This document shows, piece after piece, positions 1-40,420 of a stretch of 40,420 nt of DNA (position 1 is the stretch's first letter; each line of letters starts with the position of its first letter). The DNA is from Candidatus Aenigmatarchaeota archaeon. Its GTDB lineage: Archaea > Aenigmatarchaeota > Aenigmatarchaeia > GW2011-AR5 > GCA-2688965. Where the stretch lies: positions 1 through 40,420 of the forward strand of contig JBDRKV010000048.1 in the NCBI GenBank assembly GCA_043813745.1, written 5' to 3'. The position numbers and the translations under genes are program-made. The notes beneath the pieces were generated by a model, which worked only from the letters and a program-made list of their open reading frames with translations, had not been told where the DNA came from and did no database searches.

Positions 1-15
1 GCAGAAGACACCACT

Positions 16-393
16 ATGATTGAGGATAGCGCGGCAAGCATAGAAAACATGAATACAAAAGCCGCAGAGTTCGCAGCCAGAGCAAGGGAACTCGTCGCCG
101 GCAGGGACGATGTTGAAAAGAATGGCACAGAAGCGCTTAATGAATTAAATAGAACGCTGGAAGAGAGCAAGAAACTGGTTGACCAACTCAATAGCATGAA
201 ACAGTCAAGGGAACACCTGGAATCAGCTGCCACGGGAAATGTTATTCTATCGCCGATAAGCGCGATATTCGGTGTCATAGTGATAGTAGCTATAATAATC
301 TTCACGATCCAGGCTGTGTTTTTCAGCAGCCCGAAAGAAAAAAGCCCTGAAAACGTCGAAGAAAAAAACAATGGTGAGACAAATGATCAGTAA
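16..393 (+). CDS. coiled-coil protein with C-terminal transmembrane anchor (5' end may lie outside the window)
   Basis: 125-aa ORF with a charged helical N-part followed by the hydrophobic stretch ILSPISAIFGVIVIVAIIIFTIQAVFF. The frame stays open back to base 1. Confidence 0.45.
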   Translation: MIEDSAASIENMNTKAAEFAARARELVAGRDDVEKNGTEALNELNRTLEESKKLVDQLNSMKQSREHLESAATGNVILSPISAIFGVIVIVAIIIFTIQAVFFSSPKEKSPENVEEKNNGETNDQ

Positions 394-1096
394 AATATTC
401 ATGGCAGTCGCATGCATGCTCCTAGCCGGAACAGCATACGCAGGCGTGCTTCCGCTCAACCCAGAGAACATAGTCAATGACAGTTTCGTCGTCCAAGACA
501 ACATAACCTACGAGATAATAATGAAGGAAGTAGTCAACCCGTCGCAGCCAAACGAACGCATAATAATATTCGTCCAGGATGTGCAAAAATTATCCGAACT
601 AGAAGCAAAAAGAGCGCTGGCTGCCGAGAAAAAGATGAATGCAGAAAACGAGCTGCAAGAAGCAGAGGCAGAGATAGCAGGCATTGAAAACCAGACTAGC
701 GAAGTCGTGGCACGAATAGCCATGGCAAACCAGGAAAAGGCAGACCTGCAGTCCATGCTTTCAGCAGAGCTAGATAAACAGAAAAATATTTCCAGCAACC
801 TTGCAGGAAATATTATCGTGTCGCCTACAAACCTCATGATAATCGTCGTCCTTACCGTCATAATCTTGATAGTCGGCATTGCTGCGAAACTGGGTTCGTT
901 CTTCAAGGAAAAACCTGGTGAAAAAGAAGCAGCAGAAAGCGAAGCTGCTAAAAAAGAAGCAGCAGAAACCAAAGAAGCCGCTGAAAAGGCAGTAAAAAGC
1001 GGAGAAGTGAAAAAAACCAATGAACAGCCTGCTACAGCAGATGACACGCAAACAAGCACAGAACCCGATAACACTGATTCTGAACCAAATGCTTAA
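383..1096 (+). CDS. secreted or membrane-anchored coiled-coil protein, paralog of the upstream ORF
   Basis: ORF 371..1096. The Met at 383 gives a signal-peptide-like MISKIFMAVACMLLAGTAYAG. It has a coiled-coil middle, the TM segment IIVVLTVIILIVGIAA and a K/E/A-rich tail. It shares the GN(V/I)I(L/V)SP motif before the TM with ORF 16..393. Confidence 0.5.
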   Translation: MISKIFMAVACMLLAGTAYAGVLPLNPENIVNDSFVVQDNITYEIIMKEVVNPSQPNERIIIFVQDVQKLSELEAKRALAAEKKMNAENELQEAEAEIAGIENQTSEVVARIAMANQEKADLQSMLSAELDKQKNISSNLAGNIIVSPTNLMIIVVLTVIILIVGIAAKLGSFFKEKPGEKEAAESEAAKKEAAETKEAAEKAVKSGEVKKTNEQPATADDTQTSTEPDNTDSEPNA

Positions 1097-1117
1097 AAAT
1101 AAAGCAGCTAAGAAAGC

Positions 1118-1783
1118 ATGATGCTAAGAAACACTATCGTGTTTGATTTTGACGATGTCCTGGTAAAATCCTGGGAAATAAACCGCCACGTCGCAGAAGA
1201 ACTGTCAGTGCAAGCCGGGTTGAAGCCCTTGCCGCCAGGAACATACAGAAAGGAATATGGTGCTCCGTTTGAATATTTAACGAAAAAATACTGGGAAATA
1301 ACCGTAGGAGAATTTATCGCCCTGCTCAAAAAGCATGCCTTATCAATACCGCCCTACTCACCAGTAGAAGGCACAATTGAGACATTAAAAAAGCTGGAAA
1401 AAAACCACGCGCTTGGCATATTGACATCCCGCGATTGTCATAGCATGCCCCACATGTTTGAGACATCAGGCATACCGGAAAAGCTTTTTTCGTTTGTCAT
1501 TACAGAAGACGATTGCCACGTCCACAAGCCAGACCCGCTGGTCTTCAAGCACGTGAGAGACGTTGTGAAAGGAGATTTCTGTTACGTAGGAGACAACCAT
1601 GAAAAAGACTGGCCAGCAGCGCGCGATGCAGGCGTGCCGTTCATAGCAGTGACGTCAGGATTGTCAAACAGGGAAGATTTCATCAAAGCCGGCGTCCGGC
1701 CAGAAAGAGTGCTGCAATCCATCAGCATGCTGCCGGATTTCATGTCAAGCAACAATGTCTTTAGCGCTTCTCCACAAGCATAA
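1118..1783 (+). CDS. HAD-superfamily hydrolase (phosphatase-like)
   Basis: Motif I is FDFDDVLV (DxD), motif II is GILTSR, and motif IV is YVGDNHEKDWPAARDAGV. Confidence 0.7.
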   Translation: MMLRNTIVFDFDDVLVKSWEINRHVAEELSVQAGLKPLPPGTYRKEYGAPFEYLTKKYWEITVGEFIALLKKHALSIPPYSPVEGTIETLKKLEKNHALGILTSRDCHSMPHMFETSGIPEKLFSFVITEDDCHVHKPDPLVFKHVRDVVKGDFCYVGDNHEKDWPAARDAGVPFIAVTSGLSNREDFIKAGVRPERVLQSISMLPDFMSSNNVFSASPQA

Positions 1784-2306
1784 CAAGTTCCAGTTCTTTT
1801 CCAGGAACAAGCTTTTTTTCCAGCACCTTGAACCCTTTCAATTTTTCCAGAATCATTTTTTCCTTTTCATCCACGTTGTCCTTGTTGCAGAACAGCGAAA
1901 CAAGCATCTTGCCATTATTTTTCAAAACGCGAGACATGTCTTTGGCGTCCGTTATGAGATGTATCGTATCCAGGCATACCAAAGAATCAAAGCGCTCGTT
2001 TTCAAACGGCAGCTTTTCTGCGCTGCATAATATCTTGTTCCTAAAGCCGCAGGCTTTGAACATCTTCTTGTCAGGCTCCACGCACACAAATCCGCCTGTG
2101 GAAAAGCCATTTTCTTCCAGAAACTCTTCAAAGAAACCGCTTCCCGCGCCCACATCCAGCGTGCTGGCTAAATTCATTTCCTGCAACATAGGTAGCATTT
2201 GTTTATACTTTTCAAATTGTATCTGCTTCCAGCTGTCATACACGTTACTGAAAAACGACATAGTATTAAATAAGAAGATAAACTTAAAAAAAAGTTTAAA
2301 TTGCAT
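1761..2306 (-). CDS. class I SAM-dependent methyltransferase
   Basis: Motif I LDVGAGSGFF plus ERFDSLVCLDTIHL (type-11 methyltransferase pattern). It overlaps the convergent HAD gene by 23 nt. Confidence 0.7.
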   Translation of the reverse strand: MQFKLFFKFIFLFNTMSFFSNVYDSWKQIQFEKYKQMLPMLQEMNLASTLDVGAGSGFFEEFLEENGFSTGGFVCVEPDKKMFKACGFRNKILCSAEKLPFENERFDSLVCLDTIHLITDAKDMSRVLKNNGKMLVSLFCNKDNVDEKEKMILEKLKGFKVLEKKLVPGKELELVMLVEKR

Positions 2307-2328
2307 TTAGTCGATACACTTTGAAAAT

Positions 2329-2562
2329 TTATTCCATGACTTCTTTTATTTTCTGTGCAACGAAATCGACAACTGCTTGATCCAAAGGCAGGCTAAAGGA
2401 TTTCTTGTAACGCCTGTCACCCTCAGTCGTGAAGAAACCACGGCTGATAGAGATGAAAACGTTCTCGCCTTCTTCTGTCAAAGCTTTCTTTTTGGCTACT
2501 TCAACGAATTTGTTCTCGCCAAACTTGAGCTCTTCGGATTTGATTGTCTCAAATTCTACCAT
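2329..2562 (-). CDS. small conserved protein, possibly PC4/YdbC-like ssDNA-binding fold
   Basis: 77 aa. The pattern LKFGENKFVEV...FISISRGFFTTEGDRRYKKSFSLP resembles PC4-like domains. AGGAG lies upstream of the ATG. Confidence 0.35.
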   Translation of the reverse strand: MVEFETIKSEELKFGENKFVEVAKKKALTEEGENVFISISRGFFTTEGDRRYKKSFSLPLDQAVVDFVAQKIKEVME

Positions 2563-2798
2563 TTTTATCTTTCAACTCCTTTTGTTTTGTATTGTCTAAT
2601 TGGAAGCAAAGCTTAAAAACGTTTTAATTTGTAGAGTAAAGTTTGAATTTTATGAGCATCCAAATGGCATAGTAAATGTTATGGCAAAGGAAGAGTTCGA
2701 TATTCATCAGCTAAGGAAAGAGTTGGTGAGGATTAGAGTTGACTTATCATACACGCTGGGATGCATAGCAAATGGTGAGAAAAGACCAAAACCCCTCA

Positions 2799-4628
2799 CT
2801 ACTTATCAACACTGAAAAACTCCTTAATATGTTTCTCAGGCTCAGTGGTCGCCTTTATCTGCATGTTGACTGGCAGGATCCTCTTGTAATTCAGCCAGCC
2901 AAAACGCTTGTCCATGAACACGCACACGCCCCTATCTATTTCAGAACGTATGCAGCGTCCAGCAGACTGTATGGCCCTTTGAACAGCCGGATACGAGTAA
3001 GCGTATTCCCAGCCCCTGCCGAATTTGCCGTCATAATAGCTTATCAATGACTTGGTCTTTAGCGTTGGACGTTCAAGCGACAAACCTACTATTATGACGC
3101 CATTCAGGTTTAGTCCTGGAAAGTCCACGCCTTCGCCAAACGAGCCCGCCTGCACGCCGGCAAGCACAGCGTTTTGGTTTTTCACGAAATTATCGTAGAA
3201 ATCAGCCTTTTGGCTTTTGCTCATCTCAGGCTCTTCTATAAACATGGTCTTTTCAGTGCGCACGTAATGCACGATGTCGCCGAGCATCCTATACGAGGGA
3301 AAGAACACAGCCACATTCCCGCGAATAGCATTCACGCATCTGCTGATATAATCGCCGAATTTCATATACTCGTCCGTGCAGCGGTTTTCATACTTGGTTG
3401 TCACGTCTGGTATAAGCAAGTCCAGCCTGTTTTTAGTAGGAAACGGCGACGTGTATTCAGCACATCGCGTCCTGGATTTGTCAAATCCGAGCAAATCTAT
3501 GTACATCTGCGCGGGCTTCAGCGTGCCTGACATGCATATGCATGCATGAACAGAATCAAGTATGTCTCTCGAGAGCAGTGCAGGATCCAGACAGTCATAG
3601 CTCAATGCTATATACGGTCTGTTGCTCCTCCCCCTGTCTTCACTCACAATACGCGTGAACCCGTTGAAGTCCTTGCGCCACATGTCCAGGAAATCTCCAA
3701 CAGAGCCGATTGATGATTTCTGTTTCTTGGCGCGTATCTCTTCCCCAATGTCCTGCATCTGCACGACCAGTTCGTCGTAATCATGCAATTCTTCAACCAG
3801 CTCGCTCTTTTCTACGAAACGTTCTTCTTTCGTATAGATGCCTTGCAATACGCTGTTCAATTGTTGCATATAATCAGCTACCTCGGGCGCATACGCGATT
3901 GATTCCTTGTACGCGGCGCGCAAGCCAATGCTCGTGAGCCGCCTTGAAAGCAGCTTTATTATCCTGTTCGGAAGATTATGCGCCTCGTCCACGACAAGTA
4001 TAACATCGTCAAGTTTTTTTTCAGCCTTGCCCAGAAGCTGCTCGCGCGCAGAAGAAAAAATATGATAATAATCAGACACCACGACGTCTGCTTCGCTGAT
4101 AAGGCGGACAGCCATTTCAAATGTGCAGAAACGCTGCGTTAGCTCTTTTAGTTGCTCTGCGTGCAGCGGTCCTTGGGCGCGCACGACAGATAAGCATCCG
4201 AACGCGCCTGGCGTTAGTTTTGTTCCGTCTTTTGTCCGGTTGTAAAACGCGCATTCATGTTTTTTACGTTTTGACTTGCAGAATTCGCTGAAATCAGAAG
4301 ACGATAAATATTCATATACTGGCTGGGAGCACAGCCACTTCTTGCCGATTATGTCCACAGCAGTGATATCCGTGCCAGAGGTTTTGGCAATCTGTTTCAG
4401 CGTGTCTATAGCCATCCTATGCTGCGAGTGCCTGGGCGTCACAAAGAAAACAGTCTTGTTATGCTCAAGCGCGTATTCCAGCGTCGCAGAAAGCACAGCA
4501 GCTGTCTTGCCAATGCCAGCAGGCGCGTCTGCAAGCAGATGCTTTCGTTCGTTTACAGCTAGAGCAACGTCCTCCATGAATTGTTTCTGGCCTTCGCGCA
4601 CCTGAGAGAACGGAAAGAATTTGTTCAT
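2799..4628 (-). CDS. xpd: XPD/Rad3-family ATP-dependent DNA helicase with Fe-S domain
   Basis: Walker A DAPAGIGKTAA and DEAH box VVDEAHNL. Four Cys lie between the motifs (LCSQ, FCKS, ECAF, GCLS), typical of the XPD 4Fe-4S domain. Confidence 0.85.
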   Translation of the reverse strand: MNKFFPFSQVREGQKQFMEDVALAVNERKHLLADAPAGIGKTAAVLSATLEYALEHNKTVFFVTPRHSQHRMAIDTLKQIAKTSGTDITAVDIIGKKWLCSQPVYEYLSSSDFSEFCKSKRKKHECAFYNRTKDGTKLTPGAFGCLSVVRAQGPLHAEQLKELTQRFCTFEMAVRLISEADVVVSDYYHIFSSAREQLLGKAEKKLDDVILVVDEAHNLPNRIIKLLSRRLTSIGLRAAYKESIAYAPEVADYMQQLNSVLQGIYTKEERFVEKSELVEELHDYDELVVQMQDIGEEIRAKKQKSSIGSVGDFLDMWRKDFNGFTRIVSEDRGRSNRPYIALSYDCLDPALLSRDILDSVHACICMSGTLKPAQMYIDLLGFDKSRTRCAEYTSPFPTKNRLDLLIPDVTTKYENRCTDEYMKFGDYISRCVNAIRGNVAVFFPSYRMLGDIVHYVRTEKTMFIEEPEMSKSQKADFYDNFVKNQNAVLAGVQAGSFGEGVDFPGLNLNGVIIVGLSLERPTLKTKSLISYYDGKFGRGWEYAYSYPAVQRAIQSAGRCIRSEIDRGVCVFMDKRFGWLNYKRILPVNMQIKATTEPEKHIKEFFSVDK

Positions 4629-4986
4629 GCTTATTTCATGGATTTGTAAATTTAATAACTAGAAATTTATTCAGGTATGGCCGAAGCAGTTCTAATTAAG
4701 CCGCACATCATATAAAGTTCGTTATTAACAAGTACTTCTGGCATGCTGTAACGCAAATTAGGACAATGAAAATCTGGACGCATTCCTTCAGTCTTATGAG
4801 CACTAAGCAAGCAGCAAGTGTATGTCAGTTTATCCTTCTCGAACGTTCCTTGCTCACTACCATTATTCCCAATACAATGACATACCTTTCTACTTCTACT
4901 ATCGTCTAGCATACGAATCTGATTTAAGCTATGCCCAAAACCTTTTTAAGCATTCATATTGAAAGATAACAAAATCCGTGATTGCA

Positions 4987-7623
4987 ATGAAACAATATGT
5001 TTATTTTTTCGGCGAGATGAAGGACTCAAAGACCCACAAAGACGTCCTAGGTGGGAAAGGAGCCAATTTAGGCGAGATGACAAACATAGGAATTCCTGTT
5101 CCGCCCGGCTTTACGATAACAACCGAGGCATGCAAATACTTCTATGATAATAACAAAAAATACCCGTCAGAGCTGCAAAAGCAAATAGATGATAACTTGA
5201 AGAAATTAGAGCAGAAAATGGGCAAGAAATTAGGCGTGGATTTATTAGTTTCCGTCCGTTCCGGAGCAGCAGCATCCATGCCAGGTATGATGGACACTAT
5301 TTTGAATCTAGGACTGAACGACAAGAACGTCATGGATTTTGCAAAGAAGAGCGGCAATGAACGCTTTGTATGGGATGCTTATCGCCGTCTTTTGCAGATG
5401 TTCGGAGACGTCGTGATGGGCGTGGAGCACAAGCACTTCGAAGAAATATTGTCAAAAAAGAAAGAGACAAAAGGCGTTGAATACGATACTGATTTAGATG
5501 CAAAAGACCTCAAAAACGTCGTCGATGAGTACAAGAAGCTGATTAAAAAAGAAGCCAAGAAAGACTTTCCGCAGGATGCTAAAGAACAACTAAAAATGTC
5601 CATTGACGCGGTCTTTGGCTCATGGATGAACAAGCGCGCTATCACGTATCGCCGGATTTACAATATCACCGGCTTGATCGGCACAGCAGTAAACATCCAG
5701 ACAATGGTGTTCGGCAACATGGGCCAGTCATGCGGCACAGGCGTTGCATTCACGCGCAATCCCTCAACAGGCGACAACATATTCTACGGCGAGTATTTGA
5801 TGAACGCCCAGGGCGAAGATGTCGTAGCCGGAATAAGAACTCCAAAACCAATAACCGAGCTGAAAAAAGAAATGCCCAAGATTTACAGCGAATTAGTTGC
5901 TATACGTGATAAACTGGAAAAGCATTATCGCGAAATGCAGGACGTTGAATTCACGATTGAAAATGGAAAATTATTCATGCTGCAGACGCGCAACGGCAAG
6001 CGTACAGGTCCTGCTGCTGTTAAGATAGCAGTGGACATGGTAAAAGAAAAATTAATTACAGAAAAAGAAGCGATCATGCGCGTCGAACCGTCGCAGTTAG
6101 ATCAGTTACTGCACAAGCGCATTGATGAAATCGCAAAAAAGAAATCAAAAATTTTGACAAAGGGGCTTGCAGCCTCGCCGGGCGCAGCAGTAGGCAACGT
6201 TGTGTTCACTGCAGAAGACGCTGTCATACAGACAAAGAAAGGTGATAAAGTCATTCTTGTTCGCCCGGAAACGTCGCCAGAAGACATAGAAGGCATGAAT
6301 GTTGCGCAAGGAATACTAACAGCAACAGGCGGGCTCACATCCCATGCAGCAGTCGTGGCGCGCGGCATGGGTAAGTGTTGTGTATCAGGAGCAGGAGACA
6401 TTATTATTGATGTAAAGGCAAAAAAATTCCGTGTAGGCGACATTGTCGTGAAAGAAGGAGACGAGATAACGCTGGACGGCTCAGCAGGCGAGGTATTCGT
6501 GGGAACGCTGCCTACAGTAGAGCCTAATATTTCCGGAGATTTCGCAACACTTATGAAATGGTCTGACTCGTTCAGGAAAATAGGCGTACGCACAAATGCA
6601 GACACGCCGCGCGACACAAAAGTCGCAGTTGGTTTCGGCGCAGAAGGCATCGGCCTATGCCGAACAGAGCACATGTTCTTTGAAGGGGATCGTATTAGAG
6701 CAGTGCGTGAAATGATTCTCTCGCGTGACGTCGCCGGCCGAGAAAAAGCATTGGCAAAATTATTACCTATGCAAAGAAATGATTTTTATGAAATGTACAA
6801 AGCGTTAGATGGCCGTCCGATGACCATACGTCTCATTGACCCGCCATTGCACGAATTCCTGCCAAAAGAGGACAAAGACGTGAAAGAGCTTTCCAAGATT
6901 ATGAATATTAACGAAAAAGTTTTGCGCGAAGTTAGTTCGTCGCTGCATGAGTTCAATCCAATGCTCGGGCACCGCGGCTGCAGGCTGTGCATAACATATC
7001 CTGAAATCGCTGTGATGCAGACGCGCGCGATAATCGAGGCAGCTGCAAAGATAAAAAAAGAGGGCAAGGACGTCCATCCAGAAATCATGATACCGCTAGT
7101 TGGTCATGTCAAGGAGTTCGTACATGTCAAGGATATTGTCGAGGAGACCGTCAAGAAAGTCATGGACGAACAGAAGATTAAGTTAGATTACAGCATCGGC
7201 ACCATGATAGAAGTGCCCCGCGCAGCGATAACAGCAGACGAGGTCGCAAAAGAAGCAGAGTTCTTTTCATTCGGAACCAACGATTTGACGCAGATGACAT
7301 TCGGGTTCTCACGCGACGATGTAGGCAAGTTCATGCCGGATTATATTGAAAAAGGCGTCCTGGAAAAAGACCCGTTCCAGACATTAGACACAAATGGCGT
7401 GGGCCAGTTGATAAAGATTGCAATTGAAAAAGGCCGCAAAACCCGCCCGAATCTCAAGGTCGGAATCTGCGGAGAGCACGGCGGAGACCCGGACAGCGTC
7501 AAATTCTGCGCCAACAACGGTTTTGATTACGTTTCCTGTTCTCCATACCGCGTGCCTATCGCGCGACTCGCAGCCGCGCAGGCTGAATTAGAAAAGACAA
7601 CCAACAAAACTAGCACTGTATAG
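4987..7623 (+). CDS. ppdK: pyruvate, phosphate dikinase
   Basis: GGKGANLGEM ATP-grasp N-terminus, central phosphohistidine region GGLTSHAAVVARGMG, and a PEP-utilising C-terminal TIM barrel. The ORF track opens at GTG 4978; the first ATG is 4987. Confidence 0.95.
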   Translation: MKQYVYFFGEMKDSKTHKDVLGGKGANLGEMTNIGIPVPPGFTITTEACKYFYDNNKKYPSELQKQIDDNLKKLEQKMGKKLGVDLLVSVRSGAAASMPGMMDTILNLGLNDKNVMDFAKKSGNERFVWDAYRRLLQMFGDVVMGVEHKHFEEILSKKKETKGVEYDTDLDAKDLKNVVDEYKKLIKKEAKKDFPQDAKEQLKMSIDAVFGSWMNKRAITYRRIYNITGLIGTAVNIQTMVFGNMGQSCGTGVAFTRNPSTGDNIFYGEYLMNAQGEDVVAGIRTPKPITELKKEMPKIYSELVAIRDKLEKHYREMQDVEFTIENGKLFMLQTRNGKRTGPAAVKIAVDMVKEKLITEKEAIMRVEPSQLDQLLHKRIDEIAKKKSKILTKGLAASPGAAVGNVVFTAEDAVIQTKKGDKVILVRPETSPEDIEGMNVAQGILTATGGLTSHAAVVARGMGKCCVSGAGDIIIDVKAKKFRVGDIVVKEGDEITLDGSAGEVFVGTLPTVEPNISGDFATLMKWSDSFRKIGVRTNADTPRDTKVAVGFGAEGIGLCRTEHMFFEGDRIRAVREMILSRDVAGREKALAKLLPMQRNDFYEMYKALDGRPMTIRLIDPPLHEFLPKEDKDVKELSKIMNINEKVLREVSSSLHEFNPMLGHRGCRLCITYPEIAVMQTRAIIEAAAKIKKEGKDVHPEIMIPLVGHVKEFVHVKDIVEETVKKVMDEQKIKLDYSIGTMIEVPRAAITADEVAKEAEFFSFGTNDLTQMTFGFSRDDVGKFMPDYIEKGVLEKDPFQTLDTNGVGQLIKIAIEKGRKTRPNLKVGICGEHGGDPDSVKFCANNGFDYVSCSPYRVPIARLAAAQAELEKTTNKTSTV

Positions 7624-7624
7624 A

Positions 7625-8923
7625 TTAAAACCAAGCGCGCAGCGTCCGCTGCTGTCTGTACGCTCCAAGCACATTGCTTGCCTTCAGCAAGCTATCAATT
7701 GATTTTTTAGTTTGCATGCGCACATGTTTCAGCGCCTCGTCTAGCGTTGCAAACGTTTCTTTATATGGAAAAATAGTAATACCGTCAGCCCCATGTTCTT
7801 TAGATTCCAAGGAGCGTTTCTTACAAGAAAAGCTGCTTCTAACGTTCTCCCTGCATTCCCACACGCCTACAGGAACAGAGTATTCAGGCATGACCTCGCG
7901 CAACACAAGCACGCTTGCCTGCCGACGAATCCTGCTTAGATATTCAGCCACAGCAAACCTTACAGCATAGTACCCGCCCTCGCAGTTGCTTGCATAGTTT
8001 TTGCGGCCGAAGAAGTTTTCATAGTCCGTAGACACAGCCGGCGCAGCCGTAGGATTCCATAATGAGTTTCCGTACCACAGTTCTATCAGTTCAAACGTCC
8101 ACGTACCAGGCATAAACAGTATGTAGAACTTGTTTCCAAGATATTCATTGACATATAGCTCAAATGTATTTATCGTATCAAACCTGCGTATCTCTTTGAG
8201 CATGCTCTTAGCAAGCATGTCATCCGTCGCTGTAATCGACCAGCGCGTTGGAACCAGTTTTTTCTGCGACTTAAGCCCGAGCAAGCCTACGGAAAGTATG
8301 CGCATTAATTGGTTGACGTCAATACCATATCCATAGAGTTCGTTCATTGCTTCTACAGCTTTCAGCTCGTCGCTGACAATTTTGTCTACTTTCGTCAGCA
8401 CGTGCGGATTTTCCTCCAGCTTCACTGCTTTTAATATAGCAGGCGCTCCAATCGGCGGCGTTGTTAAATCCAGTTGCATCGCAACATAAGGCTTTTTCTT
8501 CAGAAAGAATTCCGTAGATGGCGGCTTCGCCGCCATCGCGATCTCCTGCGCTACTTCCAGCGTCTTTGTTTCCGAGCGCACGCTGGTGCGCTCGCGTGAA
8601 TGAATGAGCTGCGTGCGCGCATCCATAATGTCTTCCAAGCCATAGCTCTTTTCATACCAGAAAGTCGGCGCATCAAGCTTCCAGGCATCGCTGCTTACGC
8701 TGGCAGGAGAGAGCAGCCCGATATTAATTTCCGGATAGCCCGCGCGCCCGACAAACGGCGAAACTCCGGAAGCGTTAAAGTTTTCCTTCAGCCTGGCTAT
8801 TTCCACTTTATGCACGTTCAATCGTTCAAGTATTGGACACGGCTTGCCGCAGAGATTTTTGCCCTTACACCTTATGCATAATGTAGATATTTTCCCGAGG
8901 CTTTTCTCAAAAGGCTCTAGCAT
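7625..8923 (-). CDS. nreA: Nre-family DNA repair protein (archaeal)
   Basis: N-terminal Cys cluster CIRCKGKNLCGKPCP, and the length and overall pattern of Nre_N/Nre_C proteins as I recall them. Confidence 0.6.
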   Translation of the reverse strand: MLEPFEKSLGKISTLCIRCKGKNLCGKPCPILERLNVHKVEIARLKENFNASGVSPFVGRAGYPEINIGLLSPASVSSDAWKLDAPTFWYEKSYGLEDIMDARTQLIHSRERTSVRSETKTLEVAQEIAMAAKPPSTEFFLKKKPYVAMQLDLTTPPIGAPAILKAVKLEENPHVLTKVDKIVSDELKAVEAMNELYGYGIDVNQLMRILSVGLLGLKSQKKLVPTRWSITATDDMLAKSMLKEIRRFDTINTFELYVNEYLGNKFYILFMPGTWTFELIELWYGNSLWNPTAAPAVSTDYENFFGRKNYASNCEGGYYAVRFAVAEYLSRIRRQASVLVLREVMPEYSVPVGVWECRENVRSSFSCKKRSLESKEHGADGITIFPYKETFATLDEALKHVRMQTKKSIDSLLKASNVLGAYRQQRTLRAWF

Positions 8924-8958
8924 GGAAATAATTTGTCTGTAAAACTAAAATAATAGAA

Positions 8959-9756
8959 TTAATCCATTGTCAGAGCTTTGTAAACCTCGCCATATATGCG
9001 AGACGGTGTCCTGACTTTGCTGCCAAATCTCTGTGCCATATGCTGGCGATATTCGTCTGTTGCAAGTGGCGCGACAACGAACCTGCCTACAATTTCAGCG
9101 CACGGCTCATCCCTATAATCATCACCCATGTAAACAACTGCCTCTGGACGTGTTCGTGGAGTGTAACAAGTCCCAGTAAGCAATGCGAGCAAGGGTTCGG
9201 TTTTGTCATGGTAATTTCGAAGCTCTAAGCCCTTTGCAACATCTCCTGTCCAATCTGTTGTCAACATAACACTGCCGCTGATAAACAGTGGTTGTTTTAA
9301 GAATAATGAATTGGGATAGCGATGACCAGCTATATGCACAACAGCCCTTACACCAGATTCGTATGCTGATGTCAATATCGAAGCCTCCTGTAAACAATTG
9401 GCAGCATCGCAGAATTCCAGAAAAGCCGCATCCAGTCGTTCCACAGCTTTTGCAGCATATCTGTCCAATGATATCGATATCCTGCGCATCGGCATGCCGT
9501 CTATTACTTCTCTATTATAGATTTCCAGGGTATCCCTTAGCAAGTCGCCCTTTGCTTGCCTATCGCTTCTATATTTCGCAACCAGTGTTTCAAGTTGTTT
9601 TTTAGTATCAAAAAGATGCTTGACCCTGCCCCATCGCCGTGGCCTGAGCGCAGAGTGCTTCAGTTCATCCATGCCTATCTGTTTCAGGACAGCTTTGTCA
9701 TCAAGATCTGTAATAAGCGTGCCGTTCCAGTCAGAAACAATAAGCTCGGGTTTCAT
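8959..9756 (-). CDS. HAD-like hydrolase-fold protein with variant motif I
   Basis: SDWNGTL (DxN in place of DxD), ILTSA, and MGDDYRDE. Confidence 0.35.
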   Translation of the reverse strand: MKPELIVSDWNGTLITDLDDKAVLKQIGMDELKHSALRPRRWGRVKHLFDTKKQLETLVAKYRSDRQAKGDLLRDTLEIYNREVIDGMPMRRISISLDRYAAKAVERLDAAFLEFCDAANCLQEASILTSAYESGVRAVVHIAGHRYPNSLFLKQPLFISGSVMLTTDWTGDVAKGLELRNYHDKTEPLLALLTGTCYTPRTRPEAVVYMGDDYRDEPCAEIVGRFVVAPLATDEYRQHMAQRFGSKVRTPSRIYGEVYKALTMD

Positions 9757-9841
9757 GATTCTGCGTTATCAGTAAATCTTTAAAACGAATAATTTACATA
9801 GTAACAAATTAATTAATGAAAATGAGAACAAAAAAAGAAAA

Positions 9842-10156
9842 TTACTTTTTCTTATGAGCTGGCTCTTCAATCGCTACAGTCACTTGTGCCGGAGCTGCCT
9901 TGGCTTTCTTTTCCCTGCGCTCCCATTTTAGGTCTTCGTATTCAATCCATGCAACGATTAGGCCGAAGAATATCAGCACCAGACCGAACACGCCGGTAAA
10001 TACAACTGCAAAGGCTTGGAACGTTGTGTGCACAGCTTCAAACCCCAAAAGGAAGTTTGCTATGTTGTGCTGTCCGAAAAGCAGCCCTTCAGCGTACCAT
10101 ACTATACCGGCTATGAAGATTATCAGCCCGATTATTAGTTTTATTGCTGGATGCAT
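9842..10156 (-). CDS. small integral membrane protein (3 predicted TM helices)
   Basis: Three hydrophobic segments followed by a K/E/A-rich tail. Confidence 0.5.
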   Translation of the reverse strand: MHPAIKLIIGLIIFIAGIVWYAEGLLFGQHNIANFLLGFEAVHTTFQAFAVVFTGVFGLVLIFFGLIVAWIEYEDLKWERREKKAKAAPAQVTVAIEEPAHKKK

Positions 10157-10258
10157 CTTTTCACCAATCCTATATTGAAGAACAATATTTTTAAATAGAT
10201 AATATGATAGAATTGTACTTAGTACCCTATTTAAAAGTATGGATGATGATGTAAGATT

Positions 10259-10741
10259 ATGTCATTCGCAAAGCTTTTCAAGAAGAATATCAGGAAACCC
10301 GCAAAGAAGTACATACAAAAATGGCGCCGTTCTGCAACAAAACGCGTCAGCAAACCGTTCAATCCAGTGCGCGCGCACGCGTTAGGCTATCGCGCAAAGC
10401 AGGGCTTCGTCATCGTTCAAGGCCGCATGCGAAAAGGCGGTCGCCACAGGCCAAAGCCTGACAAAGGCCGCAATCCAGGAAACATGGGTCTTGTACACTT
10501 CACGCCGCACATGCTACGCCAGAGAATATTAGAGGGGCGCGTTGCCAAGCATTTTCCTAATCTAGAAGTCCTGAATTCTTACAAGATCGGTGAGGACGGC
10601 CAGTATCATTATTACGAAGTCATATTGATCGATCCGAATCACCCGCAGATAGCGAAGAACAAAAAATACGCTTTCTTGCAGCGCAGCCACGGCCGCGCGC
10701 ACCGCGGACTTACGTCAGCTGGTAAGAAATCTCGTAGTTGA
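10259..10741 (+). CDS. rpl15e: ribosomal protein L15e
   Basis: YIQKWRRS...RAHALGYRAKQGFVIVQGRMRKGGRHRPKP, typical of eL15. Confidence 0.95.
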   Translation: MSFAKLFKKNIRKPAKKYIQKWRRSATKRVSKPFNPVRAHALGYRAKQGFVIVQGRMRKGGRHRPKPDKGRNPGNMGLVHFTPHMLRQRILEGRVAKHFPNLEVLNSYKIGEDGQYHYYEVILIDPNHPQIAKNKKYAFLQRSHGRAHRGLTSAGKKSRS

Positions 10742-10782
10742 TTTTCTAAAACATTTATAAGATTAACCGTCTTTTGTTATCT

Positions 10783-11118
10783 ATGCCTAATGAAAGACGA
10801 GCACGAGTGGTAGTGTTAAAGGCTGTTACATTAAATAGGTATTCTCATGAAGTGGTGTGTAGAGAATTTACTGATGACCAACACCACCAAGAAACTAAAA
10901 AAATAGAATTAACTGGAAGAGACGCTGCCGCTTTTGCGACCCATGATACATTCAAAGTTCGTGAAACTGTTAAATGGCAAGGAATGGTTTACAAACATGT
11001 TGATGATACAGACGATGGTACGTTTGTATTTGGCGATAGATGCTATCCAGGCAGGTTTTCTTTGTATGTCCCTTCTGAACAGGACCATCCTGGCAGACGA
11101 ATAAGATTCAAACATTAA
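10783..11118 (+). CDS. hypothetical protein (orphan)
   Basis: Uninterrupted ORF. A TATA-like CATTTATAAG lies about 22 nt upstream of ATG 10783. I recognise no motif. Confidence 0.4.
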   Translation: MPNERRARVVVLKAVTLNRYSHEVVCREFTDDQHHQETKKIELTGRDAAAFATHDTFKVRETVKWQGMVYKHVDDTDDGTFVFGDRCYPGRFSLYVPSEQDHPGRRIRFKH

Positions 11119-11176
11119 AATAATTCAACCAGCCCAACATCATCTTATTTAAAAATTTGGGAATCCAGTTATTACT

Positions 11177-11872
11177 ATGTTCTTTTACGACTTGCACGTG
11201 CACGCCAATGATAGCATAGGCGAGGACAGCGTGGACGATATTGTGAAAACAGCAAAGCAGCTTGACCTGGCTGGAATAGGTTTGGCGCGCTATTACACGA
11301 CAGATATGAGCTTTGACTGGCCGCAGTACGACGACATAGACATAGTCAAGGCCGTGATAATCAAGGCAGCCGGCGTTGCAGATCTGGAAAACGCGATTCG
11401 CGCTGTGCGCGATAAAGTTGATTTGCTGATGGTGCACGGAGGCGACTACGCCATAAACCGCCGGGCCTGCGAGCTGGGCGCTGTCGATATATTATGCCAC
11501 CCAGAACTCGGACGCAGGGACAGCGGCATGGATCACATAACCGTTAAGATGGCAAGAGACAACAACGTAGCCATTGAAATCAATTTCCGGGAGATATTAG
11601 AGACATACAAGCGCCATCGCGTGTACGCGCTTTCCTATCTAAAAAGGAACGTATTTTTGTGCAGAAAATATGGCACGCATGTTATCATGACATCAGCAGC
11701 AGTTTCAAGATGGCAGATGCGCGCCGGCCGTCAGTTAGCTTCGCTGGCGCACGTGCTGGGCATGGAACTGGTTGACGCTGTTGCAGGCGTGAGCACGATT
11801 CCAGAGACCATTGTAAACACAAACAGGAAGAAGCTTGCTGGAAACATGTGGGAAGGCGTTGAAATTAAGTAG
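11177..11872 (+). CDS. rnp3: RNase P protein component 3 (Rpp30)
   Basis: PHP/TIM-like start FYDLHVHA, then VDILCHPE, VAIEINF and IMTSAA. It sits in the conserved L15e-Rpp30-Pop5 neighbourhood. Confidence 0.8.
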   Translation: MFFYDLHVHANDSIGEDSVDDIVKTAKQLDLAGIGLARYYTTDMSFDWPQYDDIDIVKAVIIKAAGVADLENAIRAVRDKVDLLMVHGGDYAINRRACELGAVDILCHPELGRRDSGMDHITVKMARDNNVAIEINFREILETYKRHRVYALSYLKRNVFLCRKYGTHVIMTSAAVSRWQMRAGRQLASLAHVLGMELVDAVAGVSTIPETIVNTNRKKLAGNMWEGVEIK

Positions 11873-11900
11873 TATACGTAGTATCAGGTAGTGATGAATT

Positions 11901-12284
11901 ATGGAAAACGGACCAAAGATATTGCCTCCAAGTTTGAGAACACCGAAAAGATACATGGTGTTCGCGATAATAGCAGAACATCCTGTGAGTTATTCCGGTT
12001 TCGTCAGCGCAGTGTGGAGCAAGATGTTTGAAGTCGTGGGCGAATTAGGCGCGAGCCGCATGGGCATGTGGGTCATTGAAAACATGTACGATGCAGAAAA
12101 GCAGCGCGGAGTGATAAAATGCAGCCTGAAACATGTCGAGGAGATGCGCGTGATATTAACATTAATAAACATTATAGACGAGATAAAGGTCATAGTCAAA
12201 GTCTTAGGCGTCACAGGCACGATAAAAAGCGCCCAAAAAAAATACCTGGGTATAAAGGACCTGACAATATTCAGTAAGCCGTAA
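11901..12284 (+). CDS. rnp2: RNase P protein component 2 (Pop5/Rpp14)
   Basis: LPPSLRTPKRYMVF N-terminus and GVTGTIKSAQKKYL C-terminus. It lies directly after Rpp30. Confidence 0.8.
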   Translation: MENGPKILPPSLRTPKRYMVFAIIAEHPVSYSGFVSAVWSKMFEVVGELGASRMGMWVIENMYDAEKQRGVIKCSLKHVEEMRVILTLINIIDEIKVIVKVLGVTGTIKSAQKKYLGIKDLTIFSKP

Positions 12285-12309
12285 ATAAATGAAACAGGGT
12301 GCATGAACT

Positions 12310-12714
12310 ATGAATTATAATGAGATGCTGAAAAAAGCAAGGGAATCATTGCCTAAAAAAGTGGACAACGCCGTAAGGTTCGAGCCCAAGCAACCTTTGA
12401 TAGAAACGCATGGCAAAACCACTATTGTCAAGAATTTTTCTGAAATCGCGAAACATATACGTCGAGAGCCGAAGGACATAGCCAAATACCTCTTCAAGGA
12501 GCTCGGAGTTCCTGGCGCAATCACTGGCGAAACCCTTGTATTGAACGGCAGCATCGGCAGGGAAATAATAGCAAAACGCCTTGACAGCTTCATAAAGGAA
12601 TACGTCTGTTGTCACGAGTGCGGTAAAGTAGATACACAAATTGAGCACGAAGGCAGGATAGTTATGATAAAGTGCGAGGCATGCGGGGCTAAAAAGACCA
12701 TGGAGAGCTTTTAA
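12310..12714 (+). CDS. eif2b: translation initiation factor aIF2 beta
   Basis: KTTIVKNFSEIAKHIRREPKDIAKYLFKELG and a C-terminal zinc ribbon CHECG...CEACG. Confidence 0.9.
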   Translation: MNYNEMLKKARESLPKKVDNAVRFEPKQPLIETHGKTTIVKNFSEIAKHIRREPKDIAKYLFKELGVPGAITGETLVLNGSIGREIIAKRLDSFIKEYVCCHECGKVDTQIEHEGRIVMIKCEACGAKKTMESF

Positions 12715-13061
12715 TGGCAAAGCCAAAAAATGTAAAATGGTCTGGACTTTTGCGAAGCAAAAGGACAGGGTTTAGTTACAAGATATTCAAACAAGATGGT
12801 AACGTTCTTCTAGCAGTTGCTGACAAAAACCTACTAGGCAAGGATTTCGAGCAGGACGAGCTCATTTTGTCAGTGCCAAAAAACTTTTACTGCGATAAGA
12901 GCTGCGATGAAAAAAGCGTCGTCCGGGAAATGAAAAATGCGACCATCATAAACGCCGTGGGAAAAAACGTTATCGCGTTGATGTTGAAAAAAGAGTTAAT
13001 AAGCAGGGATAACATACTTACAGTCAGTGGTGTACCGCATGCGCAAGTCGTCAAGTTCTAG
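12714..13061 (+). CDS. DUF424-family protein
   Basis: VADKNLLGKDFE...FY...VSGVPHAQVV pattern. It follows aIF2 beta directly (start overlaps its stop), as is usual in archaea. Confidence 0.55.
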   Translation: MAKPKNVKWSGLLRSKRTGFSYKIFKQDGNVLLAVADKNLLGKDFEQDELILSVPKNFYCDKSCDEKSVVREMKNATIINAVGKNVIALMLKKELISRDNILTVSGVPHAQVVKF

Positions 13062-13431
13062 GCGTAAAGGACAATGGTTTCTCATCGCAGCAGTGGTAAT
13101 TTCCGGCGTGTTTCTGACAATATCAACTACCTATAGCTCCTATCTGGGCATAGACGCCAGCAGGCTGGCCGGAGCAGACGAGGCATTCATCTACAAGAAC
13201 CTTAATGAGCAACTCCTTGCAGCAGCCCGCTCATCCGTGCAGCAGGATGATGACGGTAACGAAATATGTCCTGACCTGGAAACAAACCTGGAAAATTTCA
13301 GGAGCTTTGCGGAAAAAAAGTATAGCGAGCTGGGCTATTATGTTGAGATAACGTACGAAAAAAGTGGCTGCGCTATCCAGGATTACAACATAGCAGTAGA
13401 GAGCGACAAGATGTCTATTTCTAAAAGCTGA
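13039..13431 (+). CDS. protein with archaeal class III (type IV pilin-like) signal peptide
   Basis: MRKSSSSRRKGQ followed by WFLIAAVVISGVFL, i.e. a KG/Q prepilin-peptidase-type site. The ORF track opens at GTG 13027. Confidence 0.5.
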   Translation: MRKSSSSRRKGQWFLIAAVVISGVFLTISTTYSSYLGIDASRLAGADEAFIYKNLNEQLLAAARSSVQQDDDGNEICPDLETNLENFRSFAEKKYSELGYYVEITYEKSGCAIQDYNIAVESDKMSISKS

Positions 13432-14491
13432 AATCCTCTAGCAAACCGAACGTCCGTTTGCACGCATCTTTATCCTTTTCAGCAAGCGATTTTATCAGTG
13501 GCAGGTAGGTCTCAGCCTCTTTCGTCGTGGTGTGCGTACCCCTGCATACGGCAGCAATAAGCTCGTCCATTGACTTGTCTTTTCTATAGAACCGCCTGGG
13601 AAATGAATAGAATCCATAGCCTTTTGAATTTCCAGAAACAGCAATGCTAAGTATGCCAACACTTACCAAGTATTTCATCAACGATTGTTTCTGGCGCTTG
13701 ATTACGCGCGTGTTGTAAAGCTCGGCAATGGCCAGGTATTCGTATACAAGCGCAAGATCCTTGCCAGAGAACTCTTTGAATACGTTGTTTTCAATCCACC
13801 AGTACAGCTCGTCCATGGGCTTTTCAGAGTCGTCAATTGCTTTTCTCATCACACCAATATCTTTTGTCTTGAAGATAGTTTTTAATGTCGTGAATATGTT
13901 TTCAACGCGCTCCCTGTTGCCGATGAGCAAAACCGAGCTGCTGTCAACAGCGTGCAAAGTCTCAAGGTCATTCAACGCCGCGCGCATGTCCCCATTGCTC
14001 GCGAATGCGACCTGCATAAGCGCGTTTTTTTCATAAGATGTTTTTTCACTTGTGCATACGCGCTCCAGAAAATTAGCAATCTCGCTGATTGGTATTTTTT
14101 CAAGCTTCATAAGCTTGCATTTGGTACGCAGCGTCCTGTAAGCCTGCTTGTACGGTTCCGTAGTCAGTATCACAACAGGAAAAGAGCTCTTGCTGATAAG
14201 CTCAGGAAGTCCTTTAGCTTTTCCAGGCTCGTCTGCGATAATTAATTTGTTTTTGGCAAAAAGGCTTCTCTGTACAGCAACCTCATGCGAACCATCGTAA
14301 TAAACCAGCTCGCGTCCGCTTTCTGTGGCGATCAGCTCCATTGCAAGATTTTTTCCGCAACCTTCTGGACCGTGGAGCATCAAAGCCGTTCCTTTTTTCC
14401 AGCCAGAAATCCATTTCTTTATCTCAAGAATCCGCGGTTTATTTCCAACAAACTCACCAATCGTCCGTGGCCTGTATTTCTCCACTAGCAT
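13421..14491 (-). CDS. rfcL: replication factor C large subunit-like AAA+ protein
   Basis: EKYRPRTIGEFVGN, P-loop GPEGCGKN, IIADEP, NGDMRAALNDLE, and the RfcL-type C-terminal helical domain WWIENN. Confidence 0.7.
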   Translation of the reverse strand: MLVEKYRPRTIGEFVGNKPRILEIKKWISGWKKGTALMLHGPEGCGKNLAMELIATESGRELVYYDGSHEVAVQRSLFAKNKLIIADEPGKAKGLPELISKSSFPVVILTTEPYKQAYRTLRTKCKLMKLEKIPISEIANFLERVCTSEKTSYEKNALMQVAFASNGDMRAALNDLETLHAVDSSSVLLIGNRERVENIFTTLKTIFKTKDIGVMRKAIDDSEKPMDELYWWIENNVFKEFSGKDLALVYEYLAIAELYNTRVIKRQKQSLMKYLVSVGILSIAVSGNSKGYGFYSFPRRFYRKDKSMDELIAAVCRGTHTTTKEAETYLPLIKSLAEKDKDACKRTFGLLEDFSF

Positions 14492-14595
14492 GGATTAATT
14501 TTATCGGAAAATTATAAAACATGATGTCGCGCTGATATCTTCAGATGGAAGCAGAGCTTCTATACACTTATAACTTTTATTGTCAAGTAGAATTC

Positions 14596-15438
14596 ATGGA
14601 ACCACTGGAGCTTATTTACTCAAAAGCGTCTGAAACAGTACAATCGTCATTGGTTGCAGTGTACAACATGCTGCCAAACATCTTTCTTGCAATAATCATA
14701 CTAGTAGTCGGAATATTCGTCGCGAAGTTCCTGCGAAAGGCCACTATAAAACTCCTCCAACGCTTTGGCATGGCAAGAGTGACTGCCACAAGCGGATTTG
14801 ACAGCATGCTGAAAAGGGCGAGCTACAAAGGAACAGCCGTGACATTGATAGGAGACCTGGTAAAGATACTTGTTTACCTGATAACACTGGCAATGATAGC
14901 AGAAGTACTGAACATACAGACGCTTGTATTGATTTTCCAGCAGATAGGTATATTCCTGCCAAGGCTGATAGCGGCAATAATAATCGTAATTGTCGGAGCT
15001 GTTGTCACTGGAATGGTTTCAACAAGCGTGAAGGTCATGCTCACGATGAGGACCGACAGGCAGAGAGATAAGAACATCGTTTCTCTTTCAGACATACTGG
15101 CAAACCTCGTGGAGGTCGTCCTCTACCTTGTCATAATAATAATTGCATTGAACATCCTCGGATTATCCAGCATCATACTGGACGCAACATACATCATAGC
15201 AGTCCTGTGCATGTTCGTGGTGTTCGTCATAGCAATAAAGGACATAATCCCGAACTTCTCAGCAGGCATAAACCTGCAGAAGCGCTACAATGAAGGCGAT
15301 TTCATAACCATATTAGGCAGGAGCGGTAAGATAACAAGTATTGACGCTCTGTTTACAACGCTGGAATCAGAAGGAAAACACATAATAATACCAAACAATA
15401 TATTATTGAAAGAAATCGTTGAAAAGGCATCAACCTAG
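14596..15438 (+). CDS. MscS-like mechanosensitive channel family protein
   Basis: Multiple TM helices followed by GDFITILGRSGKITSIDALFTTLESEGKHIIIPNNILL (MscS beta-domain signature). I chose ATG 14596 over the track start 14545. Confidence 0.6.
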   Translation: MEPLELIYSKASETVQSSLVAVYNMLPNIFLAIIILVVGIFVAKFLRKATIKLLQRFGMARVTATSGFDSMLKRASYKGTAVTLIGDLVKILVYLITLAMIAEVLNIQTLVLIFQQIGIFLPRLIAAIIIVIVGAVVTGMVSTSVKVMLTMRTDRQRDKNIVSLSDILANLVEVVLYLVIIIIALNILGLSSIILDATYIIAVLCMFVVFVIAIKDIIPNFSAGINLQKRYNEGDFITILGRSGKITSIDALFTTLESEGKHIIIPNNILLKEIVEKAST

Positions 15439-15496
15439 TAGAGCACTGATTTGATGGAACATTTACCTTGCCTGCGTGCGAGTTCATCAGAAACGT

Positions 15497-16243
15497 CTAA
15501 GCTGCTTTTCCATAAGCGCACCTTGGAGCGCTTACCCTACACCCAGCCTTTATCATGCACCTATTCAACTGACCCATTGCAGCGCCCATGGACTCATGCT
15601 TCTGTATGTCTTCTATGAATGCTCTGTAACCGCGGCCGCTTCTGCTTTCGTAGAATCGGTCTGCCATTGCACCGAGCTGGAATGCGCCCTTGTATGGAGT
15701 CGTGCGCCTTATCATCTCGGCTTTGGTAGTTTCACCTTTTTCCAAATGAAACGCATACATGCCCCATTCAGGAAGGCTCTCTATTATCGCAGTAGCAGTC
15801 TTCTGATCAACGTCAGCATACTGTAGCAGATCAGCGCTCAAGACGTGCATGAGTTCGTGGTCAGCAACGCGCTGCATGTAAGCAGCAGCAGAACCTTTTC
15901 TTTTTGCAGCCTCTGCCAGCTTTGTGTGTAATTTAACGTCCCTGGCTCTAACTTTATTGCCGCACAATTCAAAGCGCGTGACTCCAGCAGCCCCGTACAT
16001 ATCCAAATCTTCTAATCCTACAGGCACAGAACCGTCATAATATTCTTTTAAGCCAAGGTAGCTTGCCAATTCGCCAGATCGTTTTCTGAATTGTTCAACA
16101 TAATACCCCAAATCATTTCTAGTATCCCCGGATCCAATAGAATTATCTACAAAAGTAGCCGGCATCCTCGCAACCGTCGTTGAGTTGCCGAATGTCCCAT
16201 ACAGTGCCTTTTTTGCTTCATCAACATAACTTTCAGTTGTCAT
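15497..16243 (-). CDS. putative zinc metallopeptidase (HExxH), otherwise uncharacterised
   Basis: HELMH is followed about 22 aa later by a Glu (IIESLPEW), a gluzincin-like spacing. There is no signal peptide. Confidence 0.35.
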   Translation of the reverse strand: MTTESYVDEAKKALYGTFGNSTTVARMPATFVDNSIGSGDTRNDLGYYVEQFRKRSGELASYLGLKEYYDGSVPVGLEDLDMYGAAGVTRFELCGNKVRARDVKLHTKLAEAAKRKGSAAAYMQRVADHELMHVLSADLLQYADVDQKTATAIIESLPEWGMYAFHLEKGETTKAEMIRRTTPYKGAFQLGAMADRFYESRSGRGYRAFIEDIQKHESMGAAMGQLNRCMIKAGCRVSAPRCAYGKAA

Positions 16244-16266
16244 AATTTACCATACACCAAAAAGCT

Positions 16267-16917
16267 TTAAATCGTTTTATCAAAGAGCGTCATTGCTTCT
16301 TCAACAGTGAGATGCCGCGGCCTCTTGCCTAAAGATTTGATAACCTTGTTCTTGTGCCTGAATAGGCTCGTCAGAAACATCCAGAAGTTATCATCCATTG
16401 TTTTCTTTTGTTCCAGTAGTATCATCATAGAGTCTATAGCAGTCGGCTCAAACTCGCCAGCAGGCACATCCATTATTTTAGCAACATTACAGCAATCATT
16501 AACAACCAGATAAAGCTTGTCCCCGGGCTCTAGCAGCTTTTGAGCAAACTCTTTCTGCACAATCAAAACCGCAATTTTCCATTTTTTCTTCAGCAATGCC
16601 ATCAATATCGGCTGCGACAACGAGTACGGTATATTGGAAACAACCTTGTCAAAATCAAGCTTGGGTATTATTTTCAAAGCATCCCCGTAAATTGTTTTGC
16701 AACTTATCTTGCCAAGCAACGGGGCAAATCTTCTATCAATCTCTATCGCCACGACATTCGAATGTTTAGAAAGCAATCTCGTCAATCGTCCGTCGCCGGC
16801 GCCTATCTCCAGGACTGTTTCATTTTTATCAAGCTCAGCAAGCTCAACTTCTTTTTCCAAAATCCGTGAATTATTGAGAAAAAATTGGTCCAGTCTTTTA
16901 TTTAGTTCCATCATCAA
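16267..16917 (-). CDS. ksgA: 16S rRNA adenine dimethyltransferase (KsgA/Dim1), short form
   Basis: LDQFFL, VLEIGAGDGRLT, VVAIEIDRRF and VSNIPYSLSQPIL. Confidence 0.85.
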   Translation of the reverse strand: MMMELNKRLDQFFLNNSRILEKEVELAELDKNETVLEIGAGDGRLTRLLSKHSNVVAIEIDRRFAPLLGKISCKTIYGDALKIIPKLDFDKVVSNIPYSLSQPILMALLKKKWKIAVLIVQKEFAQKLLEPGDKLYLVVNDCCNVAKIMDVPAGEFEPTAIDSMMILLEQKKTMDDNFWMFLTSLFRHKNKVIKSLGKRPRHLTVEEAMTLFDKTI

Positions 16918-17117
16918 ACCCTGAACTTCCCGACTTCTTTAAGCATGTCCACGTGCGTCATGAATAGCGCCCTGCAGCAGTATTTGGTTATGCCCAGCTC
17001 GTCCAGAACTTTGACAGGCGCTTCGCCTTCTTGCACGCGTTTGCTGTACTCTTCCCACGAGCCGCTCAAGACGCGGCCACATGTCATGCATCTCACGGGT
17101 ATAATAATTTCAATCAC
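16914..17117 (-). CDS. rpoN: DNA-directed RNA polymerase subunit N (Rpo10)
   Basis: IIPVRCMTCGRVL ... YCCRALFMTHVD. Confidence 0.9.
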   Translation of the reverse strand: MIEIIIPVRCMTCGRVLSGSWEEYSKRVQEGEAPVKVLDELGITKYCCRALFMTHVDMLKEVGKFRV

Positions 17118-17128
17118 CTTTTTCCTGA

Positions 17129-17551
17129 TTAACGTTTTGATTGCTGTTTTGTCCTTCTCGGTCCGGCAGACGAACGGGATGGTTTGTGTCTTTCCGTACG
17201 CCTGGCATCCGATATCAGTATGCTCCTATCGTATTTCAGGAATATGTCTTTTAAAGCCTTATTCTTGCCGCGGCCGAGTCGCGCGAGCAAAGCATTTCCG
17301 ATTGCTGTCCGTACAGCATCAGCCTGCCCCCAAACGCCTCCGCCACGCACGTCCACGTTTATGTCAATATCATTCGGATTTCCAGCTAGGACTAGCGGCT
17401 CCATTGCGCGCATGAGTACATATCCTCTCCACACGCTATTAATGGGTTTTGAATTTATGCGCACATTACCCTTGCCCGGAAGCACGAAAGCCCGGGCTAT
17501 TGCTTTTTTCCTCTTGCCCATACCGATAATTATTTTTTTCTTTGTTGCCAT
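17129..17551 (-). CDS. rps9: ribosomal protein S9 (uS9)
   Basis: GKRKKAIARAF...RINSKP... and a C-terminal RRTKQQSKR. Alternative in-frame starts lie at 17569 and 17590, inside repeat A1. Confidence 0.9.
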   Translation of the reverse strand: MATKKKIIIGMGKRKKAIARAFVLPGKGNVRINSKPINSVWRGYVLMRAMEPLVLAGNPNDIDINVDVRGGGVWGQADAVRTAIGNALLARLGRGKNKALKDIFLKYDRSILISDARRTERHKPSRSSAGPRRTKQQSKR

Positions 17552-17567
17552 TTTTTTATCTCTTTTC

Positions 17568-17603
17568 ATGAAAAATCTCAACGAAATCATAAGATTTCAG
17601 TTG
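17568..17603 (-). repeat. family A hairpin element, copy A1 (between rpl13 stop and rps9 start)
   Basis: mRNA sense: CAACTGAAATC-TTAT-GATTTCGTTG AGATTTTTCAT. Confidence 0.7.
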
Positions 17604-17608
17604 TAAAT

Positions 17609-18010
17609 CTATTTACCACCCAGTGATTTTGATAATTTGCCTATGGTTATGTACTTGCACTTTACCTCTTTCTTTCCTAATGTTGTAACTGGTTTCCCTT
17701 CAAACTCTTTTGGAACGCCAAGATGCACCTTCAGGCGCGATATCAATTCCTTTCCTTTCTTTGATTTGTAGTCAATCATTCCACGCACAGCACGCAATAC
17801 GATGCCATTCGACGTCTTCGGAAAGAATGGTCCGTGAAACCGCGAGCCCTTTCTGCGCCTTTGAAAATAGAAGTTCGTCGTGCTTTTGGGATCGCCTGTG
17901 ATTATGATTTTCTCAGCATTGATTATGTCTACTGCTTCTCCAGTTTTCAATTCCTTCACAACACCCACAGCCAGTCTTCCAAGAACCGCATTTGTTCCGT
18001 CTACTATCAT
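17609..18010 (-). CDS. rpl13: ribosomal protein L13 (uL13)
   Basis: IVDGTNAVLGRLA...INAEKIIITG. Confidence 0.9.
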   Translation of the reverse strand: MIVDGTNAVLGRLAVGVVKELKTGEAVDIINAEKIIITGDPKSTTNFYFQRRRKGSRFHGPFFPKTSNGIVLRAVRGMIDYKSKKGKELISRLKVHLGVPKEFEGKPVTTLGKKEVKCKYITIGKLSKSLGGK

Positions 18011-18018
18011 GTCATCAC

Positions 18019-18321
18019 CTAGATTATTATCCTTCCGCTAATTTCACTGCCAATAAGCTTTTCAATACTGATCGCCTTTCCACTCGCCTTCACCAACTTG
18101 TCAGACGCTTTTTTGGAAAATCCGTAAGCATATATCGTAACAGGTTTAGTAATGTTTCCGTCAAGCACCTTGCCCGGAACGATGATTGTTTCATTTTCCT
18201 TCGCAATCGCATCTATCTTTGTCAGCCCGATGTCCAAATCACTCTTCAGCCTGCGGGCTATTTCCTTGCACATGGGCTTCCTCATTCCACAAAACTTTTC
18301 AATCAATTTTCTTTTTTCCAT
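18019..18321 (-). CDS. rpl18e: ribosomal protein L18e
   Basis: VPGKVLDGNITKPVTIYAYGFSKKASDKLVKASGKAISIEKL. It sits in the canonical position before L13. The track start 18333 lies inside repeat B3. Confidence 0.8.
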   Translation of the reverse strand: MEKRKLIEKFCGMRKPMCKEIARRLKSDLDIGLTKIDAIAKENETIIVPGKVLDGNITKPVTIYAYGFSKKASDKLVKASGKAISIEKLIGSEISGRIII

Positions 18322-18379
18322 GGTATTCACCATATTGTTTCTTTTGAACCCAAGGGCCTTTTCTTTACAAAGAAAAGGG
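18322..18379 (-). repeat. family B-like element, copy B3 (5' of rpl18e), diverged
   Basis: AAGCCCCTTTTCTTTGTAAAGAAAAGGCCCTTGGGTTCAAAAGAAACAATATGGTGAATACC. It has the same hairpin layout, with stem changes compensated. Confidence 0.6.
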
Positions 18380-18400
18380 GCTTATGCCGGGGGTGAGATT
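18380..18400 (-). repeat. exact 21-bp duplicate of the tRNA-Leu 3' end plus trailer
   Basis: gcttatgccgggggtgagatt occurs at 18380-18400 and at 18491-18511. Confidence 0.9.
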
Positions 18401-18490
18401 ACTGGAAAAGACCGTGAGTCTTTTCAGTTCCCGACGAGCTTTGCTCAGTCGCGGATGAACTCCGTTCAAATCTTTATATTAATCCTGTGA
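18401..18490 (-). repeat. 90-nt three-hairpin insert (element X) between the two tRNA-3'-end copies
   Basis: Minus sense: TTAATAT..., then hairpins CGGA-GTTCA-TCCG, CGACTGAGC-AAA-GCTCGTCG and ACTGAAAAGAC-TCACG-GTCTTTTCCAGT. Confidence 0.7.
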
Positions 18491-18495
18491 GCTTA

Positions 18496-18664
18496 TGCCG
18501 GGGGTGAGATTTGAACTCACGAAGACACTAAGTCACAGGATTTCTTAAATCCAGGTTAATATTTTATATCAACCCACTTTTCTTTGGATTCCAAGGAGCC
18601 TTTCTTTTTAAAGAAAGGCTGCTTCTTAAGTCCTGCCCCGTTGACCAGACTTGGGTACCCCGGC
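18496..18664 (-). tRNA. tRNA-Leu(UAA) with an 83-nt intron (exons 18664-18625 and 18541-18496)
   Basis: Hand-folded. Acceptor GCCGGGG/CCCCGGC, anticodon stem CAGGA/TCCTG, loop CTTAAGA, variable arm GACTTAGTGTC, T arm GTGAG-TTCAAAT-CTCAC, discriminator A. No CCA is encoded. Confidence 0.85.
18542..18624 (-). repeat. family B element, copy B1 (the tRNA-Leu intron)
   Basis: Near-identical to 39692-39763 over about 70 nt: GAAGCAGCCTTTCTTT..AAAGAAAGGCTCCTTGGAATCCAAAGAAA...GGTTGATA.AAAATATTAA. Confidence 0.85.
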
Positions 18665-18724
18665 CTAGTCTAATCATGGAAACGGGATTTATTAAACATT
18701 TGTTGATTTGTATTCCTGCTTGCA

Positions 18725-18754
18725 GTTTTCCGCAAGCCATGTTTTAAAGGGCTT
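18725..18754. repeat. family E partial copy (3' half)
   Basis: GTTTTCCGCAAGCCATGTTTTAAAGGGCTT. Confidence 0.55.
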
Positions 18755-18760
18755 GGTTGG

Positions 18761-18827
18761 GGTTTCCAAGGGATACATGGATACGAAGTATCCGTGGTTT
18801 TTCCGCAAGCGCTTTCCTAAAGGGCTT
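18761..18827. repeat. family E element, copy E1 (between rpoD stop and tRNA-Leu promoter)
   Basis: GGTTTCCAAGGGAT-[CATGGATAC GAA GTATCCGTG]-GTTTTTCCGCAAGCGCTTTCCTAAAGGGCTT. Confidence 0.8.
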
Positions 18828-19611
18828 ATTTAACACTTTTCTTCAGTTCTTTCTCGAACTCTTTGGCATCCGCCTTCATACCATCCAGCGCTGCCATCAG
18901 GACGTATTCAATGGGCTTGCCGGATATGCTCTCGGCTGTAAACAAAAATTTGCTGTCGTCTCCGCTGACTTTCGTCGCGCCGGATGCAACGCATTTCATA
19001 CACATGTTGCAGCGGTCGTTGTTCGTGACAACTATCTTCCCGTCTCTTTTTGAAAAGACATTTTTAGGGCACATGCTCATCGCTTCCTCGGGTTCGCCCT
19101 CGTCTGTGAGCGACACTTTTGGGTTGTATTTGTACCCGACCACAGCTGCCTGGTGCTTTGCATGCGAGCTGCCACAGCCGAGTTCTGCAGTTGCTTCGAA
19201 CTTTATCTGCTGCCCTTCAAGCAGTTCTATTATCGGCACGCCTGCAGCAGCCGGCTTGACGCTGCCGTCAGTTGATTTCATGTCCTCTCCATGCACAATG
19301 CACGGCCCGGTTTTATCTAGCACGAGCGTAACCTGGCAATGACTGCAACCATCCTTACATTTGCACTTGTCACGTTGTTTGAAAACCTTTTCATCAAACG
19401 TCAATGGTATCAAACCTAATCTGTGCGCTATGATCTCGTCGAATAAGCCTGAATTGTTTTTTTCGAAATAAACCTCTTTAATCGCCATCGTGGACACGCC
19501 TGTCATCATGTAACGCCTCAATGCATTTGCAAAAGCAGGATTACTCTCCTCCAGTACAAATGTCATCTTCTCTTTGGACTTTTTTTGCACATGTATTTTC
19601 ATAAAAATCAT
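18826..19611 (-). CDS. rpoD: DNA-directed RNA polymerase subunit D (Rpo3) with ferredoxin-like Cys cluster
   Basis: AFANALRRYM, GLIPL, Cys clusters CKCKDGCSHC and CNMCMKCV. It sits in the canonical S13-S4-S11-RpoD order. Confidence 0.9.
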   Translation of the reverse strand: MIFMKIHVQKKSKEKMTFVLEESNPAFANALRRYMMTGVSTMAIKEVYFEKNNSGLFDEIIAHRLGLIPLTFDEKVFKQRDKCKCKDGCSHCQVTLVLDKTGPCIVHGEDMKSTDGSVKPAAAGVPIIELLEGQQIKFEATAELGCGSSHAKHQAAVVGYKYNPKVSLTDEGEPEEAMSMCPKNVFSKRDGKIVVTNNDRCNMCMKCVASGATKVSGDDSKFLFTAESISGKPIEYVLMAALDGMKADAKEFEKELKKSVK

Positions 19612-19614
19612 CTC

Positions 19615-19645
19615 GTTTTCCGCGAGCGCTTTCCTAAAAGTTTCA
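19615..19645. repeat. family E partial copy E3 (fills the rps11-rpoD spacer)
   Basis: GTTTTCCGCGAGCGCTTTCCTAAAAGTTTCA. Confidence 0.55.
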
Positions 19646-20038
19646 TTACATTCTCCTCCCCCTTCTTCCGCCCTTCTCTTTTATCGAGTCATGTGGAACC
19701 GGGGTCACGTCCTCAATGCTGCCTATCCTCATTCCGGTGCGCGCAAGCGAGCGTATGGCTGGCTGGGCGCCAGCTCCTGGTATCTTGGCCTTGTTCCCGC
19801 CAGGCGCGCGAACCCTTATGTGGACGTGTGTTATGCCTGCATCTCGGGCTTTTTCAGCAGCTTTTTGGGTCGCCTGCATTGCAGCAAATGCCTTGCCCTT
19901 GTGGCTGCCGCGCTGCGTGACCATGCCGCCTGAAATGCGCGCAATCGTCTCAGAGCCTGTTATGTCTGTTATGTGAACTATCGTATTATTCTGGGATGCG
20001 TAAATATTAACAATTCCCCATTTTTCCTTAGCTTCCAT
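19646..20038 (-). CDS. rps11: ribosomal protein S11 (uS11)
   Basis: [18 protein letters not shown] ... VRAPGGN ... GPGAQ-like segment. Confidence 0.9.
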
Positions 20039-20588
20039 CCTGCTTCACCTCTTCTACGACCTTTTCTACAACAGGTTTGTCGCTTTCAGCATCTTCAACT
20101 TTTTCAACAGCCTTCTCTTTTTTAGCTGGCATTAAAACTTTAATCTTATCTTCAATGTCCCTGGTAACTATTAAACTGGGCTTGTTCGCACGTCTACTGC
20201 CAATTAGCACATGCTTATGTAATATAGCTTGTCTGGCATGCTTTATAGAGCCCGCAAGGCCCTTTTCAAATACGTATGACTGTAACCGCCTTCTGAGCAG
20301 GCTTTTCAGTTTAAGGTCCAGCACGTCATCCAGCTGCGCCTCTTTTTCAACCAGCCCAATCCTGTACAGCTTGTCAATAAGCTCCTTCTTTTTTTGCTCA
20401 TTTGTAGATGCCTGCAAGTCTCTTGCACGACCGCGTATGTTCCTAAGCATGGTCTCTGCACGCCAGAGCTCCTTCTTGCGCCTAAGCCCGAACTCGTCCA
20501 TTAGCTTGCGCTCCTCTTCCAGGCGCTCCTTGCTAAACGGGCTCTTTGGTCTGCTGTACGCCCTTCGTTGCATCTTAGGATGTCCCAT
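20028..20588 (-). CDS. rps4: ribosomal protein S4 (uS4) with acidic/Lys-rich C-terminal extension
   Basis: [18 protein letters not shown]...ELWRAE...S4 domain. An alternative ATG lies at 20597. Confidence 0.9.
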
Positions 20589-20667
20589 GTTTTTCATCTC
20601 ACTTAAATATGAAAAATCTCAACGAAATGTCAATTTCAGTTGCATGTTTTTCATCTCACTTAAATAT
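20586..20667 (-). repeat. family A copy A2 (20611-20642) flanked by an exact 25-bp direct repeat (20586-20610 and 20643-20667) containing the rps4 start
   Basis: catgtttttcatctcacttaaatat occurs twice. The core in mRNA sense is CAACTGAAAT-TGAC-ATTTCGTTG AGATTTTTC. Confidence 0.85.
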
Positions 20668-20672
20668 TAAAA

Positions 20673-21290
20673 CTATTTCTTTCCTGTCTTGGCAGCCATC
20701 GCCTTCTTTTTTATCACGCCGACTGTCTTGTTCTTGCGCGAAGTCGAGCGCGTCCTTTGGCCACGCACAGGCAGACCGCGTTCATGGCGTATGCCCTTGT
20801 AAGCGCGTATCTTTTGCAGAAGATTTATATCCGTTCTTTTCTTCAAATCTATGCTACCACCAATCAAATGTTTGTCCGTGGAGTTTACCATCCATTTTGG
20901 AAACTGGCTGTTTCGTATCGTTTCCTCCAGCTTCTTGATATCTTCCTGCGTCAATTCTGATATCTTTTTCCTGGCATCAATTCCGGACAGCTTCGCTACA
21001 ATATCAGCAGTATGAAAGCCAATGCCTTTTATCTCATTCAGCGCGCGTACCACAGAAAAGCTGCTGTCTATGTCAGTAGAAAGTATGCGTACTATGCCGC
21101 CGCGTATCCTGTACTTTTTGGCTGCTGGCGCAGCTTCTCGCGGGCCTATTTTAGGCGCCTTCTTTTTTGCTTCTCCGCTTTCAACGGATTTGGATGATTT
21201 CGACGCACTTTGTGCGTCAGTTCCTCTAGCTTTATCTACTTTCGCTTCATTCTTTGATTCATCTTTTGGCTTTTTAGTCAAATCAGACAC
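20673..21290 (-). CDS. rps13: ribosomal protein S13 (uS13) with roughly 55-aa Lys/Ser/Ala-rich N-terminal extension
   Basis: ILSTDIDSSFSVVRALNEIKGIGFHTAD...RTRS. The track start is GTG 21290. TTG 21281 follows an AGGTGTCTGAT context. Confidence 0.85.
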   Translation of the reverse strand: MSDLTKKPKDESKNEAKVDKARGTDAQSASKSSKSVESGEAKKKAPKIGPREAAPAAKKYRIRGGIVRILSTDIDSSFSVVRALNEIKGIGFHTADIVAKLSGIDARKKISELTQEDIKKLEETIRNSQFPKWMVNSTDKHLIGGSIDLKKRTDINLLQKIRAYKGIRHERGLPVRGQRTRSTSRKNKTVGVIKKKAMAAKTGKK

Positions 21291-21409
21291 CTGCGTCTAC
21301 GGTTAAAATATATAGTTTTAAGTAATTCCATTTAAACCTTTATAAATCTGCTTTTTTGCTGGTTGAACCGAAACCCACGTTTTATATAGAAAAAAAAGAA
21401 ATATATTTC

Positions 21410-21880
21410 ATGCGGATTTCCGAAATAATGAGCAAGAATGTCGTCGTGCTAAAGCCGAACAACACAATGAAACACACGCTTGCGCTTTTCAAAAAGCACC
21501 GCATGAGCGGCTTCCCAGTTGTGAACAGCAAGAAGCGTCTCGTAGGTGTCGTCTCAGAAACCGACATAGTAAACATCATAGACGTTTATCACGGCGTCCA
21601 GAAGTCAGAAAGCAGTTTGATGCCGATTTTGATAAGCATAATGCAGGGCGGAGAAAAATTCGAAAACGTCAAAGCAAACATGAAGAAAATCTTGAAGATG
21701 TGCGTGAATGAATTCATGAAAAAGCGCGTTGTCTCCGTCGATATCAACGAAGACGCTTATGTTGCAGTACGTTTGATGAACAAGAAAAATATAAACCGCC
21801 TGCCTGTCGTAAAAAATGGCCGTCTAGCAGGCATTGTTACACGCACAGATATAATTAATGCATTAATTGGGCTGGAGTAA
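21410..21880 (+). CDS. CBS-domain pair protein
   Basis: Two CBS repeats: IMSKNVVVLKPN...GFPVVN...VGVVSETDI and FMKKRVVSVD...RLPVV...GIVTRTDI. Confidence 0.8.
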   Translation: MRISEIMSKNVVVLKPNNTMKHTLALFKKHRMSGFPVVNSKKRLVGVVSETDIVNIIDVYHGVQKSESSLMPILISIMQGGEKFENVKANMKKILKMCVNEFMKKRVVSVDINEDAYVAVRLMNKKNINRLPVVKNGRLAGIVTRTDIINALIGLE

Positions 21881-21884
21881 AAAA

Positions 21885-22043
21885 TCAAGCGCTAGCCCAC
21901 TTGAACTTCCTCGAATCGCGTCCAAGCTTCAATAAATTCTTTTCGCACTTGTGCGAGCAGAAATAAAAAGTCTTGCCATTAGGCTGAACGAACATCATAC
22001 CCTTGCCTTTCGGCAACTCGCGGCTACAAAACGAACATTTCAT
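21885..22043 (-). CDS. rpl24e: ribosomal protein L24e (52 aa, below ORF-track cut-off)
   Basis: Hand translation gives MKCSFCSRELPKGKGMMFVQPNGKTFYFCSHKCEKNLLKLGRDSRKFKWASA. GGAGTGAT lies upstream. It completes the L7Ae-S28e-L24e cluster. Confidence 0.85.
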   Translation of the reverse strand: MKCSFCSRELPKGKGMMFVQPNGKTFYFCSHKCEKNLLKLGRDSRKFKWASA

Positions 22044-22061
22044 GTAAAATCACTCCGTAAA

Positions 22062-22277
22062 TTATCGACCAATGCGAGCTGCGGATTCCATCTCGGTTTC
22101 GAGCAACATCAATATGTCGCCGTTGCGAACCGGGCCTATGATATTACGCGTTAATATCTTTCCCTTGTCCGGTCCATCCATGACCTTGCATTTCACGACA
22201 TTAACTCCCTTGGCTCCGCTCCTTCCAAGCACGCGTATGACCTCGCTCGACACTGCTTCAACCATTGTAAACACCAT
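22062..22277 (-). CDS. rps28e: ribosomal protein S28e
   Basis: VIRVLGRSGAKGVNVVKCKVMDGPDKGKILTRNIIGPVRNGDILMLLETE. Confidence 0.9.
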   Translation of the reverse strand: MVFTMVEAVSSEVIRVLGRSGAKGVNVVKCKVMDGPDKGKILTRNIIGPVRNGDILMLLETEMESAARIGR

Positions 22278-22606
22278 TATTCGCTATTTTTGGAAACAAC
22301 TTTAGACAAATTTGCGTCGCCTGCTTCAACAATCGCGACAGCAGAAGTAGCGACTTGTATACCAGACGCTCTGCCTAGCTCTGCCTTTTTCTCCACAGTC
22401 GTGTATGGTATGTTCTTTTCCTCGCAGAGAGCCGGTAGATGCATTATGATTTCTTTTGGTTCAACATCAGTGGCAGCGACAACAAGCTTGGCCTTGCCTC
22501 TTTCAACGGCCTTTGTAGCTTCATTTATTCCACGGCGTATCTTCCCGGTTTCCCTGGCTATCTCAATAGCTTCTAAAACTTTTGAATCATCGGCCATTTT
22601 TTTCAC
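22277..22606 (-). CDS. rpl7ae: ribosomal protein L7Ae (k-turn binding)
   Basis: [29 protein letters not shown]...[12 protein letters not shown]. Confidence 0.95.
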
Positions 22607-22640
22607 CTCATTTGATTTTTAGATTTTATTATATTTATTA

Positions 22641-22679
22641 TAATATGGTCTAGACTATTCCAAGGGGAATAGGGTAGTG
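22641..22679 (+). promoter_or_regulatory. family D leader, copy D1 (5' of rps27e), single hairpin
   Basis: TAATATGGTCTAGA CTATTCC-AAGG-GGAATAG GGTAGTG. Confidence 0.65.
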
Positions 22680-22685
22680 TTAATT

Positions 22686-22937
22686 ATGTCTTACACAAGA
22701 TATTTAAACATTGATTTAGAAGTGGTTTTGAGTGATACAGAAACCGAAGGTGTCTCATATATGAACGAACCAACAAGCAAGTTCCTGCGCGTGAAGTGCA
22801 ACAAATGCAAGAATGAGCAGGTAATATTCAATAAGGCATCAAGCACTGTAAAGTGCCTGGTTTGCGAGTCCGTAATAGCCGAGCCAACCGGCGGAAAGGC
22901 TGATGTCAAGACCAAGGTCCTGCATAGCGTAGACTAA
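22686..22937 (+). CDS. rps27e: ribosomal protein S27e
   Basis: Zinc ribbon KFLRVKCNKCKNEQVIF...VKCLVCESVIAEPTGGKA. The start is ambiguous. ATG 22686 follows the GGGTAGTG box of leader D1. ATG 22761 follows GAAGGTG and would give a more typical 58-aa protein. Confidence 0.85.
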   Translation: MSYTRYLNIDLEVVLSDTETEGVSYMNEPTSKFLRVKCNKCKNEQVIFNKASSTVKCLVCESVIAEPTGGKADVKTKVLHSVD

Positions 22938-22956
22938 TTTTTATCGTATTAAATAG

Positions 22957-23724
22957 GTGATTGAAATAGTGCGAAAACGTGGTGTACCGAATAAAGGCGA
23001 ATTTGTGGTGATAAAGGTAACCGTGGTAAACCCTAATTCTGCTAGCGTTCGTCTCTTGGAATACAACCTTGAAGGCATGATACACATCTCAGAAGTGGCG
23101 AGCGGCTGGATAAGGGACATTAGAAAATACCTAAAGCCGGACCAGATGCACATTGCGAAAGTGATATCCGTAGGCGAACGTGGCATGGGTCTGTCCATGA
23201 AAAACATAAACCAGAAGCAGATGACAGACAAGCAGAAAGAGTATGACCTGGACAACAAAGCCGAAAAGATGCTGGAAATGGCTGCCACAAAGCTTGGCAA
23301 GAACTTAGACCAGGCGTATGAAGAAGTCGGCTATGCGCTGCAGGAAAAATTCGGCTCATTATTCAAGGCATTTGAGACCTGCCTAAAAAAGCCGGAATCC
23401 CTGGAAAAGCGCGGCGTATCAACATCATGGGTTACCGTGATAAAAGAAATTGCCGAGAAGAGCATCGTGCAGAAAGAATTCCTGTTCAGGGCAGATCTGA
23501 TATTGAAAACATTCGAGCCAGATGGCATAGAACGCATCAAAGCCGTATTGCAAAACATTGGTAAAAGCACCAGCGTGTCGTACATAACAGCCCCGAGCTA
23601 TAGGCTGGCATACAAGGCGAAAAACGCGAAGATAGCCGAGTCTAAGTTCAAGGAATTGTTGGAAAACGCTGTGAAGGATGCCAAGAAGGTAAACATAGAA
23701 GCGTCCTACAATATATTAAAGTAA
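22957..23724 (+). CDS. eif2a: translation initiation factor aIF2 alpha
   Basis: S1 domain GEFVVIKVTVVNPNSASVRLLEYNLEGMIHISEVASGWIRDIR. GTG 22969, after AGGTGAT, is an alternative start. Confidence 0.9.
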   Translation: MIEIVRKRGVPNKGEFVVIKVTVVNPNSASVRLLEYNLEGMIHISEVASGWIRDIRKYLKPDQMHIAKVISVGERGMGLSMKNINQKQMTDKQKEYDLDNKAEKMLEMAATKLGKNLDQAYEEVGYALQEKFGSLFKAFETCLKKPESLEKRGVSTSWVTVIKEIAEKSIVQKEFLFRADLILKTFEPDGIERIKAVLQNIGKSTSVSYITAPSYRLAYKAKNAKIAESKFKELLENAVKDAKKVNIEASYNILK

Positions 23725-23745
23725 TTGGTGAGTAGGTAGTGAGAA

Positions 23746-23913
23746 ATGCCTAAAATCATGAAGAAATGTACAAAATGCAACAGCTATTCGCTGTCCGAGA
23801 AATGCCCATCCTGTGAATCAAAAACATCAAATCCGCACCCGGCGAAGTTTTCGCCAGAAGACCGGCACGGAAAGTACAGGCGCATTGCAAAGCTTATTAA
23901 AACCGCAGAATGA
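23746..23913 (+). CDS. nop10: H/ACA RNP protein Nop10 (55 aa, below ORF-track cut-off)
   Basis: Hand translation gives MPKIMKKCTKCNSYSLSEKCPSCESKTSNPHPAKFSPEDRHGKYRRIAKLIKTAE. It sits in the conserved position after aIF2 alpha. Confidence 0.85.
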   Translation: MPKIMKKCTKCNSYSLSEKCPSCESKTSNPHPAKFSPEDRHGKYRRIAKLIKTAE

Positions 23914-23960
23914 ATCATTAATAAATAATAGATTGAGAGGAATAGGGTTAGTTTGTATCA

Positions 23961-24056
23961 TAATATGGTATATGCTCAAAGGAATGAATTCCTTTGGCAT
24001 CTCAAAGGTATTCTATGAATGCCTTTGCAGAGACTATTTCAGGAGGAATAGGGTAT
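23961..24056 (+). promoter_or_regulatory. family D leader, copy D2 (5' of the PAC2-family gene), three hairpins
   Basis: TAATATGGTATATGC..., then CAAAGGAAT-GA-ATTCCTTTG, CAAAGGTAT-TCTATGA-ATGCCTTTG, and GA CTATTTC-AGGA-GGAATAG GGTAT. Confidence 0.65.
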
Positions 24057-24824
24057 ATGAAGACCGAAATCAAAATCTTGAAGAAGTTGCCAAAGATGAA
24101 GAACCCGATTCTAATAGAAGGGCTTCCAGGCGTAGGCAACGTAGGCAGGGTATGCGCTGGATACCTAATAAGCGAGCTGAAAGCGGAAAAATTCGCAGAG
24201 CTCGTTTCGCCGCACTTTCTGCCGCTAGTCGTGCTGGACAGCAACTCAGTAACGCACGTGCTGAAGAACGAATTCTATTACTGCAAGTCAAAGAAGCAGA
24301 GTCTCATAATACTCACAGGAGACAGCCAGAGCATAAGCGGCGAAGGCCATTATGAAATAGCCCATACTGCTTTGGAATTCGCGAAAAGTCTGGGCGTGAA
24401 GCAGGTCATAACCATAGGCGGTTTTGTCACCGAGCAACCGTCAAAAGTAGTAGGCGCAGTCTCTGAAAAAAGTCTTTTGAACAAATACAAGAAATTCAAC
24501 ATCACGTTTGGTAAATCACATCCAGTCGGCACGATCGTAGGAGCGTCCGGGCTATTTTGTGGCATGGCAAAAGATTACAAAATGGATGGGATATGCCTGA
24601 TGGGCGAAACCATTGGCTTTCCGCTGATAACAGACCCAAAGGCAGCCGACCGTGTGCTGCAAACGTTGAAGAGCATGCTGAAACTAAACGTGGATTTGAA
24701 AAAACTGGAAAAGGCAGTCAAGGAGATGAACGAGCAGATAAAGAAAACCGAGCACATCCACAGGAAGATGCTTGAGGACACGTCCAAGCCAGAGAGCAAG
24801 GAGCAGATGAAATACATCGGATAA
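24057..24824 (+). CDS. PAC2-family proteasome assembly chaperone-like protein
   Basis: ILIEGLPGVGNVGRVCAGYL, and a conserved position after nop10. ATG 24057 follows the GGGTAT box of leader D2. Confidence 0.7.
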   Translation: MKTEIKILKKLPKMKNPILIEGLPGVGNVGRVCAGYLISELKAEKFAELVSPHFLPLVVLDSNSVTHVLKNEFYYCKSKKQSLIILTGDSQSISGEGHYEIAHTALEFAKSLGVKQVITIGGFVTEQPSKVVGAVSEKSLLNKYKKFNITFGKSHPVGTIVGASGLFCGMAKDYKMDGICLMGETIGFPLITDPKAADRVLQTLKSMLKLNVDLKKLEKAVKEMNEQIKKTEHIHRKMLEDTSKPESKEQMKYIG

Positions 24825-24874
24825 AAAGTTAACTGTTTATTAAAGTATGAAAGGATTAAGAGGTGTTGATGATT

Positions 24875-25072
24875 ATGGATGAACTGACCAGATTTGAAAA
24901 AACGCGGATAATCAGTGCCAGGGCTTTGCAAATATCAATGGGTGCGCCTATTCTTGTCAAGACAGACTTGCAGGATCCAAAGGATATCACGCTGCTCGAA
25001 TTTGAAAAAGGCGTTTTGCCTATAACAGCCAGCATGCGCGAGCCGAAAAGGCTCGGAAAGCCCGTAGCATGA
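24875..25072 (+). CDS. rpoK: DNA-directed RNA polymerase subunit K (Rpo6)
   Basis: [22 protein letters not shown]...EFEKGVLPI. Confidence 0.9.
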
Positions 25073-25098
25073 TGTTGCACTAATATCTTTATGTGCAA
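25069..25098 (+). terminator. family F stem-loop after rpoK
   Basis: ATGATGTTGCAC-TAATATCTTTAT-GTGCAA. The first 19 nt match 38823-38841 at 18/19. Confidence 0.45.
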
Positions 25099-25137
25099 TA
25101 ATTTTAACAAGGTGGATGCGTTATTAGAAAAGAAAGC

Positions 25138-25824
25138 TTGTTGATACCAAGAGAAGAGTATTTGTCTAGCGGATGCCATATCGGCCTGATTTACAAAACC
25201 AAGGATATGAAGCGTTTCATATATAAGATCCGTCCTAACGGGCTTTCTGTTCTTAATCTGTCCATGCTTGACGAGCGCATCCACAATGCAGCCAGCATGC
25301 TTTCAAAAGCGAAAAAAGTGCTGGTTGTCTCAAGAAAGGAAGGCGGACACAAGGCAATAATAGCATTCGCGCGCGCAATAGGCGCTATTGCAATGAAAGG
25401 AAGATTCATGCCAGGATCATTAACGAATCCTACTTACAAGGCTTTCTTTGAGCCGGATATCCTGTTCACCGTGGACACGGCAAGCGACCGCCAGGCAATA
25501 GGCGAGGCAACGCAGATGCGCATACCAATCATAGCGCTGGCAGACACGTTCTCGTCCACATCCTACATTGACCTTATAATTCCATGCAACAACAAGAGCA
25601 AGAATTCCATTGGATTGATTCTGTTCCTGCTTGCGCGCGAAATCAACAACCTGCAAGGCAAGCAATTCAGTGCGAAATTGGAAGACTTCACGCCTCCTAA
25701 AGAAGAAGGCAGGGAAACGGTCATGGATGAAAACGTGGAAAGCACTGAAAAGCCGGAAGAATTGATAGAACAGGAAAAACGAAAAGAAGCAAAGATGAAA
25801 AAGAGAGACAAAACTAAAGAATAA
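25138..25824 (+). CDS. rps2: ribosomal protein S2 (uS2) with Lys/Glu-rich C-terminal tail
   Basis: LIPREEYLSSGCHIGL...RFIYKIRPNGLSVLNL...IPIIALADT. The start codon is uncertain (TTG 25138; the frame opens after 25107). Confidence 0.9.
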   Translation: MLIPREEYLSSGCHIGLIYKTKDMKRFIYKIRPNGLSVLNLSMLDERIHNAASMLSKAKKVLVVSRKEGGHKAIIAFARAIGAIAMKGRFMPGSLTNPTYKAFFEPDILFTVDTASDRQAIGEATQMRIPIIALADTFSSTSYIDLIIPCNNKSKNSIGLILFLLAREINNLQGKQFSAKLEDFTPPKEEGRETVMDENVESTEKPEELIEQEKRKEAKMKKRDKTKE

Positions 25825-25870
25825 AATCTTGTTCTTACAAATAATATATTAGGAAGCGGATGAGTAGAAG

Positions 25871-25912
25871 TAATATGGTGCTAGACTGATTCCGAAGGAA
25901 TCAGGATAGGTG
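25871..25912 (+). promoter_or_regulatory. family D leader, copy D3 (5' of the MEMO-family gene), single hairpin
   Basis: TAATATGGTGCTAGA CTGATTCC-GAA-GGAATCAG GATAGGTG. Confidence 0.65.
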
Positions 25913-25918
25913 TCTTAT

Positions 25919-26707
25919 ATGAGAGCACTTGGTTTCTATCCTGTCGACCCGGAAAAGCTGGAAAAGCAAGTAACGTCTTTTCTAGAACAAGACGTCAAGC
26001 CCGTGCAGGATGCACTGGGCGCAATCGTTCCGCACGCAGGCTACCCTTTCTCAGGCATGCTTGCTGCGAAAACGTTGAAGGCTGCGAAAACCAAGAATCA
26101 TCGTTTCATAATCATGGGTCCGAACCACATGGGACACGACACGCTGATAGATAATGGAGAATGGCGCACGCCATTGGACAAGTTGAAGTTGGACAACGAC
26201 TTCATAAAGAAATTGAATATCAAACAAGATTCGACGTTAGAACATAGCATTGAAGTCCAGCTGCCCATATTGCAGAAACTATACAACGACTTTAGTTTTG
26301 TTCCATTAGTTGTAGGTCCGAACACCTTCGACGAACTAAAGCAGCTTGCAAAGCAGCTGATGACAAGCGACCATTTCTATATAGCAAGCAGCGATTTCAT
26401 CCATTTCGGCCCGAACTACAACTACGTGCCTTCTGAAGCCGGTCCAGGCCAGCAGGACCAGCTGAAATGGGTCAAGAACATTGACCGAAAGCTTGCAGAA
26501 TTAATATGCAATCTGAAAGCAAAAGAATTTTTTGAAGAAATCGAGAAAAAAGAGTATACAGTGTGCGGCTACCGCGCAATAACGCTCTTCATGCTGCTCA
26601 TGGAAAAGCTCGGAGCCAAGCAGGGCCAGACAATCGACTACGCAACAAGTTACGACGTTTACCCAAATCACTCCTTTGTTTCGTACGTGGGTTTCGTGTT
26701 TAGTTAG
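25919..26707 (+). CDS. MEMO1-family protein (AmmeMemoRadiSam system protein B)
   Basis: GAIVPHAGYPFSG, IIMGPNH and SSDFIHFG. Confidence 0.8.
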   Translation: MRALGFYPVDPEKLEKQVTSFLEQDVKPVQDALGAIVPHAGYPFSGMLAAKTLKAAKTKNHRFIIMGPNHMGHDTLIDNGEWRTPLDKLKLDNDFIKKLNIKQDSTLEHSIEVQLPILQKLYNDFSFVPLVVGPNTFDELKQLAKQLMTSDHFYIASSDFIHFGPNYNYVPSEAGPGQQDQLKWVKNIDRKLAELICNLKAKEFFEEIEKKEYTVCGYRAITLFMLLMEKLGAKQGQTIDYATSYDVYPNHSFVSYVGFVFS

Positions 26708-26770
26708 GGTTTCCAAGGGATTGTGCGCTGCGAAGCACGCACGTTTTCCGCAAGCGCTTTCTTAAAGGGC
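26708..26770. repeat. family E element, copy E2 (after the MEMO-family gene)
   Basis: GGTTTCCAAGGGAT-[GTGCGCTGC GAA GCACGCAC]-GTTTTCCGCAAGCGCTTTCTTAAAGGGC. Confidence 0.8.
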
Positions 26771-26819
26771 TTACCCAAATCACTCCTTTGTTTCGTACGT
26801 GGGTTTCGTTTTCAGTTAA
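26771..26819 (+). pseudogene. duplicate of the last 15 codons plus stop of the MEMO-family gene
   Basis: 49 bp, 46/49 identical to 26659-26707. All three differences are at third codon positions (GTG/GTT, TTT/TTC, TAG/TAA). Confidence 0.85.
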
Positions 26820-27346
26820 TTCTTTTTCTGCTTCCACAACAAATATCCAAACCCAACGAACGATACAATAATCAGTATAACGCCGATGATTAACTCAGCT
26901 GGCAATGTGGTAGTTATGGGTTGTGCAACAGTCGTTGTCGTCTGGTTGCCGGCACCAGCCACAGTAGCAAGTTTCTCAGCAGCCTGGTCGCGTGTTGCAG
27001 ACGCTGCAGCATATAACGCAGATTTTGTCGTCTGATACACGCCGACAATCAATGCAATCGCAGAAAGCGACAGCGTTATCACGAATGAATAGAACTTCGG
27101 CTTGAACAGCTTTGTGCCAGTGGACGTCAGAGTGTAGTATTTCCACTTGTTGCCATTTTCCTTCCTGACAACGATTCCGCTCTTCTCTAAGACACTCAAA
27201 TGTTCGGTTACAGTCGTTACATGCTTGCCCAGCTTGCCGGCAAGCTCAGAAGCCGTATACGGCCGTTCGTTTAAAAGCTTAGCAATTTCTTGGCGTGTTT
27301 CGTTGGAAAGCGCCTTGAACGACTCCTTATTCAATACCTCTGGCAT
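26816..27346 (-). CDS. ArsR-type winged-helix regulator fused to C-terminal transmembrane segments
   Basis: FKALSNETRQEIAKLL...YTASELAGKLGKHVTTVTEHLSVLEKSGIV, followed by two hydrophobic helices. Confidence 0.65.
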   Translation of the reverse strand: MPEVLNKESFKALSNETRQEIAKLLNERPYTASELAGKLGKHVTTVTEHLSVLEKSGIVVRKENGNKWKYYTLTSTGTKLFKPKFYSFVITLSLSAIALIVGVYQTTKSALYAAASATRDQAAEKLATVAGAGNQTTTTVAQPITTTLPAELIIGVILIIVSFVGFGYLLWKQKKN

Positions 27347-27405
27347 GTTAATACTGTGAAAAAGAACTGTTTTTAACCTTTTTCATTTGGTAGGGCTGAC
27401 CTTAT

Positions 27406-27507
27406 TTAATATGGTCTATCTGAGAAGGTATCATTTAGATACCTTCTAGATTTTGAAGACATCCGAGATGTCTTCACAAAGACTGATGCAAAAGCATCAG
27501 GGTAGGG
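27406..27507 (+). promoter_or_regulatory. family D leader, copy D4 (5' of tRNA-Ser), three hairpins
   Basis: TTAATATGGTCTATCTG, AGAAGGTATC-ATTTA-GATACCTTCT, AGATTTT, GAAGACATC-CGA-GATGTCTTC, ACAAAGA, CTGATGC-AAAA-GCATCAG, GGTAGGG. Confidence 0.7.
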
Positions 27508-27547
27508 TTTGTCGTTTTTAAATGATGCTTGATAAAAAATCTAACAT

Positions 27548-27633
27548 GCCGCGATGGCAGAGAGGCCTAATGCGCTAGCCTGGAAAGCTAGTAACACTTC
27601 GGTGTTGCAAGAGTTCGAATCTCTTTCGCGGCG
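27548..27633 (+). tRNA. tRNA-Ser(GGA)
   Basis: Hand-folded. Acceptor GCCGCGA/TCGCGGC, anticodon stem CTAGC/GCTAG, loop CTGGAAA, long variable arm ACACTTCGGTGT, T arm AAGAG-TTCGAAT-CTCTT, discriminator G. Confidence 0.9.
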
Positions 27634-27693
27634 CTTGATGTTCAATATATATTTAAAAACTCCTATGAAGAACTAAAGACTACATTAAAATCA

Positions 27694-27794
27694 TAATATG
27701 ATCTATCTGAAAAGGCTTTCAAAGAAAGCCTTTTAGATTTGGAAGACATCTTTGATGTCTTCACAAAGACTGTTCTAAGAAGAACAGGGTAGTG
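27694..27794 (+). promoter_or_regulatory. family D leader, copy D5 (5' of rpl10e), three hairpins
   Basis: TAATATGATCTATCTG, AAAAGGCTTTC-AAA-GAAAGCCTTTT, AGATTTG, GAAGACATC-TTT-GATGTCTTC, ACAAAGA, CTGTTCT-AAGA-AGAACAG, GGTAGTG. Confidence 0.7.
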
Positions 27795-27801
27795 ATTCAA
27801 A

Positions 27802-28338
27802 ATGGGACTTCGTCCAGGCAAGTGTTATAGGAAAATGCAACGCGCGTTTACGCGCCAGTCTCAGCGCAAGCCACGCAAAAGCTACATAAAGGGCGTGCCG
27901 CGCCATGGTATAAGCAGCTTTGAGATGGGTAAGAAAAAGAATTATTCAAATACATTGCACTTGGTGTCAAAGCAGAACGTGCAAATACGCCATAATTCCC
28001 TGGAATCAAGTCGTATCGCTACTGTACAGCATCTGGAGAAAAAAATAAGCAAGGGCGCCACGTTTTTCCTGCGCCTCAGGCCATATCCTCACCAGGTCCT
28101 GCGCGAGAACGCGCTAGCAACCGGTGCAGGCGCAGACCGCTTCCAGCAGGGCATGCGCCTATCTTTCGGAAAACCTATAGGCACAGCTGCCCGCGTCAAG
28201 ATCGGCCAGACAATTTTAGAAGTCTCAGTAGACAAGAATAACATCGATGTCGCCAAAGGCGCGCTGAAAGCAGCGCGACACAAGCTGCCCACGACCTGCA
28301 AAATAATAATCATGGAAAACAAGATTGCGAAAGTTTGA
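27802..28338 (+). CDS. rpl10e: ribosomal protein L10e (uL16)
   Basis: MGLRPGKCYRKMQRAFTRQS ... RLRPYPHQVLRENA. Confidence 0.95.
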   Translation: MGLRPGKCYRKMQRAFTRQSQRKPRKSYIKGVPRHGISSFEMGKKKNYSNTLHLVSKQNVQIRHNSLESSRIATVQHLEKKISKGATFFLRLRPYPHQVLRENALATGAGADRFQQGMRLSFGKPIGTAARVKIGQTILEVSVDKNNIDVAKGALKAARHKLPTTCKIIIMENKIAKV

Positions 28339-28347
28339 TTTCTTAAA

Positions 28348-28375
28348 TAAGCAGATGAAAAGAAAAAGCTGCTTA
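28348..28375. terminator. stem-loop between convergent rpl10e and cbf5
   Basis: TAAGCAG-ATGAAAAGAAAAAG-CTGCTTA. It overlaps the cbf5 stop codon. Confidence 0.35.
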
Positions 28376-29287
28376 TAAAACCCTGTCAACCTTCACAGCC
28401 GCGCCCTTGCTCTTAATCATCTCGCTCGCGTCCATCTGCACATTGCCCAGCGCTATAAGCGCTCCGTTCAACGAAACCAGGGCAACAACGTCGTTGTTTA
28501 TAATATTCGATTGTACGCGGCTCACGCCTCCGGCGTAGAGCGCAGAACCGTTGCGCACGTTCTTTATCGCGCTGTCCTTTATCACGACGATTTTGGCAGC
28601 CCTCAGGCAGTATTCTATCGGCAAAACGATTTCGCGTATATTTTCATCTCCGTTCTCGCGCCAGAAAACAAAACTATCTTTCAGCTCCTGCAACGTATGT
28701 GATTCACTTTCAGTAAAAGGCCCAACGCGCACACGACGAAGCTCTTTCATGTGCGCCCCGCCGATTTTTTCGCCGATGTCATGCACCAGTTTTCTTATGT
28801 ATGTTCCAGCCGCACACGCTATTTGCAAGCAAACGTCTTTGTCAACACGGTCAAGGATTTCTATCTTGTAGACATTTCTGAAACGTTCAACGCGCTTCAC
28901 AGCAGACTTCACAGGCGGTTTTTGTTTTATCGTGCCAACAAACTCTTTTAGAGTGCTTACAAGTTTTTTGTCATCAACGTCCCTATGCGCGTGCATCACG
29001 CACACGTATTCCTTGTCTAATCCATTCAGCAATGGCATGACCTTGCACGCGTTCTCTGTCGTTATCAACAGCACGCCCGAAGTTTCAGGGTCTAGCGTCC
29101 CGGATTGGCCCGCTTTCTTCAAGCCAAGCATTTTTTTCACGGTCGCAACCGTGTCTTGCGACGTTGGCCCTGCCGGTTTGTCTAGAACCAAAAAACCATT
29201 TTTCAGTATCTCGCTTATTGCTTTAGAAGAAGGACTAGTTCCAGATGGAACATCCGCTGTCCGAACTATAAATCCGCTTTTCATCAT
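28373..29287 (-). CDS. cbf5: tRNA/rRNA pseudouridine synthase Cbf5 (TruB family, with PUA domain)
   Basis: VLDKPAGPTSQD ... GTLDPETSGVLLI, plus a C-terminal PUA-like region. ATG 29287 overlaps the upstream stop (ATGA). Confidence 0.85.
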   Translation of the reverse strand: MMKSGFIVRTADVPSGTSPSSKAISEILKNGFLVLDKPAGPTSQDTVATVKKMLGLKKAGQSGTLDPETSGVLLITTENACKVMPLLNGLDKEYVCVMHAHRDVDDKKLVSTLKEFVGTIKQKPPVKSAVKRVERFRNVYKIEILDRVDKDVCLQIACAAGTYIRKLVHDIGEKIGGAHMKELRRVRVGPFTESESHTLQELKDSFVFWRENGDENIREIVLPIEYCLRAAKIVVIKDSAIKNVRNGSALYAGGVSRVQSNIINNDVVALVSLNGALIALGNVQMDASEMIKSKGAAVKVDRVL

Positions 29288-29886
29288 ATCTGAATGCCCA
29301 TTAGTTTTCTGATTATGAACATGAACGGTATAGATACTATGAAATACCATCCCAGCCAGCCCAGATCGTCGCCGAACATCGGCAGACTTATGGGCAGAGC
29401 AGCAACCACGCGCTGGAATTGTATCTTATCGTCTACTTCAAAAATATTCCATATATTGCCCGCAATAACGATTTTCTCAGCTGGTATGCTTAGCGATGCT
29501 ACATTTATTTCCTCGCCGTCCAGCATGATCGAGCTCTGGTTTTTGGCAATATAAACGTCATTGTAATGTGCGTGAGCCCATGGAAGCAGTAATGCGACGA
29601 CAATCAGTGAAACAATCATGGGCTTCATAGTCTTTTTCATCATCTGGTTGCTCACTTTCATGGACTCGCTCATTAGTTTTTTGGTTTCGTCCGTGTTGTT
29701 CTCTTTCCTGGATTTCTTCATCTTCCTATTGAGCTCCTTGGACACCCGTTTCATCGCGGCTATTTCGTCCTGCTTTATAAGGAACTTGTAGCAGATATTG
29801 ATGATTACCAAGATTATGATAGAAAACATAAAGATAGAAATAACAGGATGAAACCCTGTCAAAAAACCTAGTATAATATCCAACAT
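29284..29886 (-). CDS. DUF106/EMC3-like membrane protein (archaeal YidC/Oxa1-like insertase candidate)
   Basis: TM1, then the K/E/M-rich helix KRVSKELNRKMKKSRKE...MMKKTMKPM, TM2, and the C-terminal GWLGWYFIVSIPFMFIIRK. Confidence 0.55.
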   Translation of the reverse strand: MLDIILGFLTGFHPVISIFMFSIIILVIINICYKFLIKQDEIAAMKRVSKELNRKMKKSRKENNTDETKKLMSESMKVSNQMMKKTMKPMIVSLIVVALLLPWAHAHYNDVYIAKNQSSIMLDGEEINVASLSIPAEKIVIAGNIWNIFEVDDKIQFQRVVAALPISLPMFGDDLGWLGWYFIVSIPFMFIIRKLMGIQI

Positions 29887-29905
29887 CTTGTTTTTTCCAC
29901 CACAA

Positions 29906-30202
29906 CTATTGCTTTGTCTCTGGCTTTGTCAGCTCGAATTTCTTTACACGAAAACCAGTGCCCATGACATGCGTTTTTTTGCACACCTCGCACGTATATC
30001 GCAAGTCCTTTTTGCGCGTCGGCTTTTCACGTCCCTTAGGATTCTCTTTAGGGAACGAACCATAACCCTTAAGCTTCCTGCGGAAGCGCCGTTGACTTTT
30101 AGTCGTCTCTCTACGCGTGTGTCGCTTTGCCTCGCTCACGCTATGCATACTATGCTTCCCACAAAACTTGCAATATCTTTTTTGCTTCTTAGGCATTTTC
30201 AT
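29906..30202 (-). CDS. rpl44e: ribosomal protein L44e (eL42)
   Basis: KRYCKFCGKHSMH...LRYTCEVCKK zinc ribbon, and a very basic composition. Confidence 0.9.
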   Translation of the reverse strand: MKMPKKQKRYCKFCGKHSMHSVSEAKRHTRRETTKSQRRFRRKLKGYGSFPKENPKGREKPTRKKDLRYTCEVCKKTHVMGTGFRVKKFELTKPETKQ

Positions 30203-30224
30203 CTGAATTACCTCTATATTGAAG

Positions 30225-30264
30225 ATGAAAATCTCAGCGAACTTGTTCAGCTGAAGATTTTCAT
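30225..30264 (-). repeat. family A copy A3 (5' of rpl44e)
   Basis: mRNA sense: ATGAAAATCTT CAGCTGAAC-AA-GTTCGCTG AGATTTTCAT. The stem base pairs differ from A1/A2 in a compensated way. Confidence 0.7.
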
Positions 30265-30416
30265 ATAAATCACCTGATATTTTTTGGTAAGAGTAGATAC
30301 AGTCAGAAGAAGCCTCCCAACATATATCCCAACTAGCTCACCCGATTCTTACTTAAGTTTAGGCACAGAACCGCCCGAAGCAAAGCTTCGGAAAGTCATT
30401 GAGCCAATATCGTTTA

Positions 30417-31001
30417 TCACTTAACTTCAACAATTACTCCTTTCTTCAACAGCAAATCATTTATAACTTTTGGAACGTCTCCATCGCTGAGTATCTGGTC
30501 TTTTTTCAGCTCATACGTCTTCAAATCCGGCCCCACGAATTGGGGCGTATCGCGCACGACCCTGTACTTTTTCTCTATTTTCGTATTTTTAATGCTTATA
30601 TCCTGGCTTGTTGCAGCTTCATCAGGCTTTTCGCTCGCATCCGCAACGGATTTTTGCTGCTCAAGCAAGCCAAGGAGATCGGACCTGTAATTGTTTATCT
30701 GTTCAACAATAGACGTAAAGACGGTTTGTTCTGTTCCAGATAACCCGTCTACAGGCACGCCCGTACGCGCCGAGACAAGTGCCATATCCATGAGCTTGCG
30801 CTCGCGCAGTTCCAGCAGGCGCTTGATTGTATTCCTTATATTGTCAATATCGCGCTTGTCTTCTAACGTTCCGTCGCTTTTTTCCAGCTTCCTCTGCAGA
30901 TAGTCCTTCAAATCCTCGAAAAAGTTCTGTGGCAACCGTTGAAGCCCGCGCTGGCTGAGCTCTGCGCGCTCCAGCTCGCGTAGCGTTTCAAACGTTATCA
31001 T
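30417..31001 (-). CDS. GINS subunit (Gins51/15-like)
   Basis: N-terminal helical A-domain LRELERAE...LQRLPQNFFEDLKDYL...LRERKLMDMAL, and a small C-terminal beta-domain. It lies near the primase gene, as in other archaea. Confidence 0.55.
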   Translation of the reverse strand: MITFETLRELERAELSQRGLQRLPQNFFEDLKDYLQRKLEKSDGTLEDKRDIDNIRNTIKRLLELRERKLMDMALVSARTGVPVDGLSGTEQTVFTSIVEQINNYRSDLLGLLEQQKSVADASEKPDEAATSQDISIKNTKIEKKYRVVRDTPQFVGPDLKTYELKKDQILSDGDVPKVINDLLLKKGVIVEVK

Positions 31002-31041
31002 AAATATAGAATTAACAGAAAATCTTTAAACTGTGAGAAAA

Positions 31042-32334
31042 TTAGAAATCCTTCCTGTACTGGATAAGGAATAATGGTTTTTGATCCCTGGTTTTTTCAA
31101 CGAAAGCGTCAAATCCCTTATATGTCATGCCTGCACCGAATGTAGTGGACGTGTTTCTGTCGTCTCCGGTGTCATCCAGTATATATGCGCCGTCAAAATG
31201 CACGCCGCGCAGCAACTCAGATTCTGATTCCATCAATGCGAACGGGCTGACAGTAGCTCTCGTAGTGAATGTATCAGAAGATTTATTATGCGTGTAATTT
31301 GCACTAAAAAAGGCGTGCGCCCTTTCAAAAGGTCTTATATCAGGATAGAAACCCATCGCATGCTTCCATAACGACTGGCTCGCGGCCCCGCTTTCTGTAT
31401 TCAGCAAGCCGTATGACGATGGTATGAAAACAAGTTCTCTTGAGCCCACGGATACATCCGTGCCTAATGAAAATGTTTTTCCACCATCCAAAGCAGTTCT
31501 TCCATAAACCCTCCAGCCTGTCCCGCCTTTTGGCGCGCCCCTTCCAAAAGCAAGCATCAGGTCATCAACTTTTTCTCCATCAGTAAGACTAAGCGCCAGC
31601 GAATACTTGTCAGGAAAGTTCTGCAGAGCAAAGAGGTTCCTAATTATTTCGTCATCACCGTCTATAGATTTGTGATATTGCCACAATTCAATCCTCGTAT
31701 CCCCGCAAGGCAGGACGTGAAATACCCTTCCAATACCAAGCCCCTCAAGCCCCATGTTCTTTCCGCCAAGCTCTGCTCTTTCAAAAACGCCATTCAACAA
31801 CCAATCGTTCACAGAACCGAAAACTCTTACGCCTGCGCCATCGTCTTTGTTTCCTTTTTCATCGCGTGAAGCATCAAGCCCATAAGCCATGAAATCTCCT
31901 TTATAGCCAAAATCAAAGGGCAGTCTCACACCAACATTCGTTCTCACCATACCGCTAGATAGCTCGTCCCGTAGAAATCTGACCCTGTCTCCATATACAA
32001 GGTTGCCTTTCCCATCTCTTTCAAATAGGGAAAATCCGAAATGTTGGTAATCATGCGGTTCGCTGTGTTGAAATTCGCTCATCGCTTCAATGCCATACGT
32101 GCCCTGCCCTTCTGCGAGAGCGCTCGCAGATGCAGCGCAAGTGCCAATAAGCGCCAAACCGGCAGCCGCGCCTGCCAATGCCATGTGATTATCATGAGCC
32201 CACTGCCAGAAACTACGTGTTGGCTGGACAACATCAATCCCTTTTCCAAACCAGCCTGATTTATTTATTTTCACTGGTCCGTCCACTATAGCCTCAGCTA
32301 TGCTTTCAGCAGTAACAGGAATTATTTCAGACAT
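31042..32334 (-). CDS. beta-strand-rich exported or membrane-anchored protein with OMP-like C-terminus; function unknown
   Basis: An internal signal/anchor-like MALAGAAAGLALIGTCAASASALA sits about 50 aa from the start. Many alternating-polarity strands follow. It ends ...LFLIQYRKDF. A TATA-like TTTAAAATTTAA lies about 22 nt upstream of ATG 32334. Confidence 0.4.
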   Translation of the reverse strand: MSEIIPVTAESIAEAIVDGPVKINKSGWFGKGIDVVQPTRSFWQWAHDNHMALAGAAAGLALIGTCAASASALAEGQGTYGIEAMSEFQHSEPHDYQHFGFSLFERDGKGNLVYGDRVRFLRDELSSGMVRTNVGVRLPFDFGYKGDFMAYGLDASRDEKGNKDDGAGVRVFGSVNDWLLNGVFERAELGGKNMGLEGLGIGRVFHVLPCGDTRIELWQYHKSIDGDDEIIRNLFALQNFPDKYSLALSLTDGEKVDDLMLAFGRGAPKGGTGWRVYGRTALDGGKTFSLGTDVSVGSRELVFIPSSYGLLNTESGAASQSLWKHAMGFYPDIRPFERAHAFFSANYTHNKSSDTFTTRATVSPFALMESESELLRGVHFDGAYILDDTGDDRNTSTTFGAGMTYKGFDAFVEKTRDQKPLFLIQYRKDF

Positions 32335-32381
32335 AGATAGAGACAGCTCAGTTAAATTTTAAAGTGTTCTTTATGGACACT

Positions 32382-33785
32382 TTAAACACTACCATGCATC
32401 CTGCCATAATGCCTGTTCAGCGACTTCATGTTGGAAAACGCCTTGTCGCACTTGTTGCACTTGTAGACGTTTCCAAGCGCAGCGTCATCTTTTTGTTTCT
32501 CCAGGCGTGATTCGAACTTCTTGAACGGGTATGTTATGGGATTCCTTATTTTCCTGCTTATGCACATCTCATCCGGCCTGCAAATGCCGTTGCCAATAGA
32601 TTTGTAGAAAGCCTCGTTGTAGCAGTTTGCGGGCAGCGTCTCGCCGCCGACATGATATCGCAACTGCCCTATCAGAAGCGAGCGCGGCAGCGGCCGCGGA
32701 TTATTTTCATTCCATTGCTGCACGCGTTCTATGATTTCCTCGGTAGTCCAATTCATCCGATTCAGGAAGTTTATGAGCGTGAACATTGAGCGCTTTCTGC
32801 CGTCAGCCAGACCGTTTAGGATTAGTTTGATGCAAGGCGGAAAGTCGCTTTCCAGCATCTTTTGTGTAATGGGATTTCTAGGAACTTTCTTCACGACTTT
32901 TATTTCCTCTTTCTTCTGGCGCGCATTCCAGTCTATGGCATCCAAAAGCAGGTTTTCTATTTCAACGTCGTCAGTGCTTTTGAAAAAGGGAGTTTTCAAA
33001 TGTCTTCCAACATGTTCTGGCAGCGCCATTATCATATCAAATGCTTCAAGCGTTTGTTTTGTTAGAGGAATCGATGCTAGCCACTTCTTCTCATTCAAGG
33101 AGAAAGGCGCGCGAAACATGTGTCTGTTGCTCCACCCGCGCTCCAGGTCAACGAAATAGAACGGCTCAAGCGTGCTGGCAGGCTCGTCCAACAAATCGCT
33201 TAGCTTTTTGTATGTTTTCAGCTTGATGAGCGCATGCATCAATGATTCGCTTATTTCGTTTGCAATGAAATTAGCCAGAATTTTCGGTATCTCCGGGTAT
33301 CGTTTTGCCGTAGGTTTATAATCTATCTCCTTTGGAAAAGCATTCCACGGAATAACCAAGTGAAAGCCTCTTGAGCCAGAAAACTTCATGCCGTAATTCT
33401 TAATCCCGTATTTTTCAAACAGCCGCAAAATTTCCAAAGCACAGGCCTTTGCGCCGTCTATGCCTATCTTACTGTCCATGTCCAGGACAAAATCAAATCC
33501 AGTGCGCAGCTCGTTTTGTTTCTCCTGCGTCGCGCTGGCTAACATCATCGCATTGCTCCATCTTTCAACGCTAAAGTGAAACGAAGTTATCCCTTTGTTA
33601 GCCATATTTTTGATGTCGCTCGCGTACTGAACGATATTAGGCCGCTTGTCGTAGCGTCCGTCCCAGTACGCGCCAGCAACCTCTCGCTCTTGCGCGTCCG
33701 CAACCATCCGGTTAAGCAGCTCTTCGTTGTTGTAATATTGCGCGACCTGCTGCATGTTTAGCGGTTTCGGCGTGAAAGTAGACAT
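32382..33785 (-). CDS. priS: DNA primase: PriS catalytic domain fused to PriL-CTD-like Fe-S domain and a C-terminal C2H2 zinc finger
   Basis: FDFVLDMDS and FSGSRGFHLVI (AEP motifs). FPPCIKLILNG...RSMFTLINFL plus three later Cys (PriL-CTD pattern). YKCNKCDKAFSNMKSLNRHYGRMH. The TATA-like TTAAAAAATATAAG fits ATG 33785. Confidence 0.8.
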   Translation of the reverse strand: MSTFTPKPLNMQQVAQYYNNEELLNRMVADAQEREVAGAYWDGRYDKRPNIVQYASDIKNMANKGITSFHFSVERWSNAMMLASATQEKQNELRTGFDFVLDMDSKIGIDGAKACALEILRLFEKYGIKNYGMKFSGSRGFHLVIPWNAFPKEIDYKPTAKRYPEIPKILANFIANEISESLMHALIKLKTYKKLSDLLDEPASTLEPFYFVDLERGWSNRHMFRAPFSLNEKKWLASIPLTKQTLEAFDMIMALPEHVGRHLKTPFFKSTDDVEIENLLLDAIDWNARQKKEEIKVVKKVPRNPITQKMLESDFPPCIKLILNGLADGRKRSMFTLINFLNRMNWTTEEIIERVQQWNENNPRPLPRSLLIGQLRYHVGGETLPANCYNEAFYKSIGNGICRPDEMCISRKIRNPITYPFKKFESRLEKQKDDAALGNVYKCNKCDKAFSNMKSLNRHYGRMHGSV

Positions 33786-33836
33786 ATGACCACAGATAGA
33801 TTTGCACTTATATTTTTTAATAATCAATAAATTTCT

Positions 33837-35195
33837 ATGTCGGAGTTCGAGGACAAGCCGAAAAAAATCGATGAAGACGTTGATGAAAAGCTGGAAAGGA
33901 TACGAGCACTGCTGCCAGACGACAAGCCCATGGTTGAAATCAGCGAAGGCTGCAGCATAGGAAATATTCCTGCTATCGCCAACAACAGGTTGTTCTTCGG
34001 TTCCTGCAATAAAAACTTTTACTGCCTGGACAAAAGGAACGGCGAGCTTGTATGGAGAAGGCCAGTCGGAGGGCAGGTAACCCTATCGTCTCCATTGATT
34101 TACAAGAACATGGTGATGTTCGGTTCGTTTGACAAGAATATGTACGCGCTGGATGCAAAAACAGGCGAGACAATCTGGAGCTTCAGAACTAATAACGAGA
34201 TAGAATCTTCCCCAATGATATATAAAAGAAAGTTGTATTTTGGAGGCCTGGACAACTATGTGTATTGTCTGGATGCAGAAAACGGGGAGCTTGTATGGAA
34301 ATACTTTTGCACGTACGGGAGCTCTTCGTGCCCTACGTTCCTAAATGGAAACCTATTATTCACGTGTTATGACAGGAATCTGTATTGTATTGACGCAGAA
34401 ACAACGGAAGTCAAATGGAAGTTTTACATGCACCTCAAGGCGAACACAACGCCCTGCATAACCGACAGGAAAGGGAATATGCTAGCGAATTCCATCAAAA
34501 AGGAGCCAGTTGTCGCAAAGGACGGCCTCATATTCATCGGAGACCGCGCCGGGAATTTCTCCTGCCTGAATTTTGATGGTGAAAAGGTCTGGAGTTTTTT
34601 TGCCGGAAACATGATAAATCTTTCATCCGCATGCGCTGAAAATGGAAGGGCGTATTTCACGTGCTTTGACGGCAATATTTACTGCCTGTCCATTGACGGC
34701 AAGCTGCTCTGGAAATACAAGACTGGCCAGGGCGCTGCAACCGCGCCATTGATAATAGATAATCTTGTGTTAGCAGGCTCATGCGACCAGAACATGTATG
34801 CGCTTGACAAGGAAACCGGACAGTTCAAATGGGCGTTCCACACAGGCGGAATAATTCTTGGCTCAGCAAACATTGAGGGAAAAACAATATATTTCGGCTC
34901 CTGGGACGGCAACATGTATGCTATTGACACAACAGACAGGAAGAAATTGTGGTCGTTCCAGACAAGCAGCCTTGGCCAGTCGACAATAATGGGTGTGAAT
35001 TTCAACAGTAAAGAAGAGCGCATAAAGTTCGCAATACAAACAGGCATGAGCAGAGAGCGCGCTTACGAAACCCAGTCAGACGAAGAACACGATCATGTTG
35101 GTTTCACATACATCAAGGACGACGAGAAGAATCCGTATCTGATGATAGGTAAGGACAATCCATATATTAACAGGAAGAAACGCTTAAACCCTTAA
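33837..35195 (+). CDS. PQQ-like beta-propeller repeat protein
   Basis: Repeated Y(C/A)LD(A/K)xxGExxW blades. There is no N-terminal signal peptide. Confidence 0.75.
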   Translation: MSEFEDKPKKIDEDVDEKLERIRALLPDDKPMVEISEGCSIGNIPAIANNRLFFGSCNKNFYCLDKRNGELVWRRPVGGQVTLSSPLIYKNMVMFGSFDKNMYALDAKTGETIWSFRTNNEIESSPMIYKRKLYFGGLDNYVYCLDAENGELVWKYFCTYGSSSCPTFLNGNLLFTCYDRNLYCIDAETTEVKWKFYMHLKANTTPCITDRKGNMLANSIKKEPVVAKDGLIFIGDRAGNFSCLNFDGEKVWSFFAGNMINLSSACAENGRAYFTCFDGNIYCLSIDGKLLWKYKTGQGAATAPLIIDNLVLAGSCDQNMYALDKETGQFKWAFHTGGIILGSANIEGKTIYFGSWDGNMYAIDTTDRKKLWSFQTSSLGQSTIMGVNFNSKEERIKFAIQTGMSRERAYETQSDEEHDHVGFTYIKDDEKNPYLMIGKDNPYINRKKRLNP

Positions 35196-35219
35196 AAACC
35201 TGAGGGTGAAAATAAAACC

Positions 35220-35627
35220 ATGAACCCCGTGAAAATACTATTCGTCTGCCACGCAAACGTCGACCGCAGCCAGATGGCAGAAGCCCTCTTCAGGACTTTT
35301 GCCAGAGAAGGCGGTGAATACGAAGCTATGAGTGCTGGCACGCATGTTTTGGAAAATGAAGGCAAGCCGTTGGCAGATGAAGTCGTCAGATGCATGAAAG
35401 AACTTGGTTATGATTTGTCAGGAAGCCGCAGAAAACAACTCACGCCTCAAATGGTGGATGAAGCAAATAAAGTAGTGGTAATGACAAGTTTTGGCGATGT
35501 GCCGTGGTACCTGCATGGTTCCCCAAAGATGACATACTGGGATGTGCCTGACGGAAAAGGCAAATCTTACGAAGGAATCTGCGCAATCCGAAACCAGATA
35601 AGAGATCTGATTCAAACCTTGTTCTAG
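35220..35627 (+). CDS. low-molecular-weight phosphotyrosine phosphatase/ArsC-family protein
   Basis: ILFVCHANVDRSQMAEALF (CX5R-S P-loop), with a later WDVPDG. Confidence 0.7.
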   Translation: MNPVKILFVCHANVDRSQMAEALFRTFAREGGEYEAMSAGTHVLENEGKPLADEVVRCMKELGYDLSGSRRKQLTPQMVDEANKVVVMTSFGDVPWYLHGSPKMTYWDVPDGKGKSYEGICAIRNQIRDLIQTLF

Positions 35628-35765
35628 GAAGAGCGATAATAGTTTAAGTAAGTGGTAGAAAGTCAGTAGAAGTTCTAAAGGGTGATTCAACCAATCATTG
35701 TCTTGCCTAAGATTAGGCAGTCAAGCCAGTGAAACGTTTATTAAATCTGTCAAGAAAACATATTC

Positions 35766-37439
35766 ATGCAATACCGCGAGCTCGTCAAAACGTATCAGTC
35801 ATTGGAAGCCACTACAAAGAAACTGGAAAAGCGCGATATCTTGGCAAGATTATACAAGGAAACACCCAACGAGTTGTTGCCAATCATTGTTCTTTTATCA
35901 CAGGGCATGGTCTTCCCTAAAGGCGGCAAAGAGCTCGGTATAGCAACAAACATGATGCTCGCCGCCATCGAAAAGTCCTATGGCGTAAGCGAAAAAGAAG
36001 TCGAGTCCGTATTCAAGAAAACAGGCGACGTCGGCCTGACAGCCGAGCATTTTGCAAAAAATAAAAAACAACACTCACTGGTCCATCGCGTATTAACAGT
36101 ACAACATATCATGGACAACCTGCAGCGTCTGCCAGACATTACCGGAAAAGGCAGCCAAGAAAAAAAGCTGGTATTGTTACAAGAGTTATTAGTTTACGCA
36201 ACGCCGTTAGAAGCAAAATATATCGCTCGCACAGCCGTCGAAACATTACGCATTGGCGTTGCCGAGGGTGTTGTCAACAGTGCGATAGCGCACGCATTTA
36301 ACAAAGAACCAAAGCTCGTGGAAAAATCTTATTCATACATCGGTGATTATGGCGAAGTCGCTGTCTTGGCAAAGGAAAATAAATTAACAACTTCTCGCCT
36401 GGAAGTCGGCTCGCCCGTGCGCCCCATGCTCGCAGATCGCTCCAAGGGTTTGGATGAAGTTTTTGAGCGGTTCAAGAACATCGCATTAGAAGTCAAGTAC
36501 GATGGCTTTCGCACGTTCGTGCATAAAGACGGCAATAAGATTACAATCTTTTCCAGAAGATTAGACGATGTGACGCATCAATTTCCAGACATCGTTAAGC
36601 TTGCTAGAGAAAATCTTAAAGCAAAATCCTGCATCGTCGACGGCGAAACATTTGCCACAGACAAAAAAACCGGCGCACCGCGTCCATTCCAAGTATTGTC
36701 GCGCCGCATACACCGCAAGTATGATATAGAGCAAATGATACAGGAAATCCCAATCCAAGTTAATCTGTTTGATTTGTTGTATGCAAATGGCGAGAACTAC
36801 ATGGAAAAACCGCTGAAAGAGCGCTGGCACAAACTAAAGCAGGTCGTCAAAGAAACGCGCGCTTTCAAGCTCGCTGAGCACATTGAAACCGATGACAGGA
36901 AGATCGCAGAAAAATTCTTGAAAGAGTCGTTAGCAGAAGGCCAGGAAGGCTTGATTGGGAAGAACTTGGACGCGCATTACCAGCCAGGCAAGCGCGCTGG
37001 TTATTGGCTGAAAGTCAAGGAAATCATGGAGCCGCTCGACCTAGTAATCATAGGCGGCACGTGGTCCGAGGGTAAGCGTGCAAAGCAGATCGGTTCAATC
37101 CTACTTGGCGTAAAGAATGGCAAGGAGTTCATCGCGACAGGCATGCTCGGCTCCGGCCTGCGCGAAAAAGAAAGCGAAAGCACGTTCACTATTTCAGAGC
37201 TCACGGATATTTTGAAAAAAGACATTGTTAGCGAAAGCGGAACGTCAGTTGTGGTCAAGCCGCGCATTGTTGTGGAAGTCGGCTACGAAGAAATCCAGAA
37301 ATCACCAAAATATCCATCTGGATTTGCATTGCGTTTCCCGCGTTTGCTTCGCTTCCGCACAGACGAGAAGCGTCCAGAGGACGCTGACACGATTGCGACC
37401 ATAGAAAAGTTGTATAAAAAGCAGAAGACTAAAGAATGA
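35766..37439 (+). CDS. lig: ATP-dependent DNA ligase
   Basis: Adenylation motif EVKYDGFR, EGLIGK, WLKVK, and an OB-fold C-terminus. Confidence 0.9.
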   Translation: MQYRELVKTYQSLEATTKKLEKRDILARLYKETPNELLPIIVLLSQGMVFPKGGKELGIATNMMLAAIEKSYGVSEKEVESVFKKTGDVGLTAEHFAKNKKQHSLVHRVLTVQHIMDNLQRLPDITGKGSQEKKLVLLQELLVYATPLEAKYIARTAVETLRIGVAEGVVNSAIAHAFNKEPKLVEKSYSYIGDYGEVAVLAKENKLTTSRLEVGSPVRPMLADRSKGLDEVFERFKNIALEVKYDGFRTFVHKDGNKITIFSRRLDDVTHQFPDIVKLARENLKAKSCIVDGETFATDKKTGAPRPFQVLSRRIHRKYDIEQMIQEIPIQVNLFDLLYANGENYMEKPLKERWHKLKQVVKETRAFKLAEHIETDDRKIAEKFLKESLAEGQEGLIGKNLDAHYQPGKRAGYWLKVKEIMEPLDLVIIGGTWSEGKRAKQIGSILLGVKNGKEFIATGMLGSGLREKESESTFTISELTDILKKDIVSESGTSVVVKPRIVVEVGYEEIQKSPKYPSGFALRFPRLLRFRTDEKRPEDADTIATIEKLYKKQKTKE

Positions 37440-37548
37440 TTACCAACATGTCCGCGCAAGAAGCGTGAATAAAGGCTGATTTTAACGAATTTATAAACAA
37501 TAAATCTAGTTGTTTATGTATTCGAAATATTACGGAAGAATAAAGTTT

Positions 37549-38811
37549 ATGAAAAATTTAAAAAAACTTGGTCTTAACGAAACCATTTTAAAAACATTGG
37601 AAAAATTAGGATTTACCGAGCCGACTGAAGTTCAGGAAAAAACAATCCCCTCAGTTTTGCAGGGTATTGATGTCATAGCCGGTTCTGCGACTGGCTCGGG
37701 AAAAACTCTAGTTTTTGGAGCAGGAATTATTCATAATTGCAAGGCAATGAAAAAAATCCAAGCTTTGGTCATGGTTCCGACAAGGGAACTAGCAGAACAA
37801 GTTTCAAAAACCATTGGAACATTTTCGAAGCAGGGCTTGAAAATAGAAGCTGTATACGGGGGAGTCGCCATTGGACCGCAGATTAGAAAATTGCAACATG
37901 CTGATGTGGTGGTAGGCACGCCTGGAAGAATTCTTGATCACATGCAAAGAAATACCATCGATATAAGCCATGTCAAAATCCTAGTTTTAGATGAAGCCGA
38001 CAGGATGCTGGATATGGGATTCATATATGACGTTGAAAAAATAATAAGACACTGCCCGGAAAAAAGGCAAACCATGATGTTTTCTGCTACAATATCAGAA
38101 GATATCCGGCGCCTGTCAAAAAATTACATGAAAAATCCGGTAAAAGTATTAGTAGAATCGTACATAGACCAGAGCAAGTTAACCCAGTCTTACTATAATG
38201 TCTCTGACATCGAGAAGTTCTCGTTGCTGGTTCATTTGTTGAAAAATGAGGATTCCAAGCTGGTTATGGTTTTCTGCAACACCAAAAGAAATACAGATTT
38301 CGTTGCCAATAATCTGAAGGAGTTGGGAATAAATGCATTGGCGATTCATGGCGGATTTTCACAGGAACAGAGAAGCCATGTAATGGAAAAATTTCACAGC
38401 CAAAATATTTCAGTTCTAGTCTGCACGGATGTTGCGGCCAGAGGTCTGGACATTAAAGAAGTTTCCCATGTTTACAACTATGACATACCAAGCGATTCAA
38501 AAGCTTACATACATAGAATTGGCAGAACAGCCAGAGCCGGAAAAAAGGGAAAAGCAGTAAGCATTCTTGCGCCAAGAGATTATGATAATTTCAGGGAAGT
38601 GCTCAAAGACCGCAAACTGGAGATAGAAAGGTTGCCTGTCCCTGTTATAAACCGAGTTTACGTGAGATGGATTGAAAAAAGAAGAACATATGGCGGCGGG
38701 CGCGGCGGAAGAAGCGGCAGTAGCCGTGGTGGAAGGGGTTATGGAAGAGAAAGCAGTGGCAGTCGTGATTATTCCAGCGCCCCAAGGCGCTCATGGAAAA
38801 GACGAAACTAA
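37549..38811 (+). CDS. DEAD-box RNA helicase with RGG-rich C-terminal tail
   Basis: Q-motif GFTEPTEVQ, AGSATGSGKT, VLDEADRMLDMGF, SAT, HRIGRTARAG, and the tail GGGRGGRSGSSRGGRGYG. Confidence 0.9.
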   Translation: MKNLKKLGLNETILKTLEKLGFTEPTEVQEKTIPSVLQGIDVIAGSATGSGKTLVFGAGIIHNCKAMKKIQALVMVPTRELAEQVSKTIGTFSKQGLKIEAVYGGVAIGPQIRKLQHADVVVGTPGRILDHMQRNTIDISHVKILVLDEADRMLDMGFIYDVEKIIRHCPEKRQTMMFSATISEDIRRLSKNYMKNPVKVLVESYIDQSKLTQSYYNVSDIEKFSLLVHLLKNEDSKLVMVFCNTKRNTDFVANNLKELGINALAIHGGFSQEQRSHVMEKFHSQNISVLVCTDVAARGLDIKEVSHVYNYDIPSDSKAYIHRIGRTARAGKKGKAVSILAPRDYDNFREVLKDRKLEIERLPVPVINRVYVRWIEKRRTYGGGRGGRSGSSRGGRGYGRESSGSRDYSSAPRRSWKRRN

Positions 38812-38822
38812 TTTTTAATTTT

Positions 38823-38880
38823 ATGATGTTGCACTGATATCCGCAGGCTAAAGCCCGCGGTTTCCTTGTGCAACAGCATC
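38823..38880 (+). terminator. family F stem-loop after the DEAD-box helicase gene, with a nested hairpin
   Basis: ATGATGTTGCAC...CCGCAGGC-TAAA-GCCCGCGG...GTGCAACAGCATC. Confidence 0.45.
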
Positions 38881-38881
38881 T

Positions 38882-38930
38882 CAAAGAGCTCATCTGTGGA
38901 CTTTAGTCCACAGTTTTCGCATGCTCTTTG
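38882..38930. terminator. second nested stem-loop in the convergent spacer
   Basis: CAAAGAGC ... CTGTGGAC-TTTA-GTCCACAG ... GCTCTTTG. Confidence 0.4.
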
Positions 38931-38946
38931 CAGATAAAAATTATTC

Positions 38947-39678
38947 CTAAAAATTCTCCTGTATGAACCGTTCCAGATAGATTAGTTCATTCGGATTTCC
39001 GAACGGTACCCAATAACTCTTCGCCGGCACGATGCGAACTTTGTGCGCATCTGCGAGCAGCTGCACAGCAGACGTGATTTCGTATTCTCCGCGCTCTGAG
39101 CGTTTTATTTTTTTCAGCGCCTCAAAGATGTCAGGCGTGAACTTCCACAAGTTCGCGTTAACAAGCTTGTCTTGATAGAACTCCTTGATCTCACCAGCAG
39201 ACGGCTTTTCAACAATCCTGCGCAGCCATCCCTGCTGGTCTGTCGAAAGTACAGCGTATTTTGTGGGGTCCATTGCACGATAGCCCATGCCATAGCAAAC
39301 GTCGTCGTTAATAACTTTCTTGAACCGAGCCATGTCATCCGGCGAATACAAGTCATCGCCGTTGACCATTACAAAGTTTTGCCCGGCAACGAAGTCTTCC
39401 GCAGCTTTCACAGCATCGCCTGTGCCTCTTGGCTCTGGCTGGTTGATGAAAGATATTTTCATGTCAAAATAGTGCTTGTTCTTCTTTACCCAGTCCTCCA
39501 TCATTTCTTTCTTGTAATTTACAACAATGCCCACGTCAGTCGCGCCGGCAGTCTTAAGGTTGTGTAGTAACCAATATAGGAACGGCTTGCCGGCTACAGG
39601 TATGAGCGGCTTTGGTATCGTAGCCGTAAGAGGCATCATGCGCGTGCCCTTTCCAGCAGCTAAGAGAACGACTTTCAT
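38947..39678 (-). CDS. sugar-phosphate nucleotidyltransferase (RfbA/GlmU N-domain-like)
   Basis: MKVVLLAAGKGTRMMPLTATIPKPLIPVAGKP. Confidence 0.8.
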   Translation of the reverse strand: MKVVLLAAGKGTRMMPLTATIPKPLIPVAGKPFLYWLLHNLKTAGATDVGIVVNYKKEMMEDWVKKNKHYFDMKISFINQPEPRGTGDAVKAAEDFVAGQNFVMVNGDDLYSPDDMARFKKVINDDVCYGMGYRAMDPTKYAVLSTDQQGWLRRIVEKPSAGEIKEFYQDKLVNANLWKFTPDIFEALKKIKRSERGEYEITSAVQLLADAHKVRIVPAKSYWVPFGNPNELIYLERFIQENF

Positions 39679-39763
39679 TGAAAAAAACCTTCCTTAATAT
39701 TTTGTATCAACCATATGTTTCTTTGGATTCCAAGGAGCCTTTCTTTACAAAGAAAGGCTGCTT
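39679..39763 (-). repeat. family B element, copy B2 (immediately 5' of the nucleotidyltransferase ATG)
   Basis: Same core as B1. Its 3' end supplies AATATTAAGGAAGGTTTTTTTCA just before the ATG. Confidence 0.85.
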
Positions 39764-39788
39764 CTGCAGCTAAGAGGACTATTTTCAT
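39764..39788 (-). pseudogene. relic duplicate of the first 25 nt of the nucleotidyltransferase gene
   Basis: ATGAAAATAGTCCTCTTAGCTGCAG versus the gene's ATGAAAGTCGTTCTCTTAGCTGCTG, which is 21/25 identical. Confidence 0.75.
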
Positions 39789-39835
39789 ATTTTCATCTCC
39801 GATGAAAATCTCAACGAATGCAATGCATTCAGTTG
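39789..39835 (-). repeat. family A copy A4 (upstream of the relic nucleotidyltransferase start)
   Basis: mRNA sense: CAACTGAATGC-ATT-GCATTCGTTG AGATTTTCAT CGGAG ATGAAAAT. Confidence 0.7.
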
Positions 39836-39904
39836 CAGATCATCACTCTGCAATTATTCGATGAAAAATTTAAATAGATTTAATTAAGCTCTTAATTAAA
39901 TATA

Positions 39905-39929
39905 TTAGAATACCTTTAAGGTATTCTAA
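39905..39929 (-). terminator. 10-bp stem-loop directly after the stop of the truncated ORF 39935..40420
   Basis: TTAGAATACC-TTTAA-GGTATTCTAA. Confidence 0.45.
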
Positions 39930-39934
39930 ATAGA

Positions 39935-40420
39935 TTATCCGTGCTGGTTTTGCTTTGGCGCTGCATGCGGAAATGCCTTTGAAAAAAATTCATTCATGTC
40001 GTCTCGGGCGCGACCTTTTAATTCCAGCCGTTTACTGCTGTGTATTGCCAATGGCGTTCCAAAGACCGAAGCATATTCAAAATAAGTCATCTGCTCTGTT
40101 AAAGCGCCGCGCAATATTTCAAAATCCGACTCATCCATCAGATGCCTGGCAGGCGGTTGTACTGTATGATCTGTAACAATTATTTCTGGCATTTTATCTG
40201 GAGAAGGACTGTCAATATTTAGAGAAGAACTGTCAACAGTATAGTCCCTGCCATCAAAGCTTGCTCTTAATACCATAAGAGAGTCCCTTTGGCCATACAC
40301 AGAAAACTTAAGACTGAAGACAGCCGGCTTGTCGTGATAAGTAGTTACTTTAAAGAAAACTACTGGGTCTTCATGCTCTTCCCAGCGTTCTGGGGGTTTT
40401 AGTATTTTGAAAAACTTCGC
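39935..40420 (-). CDS. hypothetical protein, 5'-truncated by the window end
   Basis: By hand translation, the minus-strand frame stays open from the track start (GTG 40300) to base 40420. I recognise no motif. Confidence 0.4.
   Translation of the reverse strand, partial: AKFFKILKPPERWEEHEDPVVFFKVTTYHDKPAVFSLKFSVYGQRDSLMVLRASFDGRDYTVDSSSLNIDSPSPDKMPEIIVTDHTVQPPARHLMDESDFEILRGALTEQMTYFEYASVFGTPLAIHSSKRLELKGRARDDMNEFFSKAFPHAAPKQNQHG

Follow-up and report, generated by a model that had tools for sequence, protein, structure and literature searches.

The 3′ ends of tRNA genes are classic sites at which mobile DNA lands in archaea and bacteria, and the elements described there so far, to our knowledge, either carry an integrase of their own or are plain decaying scars. 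Non-canonical introns are also known in the tRNAs of DPANN archaea and Thermoproteales. For mycobacteriophage Ms6, the published account of the attachment site places the attB core within the T-loop of tRNA-Ala (PMC1762012), and the Islander description, in the part that concerns target genes, follows the logic of a 'regenerated target and displaced fragment' (PMC4383910). Casposons likewise target tRNA 3′ regions, with the TΨC-loop region acting as a 'leader', target-site duplications (TSDs) of 14–15 bp that can reach 35 bp, and tandem copies that share a TSD (PMC5137440; PMC4779613). The TSD of the A. boonei casposon overlaps the tRNA by only 5 bp (PMC5137440).

The locus described here lies in a 40,420-bp stretch of DNA, referred to as the window, which is the entire source contig. 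It contains a tRNA-Leu(UAA) gene on the minus strand (18496–18664) that is missed by default ARAGORN and by Rfam and is found by ARAGORN when introns are allowed. The gene does not encode CCA and consists of exon 1 (18625–18664), an anticodon-loop intron of 83 nt (18542–18624) and exon 2 (18496–18541), all on the minus strand, with a canonical bulge-helix-bulge (BHB) motif for the intron at 37/38 (H 4/4, h 5–6, h′ 2). The 21-mer GCTTATGCCGGGGGTGAGATT occurs at exactly two sites in the window, 18491–18511 and 18380–18400; a third site is absent from the window even with up to three mismatches allowed, and 0 of 100 dinucleotide shuffles contains a match, in agreement with the exact 21-bp duplication of the tRNA-Leu 3′ end on which the original prediction was built. 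Copy 1 (18491–18511, minus strand, attL-like) comprises tRNA nt 58–73 (18496–18511) and the trailer TAAGC (18491–18495). Its content, namely A58-A59-U60 of the T-loop, the 3′ strand of the T-stem, the 3′ strand of the acceptor, the discriminator A73 and the TAAGC trailer, matches the ARAGORN-defined gene and the composition that had been proposed for the repeat (half a T-arm, 3′ acceptor strand, discriminator and 5-nt trailer). Copy 1 is the functional 3′ end of the tRNA-Leu, and in the ARAGORN model it alone completes a canonical cloverleaf, giving an 86-nt tRNA. Copy 2 (18380–18400, minus strand, attR-like) is identical to copy 1 and constitutes a displaced tRNA 3′ fragment; together with GGAGTTCA (18456–18463) it forms a T-arm-like helix that is split by two of the three hairpins described below, hairpins 2 and 3.

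The tRNA gene is embedded in a cluster of archaeal type with the order S13-S4-S11-RpoD-(tRNA-Leu)-L18e-L13-S9-RpoN. Upstream of the tRNA lies rpoD, the gene for RNA polymerase subunit D (18826–19602, minus strand; 258 aa, PF01000/PF01193), and the first gene downstream of the duplicated segment is rpl18e (18019–18321, minus strand; alternative start at 18333), recognised from the list of open reading frames, from PF00828 and from synteny with four of the homologous loci introduced below (L001, L085, L091 and L092). A hairpin repeat element (18322–18384, minus strand) follows the insert, and after it come the ribosome-binding site and start codon of rpl18e. This element is copy 4 of a family that also forms the tRNA intron: it is 76% identical to the intron segment 18579–18624, with an alignment score of 40 as against 15 ± 2.3 in shuffles. 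The tRNA-Leu intron thus belongs to a family of repeated hairpins. BHB candidates around the remaining copies of this intron-like element (39.7 kb, Nre) do not exceed the background, which is about 2.4 per 210 nt genome-wide. The first 5 nt of the flanking element, TAAGC, are the trailer portion of the 21-bp repeat, and the same element lies directly 3′ of the tRNA in locus L008. Since TAAGC is the 5′ end of the hairpin element, the present 21-nt identity was fixed after the arrival of that element.

Between the two copies lies a non-coding module of 90 nt (18401–18490, minus strand), defined by folding, inverted repeats, homologues in L003, L085, L091 and L092, and covariation. It folds as predicted into three consecutive hairpins (MFE −26.5 kcal/mol, z = −2.9), which occupy 18456–18468 (hairpin 1), 18429–18455 (hairpin 2) and 18401–18428 (hairpin 3) on the minus strand. 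There is no open reading frame inside the insert, its opposite strand holds no tRNA or pseudo-tRNA by ARAGORN, Rfam or manual inspection, and the insert is not copied from the adjoining sequence. Apart from the tRNA itself and chance miRNA-like hairpins, Rfam returns no match at E ≤ 10 for 18300–18760 of the window or for 10780–11180 of L003; a C/D-box RNA, K-turn, ribozyme or other known RNA was rejected on this ground. The TTAATAT box that had been placed at the start of the insert is real, being contained in a TATA-like TTAATATAAAG box at 18472–18482, but it occupies insert nt 9–19 and sits within a 12-nt insertion that is specific to the window and absent from the L003 and L085 modules. 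Relative to the same two modules, the left end of the window module has 6 extra nt (AAGCTC). The left arm TCACAGGATT (18481–18490) is the complement of tRNA nt 38–47, and the left end TAAGCTCACAGGAT is the complement of tRNA nt 39–51. In addition, AGATTTGAAC is the complement of the T-loop region, and this complement co-varies with the tRNA, reading TTCAAAT in the window as opposed to TTCGAAT in the other modules.

For comparison, 92 homologous loci were gathered. RpoD led to 1 of them among genome contigs and to 80 among metagenome contigs, and the rest came from exact-protein look-ups of RpoD and L13 relatives. L18e, with 3 matches, is too divergent to serve as a retrieval handle, and exact-protein look-ups of the window's own L18e and RpoD gave no match. 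The closest RpoD proteins are 58–62% identical and come from Aenigmarchaeota-like DPANN metagenome-assembled genomes. In L003/L004, L085/L086, L091 and L092, a homologous module is likewise placed behind this tRNA, always in the same position and orientation, and every module terminates in a copy of the tRNA 3′ end of its own genome, 16–23 nt long. The repeat measures 21 nt in the window, 17 nt in L003, 16–17 nt in L085, 23 nt in L091 and 20 nt in L092, and it starts at T-loop nt 57/58 in 5 of 5 lineages and also in L057. In L003/L004, a 128-nt insert separates the tRNA-Leu(UAA) from a 17-nt repeat of the gene's 3′ end, AATCCGGCCTCCCGCA plus T. In L085/L086, at least two tandem units of 93 nt are present, each made of a 77-nt module and a 16-nt core; the number of units is masked by an N-gap in L085, whose final core has one mismatch, and the L086 assembly breaks within the tandem units. 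L091 and L092 hold one module each, with repeats that reach 7 and 4 nt, respectively, beyond the tRNA into the rpl18e-proximal flank. A larger tandem duplication that takes in rpl18e-proximal sequence had been considered at the outset, and it is borne out to the extent of these 4–7 nt and of the tandem units in L085, but not for the insert, which is no copy of the DNA beside it; the arrangement is therefore not a simple local tandem duplication.

All modules form the same three hairpins and have in common the block GGATTCGAACCTCGGTTCGTGTGTGACTGAGCA...GCTCGTCAACA. They also carry a partial direct copy of the 5′ strand of the T-stem and the 5′ half of the T-loop (GGAGTTCA in the window, CGGTTCG in the others), which lies about 55 nt upstream of the copy that runs from AAU to A73. 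The window core differs from the cores of the other modules at 5 of 16 positions. As the cores match the tRNA of each respective genome, re-insertion, recurrent unequal exchange or conversion, or selection is required. L003 and L085 share an identical stretch of 33 nt and match at 12 of 13 further nucleotides, although RpoD identity between them is only 72% and no alignment is possible for their other spacers. With a covariance model derived from three of the modules, the modules score 77–96 bits, and a search of 411 kb gives matches solely at the tRNA-Leu site. Further copies of the insert, which the original prediction had suggested looking for, are therefore lacking both in the window (blastn) and away from the tRNA-Leu site in the 411 kb; the module is restricted to one locus and is not dispersed. 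Module identity is 62–67% between the window and the others and 79% between L003 and L085, and the corresponding RpoD identities are 58 and 72%, so that module and RpoD identities fall in the same order. RpoD identities place the window as sister (58–62%) to a clade of L085/L001, L003 and L002. From this shared order, the module is probably old in the clade, with what would be a clean loss in one species, decay in another and amplification in a third, and its divergence in step with that of the hosts favours long vertical residence over recent mobility.

Empty sites, which had been sought in relatives, are indeed found. In L001, L088, L089 and L090, four assemblies of one species, the tRNA directly abuts the rpl18e flank TATATGGTG..., and this species is about 90% identical at the nucleotide level to its module-bearing congener L085. 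L008 has the flank type of the window and no insert, its tRNA being followed immediately by the TAAGCCCCTTTC hairpin. When L002 and L087, which come from one sample and overlap by 17 nt, are joined, remnants of hairpins 1 and 3 appear without hairpin 2 or a second core, and this spacer reads as a decayed module. L002 had been a candidate for a further instance of the module and was rejected as such: its similarity stems in part from an independent, nested hairpin repeat, of which L003:8718–8746 holds a further copy, and the joined sequence is the decayed spacer. L003, for its part, keeps the module though rpl18e is gone. In distant Aenigmarchaeota, whose RpoD is about 42% identical to that of the window, a tRNA-Leu(GAG) occupies the same rpoD-proximal position. 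This site is empty in L067, whereas L055 and L059 carry an unrelated, unstructured 84-nt insert (fold z = +0.7) with a 13-nt duplicate, L058 has an insert of the same 84-nt type followed in tandem by a second element, and L057 holds an 812-bp MazE-PIN toxin–antitoxin cassette between duplicates of 20–21 nt that start in the T-loop. In these distant Aenigmarchaeota, the rpoD-proximal tRNA-Leu thus serves unrelated cargo as an insertion hot spot, a picture that agrees with published accounts of integrative elements at tRNA genes.

The module family is conserved in its pairing. Between the window and L003, 13 changes over the hairpins and the T-stem-like helix are two-sided and 0 are one-sided, and single-nucleotide bulges are kept. 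In the five-lineage alignment, 92.6% of cells are paired, compared with 31–42% when the partners are slid, and 11 pairs are changed on both sides, compared with 4.2 ± 1.4 in shuffles (0/500 shuffles reaching the observed value). Compensatory evolution extends to all three hairpins and to the T-stem-like helix. Conservation of pairing rather than of sequence suggests a form that acts single-stranded, as RNA or ssDNA, and not a palindrome bound by protein in duplex DNA.

In line with the earlier remark that an integrase is missing, no integrase, recombinase, casposase or transposase domain is present in the open reading frames of at least 150 aa on the 40,420-bp contig, where four such frames and one scanned frame of 121 aa have no family match. 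The locus gene lists of L003 and L085 contain no integrase, recombinase, casposase or transposase genes, and cas1 and polB are absent from the element, the contig and the loci of the relatives. Comparison of the left end with the reverse-complemented right end stays within the shuffle range in the window, L003 and L085, and thus gives no terminal inverted repeats. The 21-mer and the module cores have zero matches in viral contigs, and blastn of the module against plasmid and phage collections returns no match; an origin from a virus or plasmid was rejected accordingly.

We interpret the second 21-mer as part of a miniature, non-coding insertion module of the attL/attR or TSD type, conserved in structure and belonging to a clade-wide family, with the tRNA using copy 1; we assign this reading a probability of about 0.58. 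The occurrence of the family in relatives as single, tandem, decayed and absent modules points to an insertion-type element and away from a second tRNA intron. A hairpin module would have been inserted at, or recombined into, the segment from the T-loop to the 3′ end, leaving the second 21-mer as the displaced 3′ end of tRNA-Leu. The tRNA would mature from copy 1, and the module and copy 2 would be carried along in the spacer between the tRNA and rpl18e, with the family resident at this one tRNA throughout an Aenigmarchaeota-like DPANN clade. Recombination at the repeated core may underlie insertion, gain, loss, amplification and identity to the tRNA. Its agent would be either a site-specific recombinase or integrase that acts in trans and crosses over in the T-loop, or else the recombination or slippage of the host across the repeats, and the hairpins may act in single-stranded form (ssDNA or RNA) as elements of recognition or stability. 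Of the two forms in which an insert had originally been envisaged, a miniature non-autonomous integrative element agrees well with the T-loop-anchored duplicate, the intact tRNA, the empty, single, tandem and decayed states and the hot spot, while a deletion remnant is a poorer match, since the insert is one of a conserved family in which compensatory changes maintain the hairpins. Several observations run against insertion. A circle of 93–111 bp would probably fall below the size that conventional recombination of double-stranded DNA needs in its substrate; neither the 40-kb contig nor the relatives' loci hold an integrase, casposase or transposase; and viral contigs, phages and plasmids contain no copy of the module. 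A repeat of 16–23 nt that enters lineage-specific flank is, moreover, a neat fit neither to a TSD of fixed length nor to a foreign attP.

The alternatives differ in how they treat the second copy. Had the tRNA a second, non-canonical intron in its T-loop, as was also proposed originally, splicing would join the copies and copy 2 would supply the mature 3′ end. Either copy would give a mature tRNA of identical sequence, tRNAs of DPANN and Thermoproteales are known to have non-canonical introns, and RNAfold, given the long precursor, sets the 5′ acceptor strand opposite copy 2 in its MFE structure. We scanned every register that deletes one repeat period in the window and in L003, with the anticodon intron as positive control, and the scan recovers this real intron (H 4/4, h 5–6, h′ 2) but no BHB at any register between the copies: at register 59/60 pairing is limited to the T-stem (H is 1/4 for the window and 2/4 for L003), the register after A73 has only the pairs of a CCGG palindrome (h = h′ = 0), and a relaxed scan of the module region yields no candidate against a genome-wide background of about 2.4 motifs per 210 nt. 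With no BHB to join the copies, the T-loop intron fails and was rejected as very improbable; copy 1 already completes the canonical cloverleaf, and the tandem modules of L085 and the empty sites of its congener are unlike an intron. Misassembly, or a trivial tandem duplication of local sequence, is a scarcely credible source of the two copies. Repeats can mislead assemblers, as the N-gap of L085 and the break of L086 inside its tandem units illustrate, but a 21-bp repeat is below the usual assembly k-mer size, the 90-nt insert is unique in the contig and is not copied from adjoining sequence, and the homologous architecture of five lineages recurs in independent assemblies (L003, L004; L085, L086; L091; L092), which argues against an artefact. 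A TSD made by a casposon-type (Cas1) or other transposase around a MITE-like derivative is a more substantial idea, and still a distinctly unlikely one. Known casposons target tRNA 3′ regions with TSDs of similar size and form tandems with a shared TSD (PMC5137440; PMC4779613), and lineage-specific flank is part of the duplicate (5 nt in the window, 7 nt in L091 and 4 nt in L092), as expected of a true TSD. Against this, no module has significant terminal inverted repeats, the duplicate varies between 16 and 23 nt, cas1 and polB are found at no locus and dispersed copies are absent, and nearly all of the duplicate falls within the tRNA (nt 58–73), in contrast to the 5-bp tRNA overlap of the A. 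boonei TSD (PMC5137440).

An RNA of the host, the main alternative, would have the same origin as an insertion module and differ from it in present function. Here the module would be a vertically inherited, cis-acting structured RNA within a co-transcribed spacer between tRNA-Leu and rpl18e/rpl13, one that arose once and is no longer mobile; it might serve as a stabilising or processing element of the 5′-UTR or as an insulator, and its terminal mimic of the tRNA 3′ end would be held identical to the tRNA by selection or concerted evolution. We consider this possible but rather unlikely. Module identity parallels the host phylogeny, the 33-nt stretch of the module is identical in L003 and L085 despite 72% RpoD identity and unalignable spacers elsewhere, all three hairpins and the T-stem-like helix show compensatory changes, and orientation and position are constant, with copy 2 restoring the native context of tRNA end and ribosome-binding site before rpl18e. 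Yet the module is dispensable, being cleanly absent from the four assemblies of the L001-type species and decayed in L002+L087; its tandem arrangement in L085 is odd for a precise regulatory RNA; L003 keeps it without rpl18e; and no Rfam family matches. Copy 2, lacking a 5′ partner strand in the module, gives no tRNA-like substrate fold on its own, and hairpin 1 and the left arm can pair with the T-loop and an anticodon-stem strand of the tRNA, which would hinder tRNA folding rather than assist it. More speculative, and in our estimate improbable, is a self-contained unit defined by structure (RNA or ssDNA) that would propagate and homogenise itself at one T-loop through host enzymes of tRNA recognition or recombination, without a recombinase of its own, or else an RNA mimicking the 3′ quarter of the tRNA and tied to expression of tRNA-Leu or rpl18e. 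In such a mimic, the T-arm-like helix together with the 3′ acceptor strand may amount to the architecture of an external guide sequence for RNase P.

Read as an insertion module, the locus can be set beside the described systems. With the integrative elements and islands at tRNA genes (Ms6, Islander and archaeal SSV-, pNOB8- and pTN3-type elements), it shares a direct repeat from the T-loop to the 3′ end, a regenerated gene and a displaced fragment, and the tRNA-Leu locus resembles theirs in the reuse of one tRNA by different cargos, in empty sites and in tandem occupancy. Unlike them, the module is only 77–128 nt long, codes for nothing and has no integrase nearby; it is structured and conserved and so not a random remnant, it diverges together with its hosts, and its repeat may enter host-specific flank. 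Casposons resemble it in the tRNA 3′ target, in a TΨC-loop palindrome beside the duplicate, in the size of the duplicate and in tandem copies split by one shared duplicate, but differ from it by their terminal inverted repeats and cas1/polB; the duplicate of the module, moreover, is variable in length and lies inside the tRNA, not mostly downstream of it. Cis-mobilisable and miniature non-autonomous elements, the CIMEs and MITEs, are also small and non-coding, would also need functions in trans and also show presence/absence polymorphism, whereas the module has no terminal inverted repeats, occupies one locus only in the 411 kb searched and is far smaller than the CIMEs that have been described. 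Archaeal non-canonical BHB introns and split or tri-split tRNAs recall the module in that a tRNA is interrupted or duplicated at its T-loop, in a lineage rich in unusual tRNA introns and with a T-arm-like helix split at 57/58; the module differs in having no BHB, a complete upstream gene, no evident partner half-gene or complementary leader, and tandem copies. The tandem copies and the internal pairing beside copy 2 (hairpin 3) argue against a 3′ piece of a split or tri-split tRNA.

What emerges is a family of gene-less hairpin units of 77–128 nt linked to one tRNA-Leu gene in a DPANN clade and found there in all the states expected of a life cycle. If mobile, these units would be among the smallest site-specific integrative units known and would suggest that genomes of about 1 Mb are served by a recombination activity acting in trans; should they instead be a host RNA, they would represent a new structured RNA linked to a tRNA. 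A self-propagating unit or a mimic of the tRNA 3′ quarter, if either were true, would be a kind of element undescribed in archaea. The locus offers a concrete case for discussions of the influence of mobile DNA on archaeal tRNA genes, with their introns, splits and fragments.

The 83-nt intron of the window's tRNA-Leu (18542–18624, minus strand) belongs to a family of repeated hairpin elements about 72 nt long, with the consensus AGAAGCAGCCTTTCTTT..AAAGAAAGGCTCCTTGGAATCCAAAGAAA..GGTTGATAyAAAATATTAA in the window. The other copies also lie on the minus strand: a 96%-identical copy sits immediately upstream of the NTP-transferase gene (39694–39765), a partial copy falls within the Nre gene (7795–7840), and one with 76% identity comes after the second repeat of the tRNA end (18322–18384). 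Its membership in this family suggests that the intron either derives from a mobile hairpin element or entered the tRNA gene as one.

Imperfect direct repeats of 23 nt, ATGAAAATAGTCCTCTTAGCTGC / ATGAAAGTCGTTCTCTTAGCTGC, identical at 20 of 23 positions, bracket the copy upstream of the NTP-transferase gene; copy and repeats together span 39656–39788 (minus strand). The duplicated sequence is the start of the NTP-transferase gene itself and has thereby created a 37-codon upstream ORF, which ends in ATGA and overlaps the real start codon. This copy is also the contig's second insert bounded by a duplicate, of roughly 20 nt, of a gene end. In the Nre-family protein gene (7625–8923, minus strand), the partial copy coincides with a predicted in-frame insertion of 21 amino acids near the C-terminus (around 7735–7840), as judged by comparison with the syntenic orthologue of the related locus L003 (61% identical). 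A scan for bulge-helix-bulge (BHB) motifs, the archaeal splicing signal, found no candidate above background either in the 39656–39788 region or at the Nre insertion. The gene for the Cbf5/TruB-PUA pseudouridine synthase (28373–29350, minus strand) appears uninterrupted in the window, a point of note since the textbook case of a BHB intron in an archaeal protein-coding gene is cbf5 of Crenarchaeota.

The slot downstream of tRNA-Leu holds varied contents in related archaea. In L003 (10936–11172), rpl18e is absent between tRNA-Leu and rpl13 and the three-hairpin module is retained, with a hairpin repeat of about 55 nt nested within the loop of hairpin 2; this repeat also occurs at 8718–8746 of L003 and in the related locus L002. 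Two distant Aenigmarchaeota carry other cargo at this slot: in L057 (1089–1907) it is filled by a MazE/AbrB-PIN toxin-antitoxin cassette of 812 bp, which has tRNA-end repeats on both sides and contains no integrase, and L058 (3442–5506) has an 84-nt mini-insert followed by a second element that starts with the same 10 nt, CTCTCAACAT.

A second family of intergenic hairpins, with the motif AAGCCCTTT..AAAGCGCTTGCGGAAAA, recurs 3′ of stop codons in the window (18726–18754, 18799–18827, 19616–19638 and 26744–26773), and may mark terminators or promoters, or be one more mobile hairpin. In L008, a relative whose RpoD is 52% identical, the same motif occurs after rpoD and inside tRNA-Leu, where two copies of it make up the D-loop intron. 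Across relatives (L001, L085 and L002; L008 and L010), tRNA-Leu(UAA) is interrupted twice, either near 31/32 and near 37/38 or by one intron in the D-loop and another in the anticodon stem, and ARAGORN mis-assigns the anticodon, and even the tRNA identity, of these multi-intron genes. Both the position and the content of tRNA-Leu introns are highly fluid in this clade.

Follow-up and report, generated by a model that had tools for sequence, protein, structure and literature searches.

The tRNA-Leu(UAA) gene and its intron

The stretch of DNA analysed as a whole, 40,420 nucleotides from a Candidatus Aenigmatarchaeota contig, is referred to below as the window. On its minus strand, upstream of rpl18e, lies a tRNA-Leu(UAA) gene that is interrupted by an intron:

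18625..18664 (-), tRNA-Leu(UAA) 5' exon, positions 1-37, ending in ...CAGGA CUUAAG, from ARAGORN with introns allowed
18542..18624 (-), 83-nt intron at the canonical 37/38 position, from the bulge-helix-bulge (BHB) scan
18496..18541 (-), tRNA-Leu(UAA) 3' exon, from A38 to the discriminator A73, with no encoded CCA

With introns allowed, ARAGORN places a tRNA-Leu(taa) at c[18496,18664]; its type-II cloverleaf is complete and the intron measures 83 nt. This agrees with an earlier note on this DNA, which had folded the two exons by hand and placed them correctly. The gene is missed by ARAGORN in its default mode and by Rfam at the gathering threshold. Once spliced, the sequence takes up a fold that has an acceptor, an anticodon, a variable and a T arm. 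The earlier note had found the junctions to fall short of a textbook geometry; the BHB scan shows a textbook hBHBh' 3-4-3 arrangement, gcaggaCUUA[AG|A]ag ... uuUAAG[AA|A]uccugu (h=6, H=4, h'=2), exactly at 37/38. The central 4-bp helix is formed by C32-U33-U34-A35 (18630-18627, CUUA) with UAAG (18547-18544) and extends the 6-pair anticodon stem, and two more pairs form inside the intron. The 3-nt bulges lie at 18626-18624 (A36 G37 | A) and 18543-18541 (A A | A38), each with its cut after the second nucleotide, which puts the 5' cut behind 18625 and the start of the 3' exon at 18541. A motif as good as this one has a background of about 9e-6 per position pair on the same strand, and the extra six pairs, given the anticodon stem, have an estimated chance of about 0.003. 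The BHB is not the minimum-energy fold of the pre-tRNA: constrained to form it, the structure lies 7 kcal/mol above the MFE, a gap taken to speak neither for nor against the motif, since the energy model heavily penalises 3-nt bulges. From its sequence the gene is inferred to be functional, and its transcript would be spliced. Canonical 37/38 introns of archaea are removed by the splicing endonuclease and the RtcB ligase; the genes for neither were found within the 40-kb window.

A dispersed three-hairpin repeat

About 70 nt of the tRNA-Leu intron are taken up by a repeat of that length made of three hairpins, hereafter the element. Repeat and profile searches revealed four copies in the window; each lies on the minus strand and is sense to its host gene (scores from a covariance model):

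18556..18624 (-), c1, in the tRNA-Leu intron (86.9 bits)
39694..39763 (-), c2, before the nucleotidyltransferase ATG (91.2 bits)
18318..18386 (-), c3, diverged, before rpl18e (69.5 bits)
about 7763..7838 (-), c4, inside the Nre ORF (70.4 bits)

The first hairpin (hp1) has 17 bp with one C-C mismatch, AGCAGCCUUUCUU / AAGAAAGGCUCCU; the second (hp2), UUGG-AAU-CCAA followed by AGAAA, is a short hairpin within the conserved run CUCCUUGGAAUCCAAAGAAA; and the third (hp3) varies between copies, reading GGUUGAUAU-AAA-AUAUUAACC in c1. Hairpins are present at both element ends, and neither clear terminal inverted repeats nor a consistent target-site duplication were found. The intron core recurs at 39692-39766 (-) and 18318-18386 (-) (nhmmer E 2e-21 to 2e-15), covariance model scores range from 69 to 91 bits, and a 20-mer of the core has three exact matches in the window against 0.01 expected by chance. 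Over a 43-nt core, c2 is identical to c1, whereas c3 matches at 34/43 positions and has both partners replaced in two of its stem pairs (C:G in place of G:C, and U:A in place of C:G). The description of the intron in the earlier note as a copy of a dispersed structured repeat, recurring at 39692-39763 and in a diverged form with compensated stems 5' of rpl18e, is therefore borne out by c2 and c3, and c4, which was absent from that note, is a further copy outside tRNA genes. Across six copies (the four in the window and two in another genome, described below) hp1 is 97% paired, with two double-sided changes, which is only modest evidence for structure.

The window copies differ from each other and have unique flanks. 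The junction AG|AAGCAGC is common to c1, c2 and c4, and the left flank AG|A occurs in 3/5 copies. Similarities between the flanks extend over 13, about 11 and 25 nt and are all imperfect, the one at c1 consisting of ancestral intron sequence (see below). Rfam contains no match to the element and, at permissive E-values, returns only spurious microRNA hairpin matches over the element and the spacer downstream of the tRNA gene. Two other readings were set aside: the AT-rich hp3 as a promoter for the 3' exon or for the nucleotidyltransferase start codon (ATG2, see below), since it forms a 9-bp hairpin in c1 and lacks conservation in the other copies, and C/D-box, hammerhead or antisense-tRNA identities for the element and spacer, for which no matching motifs were seen by eye.

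An intron older than the element

RpoD homologues (58-62% identity) led to three syntenic relatives, L008, L010 and L012, which have the gene order S13-S4-S11-RpoD-tRNA-Leu-(L18e)-L13-S9; the order on both sides of c1/c3, and of c4, agrees between the window and relatives. Their orthologous tRNA-Leu(UAA) genes show compensatory changes in the acceptor and T stems, and the 5' exon is invariant or compensated in comparison with them. All three have a 37/38 intron of about 20-29 nt that ends in ...(T)AAGAA|ATCCTG and is devoid of the element. The corresponding part of the window intron is:

18542..18555 (-), ancestral intron 3' end CCUGGAUUUAAGAA, which supplies the 3' strand of the BHB and is homologous to the intron ends of the relatives

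The homologous 3' ends are GCAGGGATAAGAA in L010, GGGTTGTAAGAA in L012 and AAAGGTAGAA in L008, with which CCTGGATTTAAGAA of the window aligns. Because three relatives have the same 37/38 intron 3' end without the element, the tRNA-Leu intron must predate the element, which has only lengthened it, from about 20-29 nt to 83 nt. The intron gain proposed in the earlier note is contradicted by these element-free introns. The imperfect duplication which that note saw bracketing the intron, CAGGACTTAAGAA / CTGGATTTAAGAA, is present as described, and its 3' copy pairs with the palindromic loop CUUAAG, but it is ancestral intron sequence and not a target-site duplication or other insertion footprint, because the element-free introns of the orthologues share it. 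A covariance model search of about 46 kb of L008, L010 and L012 gave no copy other than a weak counterpart of c3 in L012.

The intron 3' end also resembles the anticodon stem-loop of the 5' exon (18625-18637 versus 18542-18554 in the window), as it does in L010 (GCAGGGATAAGAA). A tandem duplication of the self-complementary CUUAAG loop stretch would create a BHB by itself, and this is a possible origin of the ancestral intron. In L010 (6227-6366) and L012 (9375-9509), tRNA-Leu(UAA) appears to have a second, non-canonical intron of about 31 nt at positions 31/32, and ARAGORN misreads the two genes (as Leu-aag and Glu-ttc).

Copies outside tRNA genes

The copy c4 resides in a protein-coding gene:

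7625-8923 (-), Nre repair-protein ORF, hosting c4

It is in frame with Nre, contains no stop codon and brings a net gain of about 20 residues, KRSLESKEHGADGITIFPYK. Where 11 Nre homologues read ENVRN(A/S)FFNK-LTF(D/A)TL, the window reads ENVRSSFSCK KRSLESKEHGADGITIFPYK ETFATL, and the c4 sequence has diverged at the places where other copies have stop codons. The native Nre codons of L008 at the junction, AAT GCA TTT TTC, resemble the element start, AGC AGC TTT TCT. A BHB scan at c4 yielded a 4-bp helix only, with no flanking helices and no BHB bracketing the copy, and the only formal in-frame excision, of 87 nt between two AACGTT copies, would delete 9 residues kept by all 11 homologues. For these two reasons c4 is read as translated rather than spliced, and would form part of a length-tolerant linker of Nre; splicing of c4 from the mRNA is not supported.

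At c2 the following features are found:

38947..39678 (-), sugar-nucleotide nucleotidyltransferase gene, downstream of c2 (Pfam NTP_transferase, E = 9e-39)
39764..39788 (-), stub consisting of ATG1 and 8 codons, ATGAAAATAGTCCTCTTAGCTGCAG

The stub differs from the real start, ATG2 (39678), at 5/25 positions, by changes that are synonymous or conservative, and because of these differences it is not a simple duplication made at insertion. From ATG1 a 37-codon uORF reads across c2 and terminates where it overlaps ATG2 in ATGA, and the protein-database entry of the nucleotidyltransferase (P0241, 243 aa) begins at ATG2. Shine-Dalgarno-like sequences precede both starts, GGAAGG at ATG2 and GGAGAT at ATG1. 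A BHB-like fold can be drawn, uuAGCU[GC|A]ga ... uuAGCU[GC|U]gg, with 2+2 flanking pairs and 3 G-U among its 8 pairs, and removal of 110 nt would fuse ATG1 in frame, restoring MKIVLLAAGKGTR. Such a fold is expected in an estimated 5% or so of cases (p about 0.05) for a direct repeat with a 4-nt palindrome, and support for splicing of c2 from the mRNA is no more than marginal. The nucleotidyltransferase homologues are at most 48% identical, with no close orthologue for a comparison of the 5' region. Ahead of ATG1, the leader at 39789-39870 (-) contains three hairpins, of which AUUUUCAUC-GGA-GAUGAAAAU buries the Shine-Dalgarno-like GGAGAU before ATG1.

The copy c3 ends in a small hairpin that contains the rpl18e ATG (18333). 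Its weak counterpart in L012 (9518-9579, E = 0.014) occupies the same place, and in L008 a similar TTTCTTT/AAAGAAA hairpin follows tRNA-Leu. Directly 5' of c3 a piece of the tRNA gene region is repeated:

18380..18400 (-), exact duplicate of the 21 nt that end the tRNA-Leu region, AATCTCACCCCCGGCATAAGC, the first copy being at 18491-18511

In the window this copy sits 111 nt downstream; the last 17-21 nt of tRNA-Leu are repeated likewise in L008 (10920-11090), and in L010 (6330-6660) at least 3 tandem units of the repeat extend across an assembly gap. In each genome the repeat co-varies with that genome's own tRNA 3' end. The spacer of about 90 nt that precedes it is conserved and structured, comprising an inverted copy of the T-loop region (GTTCAAATCT / AGATTTGAAC in the window, GGTTCGAATCC / GGATTCGAACC in L008 and L010), a helix GAC-U-GAGC / GCUC-GUC (with an insert of about 50 nt in L008) and a further hairpin. 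Searches of the spacer gave no Rfam match and no in-register BHB; for want of the latter, the duplicated tRNA 3' end was not taken as the mark of an intron in the T-loop. Spacer and 3'-end copy could be an att-like relic of T-loop integration, or an RNA of a new kind. In L008 (10777-11173) no rpl18e ORF is called between tRNA-Leu and rpl13, unlike in the window and L010.

The element in tRNA introns of UBA10117

A scan of genome, metagenome and viral contigs with a 20-mer of the core found one real locus, in the DPANN genome UBA10117, where it is present in two independent assemblies (L001 and L006); the other matches (L002-L005, L007) were chance matches in coding sequences. The copy count for the host genome itself rests on the 40-kb window. 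A profile search added a second UBA10117 copy about 650 nt from the first, on the same strand of L006:

L006 10960-11170 and 11640-11825 (-), the two UBA10117 tRNA genes with the element

In one of them, tRNA-Ile(GAU), the intron occupies the canonical site and its junctions form a BHB, cugcuCUGA[UA|A] ... UUAG[AC|A]ggcag; in the other, tRNA-Ala(CGC), only 3/4 central BHB pairs form. The 43-nt core is identical (43/43) across c1, c2 and the tRNA-Ile copy and matches at 40/43 positions in the tRNA-Ala copy, and the hp1 loop ranges from 4 to 9 nt between copies. In the Leu, Ile and Ala tRNAs alike, AGCAGCC begins 1-2 nt after the 5' splice site, a constancy for which random insertion into a short intron has a probability of about 0.5% (rough estimate). 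The tRNA-Ile target AGGCAG resembles AAGCAG at the element 5' end. The six copies are all sense to the host transcript (chance about 0.03). Besides the element, L006 and the window share nothing, including no genes, and BLAST of the element against phage and plasmid collections gave no match. Both element-bearing UBA10117 tRNAs have a second intron in the T-loop, that of tRNA-Ala being 14 nt long with a clean BHB, gugggUUCA[AU|G]c ... gUGAA[AA|U]cccac; ARAGORN finds neither tRNA.

Origin and spread of the element

As judged from these comparisons, the element must have moved, because it is found in three tRNA introns (Leu, Ile and Ala) and two genomes, yet is absent from the orthologous tRNA-Leu intron and Nre of the relatives. 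The explanation considered best, with moderate confidence, is that of a small non-autonomous mobile repeat which is kept where it is harmless and which enlarged an old tRNA-Leu intron. The interpretation in the earlier note thus stands as regards a dispersed mobile repeat that also occupies non-tRNA sites. The repeat would spread within and between DPANN genomes and would survive only at harmless sites: in tRNA introns, where it would sit between the two BHB strands and be discarded by splicing; in leaders or intergenic DNA, as for c2 and c3; and in an in-frame protein linker, where it would be translated, as for c4. Movement would probably take place at the DNA level, by template switching or recombination aided by short similarity between the element 5' end and its target, or alternatively through a hairpin-recognising transposase supplied in trans; the window itself contains housekeeping genes only, with no transposase, integrase or reverse transcriptase. 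Such a DNA-level model accounts only indirectly for the sense orientation of all six copies, and the constant start 1-2 nt past the 5' splice site hints at a link to the splice site itself.

It is also conceivable, and judged unlikely, that the hairpin is a functional cis-acting RNA or DNA signal, such as a terminator, a processing hairpin or a protein-binding site, whose conservation reflects its function and whose ancestral home was just downstream of tRNA-Leu, from where it was copied elsewhere. The identity of 43/43 core positions across genomes could indeed mark a selected function, and between genomes it is the loops that vary, the stems being identical. The compensated stems of c3, the hairpins that follow tRNA-Leu in L012 and L008 and the other short hairpin families found directly after stop codons in the window point the same way. 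A terminator or processing site within a tRNA intron or the Nre coding sequence, however, would serve no evident purpose and would be likely to do harm; contexts are mixed (intron, coding sequence and leader), the orthologous sites of the relatives are without the element, and Rfam gives no match.

Somewhat less probable still is an element of the RNA level, or mobile BHB-type intron, that enters RNAs at endonuclease cleavage sites, where RtcB would ligate its 5'-OH to the 2',3'-cyclic phosphate of the 5' exon before the joined RNA became fixed in DNA; the nucleotidyltransferase and Nre copies would on that account be, or once have been, spliced mRNA introns. The constant start at the 5' splice site of three tRNAs and the six sense copies keep a role of the splicing enzymes alive, and the common junction AG|AAGCAGC of c1, c2 and c4, the direct repeat with palindromic AGCU around c2, where removal of 110 nt fuses ATG1 to GKGTR..., and the AACGTT palindrome flanking c4, which formally permits the 87-nt excision, would also fit. 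At c4, however, there is only the 4-bp helix, and excision would cost 9 residues of a segment whose length is the same in all 11 homologues; of the 8 pairs in the c2 motif 3 are G-U, a motif of this kind is expected by chance at about 5% for such a repeat, and ATG2 has its own Shine-Dalgarno-like GGAAGG and needs no splicing. Furthermore, the c1 intron did not move as a unit, its 3' half being ancestral, and no reverse transcriptase was seen in the 40-kb window. That the splicing enzymes themselves take part in the spread is considered improbable, and the specific scheme in which the element spreads as RNA, with the endonuclease cutting and RtcB ligating at 5' splice sites or BHB-like mRNA sites before copying into DNA, a little more so. 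Were RNA-level spread true, c2 would be a spliceable mRNA intron, and the element would be an archaeal intron that moves by reverse splicing and passes between tRNA and protein-coding genes.

A tRNA-Leu pseudogene disrupted by the repeat, or copies that are assembly chimeras, is a highly improbable account, for which may be cited the failure of default tRNA scanners, the 7 kcal/mol gap and the chance that the stub before c2 comes from a misjoin inside a repeat, but against which stand the intact cloverleaf with a BHB exactly at 37/38, the compensatory exon changes relative to the orthologues, the gene order flanking c1/c3 and c4, the non-identical copies with unique flanks and the recovery of the UBA10117 copies in two independent assemblies.

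Comparison with known introns and repeats

The tRNA-Leu intron resembles a canonical archaeal BHB tRNA intron in where it lies, in its 3-4-3 geometry, in having a 3' end that pairs with the anticodon and in leaving an intact cloverleaf when removed; it differs in consisting mostly of a dispersed repeat and in its length, 83 nt being three to four times that of the orthologues. In Thermoproteales, near-identical introns occur in different tRNAs by a mechanism described as unknown in the summary of Fujishima et al. 2010 given in PMC4090602, a 2014 review that likewise speaks of archaeal tRNA 'intron transposition' as having no known mechanism. The similar intron sequence in Leu(UAA), Ile(GAU) and Ala(CGC) is comparable and implies spread after the tRNAs diverged. 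Here, however, the hosts are DPANN archaea, the canonical site is used in all three insertions, and sharing is limited to the 5' part and middle of the intron, the BHB-forming 3' end being local and ancestral; the sequence further occurs within a coding region, in a leader and in an intergenic spacer. The shared unit is thus not a whole intron with its junction ends, the 3' end in Leu being local, and is not confined to tRNAs, c2-c4 lying outside them.

With MITE-, REP- and PATE-like repeats the element has in common a length of about 70 nt, richness in hairpins, dispersal, a single-strand bias and a tolerated in-frame insertion. Unlike these it is without terminal inverted repeats, a regular target-site duplication or, in the 40-kb window, a partner transposase; its hairpins are internal, and the terminal inverted repeats and fixed-length target-site duplication that define a MITE were not found. 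The observations that bear on a possible IS200/IS605-derived or REP-like nature are the end hairpins, the location of 4/4 window copies on the minus strand and 2/2 L006 copies on one strand, and the AG|A flank of 3/5 copies; no Y1 transposase (TnpA or RAYT) was found within the 40-kb window.

A BHB intron in an archaeal pre-mRNA is known from cbf5 of some Crenarchaeota (PMC2738675). If the tRNA endonuclease spliced c2 or c4, that intron would be the nearest known parallel, but no convincing BHB is present at c4 and that at c2 is marginal. The cbf5/TruB pseudouridine synthase gene of the window (28373-29350 (-)) is an uninterrupted 325-codon ORF. Intron gain and the scattering of tRNA fragments by integrating elements have been described by Sugahara et al. 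2012 (PMC3293823). The 21-nt copy of the tRNA 3' end 111 nt downstream of the gene is reminiscent of such integration; it differs in that there is no recombinase or kilobase-scale insert, and the repeated piece lies beyond the conserved, structured spacer of about 90 nt.

A limited literature search found no paper describing a tRNA-intron sequence shared in this way with a coding region and a leader. The canonical BHB intron is ordinary; what sets this case apart is a general repeat shared by tRNA introns, a coding region, a leader and a spacer, and situated in a pre-existing intron. The element may help to explain how archaeal tRNA introns come to share sequence. A simple route is suggested, in which mobile repeats insert widely and tRNA introns serve as safe harbours, the BHB machinery throwing the insert away, and similar introns would then be a by-product, with no intron-specific process needed to produce them. 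The constant start 1-2 nt past the 5' splice site leaves room for a direct role of the splicing enzymes. The case also has a parallel in animals, where a recent description (PMC12779559) has transposons excised from mRNAs in an RTCB-dependent manner.

Other small repeats in the window

The region is rich in small structured repeats. A separate 30-nt family, reading TAAGCCCTTTAGGAAAGCGCTTGCGGAAAA on the minus strand, occurs at:

13476-13505
18726-18755
18799-18828
19616-19645
26744-26773

This family begins at or just after the rpoD and rps11 stop codons and has the look of a terminator or 3'-end hairpin. In addition, a 69-nt two-hairpin repeat lies on both sides of tRNA-Ser(GGA) (27442-27510 and 27729-27797, 80% identity). 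Related to this two-hairpin repeat is a family AGAC-hairpin-GGGTA, found at three sites (22652-22676 and 24031-24055 among them) with stems that differ in sequence yet remain self-complementary. A further repeat, of 48 nt, has two copies with 96% identity, at 26659-26706 and 26771-26818.

Follow-up and report, generated by a model that had tools for sequence, protein, structure and literature searches.

Small hairpin repeats upstream of gene starts, with long duplications of initiation regions, on a contig of a DPANN archaeon

Introduction

Repeats of the REP/BIME type, which are mobilised by RAYT/TnpA-REP proteins, are found in bacteria; they carry a conserved 5' GTAG, are usually located 3' of genes and do not duplicate their target. 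In translational attenuators and start-masking hairpins, such as the ermC and cat leaders and the fourU thermometers, a short uORF is combined with a hairpin and a U-rich strand that pairs with the initiation region. MITEs are elements of 50-800 bp that end in terminal inverted repeats of 10-15 bp or more and have target duplications of a fixed length of 2-10 bp; the archaea with the highest MITE densities include one with a woesearchaeal genome (PMC11602168). Finally, hairpins promote template switches during replication, a process that yields perfect stems without G-U intermediates (PMC8794818).

Here, we describe a family of hairpin repeats, called family A, in a deep-branching, uncultured DPANN archaeon. 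The window that we analysed is an entire contig of 40,420 nt. An earlier note on this DNA had reported a hairpin at the start of rps4 and further copies of its core at other loci. We compare these copies with one another, with related loci and with the systems above.

Results

The rps13-rps4 junction

Pfam analyses confirmed the presence of S13, S4, S11, RpoD, L13, S9 and L44e in the window, as well as that of a complete nucleotidyltransferase (38947-39678). The closest S4 proteins in a homology search, labelled Woesearchaeota or Aenigmatarchaeota, are 47-52% identical to that of the contig (best 52%), so that this search revealed no close relative, and exact-protein look-ups for S4 and S11 returned zero matches.

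On the + strand, the 25-mer CATGTTTTTCATCTCACTTAAATAT is found in two identical copies, at 20586-20610 and 20643-20667, separated by the 32-nt core GAAAAATCTCAACGAAATGTCAATTTCAGTTG (20611-20642) that comprises the hairpin and its tail. Read in the sense of the mRNA, the rps13 stop codon TAG is followed by TTTTA, a first ATATTTAAGTGAGATGAAAAACATG, the hairpin of Table 1 joined to AGAUUUUUC, a second ATATTTAAGTGAGATGAAAAACATG and GGACAT..., which belongs to rps4. The exact 25-bp duplication of the initiation region around a 32-nt core, as described in the earlier note, can be extended to 30 nt with a single mismatch, TTTTA versus TTTTC (20586-20615 and 20643-20672; 29/30), a match reached by none of 2000 shuffles. 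The upstream 25-mer begins 5 nt past the rps13 stop. This decoy opens an 11-codon uORF, MKNMQLKLTFR*, whose stop is the conserved TGA within GTTGAG. The S4 product in the database (186 aa, MGHPK) begins at the second ATG of the downstream 25-mer.

Table 1. Coordinates of the family A copies (c1 to c4) and of the features around them
Feature	Position	Strand	Remarks
Copy c1	17567..17603	-	Between rpl13 (stop 17611-17609) and rps9
rps4 coding sequence	20028..20588	-	S4 domain
Downstream 25-mer at c2	20586..20610	-	Working rps4 initiation region; second ATG (20588-20586) is the start of P0001
Conserved 3' tail of c2	20609..20619	-	AGAUUUUUCAU; last two bases common to the downstream 25-mer
Hairpin of rps4 copy (c2)	20620..20642	-	CAAC-U-GAAAU-UGAC-AUUUC-GUUG
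Upstream 25-mer at c2	20643..20667	-	ATATTTAAGTGAGATGAAAAACATG in mRNA sense; decoy with Shine-Dalgarno-like GTGAG and two ATGs; repeat runs on to 20672 with one mismatch
rps13 ORF	20673..21290	-	Stop TAG 20675-20673
Downstream arm of c3 repeat	30195..30220	-	AATATAGAGGTAATTCAGATGAAAAT; real rpl44e Shine-Dalgarno and start (ATG 30202-30200)
Copy c3, 5' of rpl44e	30225..30264	-	Near-perfect 40-nt palindrome ATGAAAATCT-T-CAGC-T-GAA-CAAG-TTC-GCTG-AGATTTTCAT
Upstream arm of diverged c3 repeat	30257..30281	-	AATATCAGGTGATTTATATGAAAAT; decoy Shine-Dalgarno site and ATG
Relic nucleotidyltransferase start	39766..39788	-	ATGAAAATAGTCCTCTTAGCTGC; 23-nt direct repeat, 87%, of the real start 39656-39678
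Copy c4, 5' of the relic start	39802..39844	-	Partial upstream arm GATGATCTG 39836-39844

Structure of the family A hairpins

The 14-mer TTCGTTGAGATTTT occurs four times at 0-1 mismatch, always on the - strand. We built a covariance model from the four cores and searched the window with filters off. The model identified exactly four members, with scores of 42-47 bits each, at the four loci where the same core had been noticed before. The remaining matches, at 17.8 bits or below, are the reverse strands of two partly palindromic copies and one chance match (4766-4794; 17.5 bits), which lacks a stem and falls within a small Cys-rich ORF. The family consensus is CA(A/G)C-U-GAA...UUC-G(U/C)UG-AGAUUUU(U)CAU, for a length of ~35-40 nt. 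The 4-bp foot, one bulged U, GAA/UUC and the tail AGAUUUU(U)CAU are constant, and the distal stem and the loop vary among copies. The one bulged T that had been pointed out in all copies is indeed conserved across the family of four.

The modelled base pairs are Watson-Crick throughout in 4/4 copies, and two of them show double-sided changes, namely an outer A-U replaced by G-C in the rpl44e copy and an inner A-U replaced by U-A in the fourth copy. One of the compensated stems listed in the earlier note, GAAC/GTTC in the rpl44e copy, is sterically impossible, as it would leave a 2-nt loop; the inner stem of that copy is GAA/UUC closed by a CAAG tetraloop. With four sequences this covariation is statistically weak, being equalled by 45 of 500 shuffles. 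Folding predicts the hairpin in every copy, with a fold clearly better than those of shuffles only in c3 (z = -2.7). The inverted arms differ as well: c3 has 10-nt arms (ATGAAAATCT/AGATTTTCAT), the arm of c2 comes from the duplicated target, that of c4 is broken by a 3-nt gap, and c1 has none. The tail has the appearance of a GAGAU akin to a Shine-Dalgarno site, followed by a U-rich spacer and AU(G).

We also looked for resemblance to known RNA and DNA elements. When the whole window was scanned against Rfam at the gathering threshold, tRNA-Ser alone passed and family A had no match. A sensitive Rfam scan of positions 17400-20800, a region that includes c1 and c2, gave snoR20a on c1 as the sole match to a copy (20.8 bits versus a threshold of 42, E = 7.7). 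A hint of box C/D sequences proved to be noise: a perfect GUGAUGA upstream of c4 is just 7 nt from CUGA, and it is missing in the other copies. We rejected a bulge-helix-bulge intron, as the 4-bp helix CAAC/GUUG is present but the bulge on the 5' strand is a single U, where two 3-nt bulges are needed; the AGA on the 3' side is paired in c3 and c4. An attC-like site was discarded as well: in spite of the resemblance of GTTGAGA to GTTRRRY, no array of cassettes is present, and essential genes surround the copies. Finally, an archaeal TATA box within the 25-mer would be ~17 nt from the ATG, which is too short a spacing.

Flanking duplications and related loci

Smith-Waterman comparisons of the flanks with shuffled sequences revealed a direct repeat around c3, in which 21/25 positions match, a score reached by 1/2000 shuffles. 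Its content is a ribosome-binding site followed by ATGAAAAT. This duplication is significant, older and diverged; the c2 copy looks like a recent insertion and would represent the youngest event. The same comparison found no significant direct repeat around c1, where the CAU of the tail, together with the G after it, supplies the first in-frame ATG of the rps9 ORF. At c4, the flanks share a 9-nt match, below significance (p ~0.08). The relic and real nucleotidyltransferase starts downstream of c4 are separated by an 87-nt, intron-like insert from another repeat family. The downstream, real copy of this start carries its own ribosome-binding site, AAGGAAGG.

In five related loci, the S13-S4 spacers are 2-4 nt long, and the L13 and S9 genes overlap by 4 nt in the three of these loci that have them. 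The covariance model detected no family A member in these five loci. As the relatives have tight junctions devoid of hairpins, the hairpins are lineage-specific, derived insertions into once-tight junctions. An insertion at rps4 accompanied by duplication of the initiation region, as the earlier note proposed, fits both the anatomy of the copy and the near absence of a spacer at this position in relatives. Motif pattern scans of GTDB genomes and JGI metagenomes yielded 9 and 13 matches, respectively, all of them single chance matches in unrelated bacteria or viruses and devoid of the inner stem. A looser pattern gave 10 matches in IMG/VR, rated as chance, the detailed inspection covering the GTDB and JGI sets. 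Searches of SRA/Logan runs identified no run containing the contig.

Could the 57-nt duplication be an artefact of metagenomic assembly, with the hairpin alone being real? That the window is a single metagenome contig speaks for this explanation. However, for an assembly graph to contain a path of the form A-X-A, there must be reads linking A to X as well as X to A. Moreover, the c3 duplication is diverged and four more duplications have mismatches between their arms, and assemblers do not make diverged repeats. We consider an artefact highly improbable.

Origin of the copies

At about even confidence, we interpret family A as a lineage-specific, non-coding, dispersed and non-autonomous hairpin repeat that was copied into the 5' edges of genes with duplications of variable length, probably by microhomology-guided template switching. 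At c2, a unit made of hairpin and tail would have been inserted into the short rps13-rps4 spacer, and 25-30 nt encompassing the ribosome-binding site and start codons would have been duplicated on both sides of it. The downstream arm would keep rps4 intact, and the upstream arm would turn into a decoy with a short uORF.

The mode of insertion that we infer is replicative template switching or a similar, microhomology-guided break repair, not a classical transposase. In a two-step switch, the strand would leave its target, copy the hairpin from another copy and return upstream of its point of departure via microhomology. A transposase would give a stagger of fixed length; we prefer template switching because the length of the duplication differs from one event to the next, from ~21 to ~104 nt, and a few bases are common to both sides of the junctions. 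At the c2 junction, the microhomology between the target TTTTAAT and the element end TTTTCAT gives the 30-nt repeat its one mismatch. The contig harbours four further duplications of A-X-A form around small inserts, of 48, 21, 23 and ~104 nt, which point to a general process with a variable stagger. In the ~50 ORFs of the window, Pfam and NCBIfam searches detected no transposase, integrase, Cas or reverse transcriptase domain.

Several observations weigh against this interpretation. The start-proximal, co-oriented position of 4/4 copies, and the constancy of foot, bulge and tail next to a distal stem that varies freely, would suit a selected RNA or a binding site for a protein just as well as they suit a selfish or neutral insert, and template switching alone does not account for the preference for ATGAAAA starts described below. 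Gene conversion might also account for the two c2 repeats being identical. In addition, the family consists of four copies on one contig, and the flanking repeats of c1 and c4 are below significance.

The direct repeats on both sides of the insert might alternatively reflect the action of a ruler-type enzyme (a Cas1-Cas2- or casposase-like integrase, or another transposase) that makes staggered cuts ~25-30 bp apart and inserts a hairpin DNA of ~30 nt, as in an off-target integration of a CRISPR spacer. Nivala et al. are said to have described, in 2018, such ectopic events as 'spontaneous CRISPR loci' or 'neo-CRISPR' (cited in PMC7054753). The repeat-spacer-repeat geometry agrees with this, with 25-30 nt around 27-32 nt at c2 and ~26 nt around 36 nt at c3, and spacer acquisition is known to duplicate the repeat (PMC7054753). 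However, the insert belongs to a dispersed family and is not a unique spacer, such repeats are missing at c1 and c4, and a ruler would not produce the other duplications of the contig, which measure 21, 23, 48 and ~104 nt and enclose inserts of 64-183 nt. The window also contains no cas or transposase gene. Such an enzyme is an improbable source of family A.

Placement of the copies and pairing of the tail

Each of the four copies is co-oriented with the gene that follows and located just 5' of its start, i.e. that of rps9 (c1), rps4 (c2), rpl44e (c3) or the nucleotidyltransferase relic (c4). An ATGAAAA is present 6-29 nt past the core in 4/4 copies, and the chance of finding one within 40 nt of a random position of the - strand is ~0.02 per copy. 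The association of the copies with ATGAAAA starts that had been suggested before is borne out within the window. ATGAAAA is found at 4 of the 49 listed gene starts; three of those four, plus the relic start, follow family A copies, and the remaining one, that of RpoD (GAGATGATTTTTATGAAAAT), has no hairpin. The sequence of the RpoD start region (19590-19625, - strand) resembles the c1 tail followed by the rps9 start, GAGATTTTTCATGAAAAG.

The tail is complementary to the ATGAAAA region over 7-9 nt across all copies, and over 8-9 nt in c2 to c4. In the latter three, the length of its U-run equals that of the A-run of the start (5/5 in c2, 4/4 in c3 and 4/4 in c4). An upstream arm of the ATGA... 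type is also present in 3/4 copies. The complementarity of the tail to the downstream start, described in the earlier note, is real; in c1, the CAU of the tail overlaps the AUG of rps9 and cannot pair with it. In folding calculations that restricted the pairing of the tail to one side at a time, the upstream arm is favoured by ~4 kcal/mol in c2 and c3, with a tie in c4. Masking of the downstream start by the tail is therefore not the predicted ground state: in c2 and c3 the tail favours the upstream decoy, and the predicted resting state keeps the real start open.

Once transcribed, the hairpin and tail could pair with ATGAAAA sequences; a decoy, where present, is predicted to sequester the tail, so that the true start would stay accessible. 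A regulatory effect, if there is one, would come about when ribosomes that translate the decoy uORF melt the decoy-tail helix and free the tail. A role of family A in regulating translation is plausible, and a switch operated by the decoy uORF of c2 is conceivable.

In a stronger version of this idea, family A would be a dedicated cis-acting translational switch that tunes the synthesis of S4, S9 and L44e, the duplications being selected parts of the device. A decoy start (segment 1), the hairpin, the anti-start tail (segment 2) and the real start (segment 3) would engage in alternative pairings, and ribosomes or a protein bound to the hairpin region (a ribosomal protein, for example, or one of the Sm-like type at the U-tract) would set whether the tail masks the real AUG. 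The position of 4/4 copies, co-oriented and <30 nt from an ATGAAAA start, is consistent with such a device, as are the matching U- and A-runs and the complementarity of 8-9 nt in c2 to c4, and the alternative pairings, which have equal energies in c4 and differ by ~4 kcal/mol in c2 and c3. Furthermore, the foot, bulge and tail are kept while the distal stem varies freely, and ribosomal protein genes account for 3/4 targets. However, we found no homologue of the element in the relatives examined or in Rfam, one copy stands before the dead start of a relic gene, and c1 has no decoy and a tail that overlaps the AUG. The fold z-scores are ordinary save that of c3, and the covariation among four sequences is weak. 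Copy c3 has diverged from the consensus to about the same degree as its flanking repeats have from each other, so there is no clear sign of purifying selection. On balance, we regard a dedicated switch as unlikely.

The stem-loop, with an A/U-rich stem, followed by U5 (c1 and c2) or U4 (c3 and c4) on the mRNA strand might instead suggest a transcript-end or processing signal, located between the genes of operons or at the 5' ends of mRNAs. It would terminate or attenuate transcription in the archaeal manner, or else determine RNase action or stability. Judging from the sequence, c3 and c4 may lie close to the 5' ends of transcripts, 3' of A/T-rich stretches that resemble TATA boxes. Nevertheless, a stop of transcription inside the S13-S4-S11-RpoD and L13-S9 operons would upset the balance among essential genes, and neither the ATGAAAA link nor the duplications would be explained. 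Four U residues are few for archaeal termination. A bacterial-type promoter and terminator scan of the region containing c1 and c2 was not informative and flagged neither copy as a terminator. We give this possibility little credence and retain the insertion of a hairpin repeat as our preferred interpretation.

Other repeats and duplications on the contig

The tRNA-Leu(UAA) gene (18496-18664, - strand) has an 83-nt intron at position 38/39. It was missed by default ARAGORN and by Rfam, and it was detected by ARAGORN with introns allowed. The 3' end of the intron repeats the sequence of the anticodon arm (CAGGACTTAAGA / CTGGATTTAAGA). The 3' end of the tRNA gene, comprising the T-arm and acceptor, is itself duplicated exactly over 21 nt (18380-18400 / 18491-18511) around a 90-nt insert. 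This is a classic signature of integration into a tRNA gene, though the insert is tiny.

A second family of repeats, (A)GAAGC-AGCCTTTCTTT-nn-AAAGAAAGGCT-CCTTGGAATCCAAAGAAA, forms most of the tRNA-Leu intron (18579-18626) and recurs in the 5' region of the nucleotidyltransferase gene (39718-39765), upstream of rpl18e (18338-18385) and, in a weaker version that is in frame, in the Nre ORF (7795-7842). It is a tRNA-intron-like element present outside tRNA genes.

The 3' end of a Memo-like gene is duplicated over 48 nt (96%; 26659-26706 / 26771-26818) around a 64-nt insert, in which a hairpin with a bulge and one copy of the repeat TTTTCCGCAAGCGCTTTC..AAAGGGCTTA are found. Further copies of this repeat lie in the S11-RpoD and RpoD-tRNA spacers (18726, 18799 and 19616). 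A leader module of ~104 nt precedes both tRNA-Ser and rpl10e (27407-27510 / 27694-27797; 80-91% identical). It has three consecutive hairpins, of which two have their stems replaced in one copy relative to the other, with full compensation. Three unrelated A-X-A arrangements have periods of 111, 112 and 110 nt (18380/18491, 26659/26771 and 39656/39766) in spite of repeats of 21, 48 and 23 nt, which could be a coincidence. A period of ~110 nt is close to the length of archaeal Okazaki fragments.

Yet another type of hairpin, with the + strand feet AGACU and GGGUA on both sides of a variable, perfect stem, is located directly 5' of the starts of S27e (22652-22676), PAC2 (24031-24055), Memo (~25885-25909), tRNA-Ser (27484-27506) and L10e (27767-27791). 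Hairpins in 5' leaders, with conserved feet and freely varying stems, seem to be a general feature of the genome. Last, a 481-aa ORF (32382-33827, - strand) has weak matches to both the PriS and the PriL primase domains and, judging from its sequence, may code for a fused primase.

Discussion

If the insertion of family A occurred as we propose, the contig records how very compact symbiont genomes, in which genes overlap or are joined by 2-4 nt, gain intergenic structure. Small hairpins would enter operon junctions, and the start (or end) of the neighbouring gene would be duplicated, so that gene function is preserved. Variable duplications of 21 to ~104 nt around tiny inserts are unusual for prokaryotic mobile DNA and point to a replication or repair route, not to a transposase. 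Under either reading, insert or regulator, family A is a clean lineage marker. Should translation be affected by the hairpin and its anti-start tail, they would represent a rare candidate for a cis-regulator of archaeal ribosomal protein genes. To our knowledge, no cis-regulator of these genes has been described in the phylum of the host.

The insertion and regulatory ideas might even be combined. Family A would then be a mini-element that seeks start codons, a 35-nt hairpin whose AUGAAAA-complementary tail directs insertion to starts or retains it there. The element would duplicate 25-30 nt of the initiation region and build a switch of decoy, anti-start and real start before ribosomal protein genes. 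It would be one case of a wider, so far undescribed process of insertion with long duplications in DPANN archaea that also moves the tRNA-intron-like element into coding regions. We regard this scenario as rather improbable and continue to favour a dispersed hairpin repeat spread by template switching.

How does family A compare with the described systems? With respect to layout, translational attenuators and start-masking hairpins offer a parallel, their short uORF, hairpin and U-rich strand being arranged as in family A. However, there is no relation in sequence or family, and the predicted ground state of family A keeps the real start open. With CRISPR spacer integration, family A shares the formation of a direct repeat of ~25-30 bp on both sides of an insert of ~30 nt; it differs in that the insert recurs at four loci, and the window has no array, leader or cas gene.

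The microhomology-mediated replicative insertions with duplication of the FoSTeS/MMBIR type resemble family A in the same manner as template-switch mutations do. The latter share with family A perfect stems without G-U intermediates, 'compensated' differences that affect whole stems, duplications of variable length and short homologies at the junctions (PMC8794818). Nevertheless, template switching is a mutational process and not a family of elements, and it predicts neither a foot, bulge and tail shared at four loci nor a preference for ATGAAAA.

Among mobile elements, MITEs share with family A that they are non-coding and occur between genes in multiple copies. Inverted repeats at the ends, which in family A are clear in c3, and flanking direct repeats of the target are further points in common. 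In contrast with MITEs, family A copies are 35-40 nt long, their duplications are variable (29/30 at c2, 21/25 at c3), and we found no partner transposase in the 40-kb window. REP/BIME repeats are the closest in size and shape. Both are imperfect palindromes of 20-40 nt with a conserved foot, a bulge or mismatch and variable tips, both are dispersed in intergenic spaces in multiple copies, and REPs are transcribed with their neighbours, as family A would be. Unlike REPs, family A is start-proximal, is associated with duplications of 25-30 nt and has the foot CA(A/G)C / G(U/C)UG, with no GTAG on either strand; the ORFs of the window code for no RAYT or Y1 transposase. Family A belongs with the small, palindromic, dispersed repeats, from which it is set apart by its long duplications of start regions and its link to ATGAAAA.

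What the first reader, a model, noticed from the sequence alone, without database searches (positions are those of the whole stretch)
22641..22679. Family D: a modular leader (TAATATGG box, 1-3 hairpins, GGTAG box) in front of rps27e, the PAC2-family gene, the MEMO-family gene, tRNA-Ser and rpl10e
Five plus-strand copies (22641-22679, 23961-24056, 25871-25912, 27406-27507, 27694-27794) share three parts. They start with (A/T)TAATATG(G/A)T. They end with a terminal hairpin of the form GA-CT[5-6 nt]-loop-[5-6 nt]AG. That hairpin is followed at once by G(G/A)TAG(G/T)(G/T). The terminal stems are CTATTCC/GGAATAG, CTATTTC/GGAATAG, CTGATTCC/GGAATCAG, CTGATGC/GCATCAG and CTGTTCT/AGAACAG: different sequence, same structure and flanks. 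In the four protein-gene copies the GGTAG box sits 0-7 nt before an ATG, so it probably doubles as the ribosome-binding site. AGGTAGTGAT also precedes rnp2. The TAATAT box may be the TATA element. One copy precedes a tRNA, which argues against a purely translational role. A weaker look-alike precedes rpl15e (10199-10232). Structured 40-100-nt leaders shared by unrelated genes are not a standard archaeal feature.
Basis: partly seen in the sequence, partly recalled or inferred. Interest (0 to 1): 0.7.

Follow-up and report, generated by a model that had tools for sequence, protein, structure and literature searches.

The report
Shared stem-loop leader before archaeal genes
A small DPANN archaeon (Aenigmarchaeota-like) and its relatives carry one conserved, modular stem-loop cassette just upstream of many unrelated, mostly translation-related genes. 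It is almost certainly transcribed as RNA, matches no described RNA family, and its exact job is still unknown.

Summary
All five copies exist, and a sixth lies at 12733-12768.

About 33 more copies occur in at least a dozen related uncultured-archaeon (Aenigmarchaeota-type) contig sets. Each points the same way as the gene that follows it.

CUA in the 5' box pairs with UAG in the 3' box (helix P1). P1 encloses a 2x2 purine internal loop (GA/GG) and a variable hairpin (P2). The extra hairpins of the long forms sit inside that internal loop.

Covariation is strong: 98.6% of cells paired, 7 of 11 pairs with double-sided changes, and 0 of 500 shuffles as good. RNAalifold predicts the same fold on its own. 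G.U pairs and purine-rich loops favour the sense strand.

Orthologue comparisons at EF1A and rpl10e show each gene's own conserved BRE/TATA block upstream of the element. The element therefore lies in the 5' UTR, and TAATAT is probably not the TATA box.

The best reading is a transcribed, portable, structured leader whose 3' strand (AGGGUAG) supplies or abuts the ribosome-binding site. Its function is unresolved; translation, stability or factor binding are all possible.

Rival readings are a promoter cassette, a selfish palindromic insertion and a nut-like elongation signal. There is no Rfam match and no K-turn.

The parts
22641..22677 (+). Copy c1, short form. Layout: tail TAATATGGT, P1 5' strand CTA, internal loop GA, P2 CTATTCC-AAGG-GGAATAG, internal loop GG, P1 3' strand TAG. 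It lies between the divergent rpl7ae and rps27e genes, 23 nt UPSTREAM of the conserved rps27e TATA.
   Evidence: Model R1 scores it 61.8 bits.
23961..24056 (+). Copy c2, long form. Layout: TAATATGGT-ATA, hp1 (23973-23999), hp2 (24000-24031), GA, P2 (24034-24051), GG, TAT. The PAC2 start codon is at 24057. P1 here is AUA:UAU, a compensated variant of CUA:UAG, and its two strands lie about 80 nt apart.
   Evidence: The R1 local hit on the terminal module scores 19.3 bits.
25871..25909 (+). Copy c3, short form with one extra G in the tail. P1 is CUA:UAG, the internal loop is GA/GA, and P2 is CTGATTCC-GAA-GGAATCAG. The sequence then runs GTGTCTTAT-ATG (MEMO, ATG at 25919). TAG+GTG forms a canonical AGGTG SD. 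The copy lies between rps2 and MEMO, which abut or overlap in relative L001.
   Evidence: R1 scores it 49.2 bits.
27407..27505 (+). Copy c4, long form: hp1 27419-27450, hp2 27455-27475, linker ACAAA, GA, P2 27483-27500, GG, TAG. No ORF follows it. tRNA-Ser (27548-27634) has its own TATA at 27515-27523, downstream of c4.
   Evidence: (family D3).
27694..27792 (+). Copy c5, long form, 80% identical to c4 over their shared 69 nt (family D3): hp1 27706-27737, hp2 27742-27762, P2 27770-27787. It ends GGGTAGTGATTCAAA-ATG (rpl10e, ATG at 27802). It is inserted between the ancestral rpl10e TATA and the start codon.
   Evidence: alignment A4.
12733..12768 (+). P1 is CUG:CAG, a compensated variant. It lies just after eIF2-beta, inside the N-terminal extension of the DUF424 ORF.
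   Evidence: R1 scores it 56.7 bits. Pfam DUF424 starts at residue 26.
27650..27659 (+). Context, not part of the element: the ancestral rpl10e TATA box (TATTTAAAAA), at the same position after the tRNA-Ser 3' end as in relatives L001 and L004. Its inferred transcription start is about 12 nt before c5.
22700..22709 (+). Context: the conserved rps27e promoter word (AC)ATATTTAAAC, shared with L001 and L004. It lies downstream of c1.
23938..23950 (+). A relic 3' half-copy (GGAATAGGGTTAG) just upstream of c2. Similar relics occur at 27387-27396 (TTTGGTAGGG, before c4) and 27675-27681 (AAAGACT, before c5). Tandem or partial copies are also seen in L009, L013, L017, L019 and L023.

Best explanation
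Family D is a lineage-specific, transcribed cis-RNA module. It is a portable structured leader found in 5' UTRs, in intercistronic spacers, in pre-tRNA and pre-rRNA leaders, and once inside a tRNA intron.

Anatomy (shown):
- A single-stranded AU-rich tail, UAAUAUGGU.
- A 3-bp helix P1 (CUA:UAG).
- A conserved 2x2 purine internal loop (GA/GG, or GA/GA).
- A hairpin P2 that always opens with C-G and U-A pairs, has a free-varying but paired interior, and usually ends in a C(GRA)G loop.
- Extra hairpins can be inserted in the 5' side of the internal loop (window long forms) or in the P2 apex (L011b, L034).

How it most likely works (inferred):
- The gene's own upstream BRE/TATA drives transcription through the element.
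- The purine-rich 3' strand (A)AGGGUAG lies 0-11 nt before the AUG. It serves as the ribosome-binding tract, or merges into one (TAG+GUGA gives AGGUGA).
- The hairpin holds that tract in a defined, partly sequestered conformation, and the AU-rich tail offers a single-stranded entry or standby site.
- The element would therefore set or regulate translation initiation, and possibly leader stability, of highly expressed genes. A common trans-acting factor recognising the invariant internal-loop region may be involved.
- Copies before tRNAs, before 23S rRNA and in an intron would be removed by processing. They are probably by-products of how the cassette spreads, by duplication and insertion.
For: 1. 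Structure.
- On 22 short copies, 98.6% of cells are paired and 7 of 11 pairs show double-sided changes (33 cells). The shuffles reached neither the paired fraction nor the covariation score (0 of 500), and slid-partner controls collapse.
- RNAalifold independently returns P1 + P2.

2. P1 covaries.
- GGTCTA goes with GGGTAG in about 25 copies.
- GGTATA goes with GGGTAT in c2, L009a, L011b and L025.
- Other compensated variants are CTG:CAG (c6), CTC:GAG (L017b) and ATAC:GTAT (L024b).

3. The sense strand is the one under selection. There are 11 G.U pairs in sense folds against 3 in antisense folds, and 122 of 153 loop bases are purines.

4. The element lies downstream of conserved promoters.
- EF1A orthologues share the block AAG(C/G)TTAAAAAGATTAGCAA..CT.AG.
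- The element-free L036 goes from that TATA to the ATG in 43 nt, with an SD (GGTGAT).
- L006 has the short element and L034 an expanded one, both between that block and the ATG.
- At rpl10e the tRNA-Ser 3' end and the TATA are conserved in the window, L001 and L004, and c5 is inserted after them.

5. Orientation always follows the downstream gene, even in divergent pairs (L009 a/b, L024 a/b).

6. About 22 copies end 0-13 nt before a start codon. Their genes include EF1A, S4, S12, S15, L30, L24e, L10e, porA, SMC and a V-ATPase D-like gene; apart from EF1A, L24e and L10e these names are read from N-terminal sequence and were not profile-checked. Relatives use GGTGA-N4-5-ATG, and copies 0-4 nt from the ATG lack any other SD.

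7. Orthologous copies L010 and L018 keep both boxes, while the stem gained 1 bp on both sides.
Against: - No transcription start was measured. All start positions are inferred from TATA position.
- c1 and c4 lie upstream of the canonical promoters of rps27e and tRNA-Ser, so they are not in those canonical leaders.
- TAATAT preceded by an A-rich tract looks like BRE/TATA. In short forms it sits about 30 nt before the 3' box and 31-34 nt before tRNA +1 (L026, L024a), which is a promoter-like geometry.
- An AUG 0-4 nt after a helix is an awkward ribosome-binding arrangement.
- A translational role cannot explain the tRNA, rRNA and intron copies.
- Presence or absence varies among close orthologues (L036, L006, L034, L032), as expected for a dispensable or selfish insert.
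- Many P2 stems are weak as RNA (-2 to -5 kcal/mol).
- The 5' box conservation in non-window copies is partly imposed by my search patterns.
Confidence: 0.55

Rival explanations
1. Portable promoter cassette acting at the DNA level. The A-rich tract plus TAATATGG would be BRE/TATA. Transcription would start about 26 nt downstream, at the purines of A|GGGTAG. The palindrome would lie in the initially melted region, where a stable C(GNA)G mini-hairpin on the non-template strand might help the promoter open. The resulting mRNAs would have 5-15 nt leaders.
For: - Positions -1 to -7 before the box are 50-60% A. TAATAT is the only strongly positioned AT block.
- The distance from the box to the 3' box is 28-34 nt in 24 of 26 short copies.
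- tRNA +1 lies 31-34 nt from the box centre (L026, L024a). Ordinary tRNA promoters here sit 28-29 nt away.
- The element precedes tRNAs and 23S rRNA as well as mRNAs.
- Tandem arrays exist (L017, L019, L023).
- Spacing to the ATG is bimodal, as in leaderless versus SD-led genes.
- L011b abuts a divergent ORF, leaving no room for another promoter.
Against: - Conserved canonical TATA blocks lie upstream of the element at EF1A and rpl10e, and 10-12 nt upstream of the three tRNA-linked copies.
- The clade's TATA boxes are of the TTTAAAAA type, unlike TAATATGG.
- ATGG is better conserved than TAAT in degenerate copies (L017c, L019a, L023b).
- P1 pairs bases that would lie at about -20 and +5, and about 80 nt apart in c2. 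A promoter bubble cannot span that.
- In long or expanded forms (c2, c4, c5, L011b, L034, L029) the box is 65-125 nt from the 3' box.
- The purine internal loop and G.U bias mean the antisense arm of any cruciform would be poor.
Confidence: 0.2
2. Selfish or near-neutral palindromic insertion, REP/BIME- or MITE-like. The cassette and its hairpin modules would spread by duplication and insertion. They would persist only where they are harmless: short leaders, intercistronic spacers and introns. Pairing would be kept because the spreading mechanism needs the hairpin, not because the host uses it.
For: - Presence is patchy among orthologous EF1A leaders, and the element is absent from the syntenic regions of the closest relatives L001 and L004 and of L028 and L030.
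- Hairpins are nested inside the element (c2, c4, c5, L011b, L034).
- The same inner hairpin module occurs in L011b and in the L032 leader.
- Tandem and partial relics are common.
- There are orphan copies (c1, c4), a copy inside a tRNAi intron and a copy read through as coding sequence (c6).
- Leaders in these genomes are so short that any insertion into one would end up next to the start codon.
Against: - No terminal inverted repeats, target duplications or transposase were identified.
- Orientation follows the gene rather than one DNA strand, even within 400 nt to 3 kb (L024, L009). That argues against a replication-strand-specific ssDNA transposase.
- Where the element abuts the ATG the canonical SD has been replaced, and these are essential, highly expressed genes (EF1A, S4, S12, S15). 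The 3' box must therefore work in expression.
- The internal loop and tail are conserved across MAGs with window-level GC of 33-47%.
- Stems differ widely within one genome, unlike copies recognised by a transposase.
Confidence: 0.15
3. Co-transcriptional RNA signal, working like nut or boxA-boxB. A promoter-proximal or spacer hairpin plus a conserved single-stranded box would load a factor onto RNA polymerase. That would make transcription of rRNA, tRNA and highly expressed genes resistant to termination or pausing.
For: - This reading explains mRNA, tRNA and rRNA-spacer copies alike.
- The element lies within about 17 nt of the inferred transcription start.
- The hairpin has a free stem, purine-rich loops and invariant flanking sequence, which resembles boxB/boxA logic.
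Against: - No archaeal system of this kind is known, and no factor was identified.
- Many copies are operon-internal.
- The tight abutment to the AUG and the SD-like 3' strand are not needed for such a role.
- The rRNA and tRNA copies are few (4-5) and may stem from one or two insertion events.
Confidence: 0.07

Closest known systems
Ribosomal-protein leader RNAs and other cis-regulatory 5' UTR motifs (Rfam r-leader families; the Methanococcus L1 operator)
   Same: A structured RNA immediately upstream of the start codons of translation-apparatus genes, with covarying stems and a conserved internal loop that could be a protein site.
   Different: Each known r-leader belongs to one operon and mimics the rRNA site of its own protein. 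Here one motif serves many unrelated genes, plus tRNA and rRNA leaders and an intron. It is modular and is gained and lost between close relatives. It gives no Rfam hit even at E <= 10.
REP/BIME and other dispersed extragenic palindromes, and MITEs
   Same: Short, repeated, hairpin-forming units in intergenic DNA. They show mosaic or nested architecture, tandem and partial copies, and patchy distribution.
   Different: Family D is strictly co-oriented with the downstream gene and lies at its 5' side, next to the start codon. It has invariant flanks and an invariant internal loop but free stems. No terminal inverted repeats, target duplications or RAYT/transposase were seen. The host is archaeal.
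Archaeal BRE/TATA core promoter, and 'putative mobile promoters' (promoter reuse in prokaryotes, PMC3575422)
   Same: An AT-rich box preceded by an A-rich tract, about 30 nt before the RNA start region. The same upstream sequence is reused before non-homologous genes.
   Different: Canonical conserved TATA blocks lie upstream of the element at EF1A and rpl10e. The box-to-gene distance is 65-125 nt in long forms. The element also has a covarying helix that spans the presumed start site.
SD-sequestering hairpins and RNA thermometers (fourU, ROSE); translational-operator hairpins
   Same: A hairpin whose 3' arm and flank carry the purine ribosome-binding tract next to the AUG. Many P2 stems are a U-run paired to AAAAG, followed by GGG.
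   Different: No evidence of temperature or ligand control. The stems are not conserved in sequence. The element also occurs before non-coding RNAs.
K-turn / L7Ae-binding motifs
   Same: Tandem purine mismatches (GA/GA in c3 and c6) next to a C-G pair.
   Different: There is no 3-nt bulge. The three bases that would form it (CUA) covary as helix P1. Most copies have GA/GG, so the G.A/A.G tandem is incomplete.
lambda nut / rrn boxB-boxA antitermination sites
   Same: A hairpin with a free stem and a purine-rich loop plus a conserved single-stranded box, found in the leaders and spacers of rRNA, tRNA and highly expressed operons.
   Different: No sequence similarity, no known archaeal machinery, and the element abuts start codons.

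Membership tests
Any described RNA family (Rfam 15) | A covariance-model match at the family's gathering score | tested here: not met
   Only tRNA-Ser matches in the window. At E <= 10 over 22500-27900 nothing overlaps any copy's conserved core (one 17-bit SNORD44 match at E 7.4 runs into the first 19 nt of c5).
Structured cis-regulatory RNA leader (generic kind) | A conserved secondary structure supported by compensatory changes | tested here: met
   98.6% of cells are paired, 7 of 11 pairs show double-sided changes, and 0 of 500 shuffles do as well. RNAalifold returns the same structure.
Structured cis-regulatory RNA leader (generic kind) | Located inside the transcript, downstream of the transcription start | tested here: inconclusive
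   The location is inferred from conserved upstream BRE/TATA blocks at EF1A and rpl10e. No transcription start data are available, and c1 and c4 lie upstream of the canonical promoters.
Structured cis-regulatory RNA leader (generic kind) | A demonstrated effect on expression, or a bound ligand or protein | not testable with these tools
   This needs reporter, toeprint or pull-down experiments.
Archaeal BRE/TATA core promoter | The TATA box is the promoter element that positions the transcription start about 26 nt downstream of its centre | tested here: inconclusive
   The geometry fits in short forms. However, canonical conserved TATA blocks lie upstream, and in long forms the box is 65-125 nt from the gene.
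Archaeal BRE/TATA core promoter | Sequence resembles the clade's own TATA consensus | tested here: not met
   The relatives' promoters are of the TTTAAAAA or TTTTAAA(T) type. TAATATGG is not. This is a judgement by eye; no PWM was built.
K-turn (L7Ae site) | A canonical stem, then a 3-nt bulge, then tandem sheared G.A/A.G pairs, then a non-canonical stem | tested here: not met
   There is no bulge. The CUA that would be the bulge pairs with UAG and covaries. Most copies have G.G in place of one G.A.
MITE / IS-derived element | Terminal inverted repeats, target-site duplication, and copies independent of gene orientation | tested here: not met
   The ends TAATATGG and GGGTAG are not inverted repeats, and no consistent duplication was seen. 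Orientation always follows the downstream gene, including in divergent pairs. No full genome was available for a census.
REP/RAYT-type palindromes | A conserved palindrome sequence with a 5' GTAG, and an associated Y1 transposase (RAYT) | tested here: inconclusive
   Stem sequences are not conserved within a genome, and GTAG lies 3' of the hairpin rather than 5'. Transposase genes were not searched for beyond the loci in hand.
tRNA intron bounded by a bulge-helix-bulge | Two 3-nt bulges separated by a 4-bp helix at the element's ends | tested here: not met
   The element has a symmetric 2x2 internal loop, not staggered bulges. Only in L020, where the element lies inside a real tRNAi intron, can a relaxed bulge-helix-bulge be drawn, and that uses the tRNA flanks.

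The most novel reading that the evidence does not exclude
The element could be the common operator of a lineage-wide RNA regulon. In this reading one dedicated factor, or the ribosome or RNA polymerase itself, recognises the invariant tail + P1 + GA/GG loop. That would co-ordinate or boost expression of the translation machinery: r-proteins, EF1A, tRNAs and rRNA. The mechanism could be a non-SD, structure-guided mode of translation initiation. It could instead be an archaeal counterpart of nut/boxA-boxB processive antitermination. The element would also be portable, so genes could be recruited to the regulon by insertion of the cassette.
Probability: 0.12. Interest if true: 0.85.

Novelty: new variant of a known kind. 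Interest (0 to 1): 0.6.

Why it matters
Archaeal 5' leaders are usually short and unstructured. Known structured leaders are specific to one operon.

Here a single covarying stem-loop cassette sits in front of EF1A, many r-protein genes, metabolic genes, tRNAs and 23S rRNA in a whole group of uncultured DPANN archaea. It is gained, lost and expanded between close relatives.

If it is functional, it points to an unrecognised post-transcriptional or co-transcriptional control layer in reduced-genome archaea, or to a non-canonical ribosome-binding mode. It would also show how genes can be wired into such a layer by a portable RNA module.

In practical terms, it is a candidate new RNA family. It also flags likely errors in gene-start annotation: the extended PAC2, S27e and DUF424 ORFs here run into or through the element.

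Tried and rejected
- **Own genome.** Exact-protein look-ups of window proteins found nothing on record. The window's own genome is not in the collections, so no full-genome census was possible.
- **Syntenic regions of relatives.** L001, L004, L028 and L030 contain no copy.
- **Rfam.** Nothing at gathering or relaxed thresholds.
- **ARAGORN.** It missed the intron-containing tRNAs next to some copies. The Rfam tRNA model found two of them.
- **K-turn or L7Ae site.** Rejected on anatomy.
- **C/D-box or H/ACA sRNA, hammerhead or other small ribozyme, bulge-helix-bulge.** Considered by eye and rejected, because the motifs are absent or not conserved.
- **Mini-ORF ATG-GTC-TAG in the 5' box.**
  - Considered as a leader peptide, a coupling relay or a shunt.
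  - The ATG is highly conserved, and the upstream gene's stop codon is often the box's own TAA or TAG (L008, L010, L018, L027).
  - The stop is lost in c6 and L017b, and the ATG is absent in the divergent variants L029 and L031. A mini-ORF also makes no sense before tRNAs. It is kept only as a curiosity.
- **Pairing with 16S rRNA.** Pairing of the tail or 3' box with the 16S 3' end from L024 gave only modest, non-specific duplexes. AAAGGG could pair with the terminal CCUUU, but the mature 16S end is unknown.
- **Cruciform-compaction model.** Extruded hairpins restoring TATA-to-start spacing in long forms was rejected, because the residual spacing does not fit.
- **Literature.** Searches found no description of this motif. 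One search failed on syntax.
- **Possible metatranscript contig.** L033 starts 44 nt before the EF1A ATG, but the break falls inside a repeated hairpin module, so it says nothing about the transcription start.

Full report
**What is in the window**

The window is a 40.4-kb contig with 44.8% GC. It is archaeal and dense in translation genes. PAC2 and EF1A homologues place it among Aenigmarchaeota-type DPANN archaea.

The five copies are at the stated coordinates. The terminal-module pattern GACT-N13-15-AGGRTAK hits exactly these five sites, against 0.10 expected. AGGRTAGKK gives 5 hits against 0.74 expected. A hairpin scan finds the same flanks nowhere else in the window.

A sixth short copy lies at 12733-12768, after eIF2-beta. 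The 10199 'look-alike' scores only 9.1 bits, E = 2.7.

**The family outside the window**

The window's own genome is not in the searchable collections. Its closest relatives share the gene order but have no element there: L001 and L004 (69-71% PAC2 identity), and also L028 and L030.

A pattern scan for the short form found 7 loci in four 'uncultured archaeon' MAGs. A second pattern found 16 metagenome loci. With secondary copies in their flanks this gives about 33 further copies.

More divergent variants exist:
- L029 has a long form between S28e and L24e.
- L031 has a variant tail, GGTAATACGTAGACT.
- L034 and L035 have P2 expanded by two inner hairpins.

The 5' box conservation among the pattern-derived copies is partly circular. 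The window copies, the secondary copies and the L029, L031 and L034 variants are not.

**Anatomy**

The two 'boxes' pair. The layout is:
- tail UAAUAUGGU;
- helix P1, CUA:UAG;
- a 2x2 internal loop, GA/GG (GA/GA in c3 and c6);
- hairpin P2, which always opens C-G then U-A, followed by free but paired positions;
- a loop that is mostly C(GAA)G or C(GGA)G.

On 22 short copies, 98.6% of cells pair and 7 of 11 pairs show changes on both sides (33 cells). The shuffles matched neither the paired fraction nor the covariation score (0 of 500), and sliding the partners destroys the signal. RNAalifold predicts the same structure unaided.

P1 itself covaries:
- GGTCTA with GGGTAG in about 25 copies;
- GGTATA with GGGTAT in c2, L009a, L011b and L025;
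- CTG:CAG in c6, CTC:GAG in L017b, and ATAC:GTAT in L024b.

The orthologous copies L010 and L018 keep both boxes while the stem grew by one pair on both sides.

In the window's long forms, hp1 and hp2 lie between A12 and G13, inside the internal loop. P1 would therefore close a multi-branch structure. In L011b and L034 the extra hairpins are in the P2 apex instead.

Sense folds contain 11 G.U pairs against 3 in antisense folds, and 80% of loop bases are purines. The structure is therefore selected on the sense strand.

**Context**

Every copy is co-oriented with the gene that follows it. This holds even in divergent pairs a few hundred bases to 3 kb apart (L009 a/b, L024 a/b).

About 22 copies end 0-13 nt before a start codon. 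The genes include EF1A, S4, S12, S15, L30, L24e, L10e, PAC2, MEMO, porA, SMC, a V-ATPase D-like gene and a methyltransferase-like gene. Several of these names (S4, S12, S15, L30, porA, SMC and the last two) are read from N-terminal sequence by eye and were not profile-checked.

Other contexts:
- Three copies abut tRNA 5' ends (L024a, L026, L017).
- One lies about 130-180 nt before 23S rRNA (L024b).
- One forms most of the anticodon intron of an initiator tRNA (L020).

Many copies are operon-internal or flush with the upstream stop codon. Examples are porD-porA, S5-L30, S13-S4, S28e-L24e, rps2-MEMO, nop10-PAC2 and eIF2b-DUF424.

Spacing from the 3' box to the ATG is bimodal:
- At 0-4 nt there is no other SD.
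- At 6-11 nt, TAG+GTGA forms the clade's normal SD. Relatives use GGTGA-N4-5-ATG.

**Promoter or RNA?**

TAATAT preceded by an A-rich tract looks like BRE/TATA. In short forms it would place a transcription start at the 3' box, and the distances to the tRNA 5' ends fit this. I took this reading seriously.

Orthologue comparison argues against it. EF1A genes of four lineages share a conserved promoter block, AAG(C/G)TTAAAAAGATTAGCAA..CT.AG:
- In the element-free L036 the ATG follows the TATA by 43 nt, with a normal SD.
- In L006 a short element lies between that block and the ATG, and in L034 an expanded one. The SD has been replaced by AGGGTAG.
- L032 has a different hairpin-rich leader.

The same holds at rpl10e. 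The tRNA-Ser 3' end and the following TTTAAAA box are conserved in the window, L001 and L004, and c5 (about 100 nt) is inserted between that box and the ATG.

Three tRNA-linked copies also have canonical TATA boxes 10-12 nt upstream of the box. The clade's TATA boxes are of the TTTAAAAA type.

Taken together with a helix (P1) that would straddle any such start site, and with long forms that put the box 65-125 nt from the gene, the evidence favours an element transcribed from the gene's own promoter. Transcription starts remain inferred, not measured.

c1 and c4 are exceptions. They lie upstream of the conserved rps27e promoter and of the tRNA-Ser TATA respectively.

**Mechanism**

- **Shown:** a conserved, covarying, sense-strand structure next to start sites.
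- **Inferred:** it is RNA in leaders. Its purine 3' strand is, or merges with, the ribosome-binding tract. The hairpin and the AU-rich tail shape access to that tract. The invariant internal loop and tail suggest recognition by a common factor.
- **Unexplained by this reading:** the tRNA, rRNA and intron copies, the tandem and partial relics, the nested hairpins and the patchy orthologue distribution. These show that the cassette spreads by duplication and insertion, so a selfish component is likely.

I give 0.55 to the transcribed-leader reading. The rivals get 0.20 (promoter cassette), 0.15 (purely selfish palindrome) and 0.07 (nut-like co-transcriptional signal).

**Comparison with known elements**

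There is no Rfam match, and literature searches found no description of this motif.

- It works most like a structured ribosome-binding leader or translational operator.
- It spreads like REP/BIME or 'mobile promoter' sequences.
- It is not a K-turn, a MITE in the strict sense or a bulge-helix-bulge intron.

I classify it as a new variant of a known kind, namely a cis-acting structured leader or dispersed palindromic module. It is a good candidate for a new RNA family.

Noticed in passing
L020 7379-7531 (-): This is an initiator tRNA-Met gene (A1:U72, GGG/CCC anticodon stem) with two introns. The roughly 47-nt anticodon intron is essentially one complete short element. A relaxed bulge-helix-bulge can be drawn using the GGG that immediately follows the 3' box (the run overlaps its last G). 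The D-loop intron also forms a GCGAUGC-GAA-GCAUCGC hairpin.
   Followed up: partly
L024 1-1075: The 16S 3' end (1-118, +) and the 23S 5' end (about 1021, +) are separated by an antisense, intron-containing tRNA-Ala(TGC) on the minus strand. That tRNA has its own promoter and an element copy. A second, variant copy faces the 23S gene.
   Followed up: partly
window 7795, 18338, 18579, 39718 (D1); 13476, 18726, 18799, 19616, 26744 (D2); 20586, 20643, 22595 (D5): The window holds other dispersed repeat families, several of them hairpin-forming, mostly around minus-strand r-protein genes.
   Followed up: no
window 26659-26706 and 26771-26818: A 48-nt duplication (96% identical) of the 3' end of the MEMO gene flanks a D2 repeat copy (26744-26773). 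It looks like an insertion or duplication scar.
   Followed up: no
window 12714-13061: The DUF424 ORF starts at an ATG that overlaps the eIF2-beta stop codon and reads through copy c6. The Pfam domain begins at residue 26, and the codon at the expected start is ATA. Either the element is translated as an N-terminal extension or the start is non-canonical.
   Followed up: partly
L011 about 3920-3950 (-) and L032 about 9950-9985 (+): The same inner hairpin module, GCAGCAAGCTAC(T/C)-loop-(A/G)GTAGCTTATTG, occurs in two places. One is inside P2 of an element in one MAG. The other is in the EF1A leader of another MAG, with a compensatory U:A to C:G change. Hairpin modules are therefore themselves a dispersed family.
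   Followed up: partly
window 22698-22712; L001 about 7975; L004 about 3990; L024 about 465-480 (-): A nearly identical promoter word, ACATATTTAAACA, precedes rps27e in three genomes. It also precedes the element plus tRNA-Ala unit in L024.
   Followed up: no
window 11887, 23735, 27788 (+) and 4861 (-): GGTAGTGA occurs 4 times against 0.47 expected, before rnp2, nop10 and rpl10e. It appears to be a recurrent ribosome-binding-site variant of this genome.
   Followed up: partly
L030 17577-18918; L032 1-2918: Related genomes carry a reverse transcriptase plus bAvd pair (DGR-like) and an SRP54 gene interrupted by an intein.
   Followed up: no
window 24015-24056 and 22686-22760: Automatic gene calls extend PAC2 (269 aa against 255 aa) and S27e (83 aa against 58 aa) upstream into or next to the element. 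These are likely start-codon mis-annotations caused by the cassette.
   Followed up: partly

Follow-up and report, generated by a model that had tools for sequence, protein, structure and literature searches.

Duplication of the 3' end of a gene is the classic footprint of integrative elements. Transposases set target duplications of a fixed length, between 2 and 15 bp. In template switching or homology-facilitated illegitimate recombination, a copied stretch is inserted, 1–4 nt are shared at the junctions, a local duplication results if synthesis re-enters upstream, and base changes lie near the junction. We know of no prokaryotic transposition system for which variable target duplications of 21–49 bp are typical, and, to our knowledge, microhomology-mediated template switching is undemonstrated in DPANN archaea. 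Sequence sharing among promoter segments has been described in 'Promoter reuse in prokaryotes' (PMC3575422), chiefly for bacteria and in many cases in connection with IS elements.

The locus compared here with these systems lies in a 40,420-nt contig (JBDRKV010000048.1) from a Candidatus Aenigmatarchaeota archaeon of the DPANN group; the whole of this stretch was analyzed and is called the window. The gene concerned encodes a Memo-family protein and is the last in a run of RpoK, S2 and Memo. Its ATG at 25919 is preceded by a Shine–Dalgarno-like GGATAGGTG, and its homologues are all at or below 53% identity, the best named ones being proteins of Aenigmatarchaeota MAGs. The parts of the locus that are needed first are the following:

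25919..26707, plus strand: Memo-family gene (AmmeMemoRadiSam system protein B), 262 aa; Pfam Memo, 1e-48
26659..26707, plus strand: copy A (proximal), the last 15 codons and the TAG stop of Memo, TTACCCAAATCACTCCTTTGTTTCGTACGTGGGTTTCGTGTTTAGTTAG, in frame with the Memo reading frame
26771..26819, plus strand: copy A' (distal), read as a relic of the Memo 3' end, identical to A at 46 of 49 positions
26816..27346, minus strand: ArsR-type HTH gene with a C-terminal membrane anchor, convergent to Memo; Pfam HTH_5, 4e-10

The duplication is real and far beyond chance. In a local dispersed-repeat scan, the A/A' pair scores 42, whereas the highest score among 20 shuffles is 15. The sequence-only reading had reported a 49-bp repeat of the Memo end around a 63-nt element, here called E2, with differences at third codon positions only; both observations are borne out. 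The first 39 nt are the same in the two copies. The differences are G/T at 26698/26810, T/C at 26701/26813 and G/A at 26707/26819, giving codon pairs GTG/GTT, TTT/TTC and TAG/TAA (three of three at third positions), and both copies translate to YPNHSFVSYVGFVFS and a stop. The frame of A' is closed upstream by a TAA at 26763-26765, and A' is not within a longer ORF. The stop codon of the ArsR gene (26816-26818) falls inside A', which overlaps that gene by 4 nt (TTAA).

The insert between the two copies belongs to a small repeat family, of which the 40 kb holds two full and two partial copies:

26708..26721, plus strand: E2 5' box, GGTTTCCAAGGGAT, identical in E1; two exact matches in the window versus a shuffle mean of 0.2
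26722..26743, plus strand: E2 GC-rich hairpin from fold prediction, with 9 pairs, one bulge and a GAA loop
26744..26773, minus strand: E2 3' box, reading TAAGCCCTTTAAGAAAGCGCTTGCGGAAAA on that strand, with a TATA-like box and a quasi-palindromic GC core
18726..18755, plus strand: E0, a solo 3' box directly after the stop of RpoD (a minus-strand gene) and upstream of tRNA-Leu
18760..18828, plus strand: E1, the other full copy, between RpoD and tRNA-Leu, with its 3' box at 18799-18828
19616..19645, minus strand: solo 3' box in the gap that separates the S11 stop from the RpoD start, with the ATG 29 nt downstream of its TATA-like part

E2 itself spans 26708-26770, and its whole sequence is unique in the window. 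The exact 5' box common to E1 and E2 amounts to 14–15 nt. Nearly every stem position differs between their hairpins, but the 9-pair stem and the GAA loop are kept. The 3' box extends over 30 nt and is identical to that of E1 at 29 of them; on the plus strand, it reads as a T-run and then a second small hairpin, and its core is a quasi-palindrome in which TTTCCGCAAGC meets GCTTTCTTAAA. The family has no terminal inverted repeats, the only palindromes being internal (the hairpin and the 3'-box dyad), and its termini, TTTCCAAGGG and TTTCTTAAAGGG, resemble each other as imperfect direct repeats. With E0 and E1, the 3' box occurs twice at a spacing of 73 nt. E1 has no flanking gene-end duplication, its left neighbor being a solo 3' box.

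No known noncoding RNA was recognized in E with Rfam, which gives no match over E2 at E-values up to 10 and only chance-level matches over E1. A 3'-box search of genome and metagenome contig collections returned no sister contig of the window; the true relatives of the box in these collections are in two loci only (L003 and L010). Viral sequence scans gave no matches.

The junctions of E2 with the two copies leave a few bases that either partner could claim. At the right junction, TTA likewise closes the E family sequence; E1 ends in GGGCTTA as well. At the left junction, E1 reads GTTGGGGTTTCC and E2 reads GTTAGGGTTTCC, that is, GTTG followed by GGGTTTCC versus GTTA followed by GGGTTTCC, and the element may begin with G26707, which would turn TA into the stop TAG. 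With the G on the left and the TTA on the right ambiguous, the duplication proper measures 46–49 nt. Since the TAG/TAA pair sits exactly on the junction, one of the three silent differences is perhaps a junction effect.

Under random substitution, the chance that all changes are synonymous is 0.009 for three differences and 0.045 for two. All of the differences fall in the last 10 of the 49 positions, for which the chance with three differences is 0.0065; p for the clustering is put at about 0.007–0.03. In an alignment of 17 Memo homologues, the last 15 residues are conserved, with Ser, Val and Tyr showing little or no variation, and every one of the 17 proteins stops at the same residue. Since the proximal copy encodes this conserved C-terminus, only silent changes can survive there. 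The best reading is that the proximal copy is the working Memo tail and the distal copy a relic. The silent-only divergence had been taken as a sign of a foreign allele; that step is unnecessary, because the conserved tail permits only silent changes and the TAG/TAA difference lies on the junction. That the final 9 nt of A resemble the left flank of E1 (6/9, versus 4/9 for A') was given no weight, as the chance of this is about 0.16.

The distal copy had also been proposed to mark the ancestral gene end. This is plausible in that the convergent gene pairs of the window overlap by 23, 17 and 11 nt or, in one case, are separated by a 1-nt gap; overlap or abutment is thus normal here, and an ancestral overlap of Memo with ArsR fits the pattern. 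The nearest relative, at 53% identity (L013), adds no support. That locus has the same Memo/ArsR synteny, but its spacer is a plain, AT-rich 116 nt, uninformative about so recent an event, and the genes do not overlap, so that the relic is the one source from which we infer an overlapping ancestral state. Elsewhere in the window, a 481-aa ORF at 32382-33827 on the minus strand matches both the small- and the large-subunit primase domain and appears to be a fused PriS-PriL primase.

The Memo tail is one of four places in the window where a gene boundary is repeated across a short insert. The other three are:

39656..39788, minus strand: gene-start scar of an NTP-transferase (nucleotidyltransferase), working copy 39656-39678, relic 39766-39788
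18380..18511, minus strand: tRNA-Leu 3'-end scar, real end 18491-18511, relic 18380-18400
20586..20672, minus strand: S4 gene-start scar, a 30-nt repeat that includes the S4 start and its proximal promoter

At the NTP-transferase, the first 23 nt of the gene are repeated with 20/23 identical at a spacing of 110, and the 87-nt insert holds a hairpin element of a second family, D1, together with a TATA-like AAAATATTAA. At tRNA-Leu, a 21-nt repeat (the 3' end and 5 trailing nt) is identical at 21/21 positions with a spacing of 111, and the minus-strand reading of the 90-nt insert opens with TATAAAGATTT. At S4, the repeats are 29/30 identical and spaced by 57 nt, and the 27-nt insert is the upstream half of a promoter motif, F. 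The inserts thus differ among these three scars, and each has a TATA-like box pointing along the minus strand. The sequence-only reading had tied duplicated gene ends to family E; within the window, that link holds at E2 but not at E1, which lacks a duplication, nor at the scars just listed, which have duplications around non-E inserts.

In three of the four cases, the start-to-start spacing is nearly the same, at 112, 111 and 110 nt (26659/26771, 18380/18491 and 39656/39766), although the repeats measure 49, 21 and 23 nt and the inserts 63, 90 and 87 nt. A distance of 110–112 nt is about the length of one archaeal Okazaki fragment. The near-constant spacing could be a coincidence, the sign of a unit-length insertion process, or a technical constant. 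In about 109 kb of other loci, of which the archaeal ones are mostly DPANN, there are no comparable local dispersed repeats, and these cassettes are absent from L013. Cassettes and scars alike are therefore peculiar either to this lineage or to this assembly.

Copies of D1 lie within genes as well as at a gene boundary. A tRNA-Leu(TAA) at 18496-18664 on the minus strand is found by ARAGORN when introns are allowed, and is found neither by default ARAGORN nor by Rfam. Its intron is 83 nt long, lies at position 38/39, and consists of a D1 hairpin/TATA element and 11 nt that imperfectly repeat the anticodon loop (GGAYTTAAGAA); it has the look of an intron that arose when a repeat element was inserted. 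Another D1 copy, at 7795-7842, sits in frame within the Nre DNA-repair gene (7625..8923, minus strand), where it adds about 20 residues (KRSLESKEHGADG...) that are absent from nine homologues, and interrupts the Nre_C domain match. The best Nre homologue is 57% identical and, as with Memo, the protein collections contain no close strain. This Nre insertion was not counted as an empty-site case for D1, because its candidate flanking repeat belongs to the D1 hairpin. The length of the target duplication is accordingly variable within a family: E2 has 46–49 bp and E1 none, and D1 is flanked by repeats of 11 bp, 23 bp or none.

The promoter-like side of these elements can be compared with the window's own genes. 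Among about 45 gene upstream regions of 60 nt each, most have YTTTAAAG at 25–31 nt before the ATG, a placement that is the pattern of archaeal leaderless promoters. The 3' box of E, read on the minus strand (GCCCTTTAAGAAAGCGCTTGCGGAAAA; CCCTTTAAGAAAG), fits both this consensus and its spacing, and the same box stands 29 nt before the RpoD ATG. At E2 itself, there is no gene downstream of the minus-strand TATA-like box. A 26-nt stretch of the box recurs outside the window:

19616-19645, 18726-18755, 18799-18828 and 26744-26773 in the window, 4333-4359 in L003 and 4076-4103 in L010: 26-nt quasi-palindromic box TTTCCGCRAGCGCTTTCCTAAAGGGC, by sequence match

A Woesearchaeota MAG has a near-identical 26-nt box upstream of RpoK, and a DPANN contig from Hainich groundwater has one upstream of a gene. 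The box is conserved far beyond an ordinary promoter and so may serve a shared regulator as an operator beside genes for RNA polymerase subunits.

Read along the plus strand, E shows a hairpin and then T4–T5. The E1 hairpin, with 9 pairs and T5, was flagged as terminator-like, and there is no plus-strand gene upstream of it. The E2 hairpin stands 14 nt after the Memo stop, is followed by T4 only, and was unflagged in the terminator scan. E is best described as a putative promoter/hairpin cassette, its activity being a prediction from motifs and folds, and it is possibly a two-faced terminator/promoter unit.

Three other repeated modules of the window were noted along the way. The F motif (CAACTGAA..TTCGTTGAGATTTTTCAT) occurs at 20611-20645, 39804-39838, 17568-17587 and 30224-30241 and is a promoter-like module common to the upstream regions of S4, S9, L44e and the NTP-transferase. 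A further cassette family, R/D8 (TAATATGG ... AGACT, a hairpin, GGGTAG), is found at 27407-27510, 27694-27797, 22640-22676, 24031-24056 and 25871-25913; copies lie directly 5' of the S27e, PAC2, Memo and L10e genes, and two copies of 104 nt flank tRNA-Ser. The R/D8 hairpins have compensatory changes between copies, a sign that they may form a structured 5' leader in common. Finally, the octamer TTCCAAGG has all six of its occurrences on the plus strand (7805, 18589, 18764, 22658, 26711 and 39728), with 1.2 expected, and each adjoins or sits in a hairpin regardless of the orientation of the neighboring genes.

We lean, with some reserve, toward the explanation that a lineage-specific promoter/hairpin cassette was inserted at the end of Memo with a long target duplication. 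The order of events and the mechanism that we infer would be as follows. In the ancestral state, Memo and the convergent ArsR-type gene would have overlapped by 4 nt (TTAA). A single insertion would then have placed the cassette within the last ~50 bp of Memo, with 46–49 bp of the target copied. The intact tail, now the proximal copy, would have stayed with Memo under purifying selection, and the dead distal copy would have stayed with ArsR. On the minus strand, E2 would supply a TATA-type promoter box and then a stable hairpin where transcription is predicted to start; in the plus-strand direction, it would place a hairpin and T-run directly after the Memo stop.

Two routes to this arrangement can be envisaged. 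In the first, a microhomology-guided copy-and-paste, synthesis would leave the Memo end, copy an E template and re-enter 48 nt upstream. In the second, nicks staggered by about 48 nt would be filled in, and an E fragment would then be joined. Because 1–3 junction bases can be shared by either partner, a template switch or a staggered-nick fill-in is favored. Because the genes are tightly packed, nearly any insertion strikes a gene, and only those duplications that rebuild a terminus would persist. Pfam scans of 42 ORFs in the window revealed no integrase, transposase or reverse transcriptase (RT) domains; with no recombinase, no terminal inverted repeats and a repeat length that varies over 21–49 nt, the marks that define site-specific integration and classical transposition are missing. 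The insertion event was most likely not a site-specific integration. The clustering of the A/A' differences at the junction is unexplained by plain decay and could reflect error-prone synthesis, a junction effect or an imported patch.

The last of these possibilities is the core of a competing explanation, which we consider unlikely. It holds that the proximal tail and E2 have a common origin in a mobile element or a diverged strain and were joined to the resident gene, so that the silent differences represent allelic divergence; the joining would have occurred by site-specific recombination at an att-like core or by homology-facilitated illegitimate recombination, with a crossover in Memo and a join at the TTA microhomology. 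The three differences are indeed silent, clustered at one end and patch-like, the TTA microhomology is present at the right junction, and the footprint classically left by integrative elements counts for this explanation too. However, the 40 kb contains no recombinase, the insert is only 63 nt, and the collections searched yielded no donor allele. One of the differences lies on the junction, and the silent changes are already accounted for by purifying selection acting on the conserved tail. A mechanism based on att sites would not lead one to expect the same scar at gene 5' ends, where it is also seen. In the more specific form given by the sequence-only reading, with the second copy as an attP-like arm, the idea is unsupported, given the want of integrase, transposase and RT in the window, the noncoding nature of the 63-nt insert, and the recurrence of the scar around unrelated inserts at two gene 5' ends and one tRNA 3' end.

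An assembly or amplification artefact, in which strain variants or chimeric molecules were stitched together to give false local duplications, is improbable in our judgment. The window is a metagenome-type contig that no second source corroborates and has unusually many local dispersed repeats, three of them spaced 110–112 nt, when the other loci, DPANN contigs included, have none. Against this, the junction between E2 and A' cannot come from a graph assembler unless it is in the reads. The repeats bracket differing structured inserts that are members of families, and spacings of 57, 73, 81 and 287 nt are also present. Furthermore, every scar keeps one intact gene end, and the relics diverge independently, by 0–3 differences.

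We find it scarcely credible that both copies are used, with the archaeal splicing endonuclease removing E2 and part of the repeat from some Memo transcripts, as D1 is removed from tRNA-Leu, and with both translated tails kept silent-only: all differences are silent, the palindrome CGTACG in the repeat lets A and A' pair in RNA, and the sister element D1 is tolerated as a tRNA intron, but 26640-26835 folds no more stably than shuffled sequence does (z = 0.07) and shows no bulge-helix-bulge geometry, the protein would be the same with or without splicing, and the A' frame is closed by a TAA just upstream.

Several candidate identities were set aside. An mRNA intron of the bulge-helix-bulge type was rejected, as its fold is no better than shuffles. 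A diversity-generating retroelement with template and variable repeats (TR/VR) was rejected since there is no RT in the window and the differences, being G/T, T/C and G/A, are not adenine-specific. A MITE was rejected for want of terminal inverted repeats and because the duplication length is not fixed. The conserved flanks, the variable hairpin and a left-end GTTAGGG brought an integron attC-like site to mind; the sequence does not fit the core-site consensus, no integrase is present, and the genes concerned belong to the housekeeping core.

Returning to insertion with a long target duplication, the Memo-tail duplication taken alone is a modest and probably neutral scar. Four scars in 40 kb suggest a recurrent insertion process and not an integrating virus or plasmid. 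We put forward only tentatively, and with more doubt than conviction, that E, D1, the 90-nt insert and F make up an undescribed class of tiny promoter-carrying hairpin cassettes that spread in this DPANN lineage by copy-and-paste with variable target duplications of 11–49 bp, the DNA gained amounting in three cases to a near-constant 110–112 nt. If the scars are real and recurrent, a compact archaeal genome with overlapping genes would be able to accept new regulatory DNA, the damaged gene end being rebuilt by duplication. Promoter reuse, in-frame palindromic protein insertions and the origin of a tRNA intron would then trace to one mini-cassette family. Such cassettes would land in gene termini, in coding sequence and in a tRNA anticodon loop without killing the gene, which would give streamlined genomes a means to rewire promoters and to gain tRNA introns.

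Among known systems, the target-site duplications of transposons and MITEs are alike in that a short noncoding member of a repeat family lies between direct repeats of the target with both genes intact. They differ in that the duplication here is 46–49 bp (21–30 bp in the other scars) and variable, and in that the element lacks terminal inverted repeats and the window lacks a transposase. The attL and attR sites of integrative elements resemble this locus in that a gene 3' end is duplicated, the gene survives, and direct repeats delimit the insert, and the tRNA-Leu repeat is similar. In contrast, the inserts here are 27–90 nt, noncoding and without an integrase, and two of the four scars duplicate gene starts. 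Template switching would account for a local duplication of this kind, with the difference that it is here deduced from four scars only. The Rickettsia palindromic elements (RPEs) have sequences unrelated to E2, which moreover is intergenic; together with archaeal tRNA introns, they find their parallel in the sister element D1, which lies in frame in Nre with 20 added residues and forms the intron of tRNA-Leu. Long target duplications and archaeal hairpin modules are not described for promoter reuse (PMC3575422), but the likeness to it is direct: near-identical promoter-bearing segments stand before unrelated genes, and here each insert has a TATA-like box.

Follow-up and report, generated by a model that had tools for sequence, protein, structure and literature searches.

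How does a gene remain in use once another sequence has come to lie among its first codons? The start of a sugar-phosphate nucleotidyltransferase (NT) gene in the window (the whole stretch of archaeal DNA analysed, 40,420 nt) raises this question. Read along the minus strand, the locus shows first a relic copy of the gene start, next B2, an element of 85 nt, and then a second copy that heads the real ORF (Table 1). This reading agrees with the original prediction that a B element splits the gene start between two 25-mers that match at 21 of 25 positions. The best reading of the sequence is that B2 represents a DNA-level insertion into the first NT codons, which the gene would have survived by means of a duplicated start.

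Table 1. Coordinates of the split NT gene start and of the related features in the window
Feature	Position	Strand	Details
TATA-type promoter box CTATTTAAATTT upstream of the relic start	39866..39877	(-)	TTTAAA hexamer starts 86 nt 5' of ATG 39788
Small palindrome of 'family A', CAACTGAA..TTCGTTGAGA, in the 5' leader	39809..39835	(-)	Same element in the S4 leader (20616-20642)
Leader hairpin GATTTTCATC-GGA-GATGAAAAT	39789..39810	(-)	Encloses Shine-Dalgarno-like GGAGATGA (39800-39793); in both centroid and MFE folds
Relic gene start ATGAAAATAGTCCTCTTAGCTGCAG (MKIVLLAA)	39764..39788	(-)	21/25 identity to 39654-39678
Relic ORF, 37 codons, from the relic ATG through B2	39675..39788	(-)	From the ORF list; TGA overlaps the real ATG (ATGA)
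B2 element, 85 nt	39679..39763	(-)	Between relic start and working start; covariance model R1, 88.6 bits
Seven-T run, sense strand	39681..39687	(-)	3 nt 5' of the real ATG
Working gene start ATGAAAGTCGTTCTCTTAGCTGCTG (MKVVLLAA)	39654..39678	(-)	Opens the 243-aa ORF
Sugar-phosphate nucleotidyltransferase (NT) gene, 243 aa, intact	38947..39678	(-)	PF00483 match
tRNA-Leu(UAA), unannotated, with 83-nt canonical 37/38 intron (18542-18624)	18496..18664	(-)	ARAGORN, introns allowed
B1 copy between the tRNA-Leu region and the rpl18e start (ATG 18333)	18323..18385	(-)	Covariance model, 74.7 bits
B-like 60-nt in-frame insertion (20 aa) in nreA, after invariant R362	7778..7837	(-)	Covariance model, 67.6 bits at 7782-7840

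The intact gene behind the element

The downstream ORF had been taken for the real one, and the NTP_transferase profile (PF00483) shows it to be complete: the match reached 133.9 bits (cut-off 21.2; E = 9e-39; residues 2-240) and covered the profile in full, positions 1-243, starting at residue 2. At E <= 1e-20 there were 2941 NT homologues, the best of them with 46-48% identity at 99-100% coverage. The nearest homologues have a single start of the form MK.V.LAAG, with neither relic nor element, and the closest relatives begin MKYVILAAG. A comparison with orthologous loci had been proposed; no true orthologous empty site for the NT gene was found among 5.8 billion proteins, the best match (46-48%) lying in a different gene neighbourhood. 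Because relatives have single-start NT genes as well as short tRNA-Leu introns (29 nt and about 22 nt in the syntenic relatives), we regard B2 as the inserted sequence.

The relic was expected to read into the element and stop. It does stop, but only after running through the whole element, in the sole open frame of the three, with a TGA that overlaps the real ATG.

A dispersed element shared with tRNA introns

The view that the 85 nt belong to a dispersed element family was upheld. The B core CCTTGGAATCCAAAGAA occurs four times within 3 mismatches (0.2 expected), and the four copies in the window score 68-89 bits with the covariance model. Two further copies lie on a 13-kb contig of another MAG, giving a range of 64-89 bits overall. 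All six are in sense orientation relative to the host transcript. In hairpin 1 of the element, 97.6% of cells stay paired, with three compensatory pairs.

The element is not anonymous, as it had first appeared, and is instead the 5' module of canonical tRNA introns. Its closest relative is formed by the first 70 nt of the tRNA-Leu(UAA) intron, to which the 70-nt core of B2 (39694-39763) is about 88% identical; the 3' tail GGAAGGTTTTTTTCA was found in B2 alone. The tRNA-Leu intron is of the archaeal bulge-helix-bulge (BHB) type, as shown by its tRNA gene, its 37/38 position, its BHB and the mature tRNA fold. The strict BHB consists of a central helix CTTA/TAAG, AG↓A and AA↓A bulges, an outer helix of 6 bp and an inner helix of 2 bp, and the region folds with z = -5.0. 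The Rfam tRNA family matches the orthologous tRNA-Leu gene in the relative L118. In the Nanoarchaeota MAG UBA10117, the canonical introns of tRNA-Ile(GAU) and tRNA-Ala(CGC) likewise begin with the B module. Judged by sequence similarity, B2 is a copy of a dispersed family whose other members form the 5' part of canonical BHB tRNA introns.

Two other copies lie at protein genes. The 3' end of B1, ATATGGTGAATACC, is the native Shine-Dalgarno (SD) leader of rpl18e; at locus L121, TATATGGTGATTCA-ATG stands directly 3' of tRNA-Leu, and L118 has a similar hairpin in the same place. The 20-aa insertion in nreA is missing from all ten aligned homologues, including the closest (57-61% identity). The homology of the 70 nt of B2 to tRNA introns, the nreA insertion and the copy upstream of rpl18e appear to be new here.

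The 3' boundary of B differs between copies. As for terminal inverted repeats, only an internal palindrome (hairpin 1) and a weak match between CCTTTCTT and AAGGAAGG, in the 5' part and the B2-specific tail, were seen. A fixed-length target-site duplication was not found at every B copy: the flanking duplication measures 25 nt at the NT gene, nreA has an imperfect repeat of about 12 nt at 60-nt spacing, and the tRNA-Leu copy has no flanking repeat separable from BHB constraints. The insertions in the tRNA intron and nreA lack a comparably long flanking duplication, so a duplication of 25 nt does not always accompany B. As in prokaryotic MITEs, which have been reviewed (PMC10969869), there are multiple dispersed short non-coding copies and empty sites in related genomes, these relatives being distant (46-61% protein identity).

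Rfam holds no family for the B element or for the conserved RNA adjoining tRNA-Leu (gathering threshold or E <= 10). A search for a 17-mer of the B core in 596 Gb of genomes gave 116 loci, nearly all of them chance matches and only L012 real, and a 21-mer B query in JGI metagenomes found only the organism of L012. Two scans of IMG/VR viral contigs yielded no B copy.

A BHB-type splice joining the relic to the ORF had also been envisaged. The strict scan that recovers the tRNA-Leu intron gave no convincing motif for this, only weak or out-of-frame candidates, and the boundaries of B2 lack the full arrangement of two 3-nt bulges around a 4-bp helix with flanking helices. Nor would removal of B2 restore an interrupted product; the ORF from 39678 is already complete, and splicing is therefore not needed. 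Shuffled sequences fold as well as the NT start region (z = -0.92). B2 is probably not spliced out of the mRNA.

It is very unlikely that B2, with or without the second 25-mer, acts as an mRNA intron through which tRNA splicing endonuclease and ligase would join the relic to codon 9. Such an intron would fit a family that occurs as a genuine BHB intron in three tRNAs and whose six copies are all sense to the host transcript, and the non-canonical tRNA introns of relatives imply a broad-specificity endonuclease. There is even an in-frame candidate, AGCU/AGCU inside the repeats (sites GCUGC↓AG and GCUGC↓UG, intron of 110 nt), which would yield MKIVLLAAGKGT. However, this candidate has two G-U pairs as its outer helix and an inner helix of 2 bp, and it arises automatically from any 4-nt palindrome within a direct repeat. 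With a tRNA-type 5' boundary (after ..CAG), no complementary GCAG-type partner lies downstream, and among BHB-like pairs the highest scores go to those that break the frame or have no outer helix. B2 lacks a conserved counterpart of the 3' end that builds the BHB in the tRNA, and the z-score of the region stands against -5.0 for the tRNA. A helix of the element's GCAGC with GCUGC of either repeat was rejected; its central helix is 3/4 paired, and its use would remove one codon of the GxGTR motif. We see only a slim chance that B is a mobile BHB intron beyond tRNA, the NT and nreA copies being cut from their mRNAs via relaxed motifs by a broad-specificity splicing endonuclease of this DPANN lineage. 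If B were spliced from mRNAs, these would be recent protein-gene introns, and the duplicated 25-mer would act as exon-like sequence, so that either splice outcome would encode the same protein.

Origin of the duplicated gene start

The two 25-mers are spaced 110 nt apart (direct-repeat family D16). At a single offset, at least 21/25 matches have a chance of about 1e-9; taken over 300 offsets and 49 genes, this becomes about 2e-5. Direct repeats of at least 21/25 at 25-300 nt spacing occur at only six loci in the whole window, and the NT start is the only gene start with an upstream copy of at least 18/24 in the window and four related loci. The similarity begins exactly at the ATG, and the 15 nt 5' of each ATG are unrelated. 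An ordinary tandem duplication, which would have told against the insertion, was ruled out, since the leader 5' of the relic and the element 5' of the real start are unrelated. An assembly artefact is unlikely, as the repeats differ at 4 positions and B2 differs by about 12% from its nearest copy.

Of the four differences between the 25-mers, three affect third codon positions and one is an Ile/Val exchange, and the repeats are 16% diverged (0-4% for other local duplications). Similarity that starts at the ATG and differences at third positions are not predicted by a neutral scar, under which the pattern of differences has P of about 0.1. Insertion into the first codons with a duplicated start stands as the best reading, but a target-site duplication is one origin among several. 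Candidates for the duplication would be staggered-cut fill-in, att/Campbell-type recombination with a gene-start copy, and template switching.

Comparable arrangements occur at other gene ends of the clade. In the S4 leader, two 30-nt duplicates (29/30) surround a family A element. A family C element lies between the copies of a 48-nt duplicate, which leaves two convergent stop codons in place. Direct-repeat lengths within the window vary (25, 30 and 48 nt). The relative L118 has a relic S4 start, another case of insert plus duplication at a gene end. A 21-nt repeat at the tRNA-Leu 3' end (spacing 111 nt) was dropped as a long target duplication because L118 has the same arrangement with its own tRNA sequence. 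The shared 110-112 nt period at three duplications was then taken as coincidence.

One gene-start copy may have come with the incoming DNA, by an att-like or Campbell-type single crossover or by recombination with a diverged allele, though we consider this doubtful. The idea concerns origin only and is compatible with any expression route. It would account for a similarity that starts exactly at the ATG after 15 unrelated nucleotides, for differences of the kind seen in coding copies diverged under selection, and for a divergence above that of the other local duplications. It also accords with a proposed model of intron gain and gene-fragment repeats via mobile-element integration at tRNA genes (PMC3293823); when archaeal elements integrate, the tRNA gene is likewise rebuilt and a direct repeat stays behind (PMC3293823). 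Yet no integrase or larger element lies nearby, only 85 nt separate the repeats, IMG/VR viral contigs hold no B copy, and the statistics rest on four differences. In addition, the other short inserts with long near-identical duplications look like fresh local duplications.

The likeness of the two starts could in principle come only from a conserved N-terminal motif, the relic being the 5' stump of a different NT gene (a paralogue or foreign copy) left by a rearrangement. MK.V.LAAG is indeed the commonest N-terminus of the family, and independent coding of the same peptide already averages 18/25 identity. Such coding reaches at least 21/25 in only 4% of simulations (P = 0.04), however, and the lineage-specific VLLAA variant common to relic and NT gene occurs in only 2 of 120 homologues, the closest relatives starting MKYVILAAG. 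With no second NT gene (paralogue) in the 40-kb window, we judge a stump highly improbable.

Expression across the element and likeness to known systems

Most genes of the window are leaderless, and local promoters carry TTTAWA at -29 +/- 3 from the ATG. Scored with a TATA position weight matrix built from 11 local promoter boxes, the relic start has an 11.1-bit TATA at -86, and the same 12-mer class precedes the genes at 9842 and 10259. The relic ATG is preceded by a GGAGATMA-type SD (GGAGATGA). SD-led genes of the window have GGTGA 5-9 nt 5' of the ATG.

From these signals we infer an order of events and a route of expression. The upstream 25-mer copy would have kept the original promoter, leader and SD, and the downstream copy would head the intact ORF. 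Transcripts would start at the old promoter of the relic start. Ribosomes would initiate at the relic AUG, translate 37 codons across the single open frame of B2 and stop at the UGA overlapping the real AUG (AUGA). They would then re-initiate at the real AUG, aided by a weak AGGU 8 nt upstream, or initiation would occur there directly. On balance, we consider it probable that B inserted after NT codon 8 and that the gene is expressed by read-through from the old promoter, with termination-reinitiation or internal initiation.

The relic ORF and the NT ORF are co-directional and overlap at ATGA, which is the geometry of a termination-reinitiation pair. Such overlaps are an established signal for this coupling in archaea (PMC6728339), and it is known from archaea and bacteria alike (PMC6728339, PMC10666635). 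As in those cases, the upstream TGA shares two bases with the downstream ATG, presumably on one transcript. Unlike in those cases, the upstream ORF is not a gene but a relic start plus an insertion element, and the coupling is read from geometry only. The tRNA-intron copy has three stops in the relic frame, and B2 is open, as are 9% of shuffles. B2 differs from the tRNA-intron copy by GT for AA, a 1-nt indel and C for T, each of which removes one relic-frame stop. An open frame through B2 has a chance of about 9%, or about 3% with the required phase, as judged post hoc.

The T7 run 5' of the real ATG could be an archaeal oligo-T terminator. Runs of at least six T inside genes number about 12 in sense and about 80 in antisense, and at other places in the window T7 runs come after stop codons. 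Since sense T runs are avoided, a T7 at this place suggests that read-through from the old promoter may be inefficient, which would favour an element-borne promoter or low expression. Read-through with termination-reinitiation or internal initiation is favoured, although the T7 argues against it. The T7 also forms a U UUU UUU heptamer whose register would allow ribosomes in the relic frame to slip by -1 into that of the NT gene. A -1 frameshift that would fuse relic and NT gene there was set aside, as no stimulatory structure was found.

More tentatively, the element could bring its own signals: upstream transcripts would die at the T7, a promoter in the 3' part of B2 or GGAAGGT as ribosome-binding site (RBS) would serve the gene, and the relic would be dead weight. 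For the promoter, the AT-rich 3' part of B2 would start a leaderless or near-leaderless NT mRNA. This possibility gains from the T7 immediately 5' of the ATG amid avoided sense T runs, from the prevalence of leaderless genes with a TATA hexamer at -29, and from a CA dinucleotide at -2/-1 of the real ATG. Moreover, the tRNA-intron copy carries GATATAAAAT, a box of 5.2 bits in exactly the leaderless register, so B may have offered a usable box when newly inserted. In B2, however, a C-for-T change lowers this TATA-like box from 5.2 to 1.0 bits; the resulting ATACAAAA is the best 12-mer in the leaderless register before the real ATG and lies within random expectation (90th percentile 1.9). The promoter suggested in the original prediction, AATATTAA, scores poorly and is misplaced, ending 15 nt 5' of the real ATG (about 21-22 nt for real promoters), so close that initiation from it would fall inside the ORF. 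GGAAGGT, put forward as the RBS, offers only AGGT of the local GGTGA consensus. In addition, the relic retains its strong promoter, its leader and its SD in full.

Archaeal BHB tRNA introns move between tRNA genes, as shown by groups common to unrelated tRNAs in Thermoproteales (PMC4090602), and gain of tRNA introns via mobile-element integration has been proposed (PMC3293823). Like these introns, B is one sequence family found as the canonical intron of different tRNAs, here Leu, Ile and Ala across two genomes, and the much shorter introns of relatives at the same site point to late gain or growth of introns by mobile sequence. The known cases occur only in tRNA genes. B, by contrast, is also present in and beside protein-coding genes: it sits at one gene start, lies in frame inside an ORF and is found in the leader of an operon, and none of these copies shows an evident BHB.

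Rickettsia palindromic elements are small palindromic insertions that enter ORFs in frame. B resembles these and MITEs in being short (60-110 nt), non-coding and hairpin-forming, with several diverged copies per genome, and in being tolerated in genes if the frame is kept (60 nt in frame in nreA; open through at the NT gene). It differs in having neither clear terminal inverted repeats nor a fixed short target duplication, in its host, a DPANN archaeon, and in that family members double as tRNA introns. We know of no partner transposase for the B family.

Insertion sequences of the IS1634 group make long, variable direct repeats. In SSV/pNOB8-type integrative elements, the att site duplicates part of the target gene (PMC3293823). 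As in both, a direct repeat some tens of nucleotides long lies on either side of the insert at the NT gene and makes the interrupted gene whole again. B2 differs in being only 85 nt long and free of a recombinase, with repeat lengths of 25, 30 and 48 nt and a divergence of 16%. An archaeal mRNA with a BHB intron is that of cbf5 in Crenarchaeota; the BHB can be recognised there, and splicing of the intron is known. There too a tRNA-intron-like sequence breaks a protein-coding gene, whereas B2 is without a convincing BHB and the NT gene is complete without splicing.

The origin of archaeal tRNA introns is an old question, and the B family spans tRNA introns, nreA (DNA repair) and the start of a metabolic gene. 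It offers direct evidence, at the sequence level, that insertion of a DNA element lies behind the growth, or the origin, of at least some tRNA introns. The element appears to land widely and to survive only where the host neutralises it, by splicing in tRNA and by frame preservation or a duplicated start in proteins. The NT locus is a testable case of how a streamlined archaeal genome may keep a gene working after its 5' end is struck, since the open relic ORF, which overlaps the real start at ATGA, predicts the opposite of what the T7 run does. Collectively, these findings suggest a link between archaeal tRNA introns and mobile DNA that is also able to strike protein genes.

Anatomy of the nucleotidyltransferase gene start

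The start of the sugar-phosphate nucleotidyltransferase (NT) gene is present twice, and the two copies are separated by B2, an 85-nt member of a small hairpin-rich element family (family B). Minus-strand reading, the ORF list and the match between the relic and real-start 25-mers (21/25 identical, 110 nt spacing) confirmed the originally predicted layout and coordinates. Chance would yield ~2e-5 matches of such quality across all gene starts, with 300 upstream offsets considered. Comparable local repeats occur at only six loci in the whole window, and this gene start alone, among those of the window and of the four related loci checked, has an upstream self-copy of at least 18/24. The ORF beyond the element encodes a complete NTP_transferase: from residue 2 onwards it matches positions 1-243 of the PF00483 profile at 133.9 bits, and homologues cover it to 99-100%. 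The ORF opened by the relic ATG has 37 codons and spans the entire B2; its stop codon, TGA, and the real ATG overlap as ATGA.

Comparison with insertion-free homologous loci, as proposed in the original prediction, was in agreement: the nearest NT homologues (46-48% identity, GKGTRMMP in common) lie among different neighbours and have one start, and neither relic nor element was found in them. The core of that prediction, namely that the element inserted at codon 9 and that a duplicated start rescued the gene, is thus supported by the family copy, the intact ORF and the single-start homologues. We regard the overall explanation of the NT locus as moderately probable.

Several other features surround this gene. 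An octamer is tandemly doubled at the relic start, and the ORF from its first ATG is just 3 codons long. The NT leader holds C-box-like GUGAUGA and D-box-like CUGA motifs 6 nt apart, and the leader of the S4 gene has GAGAUGA..CUGA at similar spacing; such a pair could be a K-turn/L7Ae site. The spacer 3' of the NT gene is dense in nested palindromes.

Features of the window and related loci (window positions unless another locus is named)
Feature	Position	Strand	Details
TATA-like box	39877-39866	-	CTATTTAAATTT; first in minus-strand order; 86 nt 5' of relic ATG; 11.1 bits, PWM of local boxes
C/D-box-like pair	39828-39850	-	GCAGAGTGATGATCTGC then AACTGAA
Family A small palindrome	39835-39809	-	CAACTGAATGCATTGCATTCGTTGAGA
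Hairpin	39810-39789	-	GATTTTCATC-GGA-GATGAAAAT; contains GGAGATGA
Octamer tandem	39781-39796	-	GAG-ATGAAAAT-ATGAAAAT-AG
Relic start 25-mer	39788-39764	-	ATGAAAATAGTCCTCTTAGCTGCAG
B2 element	39763-39679	-	85 nt, between both 25-mers
Real-start 25-mer	39678-39654	-	ATGAAAGTCGTTCTCTTAGCTGCTG; begins 243-codon ORF 38947..39678
Spacer 3' of NT gene	38812-38946	-	CAAAGAGC..GCTCTTTG, CTGTGGACTAAAGTCCACAG, CCGCGGGCTTTAGCCTGCGG; 19-mer ATGATGTTGCACTGATATC recurs at 25069 and 14521
tRNA-Leu(UAA)	18496-18664	-	83-nt intron at canonical position; ARAGORN, introns allowed
Closest relative of B2	18555-18624		~88% over 70 nt
nreA insert	7778-7837	-	60 nt, B-like, in frame
UBA10117 tRNA-Ile(GAU)	L012 5650-5840	-	103-nt canonical intron
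UBA10117 tRNA-Ala(CGC)	L012 6330-6500	-	97-nt canonical intron
tRNA-Leu 3'-end copies	18380-18511	-	last 21 nt + trailer AATCTCACCCCCGGCATAAGC; exact repeat 111 nt downstream
Same arrangement, L118	2470-2632	+	own, different tRNA 3' end AATCCGGCCTCCCGCA
S4 leader duplicate	20586-20672	-	30-nt copies, 29/30 identical
Relic S4 start, L118	256-400	+	ATGGGACAT..ACATCCAAAAAT, split by hairpin element GGTCAAATAAAATTTGACC
Family C element	26659-26818	+	64-nt element, GGGTTTCCAAGGG..TTTTCCGCAAGCGCTTTCTTAAAGGGC, with flanking 48-nt copies, 46/48
Further family C copies	18726-18828, 19616-19645
tRNA-Ser(GGA) and flanking copies	27548-27634; 27407-27510 and 27694-27797	+	~100-nt copies, 80-91% identical

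Family B in tRNA and protein genes

Four copies of family B occur in the window. A covariance model built from them gave these copies 68-89 bits; it also scored two copies from one contig of the Nanoarchaeota MAG UBA10117, at 64-71 bits. The organism of this MAG was the only other one in which the scans of the genome and JGI metagenome collections found the family, and none was found in the IMG/VR viral contigs searched. Across the six copies, the first hairpin has 97.6% of cells paired and three compensatory pairs, and all six are sense to the host transcript.

The closest relative of B2 lies within a tRNA-Leu(UAA) gene missed by Rfam at the gathering threshold and by default ARAGORN. Its intron displays a textbook bulge-helix-bulge (BHB) motif, with central helix CTTA paired with TAAG, bulges AG/A and AA/A, and the anticodon stem as outer helix, and the fold of the region is much more stable than those of shuffles (z = -5.0). 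In UBA10117, the B module stands at the start of the canonical introns of tRNA-Ile and tRNA-Ala, called with ARAGORN after manual removal of second introns in the T-loop; default finders miss both genes because of these second introns. The tRNA-Leu genes of the related loci L121 and L122 carry an additional intron as well, located at the 5' edge of their anticodon loop.

The closest database relatives of this DPANN archaeon have the same order of genes around nreA and around the ribosomal-protein cluster. Their syntenic tRNA-Leu(UAA) canonical introns are 29 nt (locus L118) or about 22 nt (L121/L122) long and end identically (..TAAGAA/ATCCTG or ..GGTAGAA/ATCCTG); therefore, the window's 70 nt of B sit within a pre-existing short intron. 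The B-like copy in nreA adds 20 residues following the invariant R362 that were found in none of ten aligned homologues, including the three closest. Around this insert, an imperfect repeat T(G/A)TAA(A)GAAACG occurs at 60-nt spacing, and 14 of 18 positions in the native sequence 3' of it agree with the hairpin arm of the element. The copy 5' of rpl18e ends in ATATGGTGAATACC-ATG, matching TATATGGTGATTCA-ATG of L121; a hairpin resembling it occupies this site in L118. This copy is partly native, and part of the family may have originated at the rpl18e locus.

Origin of the duplicated start

MK.V.LAAG is the commonest N-terminus of the NT family, so some resemblance between relic and gene is expected. 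Simulated coding of MKIVLLAA, with codons drawn from the window's codon usage, gave a mean of 18/25 identity and reached 21/25 in 4% of trials. Relic and gene also share the V-L-L-A-A variant, yet it occurs in only 2 of 120 homologues, and the window contains no second NT gene. On these grounds, the relic is best read as a derivative of this NT gene or a very close allele.

The similarity starts precisely at the ATG, the sequences upstream of each being unrelated, and three of the four differences fall at third codon positions while the fourth is Ile/Val (P about 0.1). Neither pattern is what a simple target-site duplication under neutral decay would leave, and no other B insertion has comparably long flanking repeats. 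Insertion plus duplication is supported, with several candidate mechanisms: a long staggered cut may have been filled in, incoming DNA with its own version of the start may have entered by att/Campbell-type recombination (cf. the integration model in PMC3293823), or the template may have been switched during replication.

Conversely, short inserts of other families also stand between long, nearly identical repeats at gene ends in the window. In the S4 leader, a 27-nt family A palindrome lies between copies that include SD and ATG, the first directly 3' of the upstream gene's stop. A family C element lies between copies that preserve the stops of two convergent genes; these stops overlapped originally, and each gene keeps its own. 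L118 has a relic S4 start ~125 nt before the real one (ATGGGACATCCAAAAATG, with a new SD), a separate instance of gene-start duplication. The hairpin that splits this relic is present also in the RNA adjoining tRNA-Leu. There, between the tRNA 3'-end copies, window and L118 share ACAGGATT, GACTGAGCA and AAAGCTCGTC, together with an 11-bp hairpin with 8 compensatory pairs; the region, which has no Rfam match, resembles a conserved RNA of unclassified type or an element derived from a tRNA. Each copy flanking tRNA-Ser contains a promoter together with a leader hairpin, and the second stands at the head of the L10e gene. Start-to-start spacings of 110, 111 and 112 nt recur in three of the six local duplications (39654/39764, 18380/18491, 26659/26771), with repeats of 25, 21 and 48 nt and inserts of different lengths. 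The agreement is probably coincidental, since a relative retains one of these duplications but spaces it differently.

Expression of the interrupted gene and comparison with known systems

Splicing of B2 from the mRNA, which would join relic to ORF, was raised in the original prediction as a point to test. A BHB scan that recovers the tRNA intron found nothing comparable at B2: given the tRNA's 5' boundary, CUGC has no partner downstream, and the BHB-forming 3' part of the tRNA copy is replaced by GGAAGGTTTTTTTCA. The sole in-frame candidate uses the AGCU palindrome of both repeats (product MKIVLLAAGKGT), but its flanking helices consist of two G-U pairs and two base pairs, and such candidates arise from any 4-nt palindrome within a direct repeat. 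The fold of the region does not stand out from those of shuffles (z = -0.92). Splicing, conceivable with a broad-specificity enzyme, has no positive support and ranks a distant third.

A TTTAWA hexamer begins 26-29 nt 5' of the ATG in 10 of the 39 window genes, with very regular geometry, and these are therefore leaderless; leader-bearing genes have GGTGA 5-9 nt 5' of the ATG. The promoter previously placed inside the element, AATATTAA, ends 15 nt 5' of the ATG, compared with 21-22 nt in real promoters, and the best leaderless-register 12-mer before the real ATG, TGATACAAAATA, scores 1.0 bit (90th percentile of random windows, 1.9). Neither this promoter nor the proposed RBS GGAAGGT, which contains just AGGT of the SD consensus, is supported. 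By these criteria, the relic start has a complete, strong signal set and the real start weak signals.

Only one of B2's three frames is open, that of the relic ATG; in the tRNA-intron copy, three stops interrupt it. Each of these stops is lost through one difference between the two copies: GT for AA (in the loop), an indel of 1 nt, or C for T. The last of them also lowers a TATA-like box score from 5.2 to 1.0 bits. Shuffled B2 is open in 9% of cases. We rank first a read-through from the old promoter, which would be followed by reinitiation or internal initiation at the real ATG. Overlapping stop and start codons of the ATGA type are a geometry that supports termination-reinitiation in archaea (PMC6728339, PMC10666635). 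Unlike in known ATGA coupling, the upstream 'gene' here is a relic fused to an element. Against read-through stands a run of seven T three nt 5' of the real ATG. Oligo-T is the intrinsic termination signal of archaea; runs of at least six T inside window genes are ~seven times rarer in sense than in antisense, and T7 runs elsewhere in the window come after stop codons. An element-borne promoter insulated by T7 ranks second. T7 also reads as the heptamer U UUU UUU, correctly phased for a -1 shift out of the relic frame into that of the gene, with no stimulating structure seen there. Read-through remains our first choice, although the expression route is the weakest part of the explanation and can be put forward only tentatively.

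In Rickettsia, small palindromic elements enter ORFs in frame. MITEs offer another comparison (PMC10969869), but family B shows neither clear terminal repeats nor a fixed target duplication. BHB-intron transposition among tRNA genes and intron gain via mobile elements are a close precedent (PMC4090602, PMC3293823); in contrast to those introns, family B also occurs in protein-gene contexts, there without an evident BHB. Collectively, it appears highly probable that B is an insertion wherever this can be checked and that B2 is a member of a family of tRNA introns which invades protein genes as well, the latter being the main addition to the original prediction.
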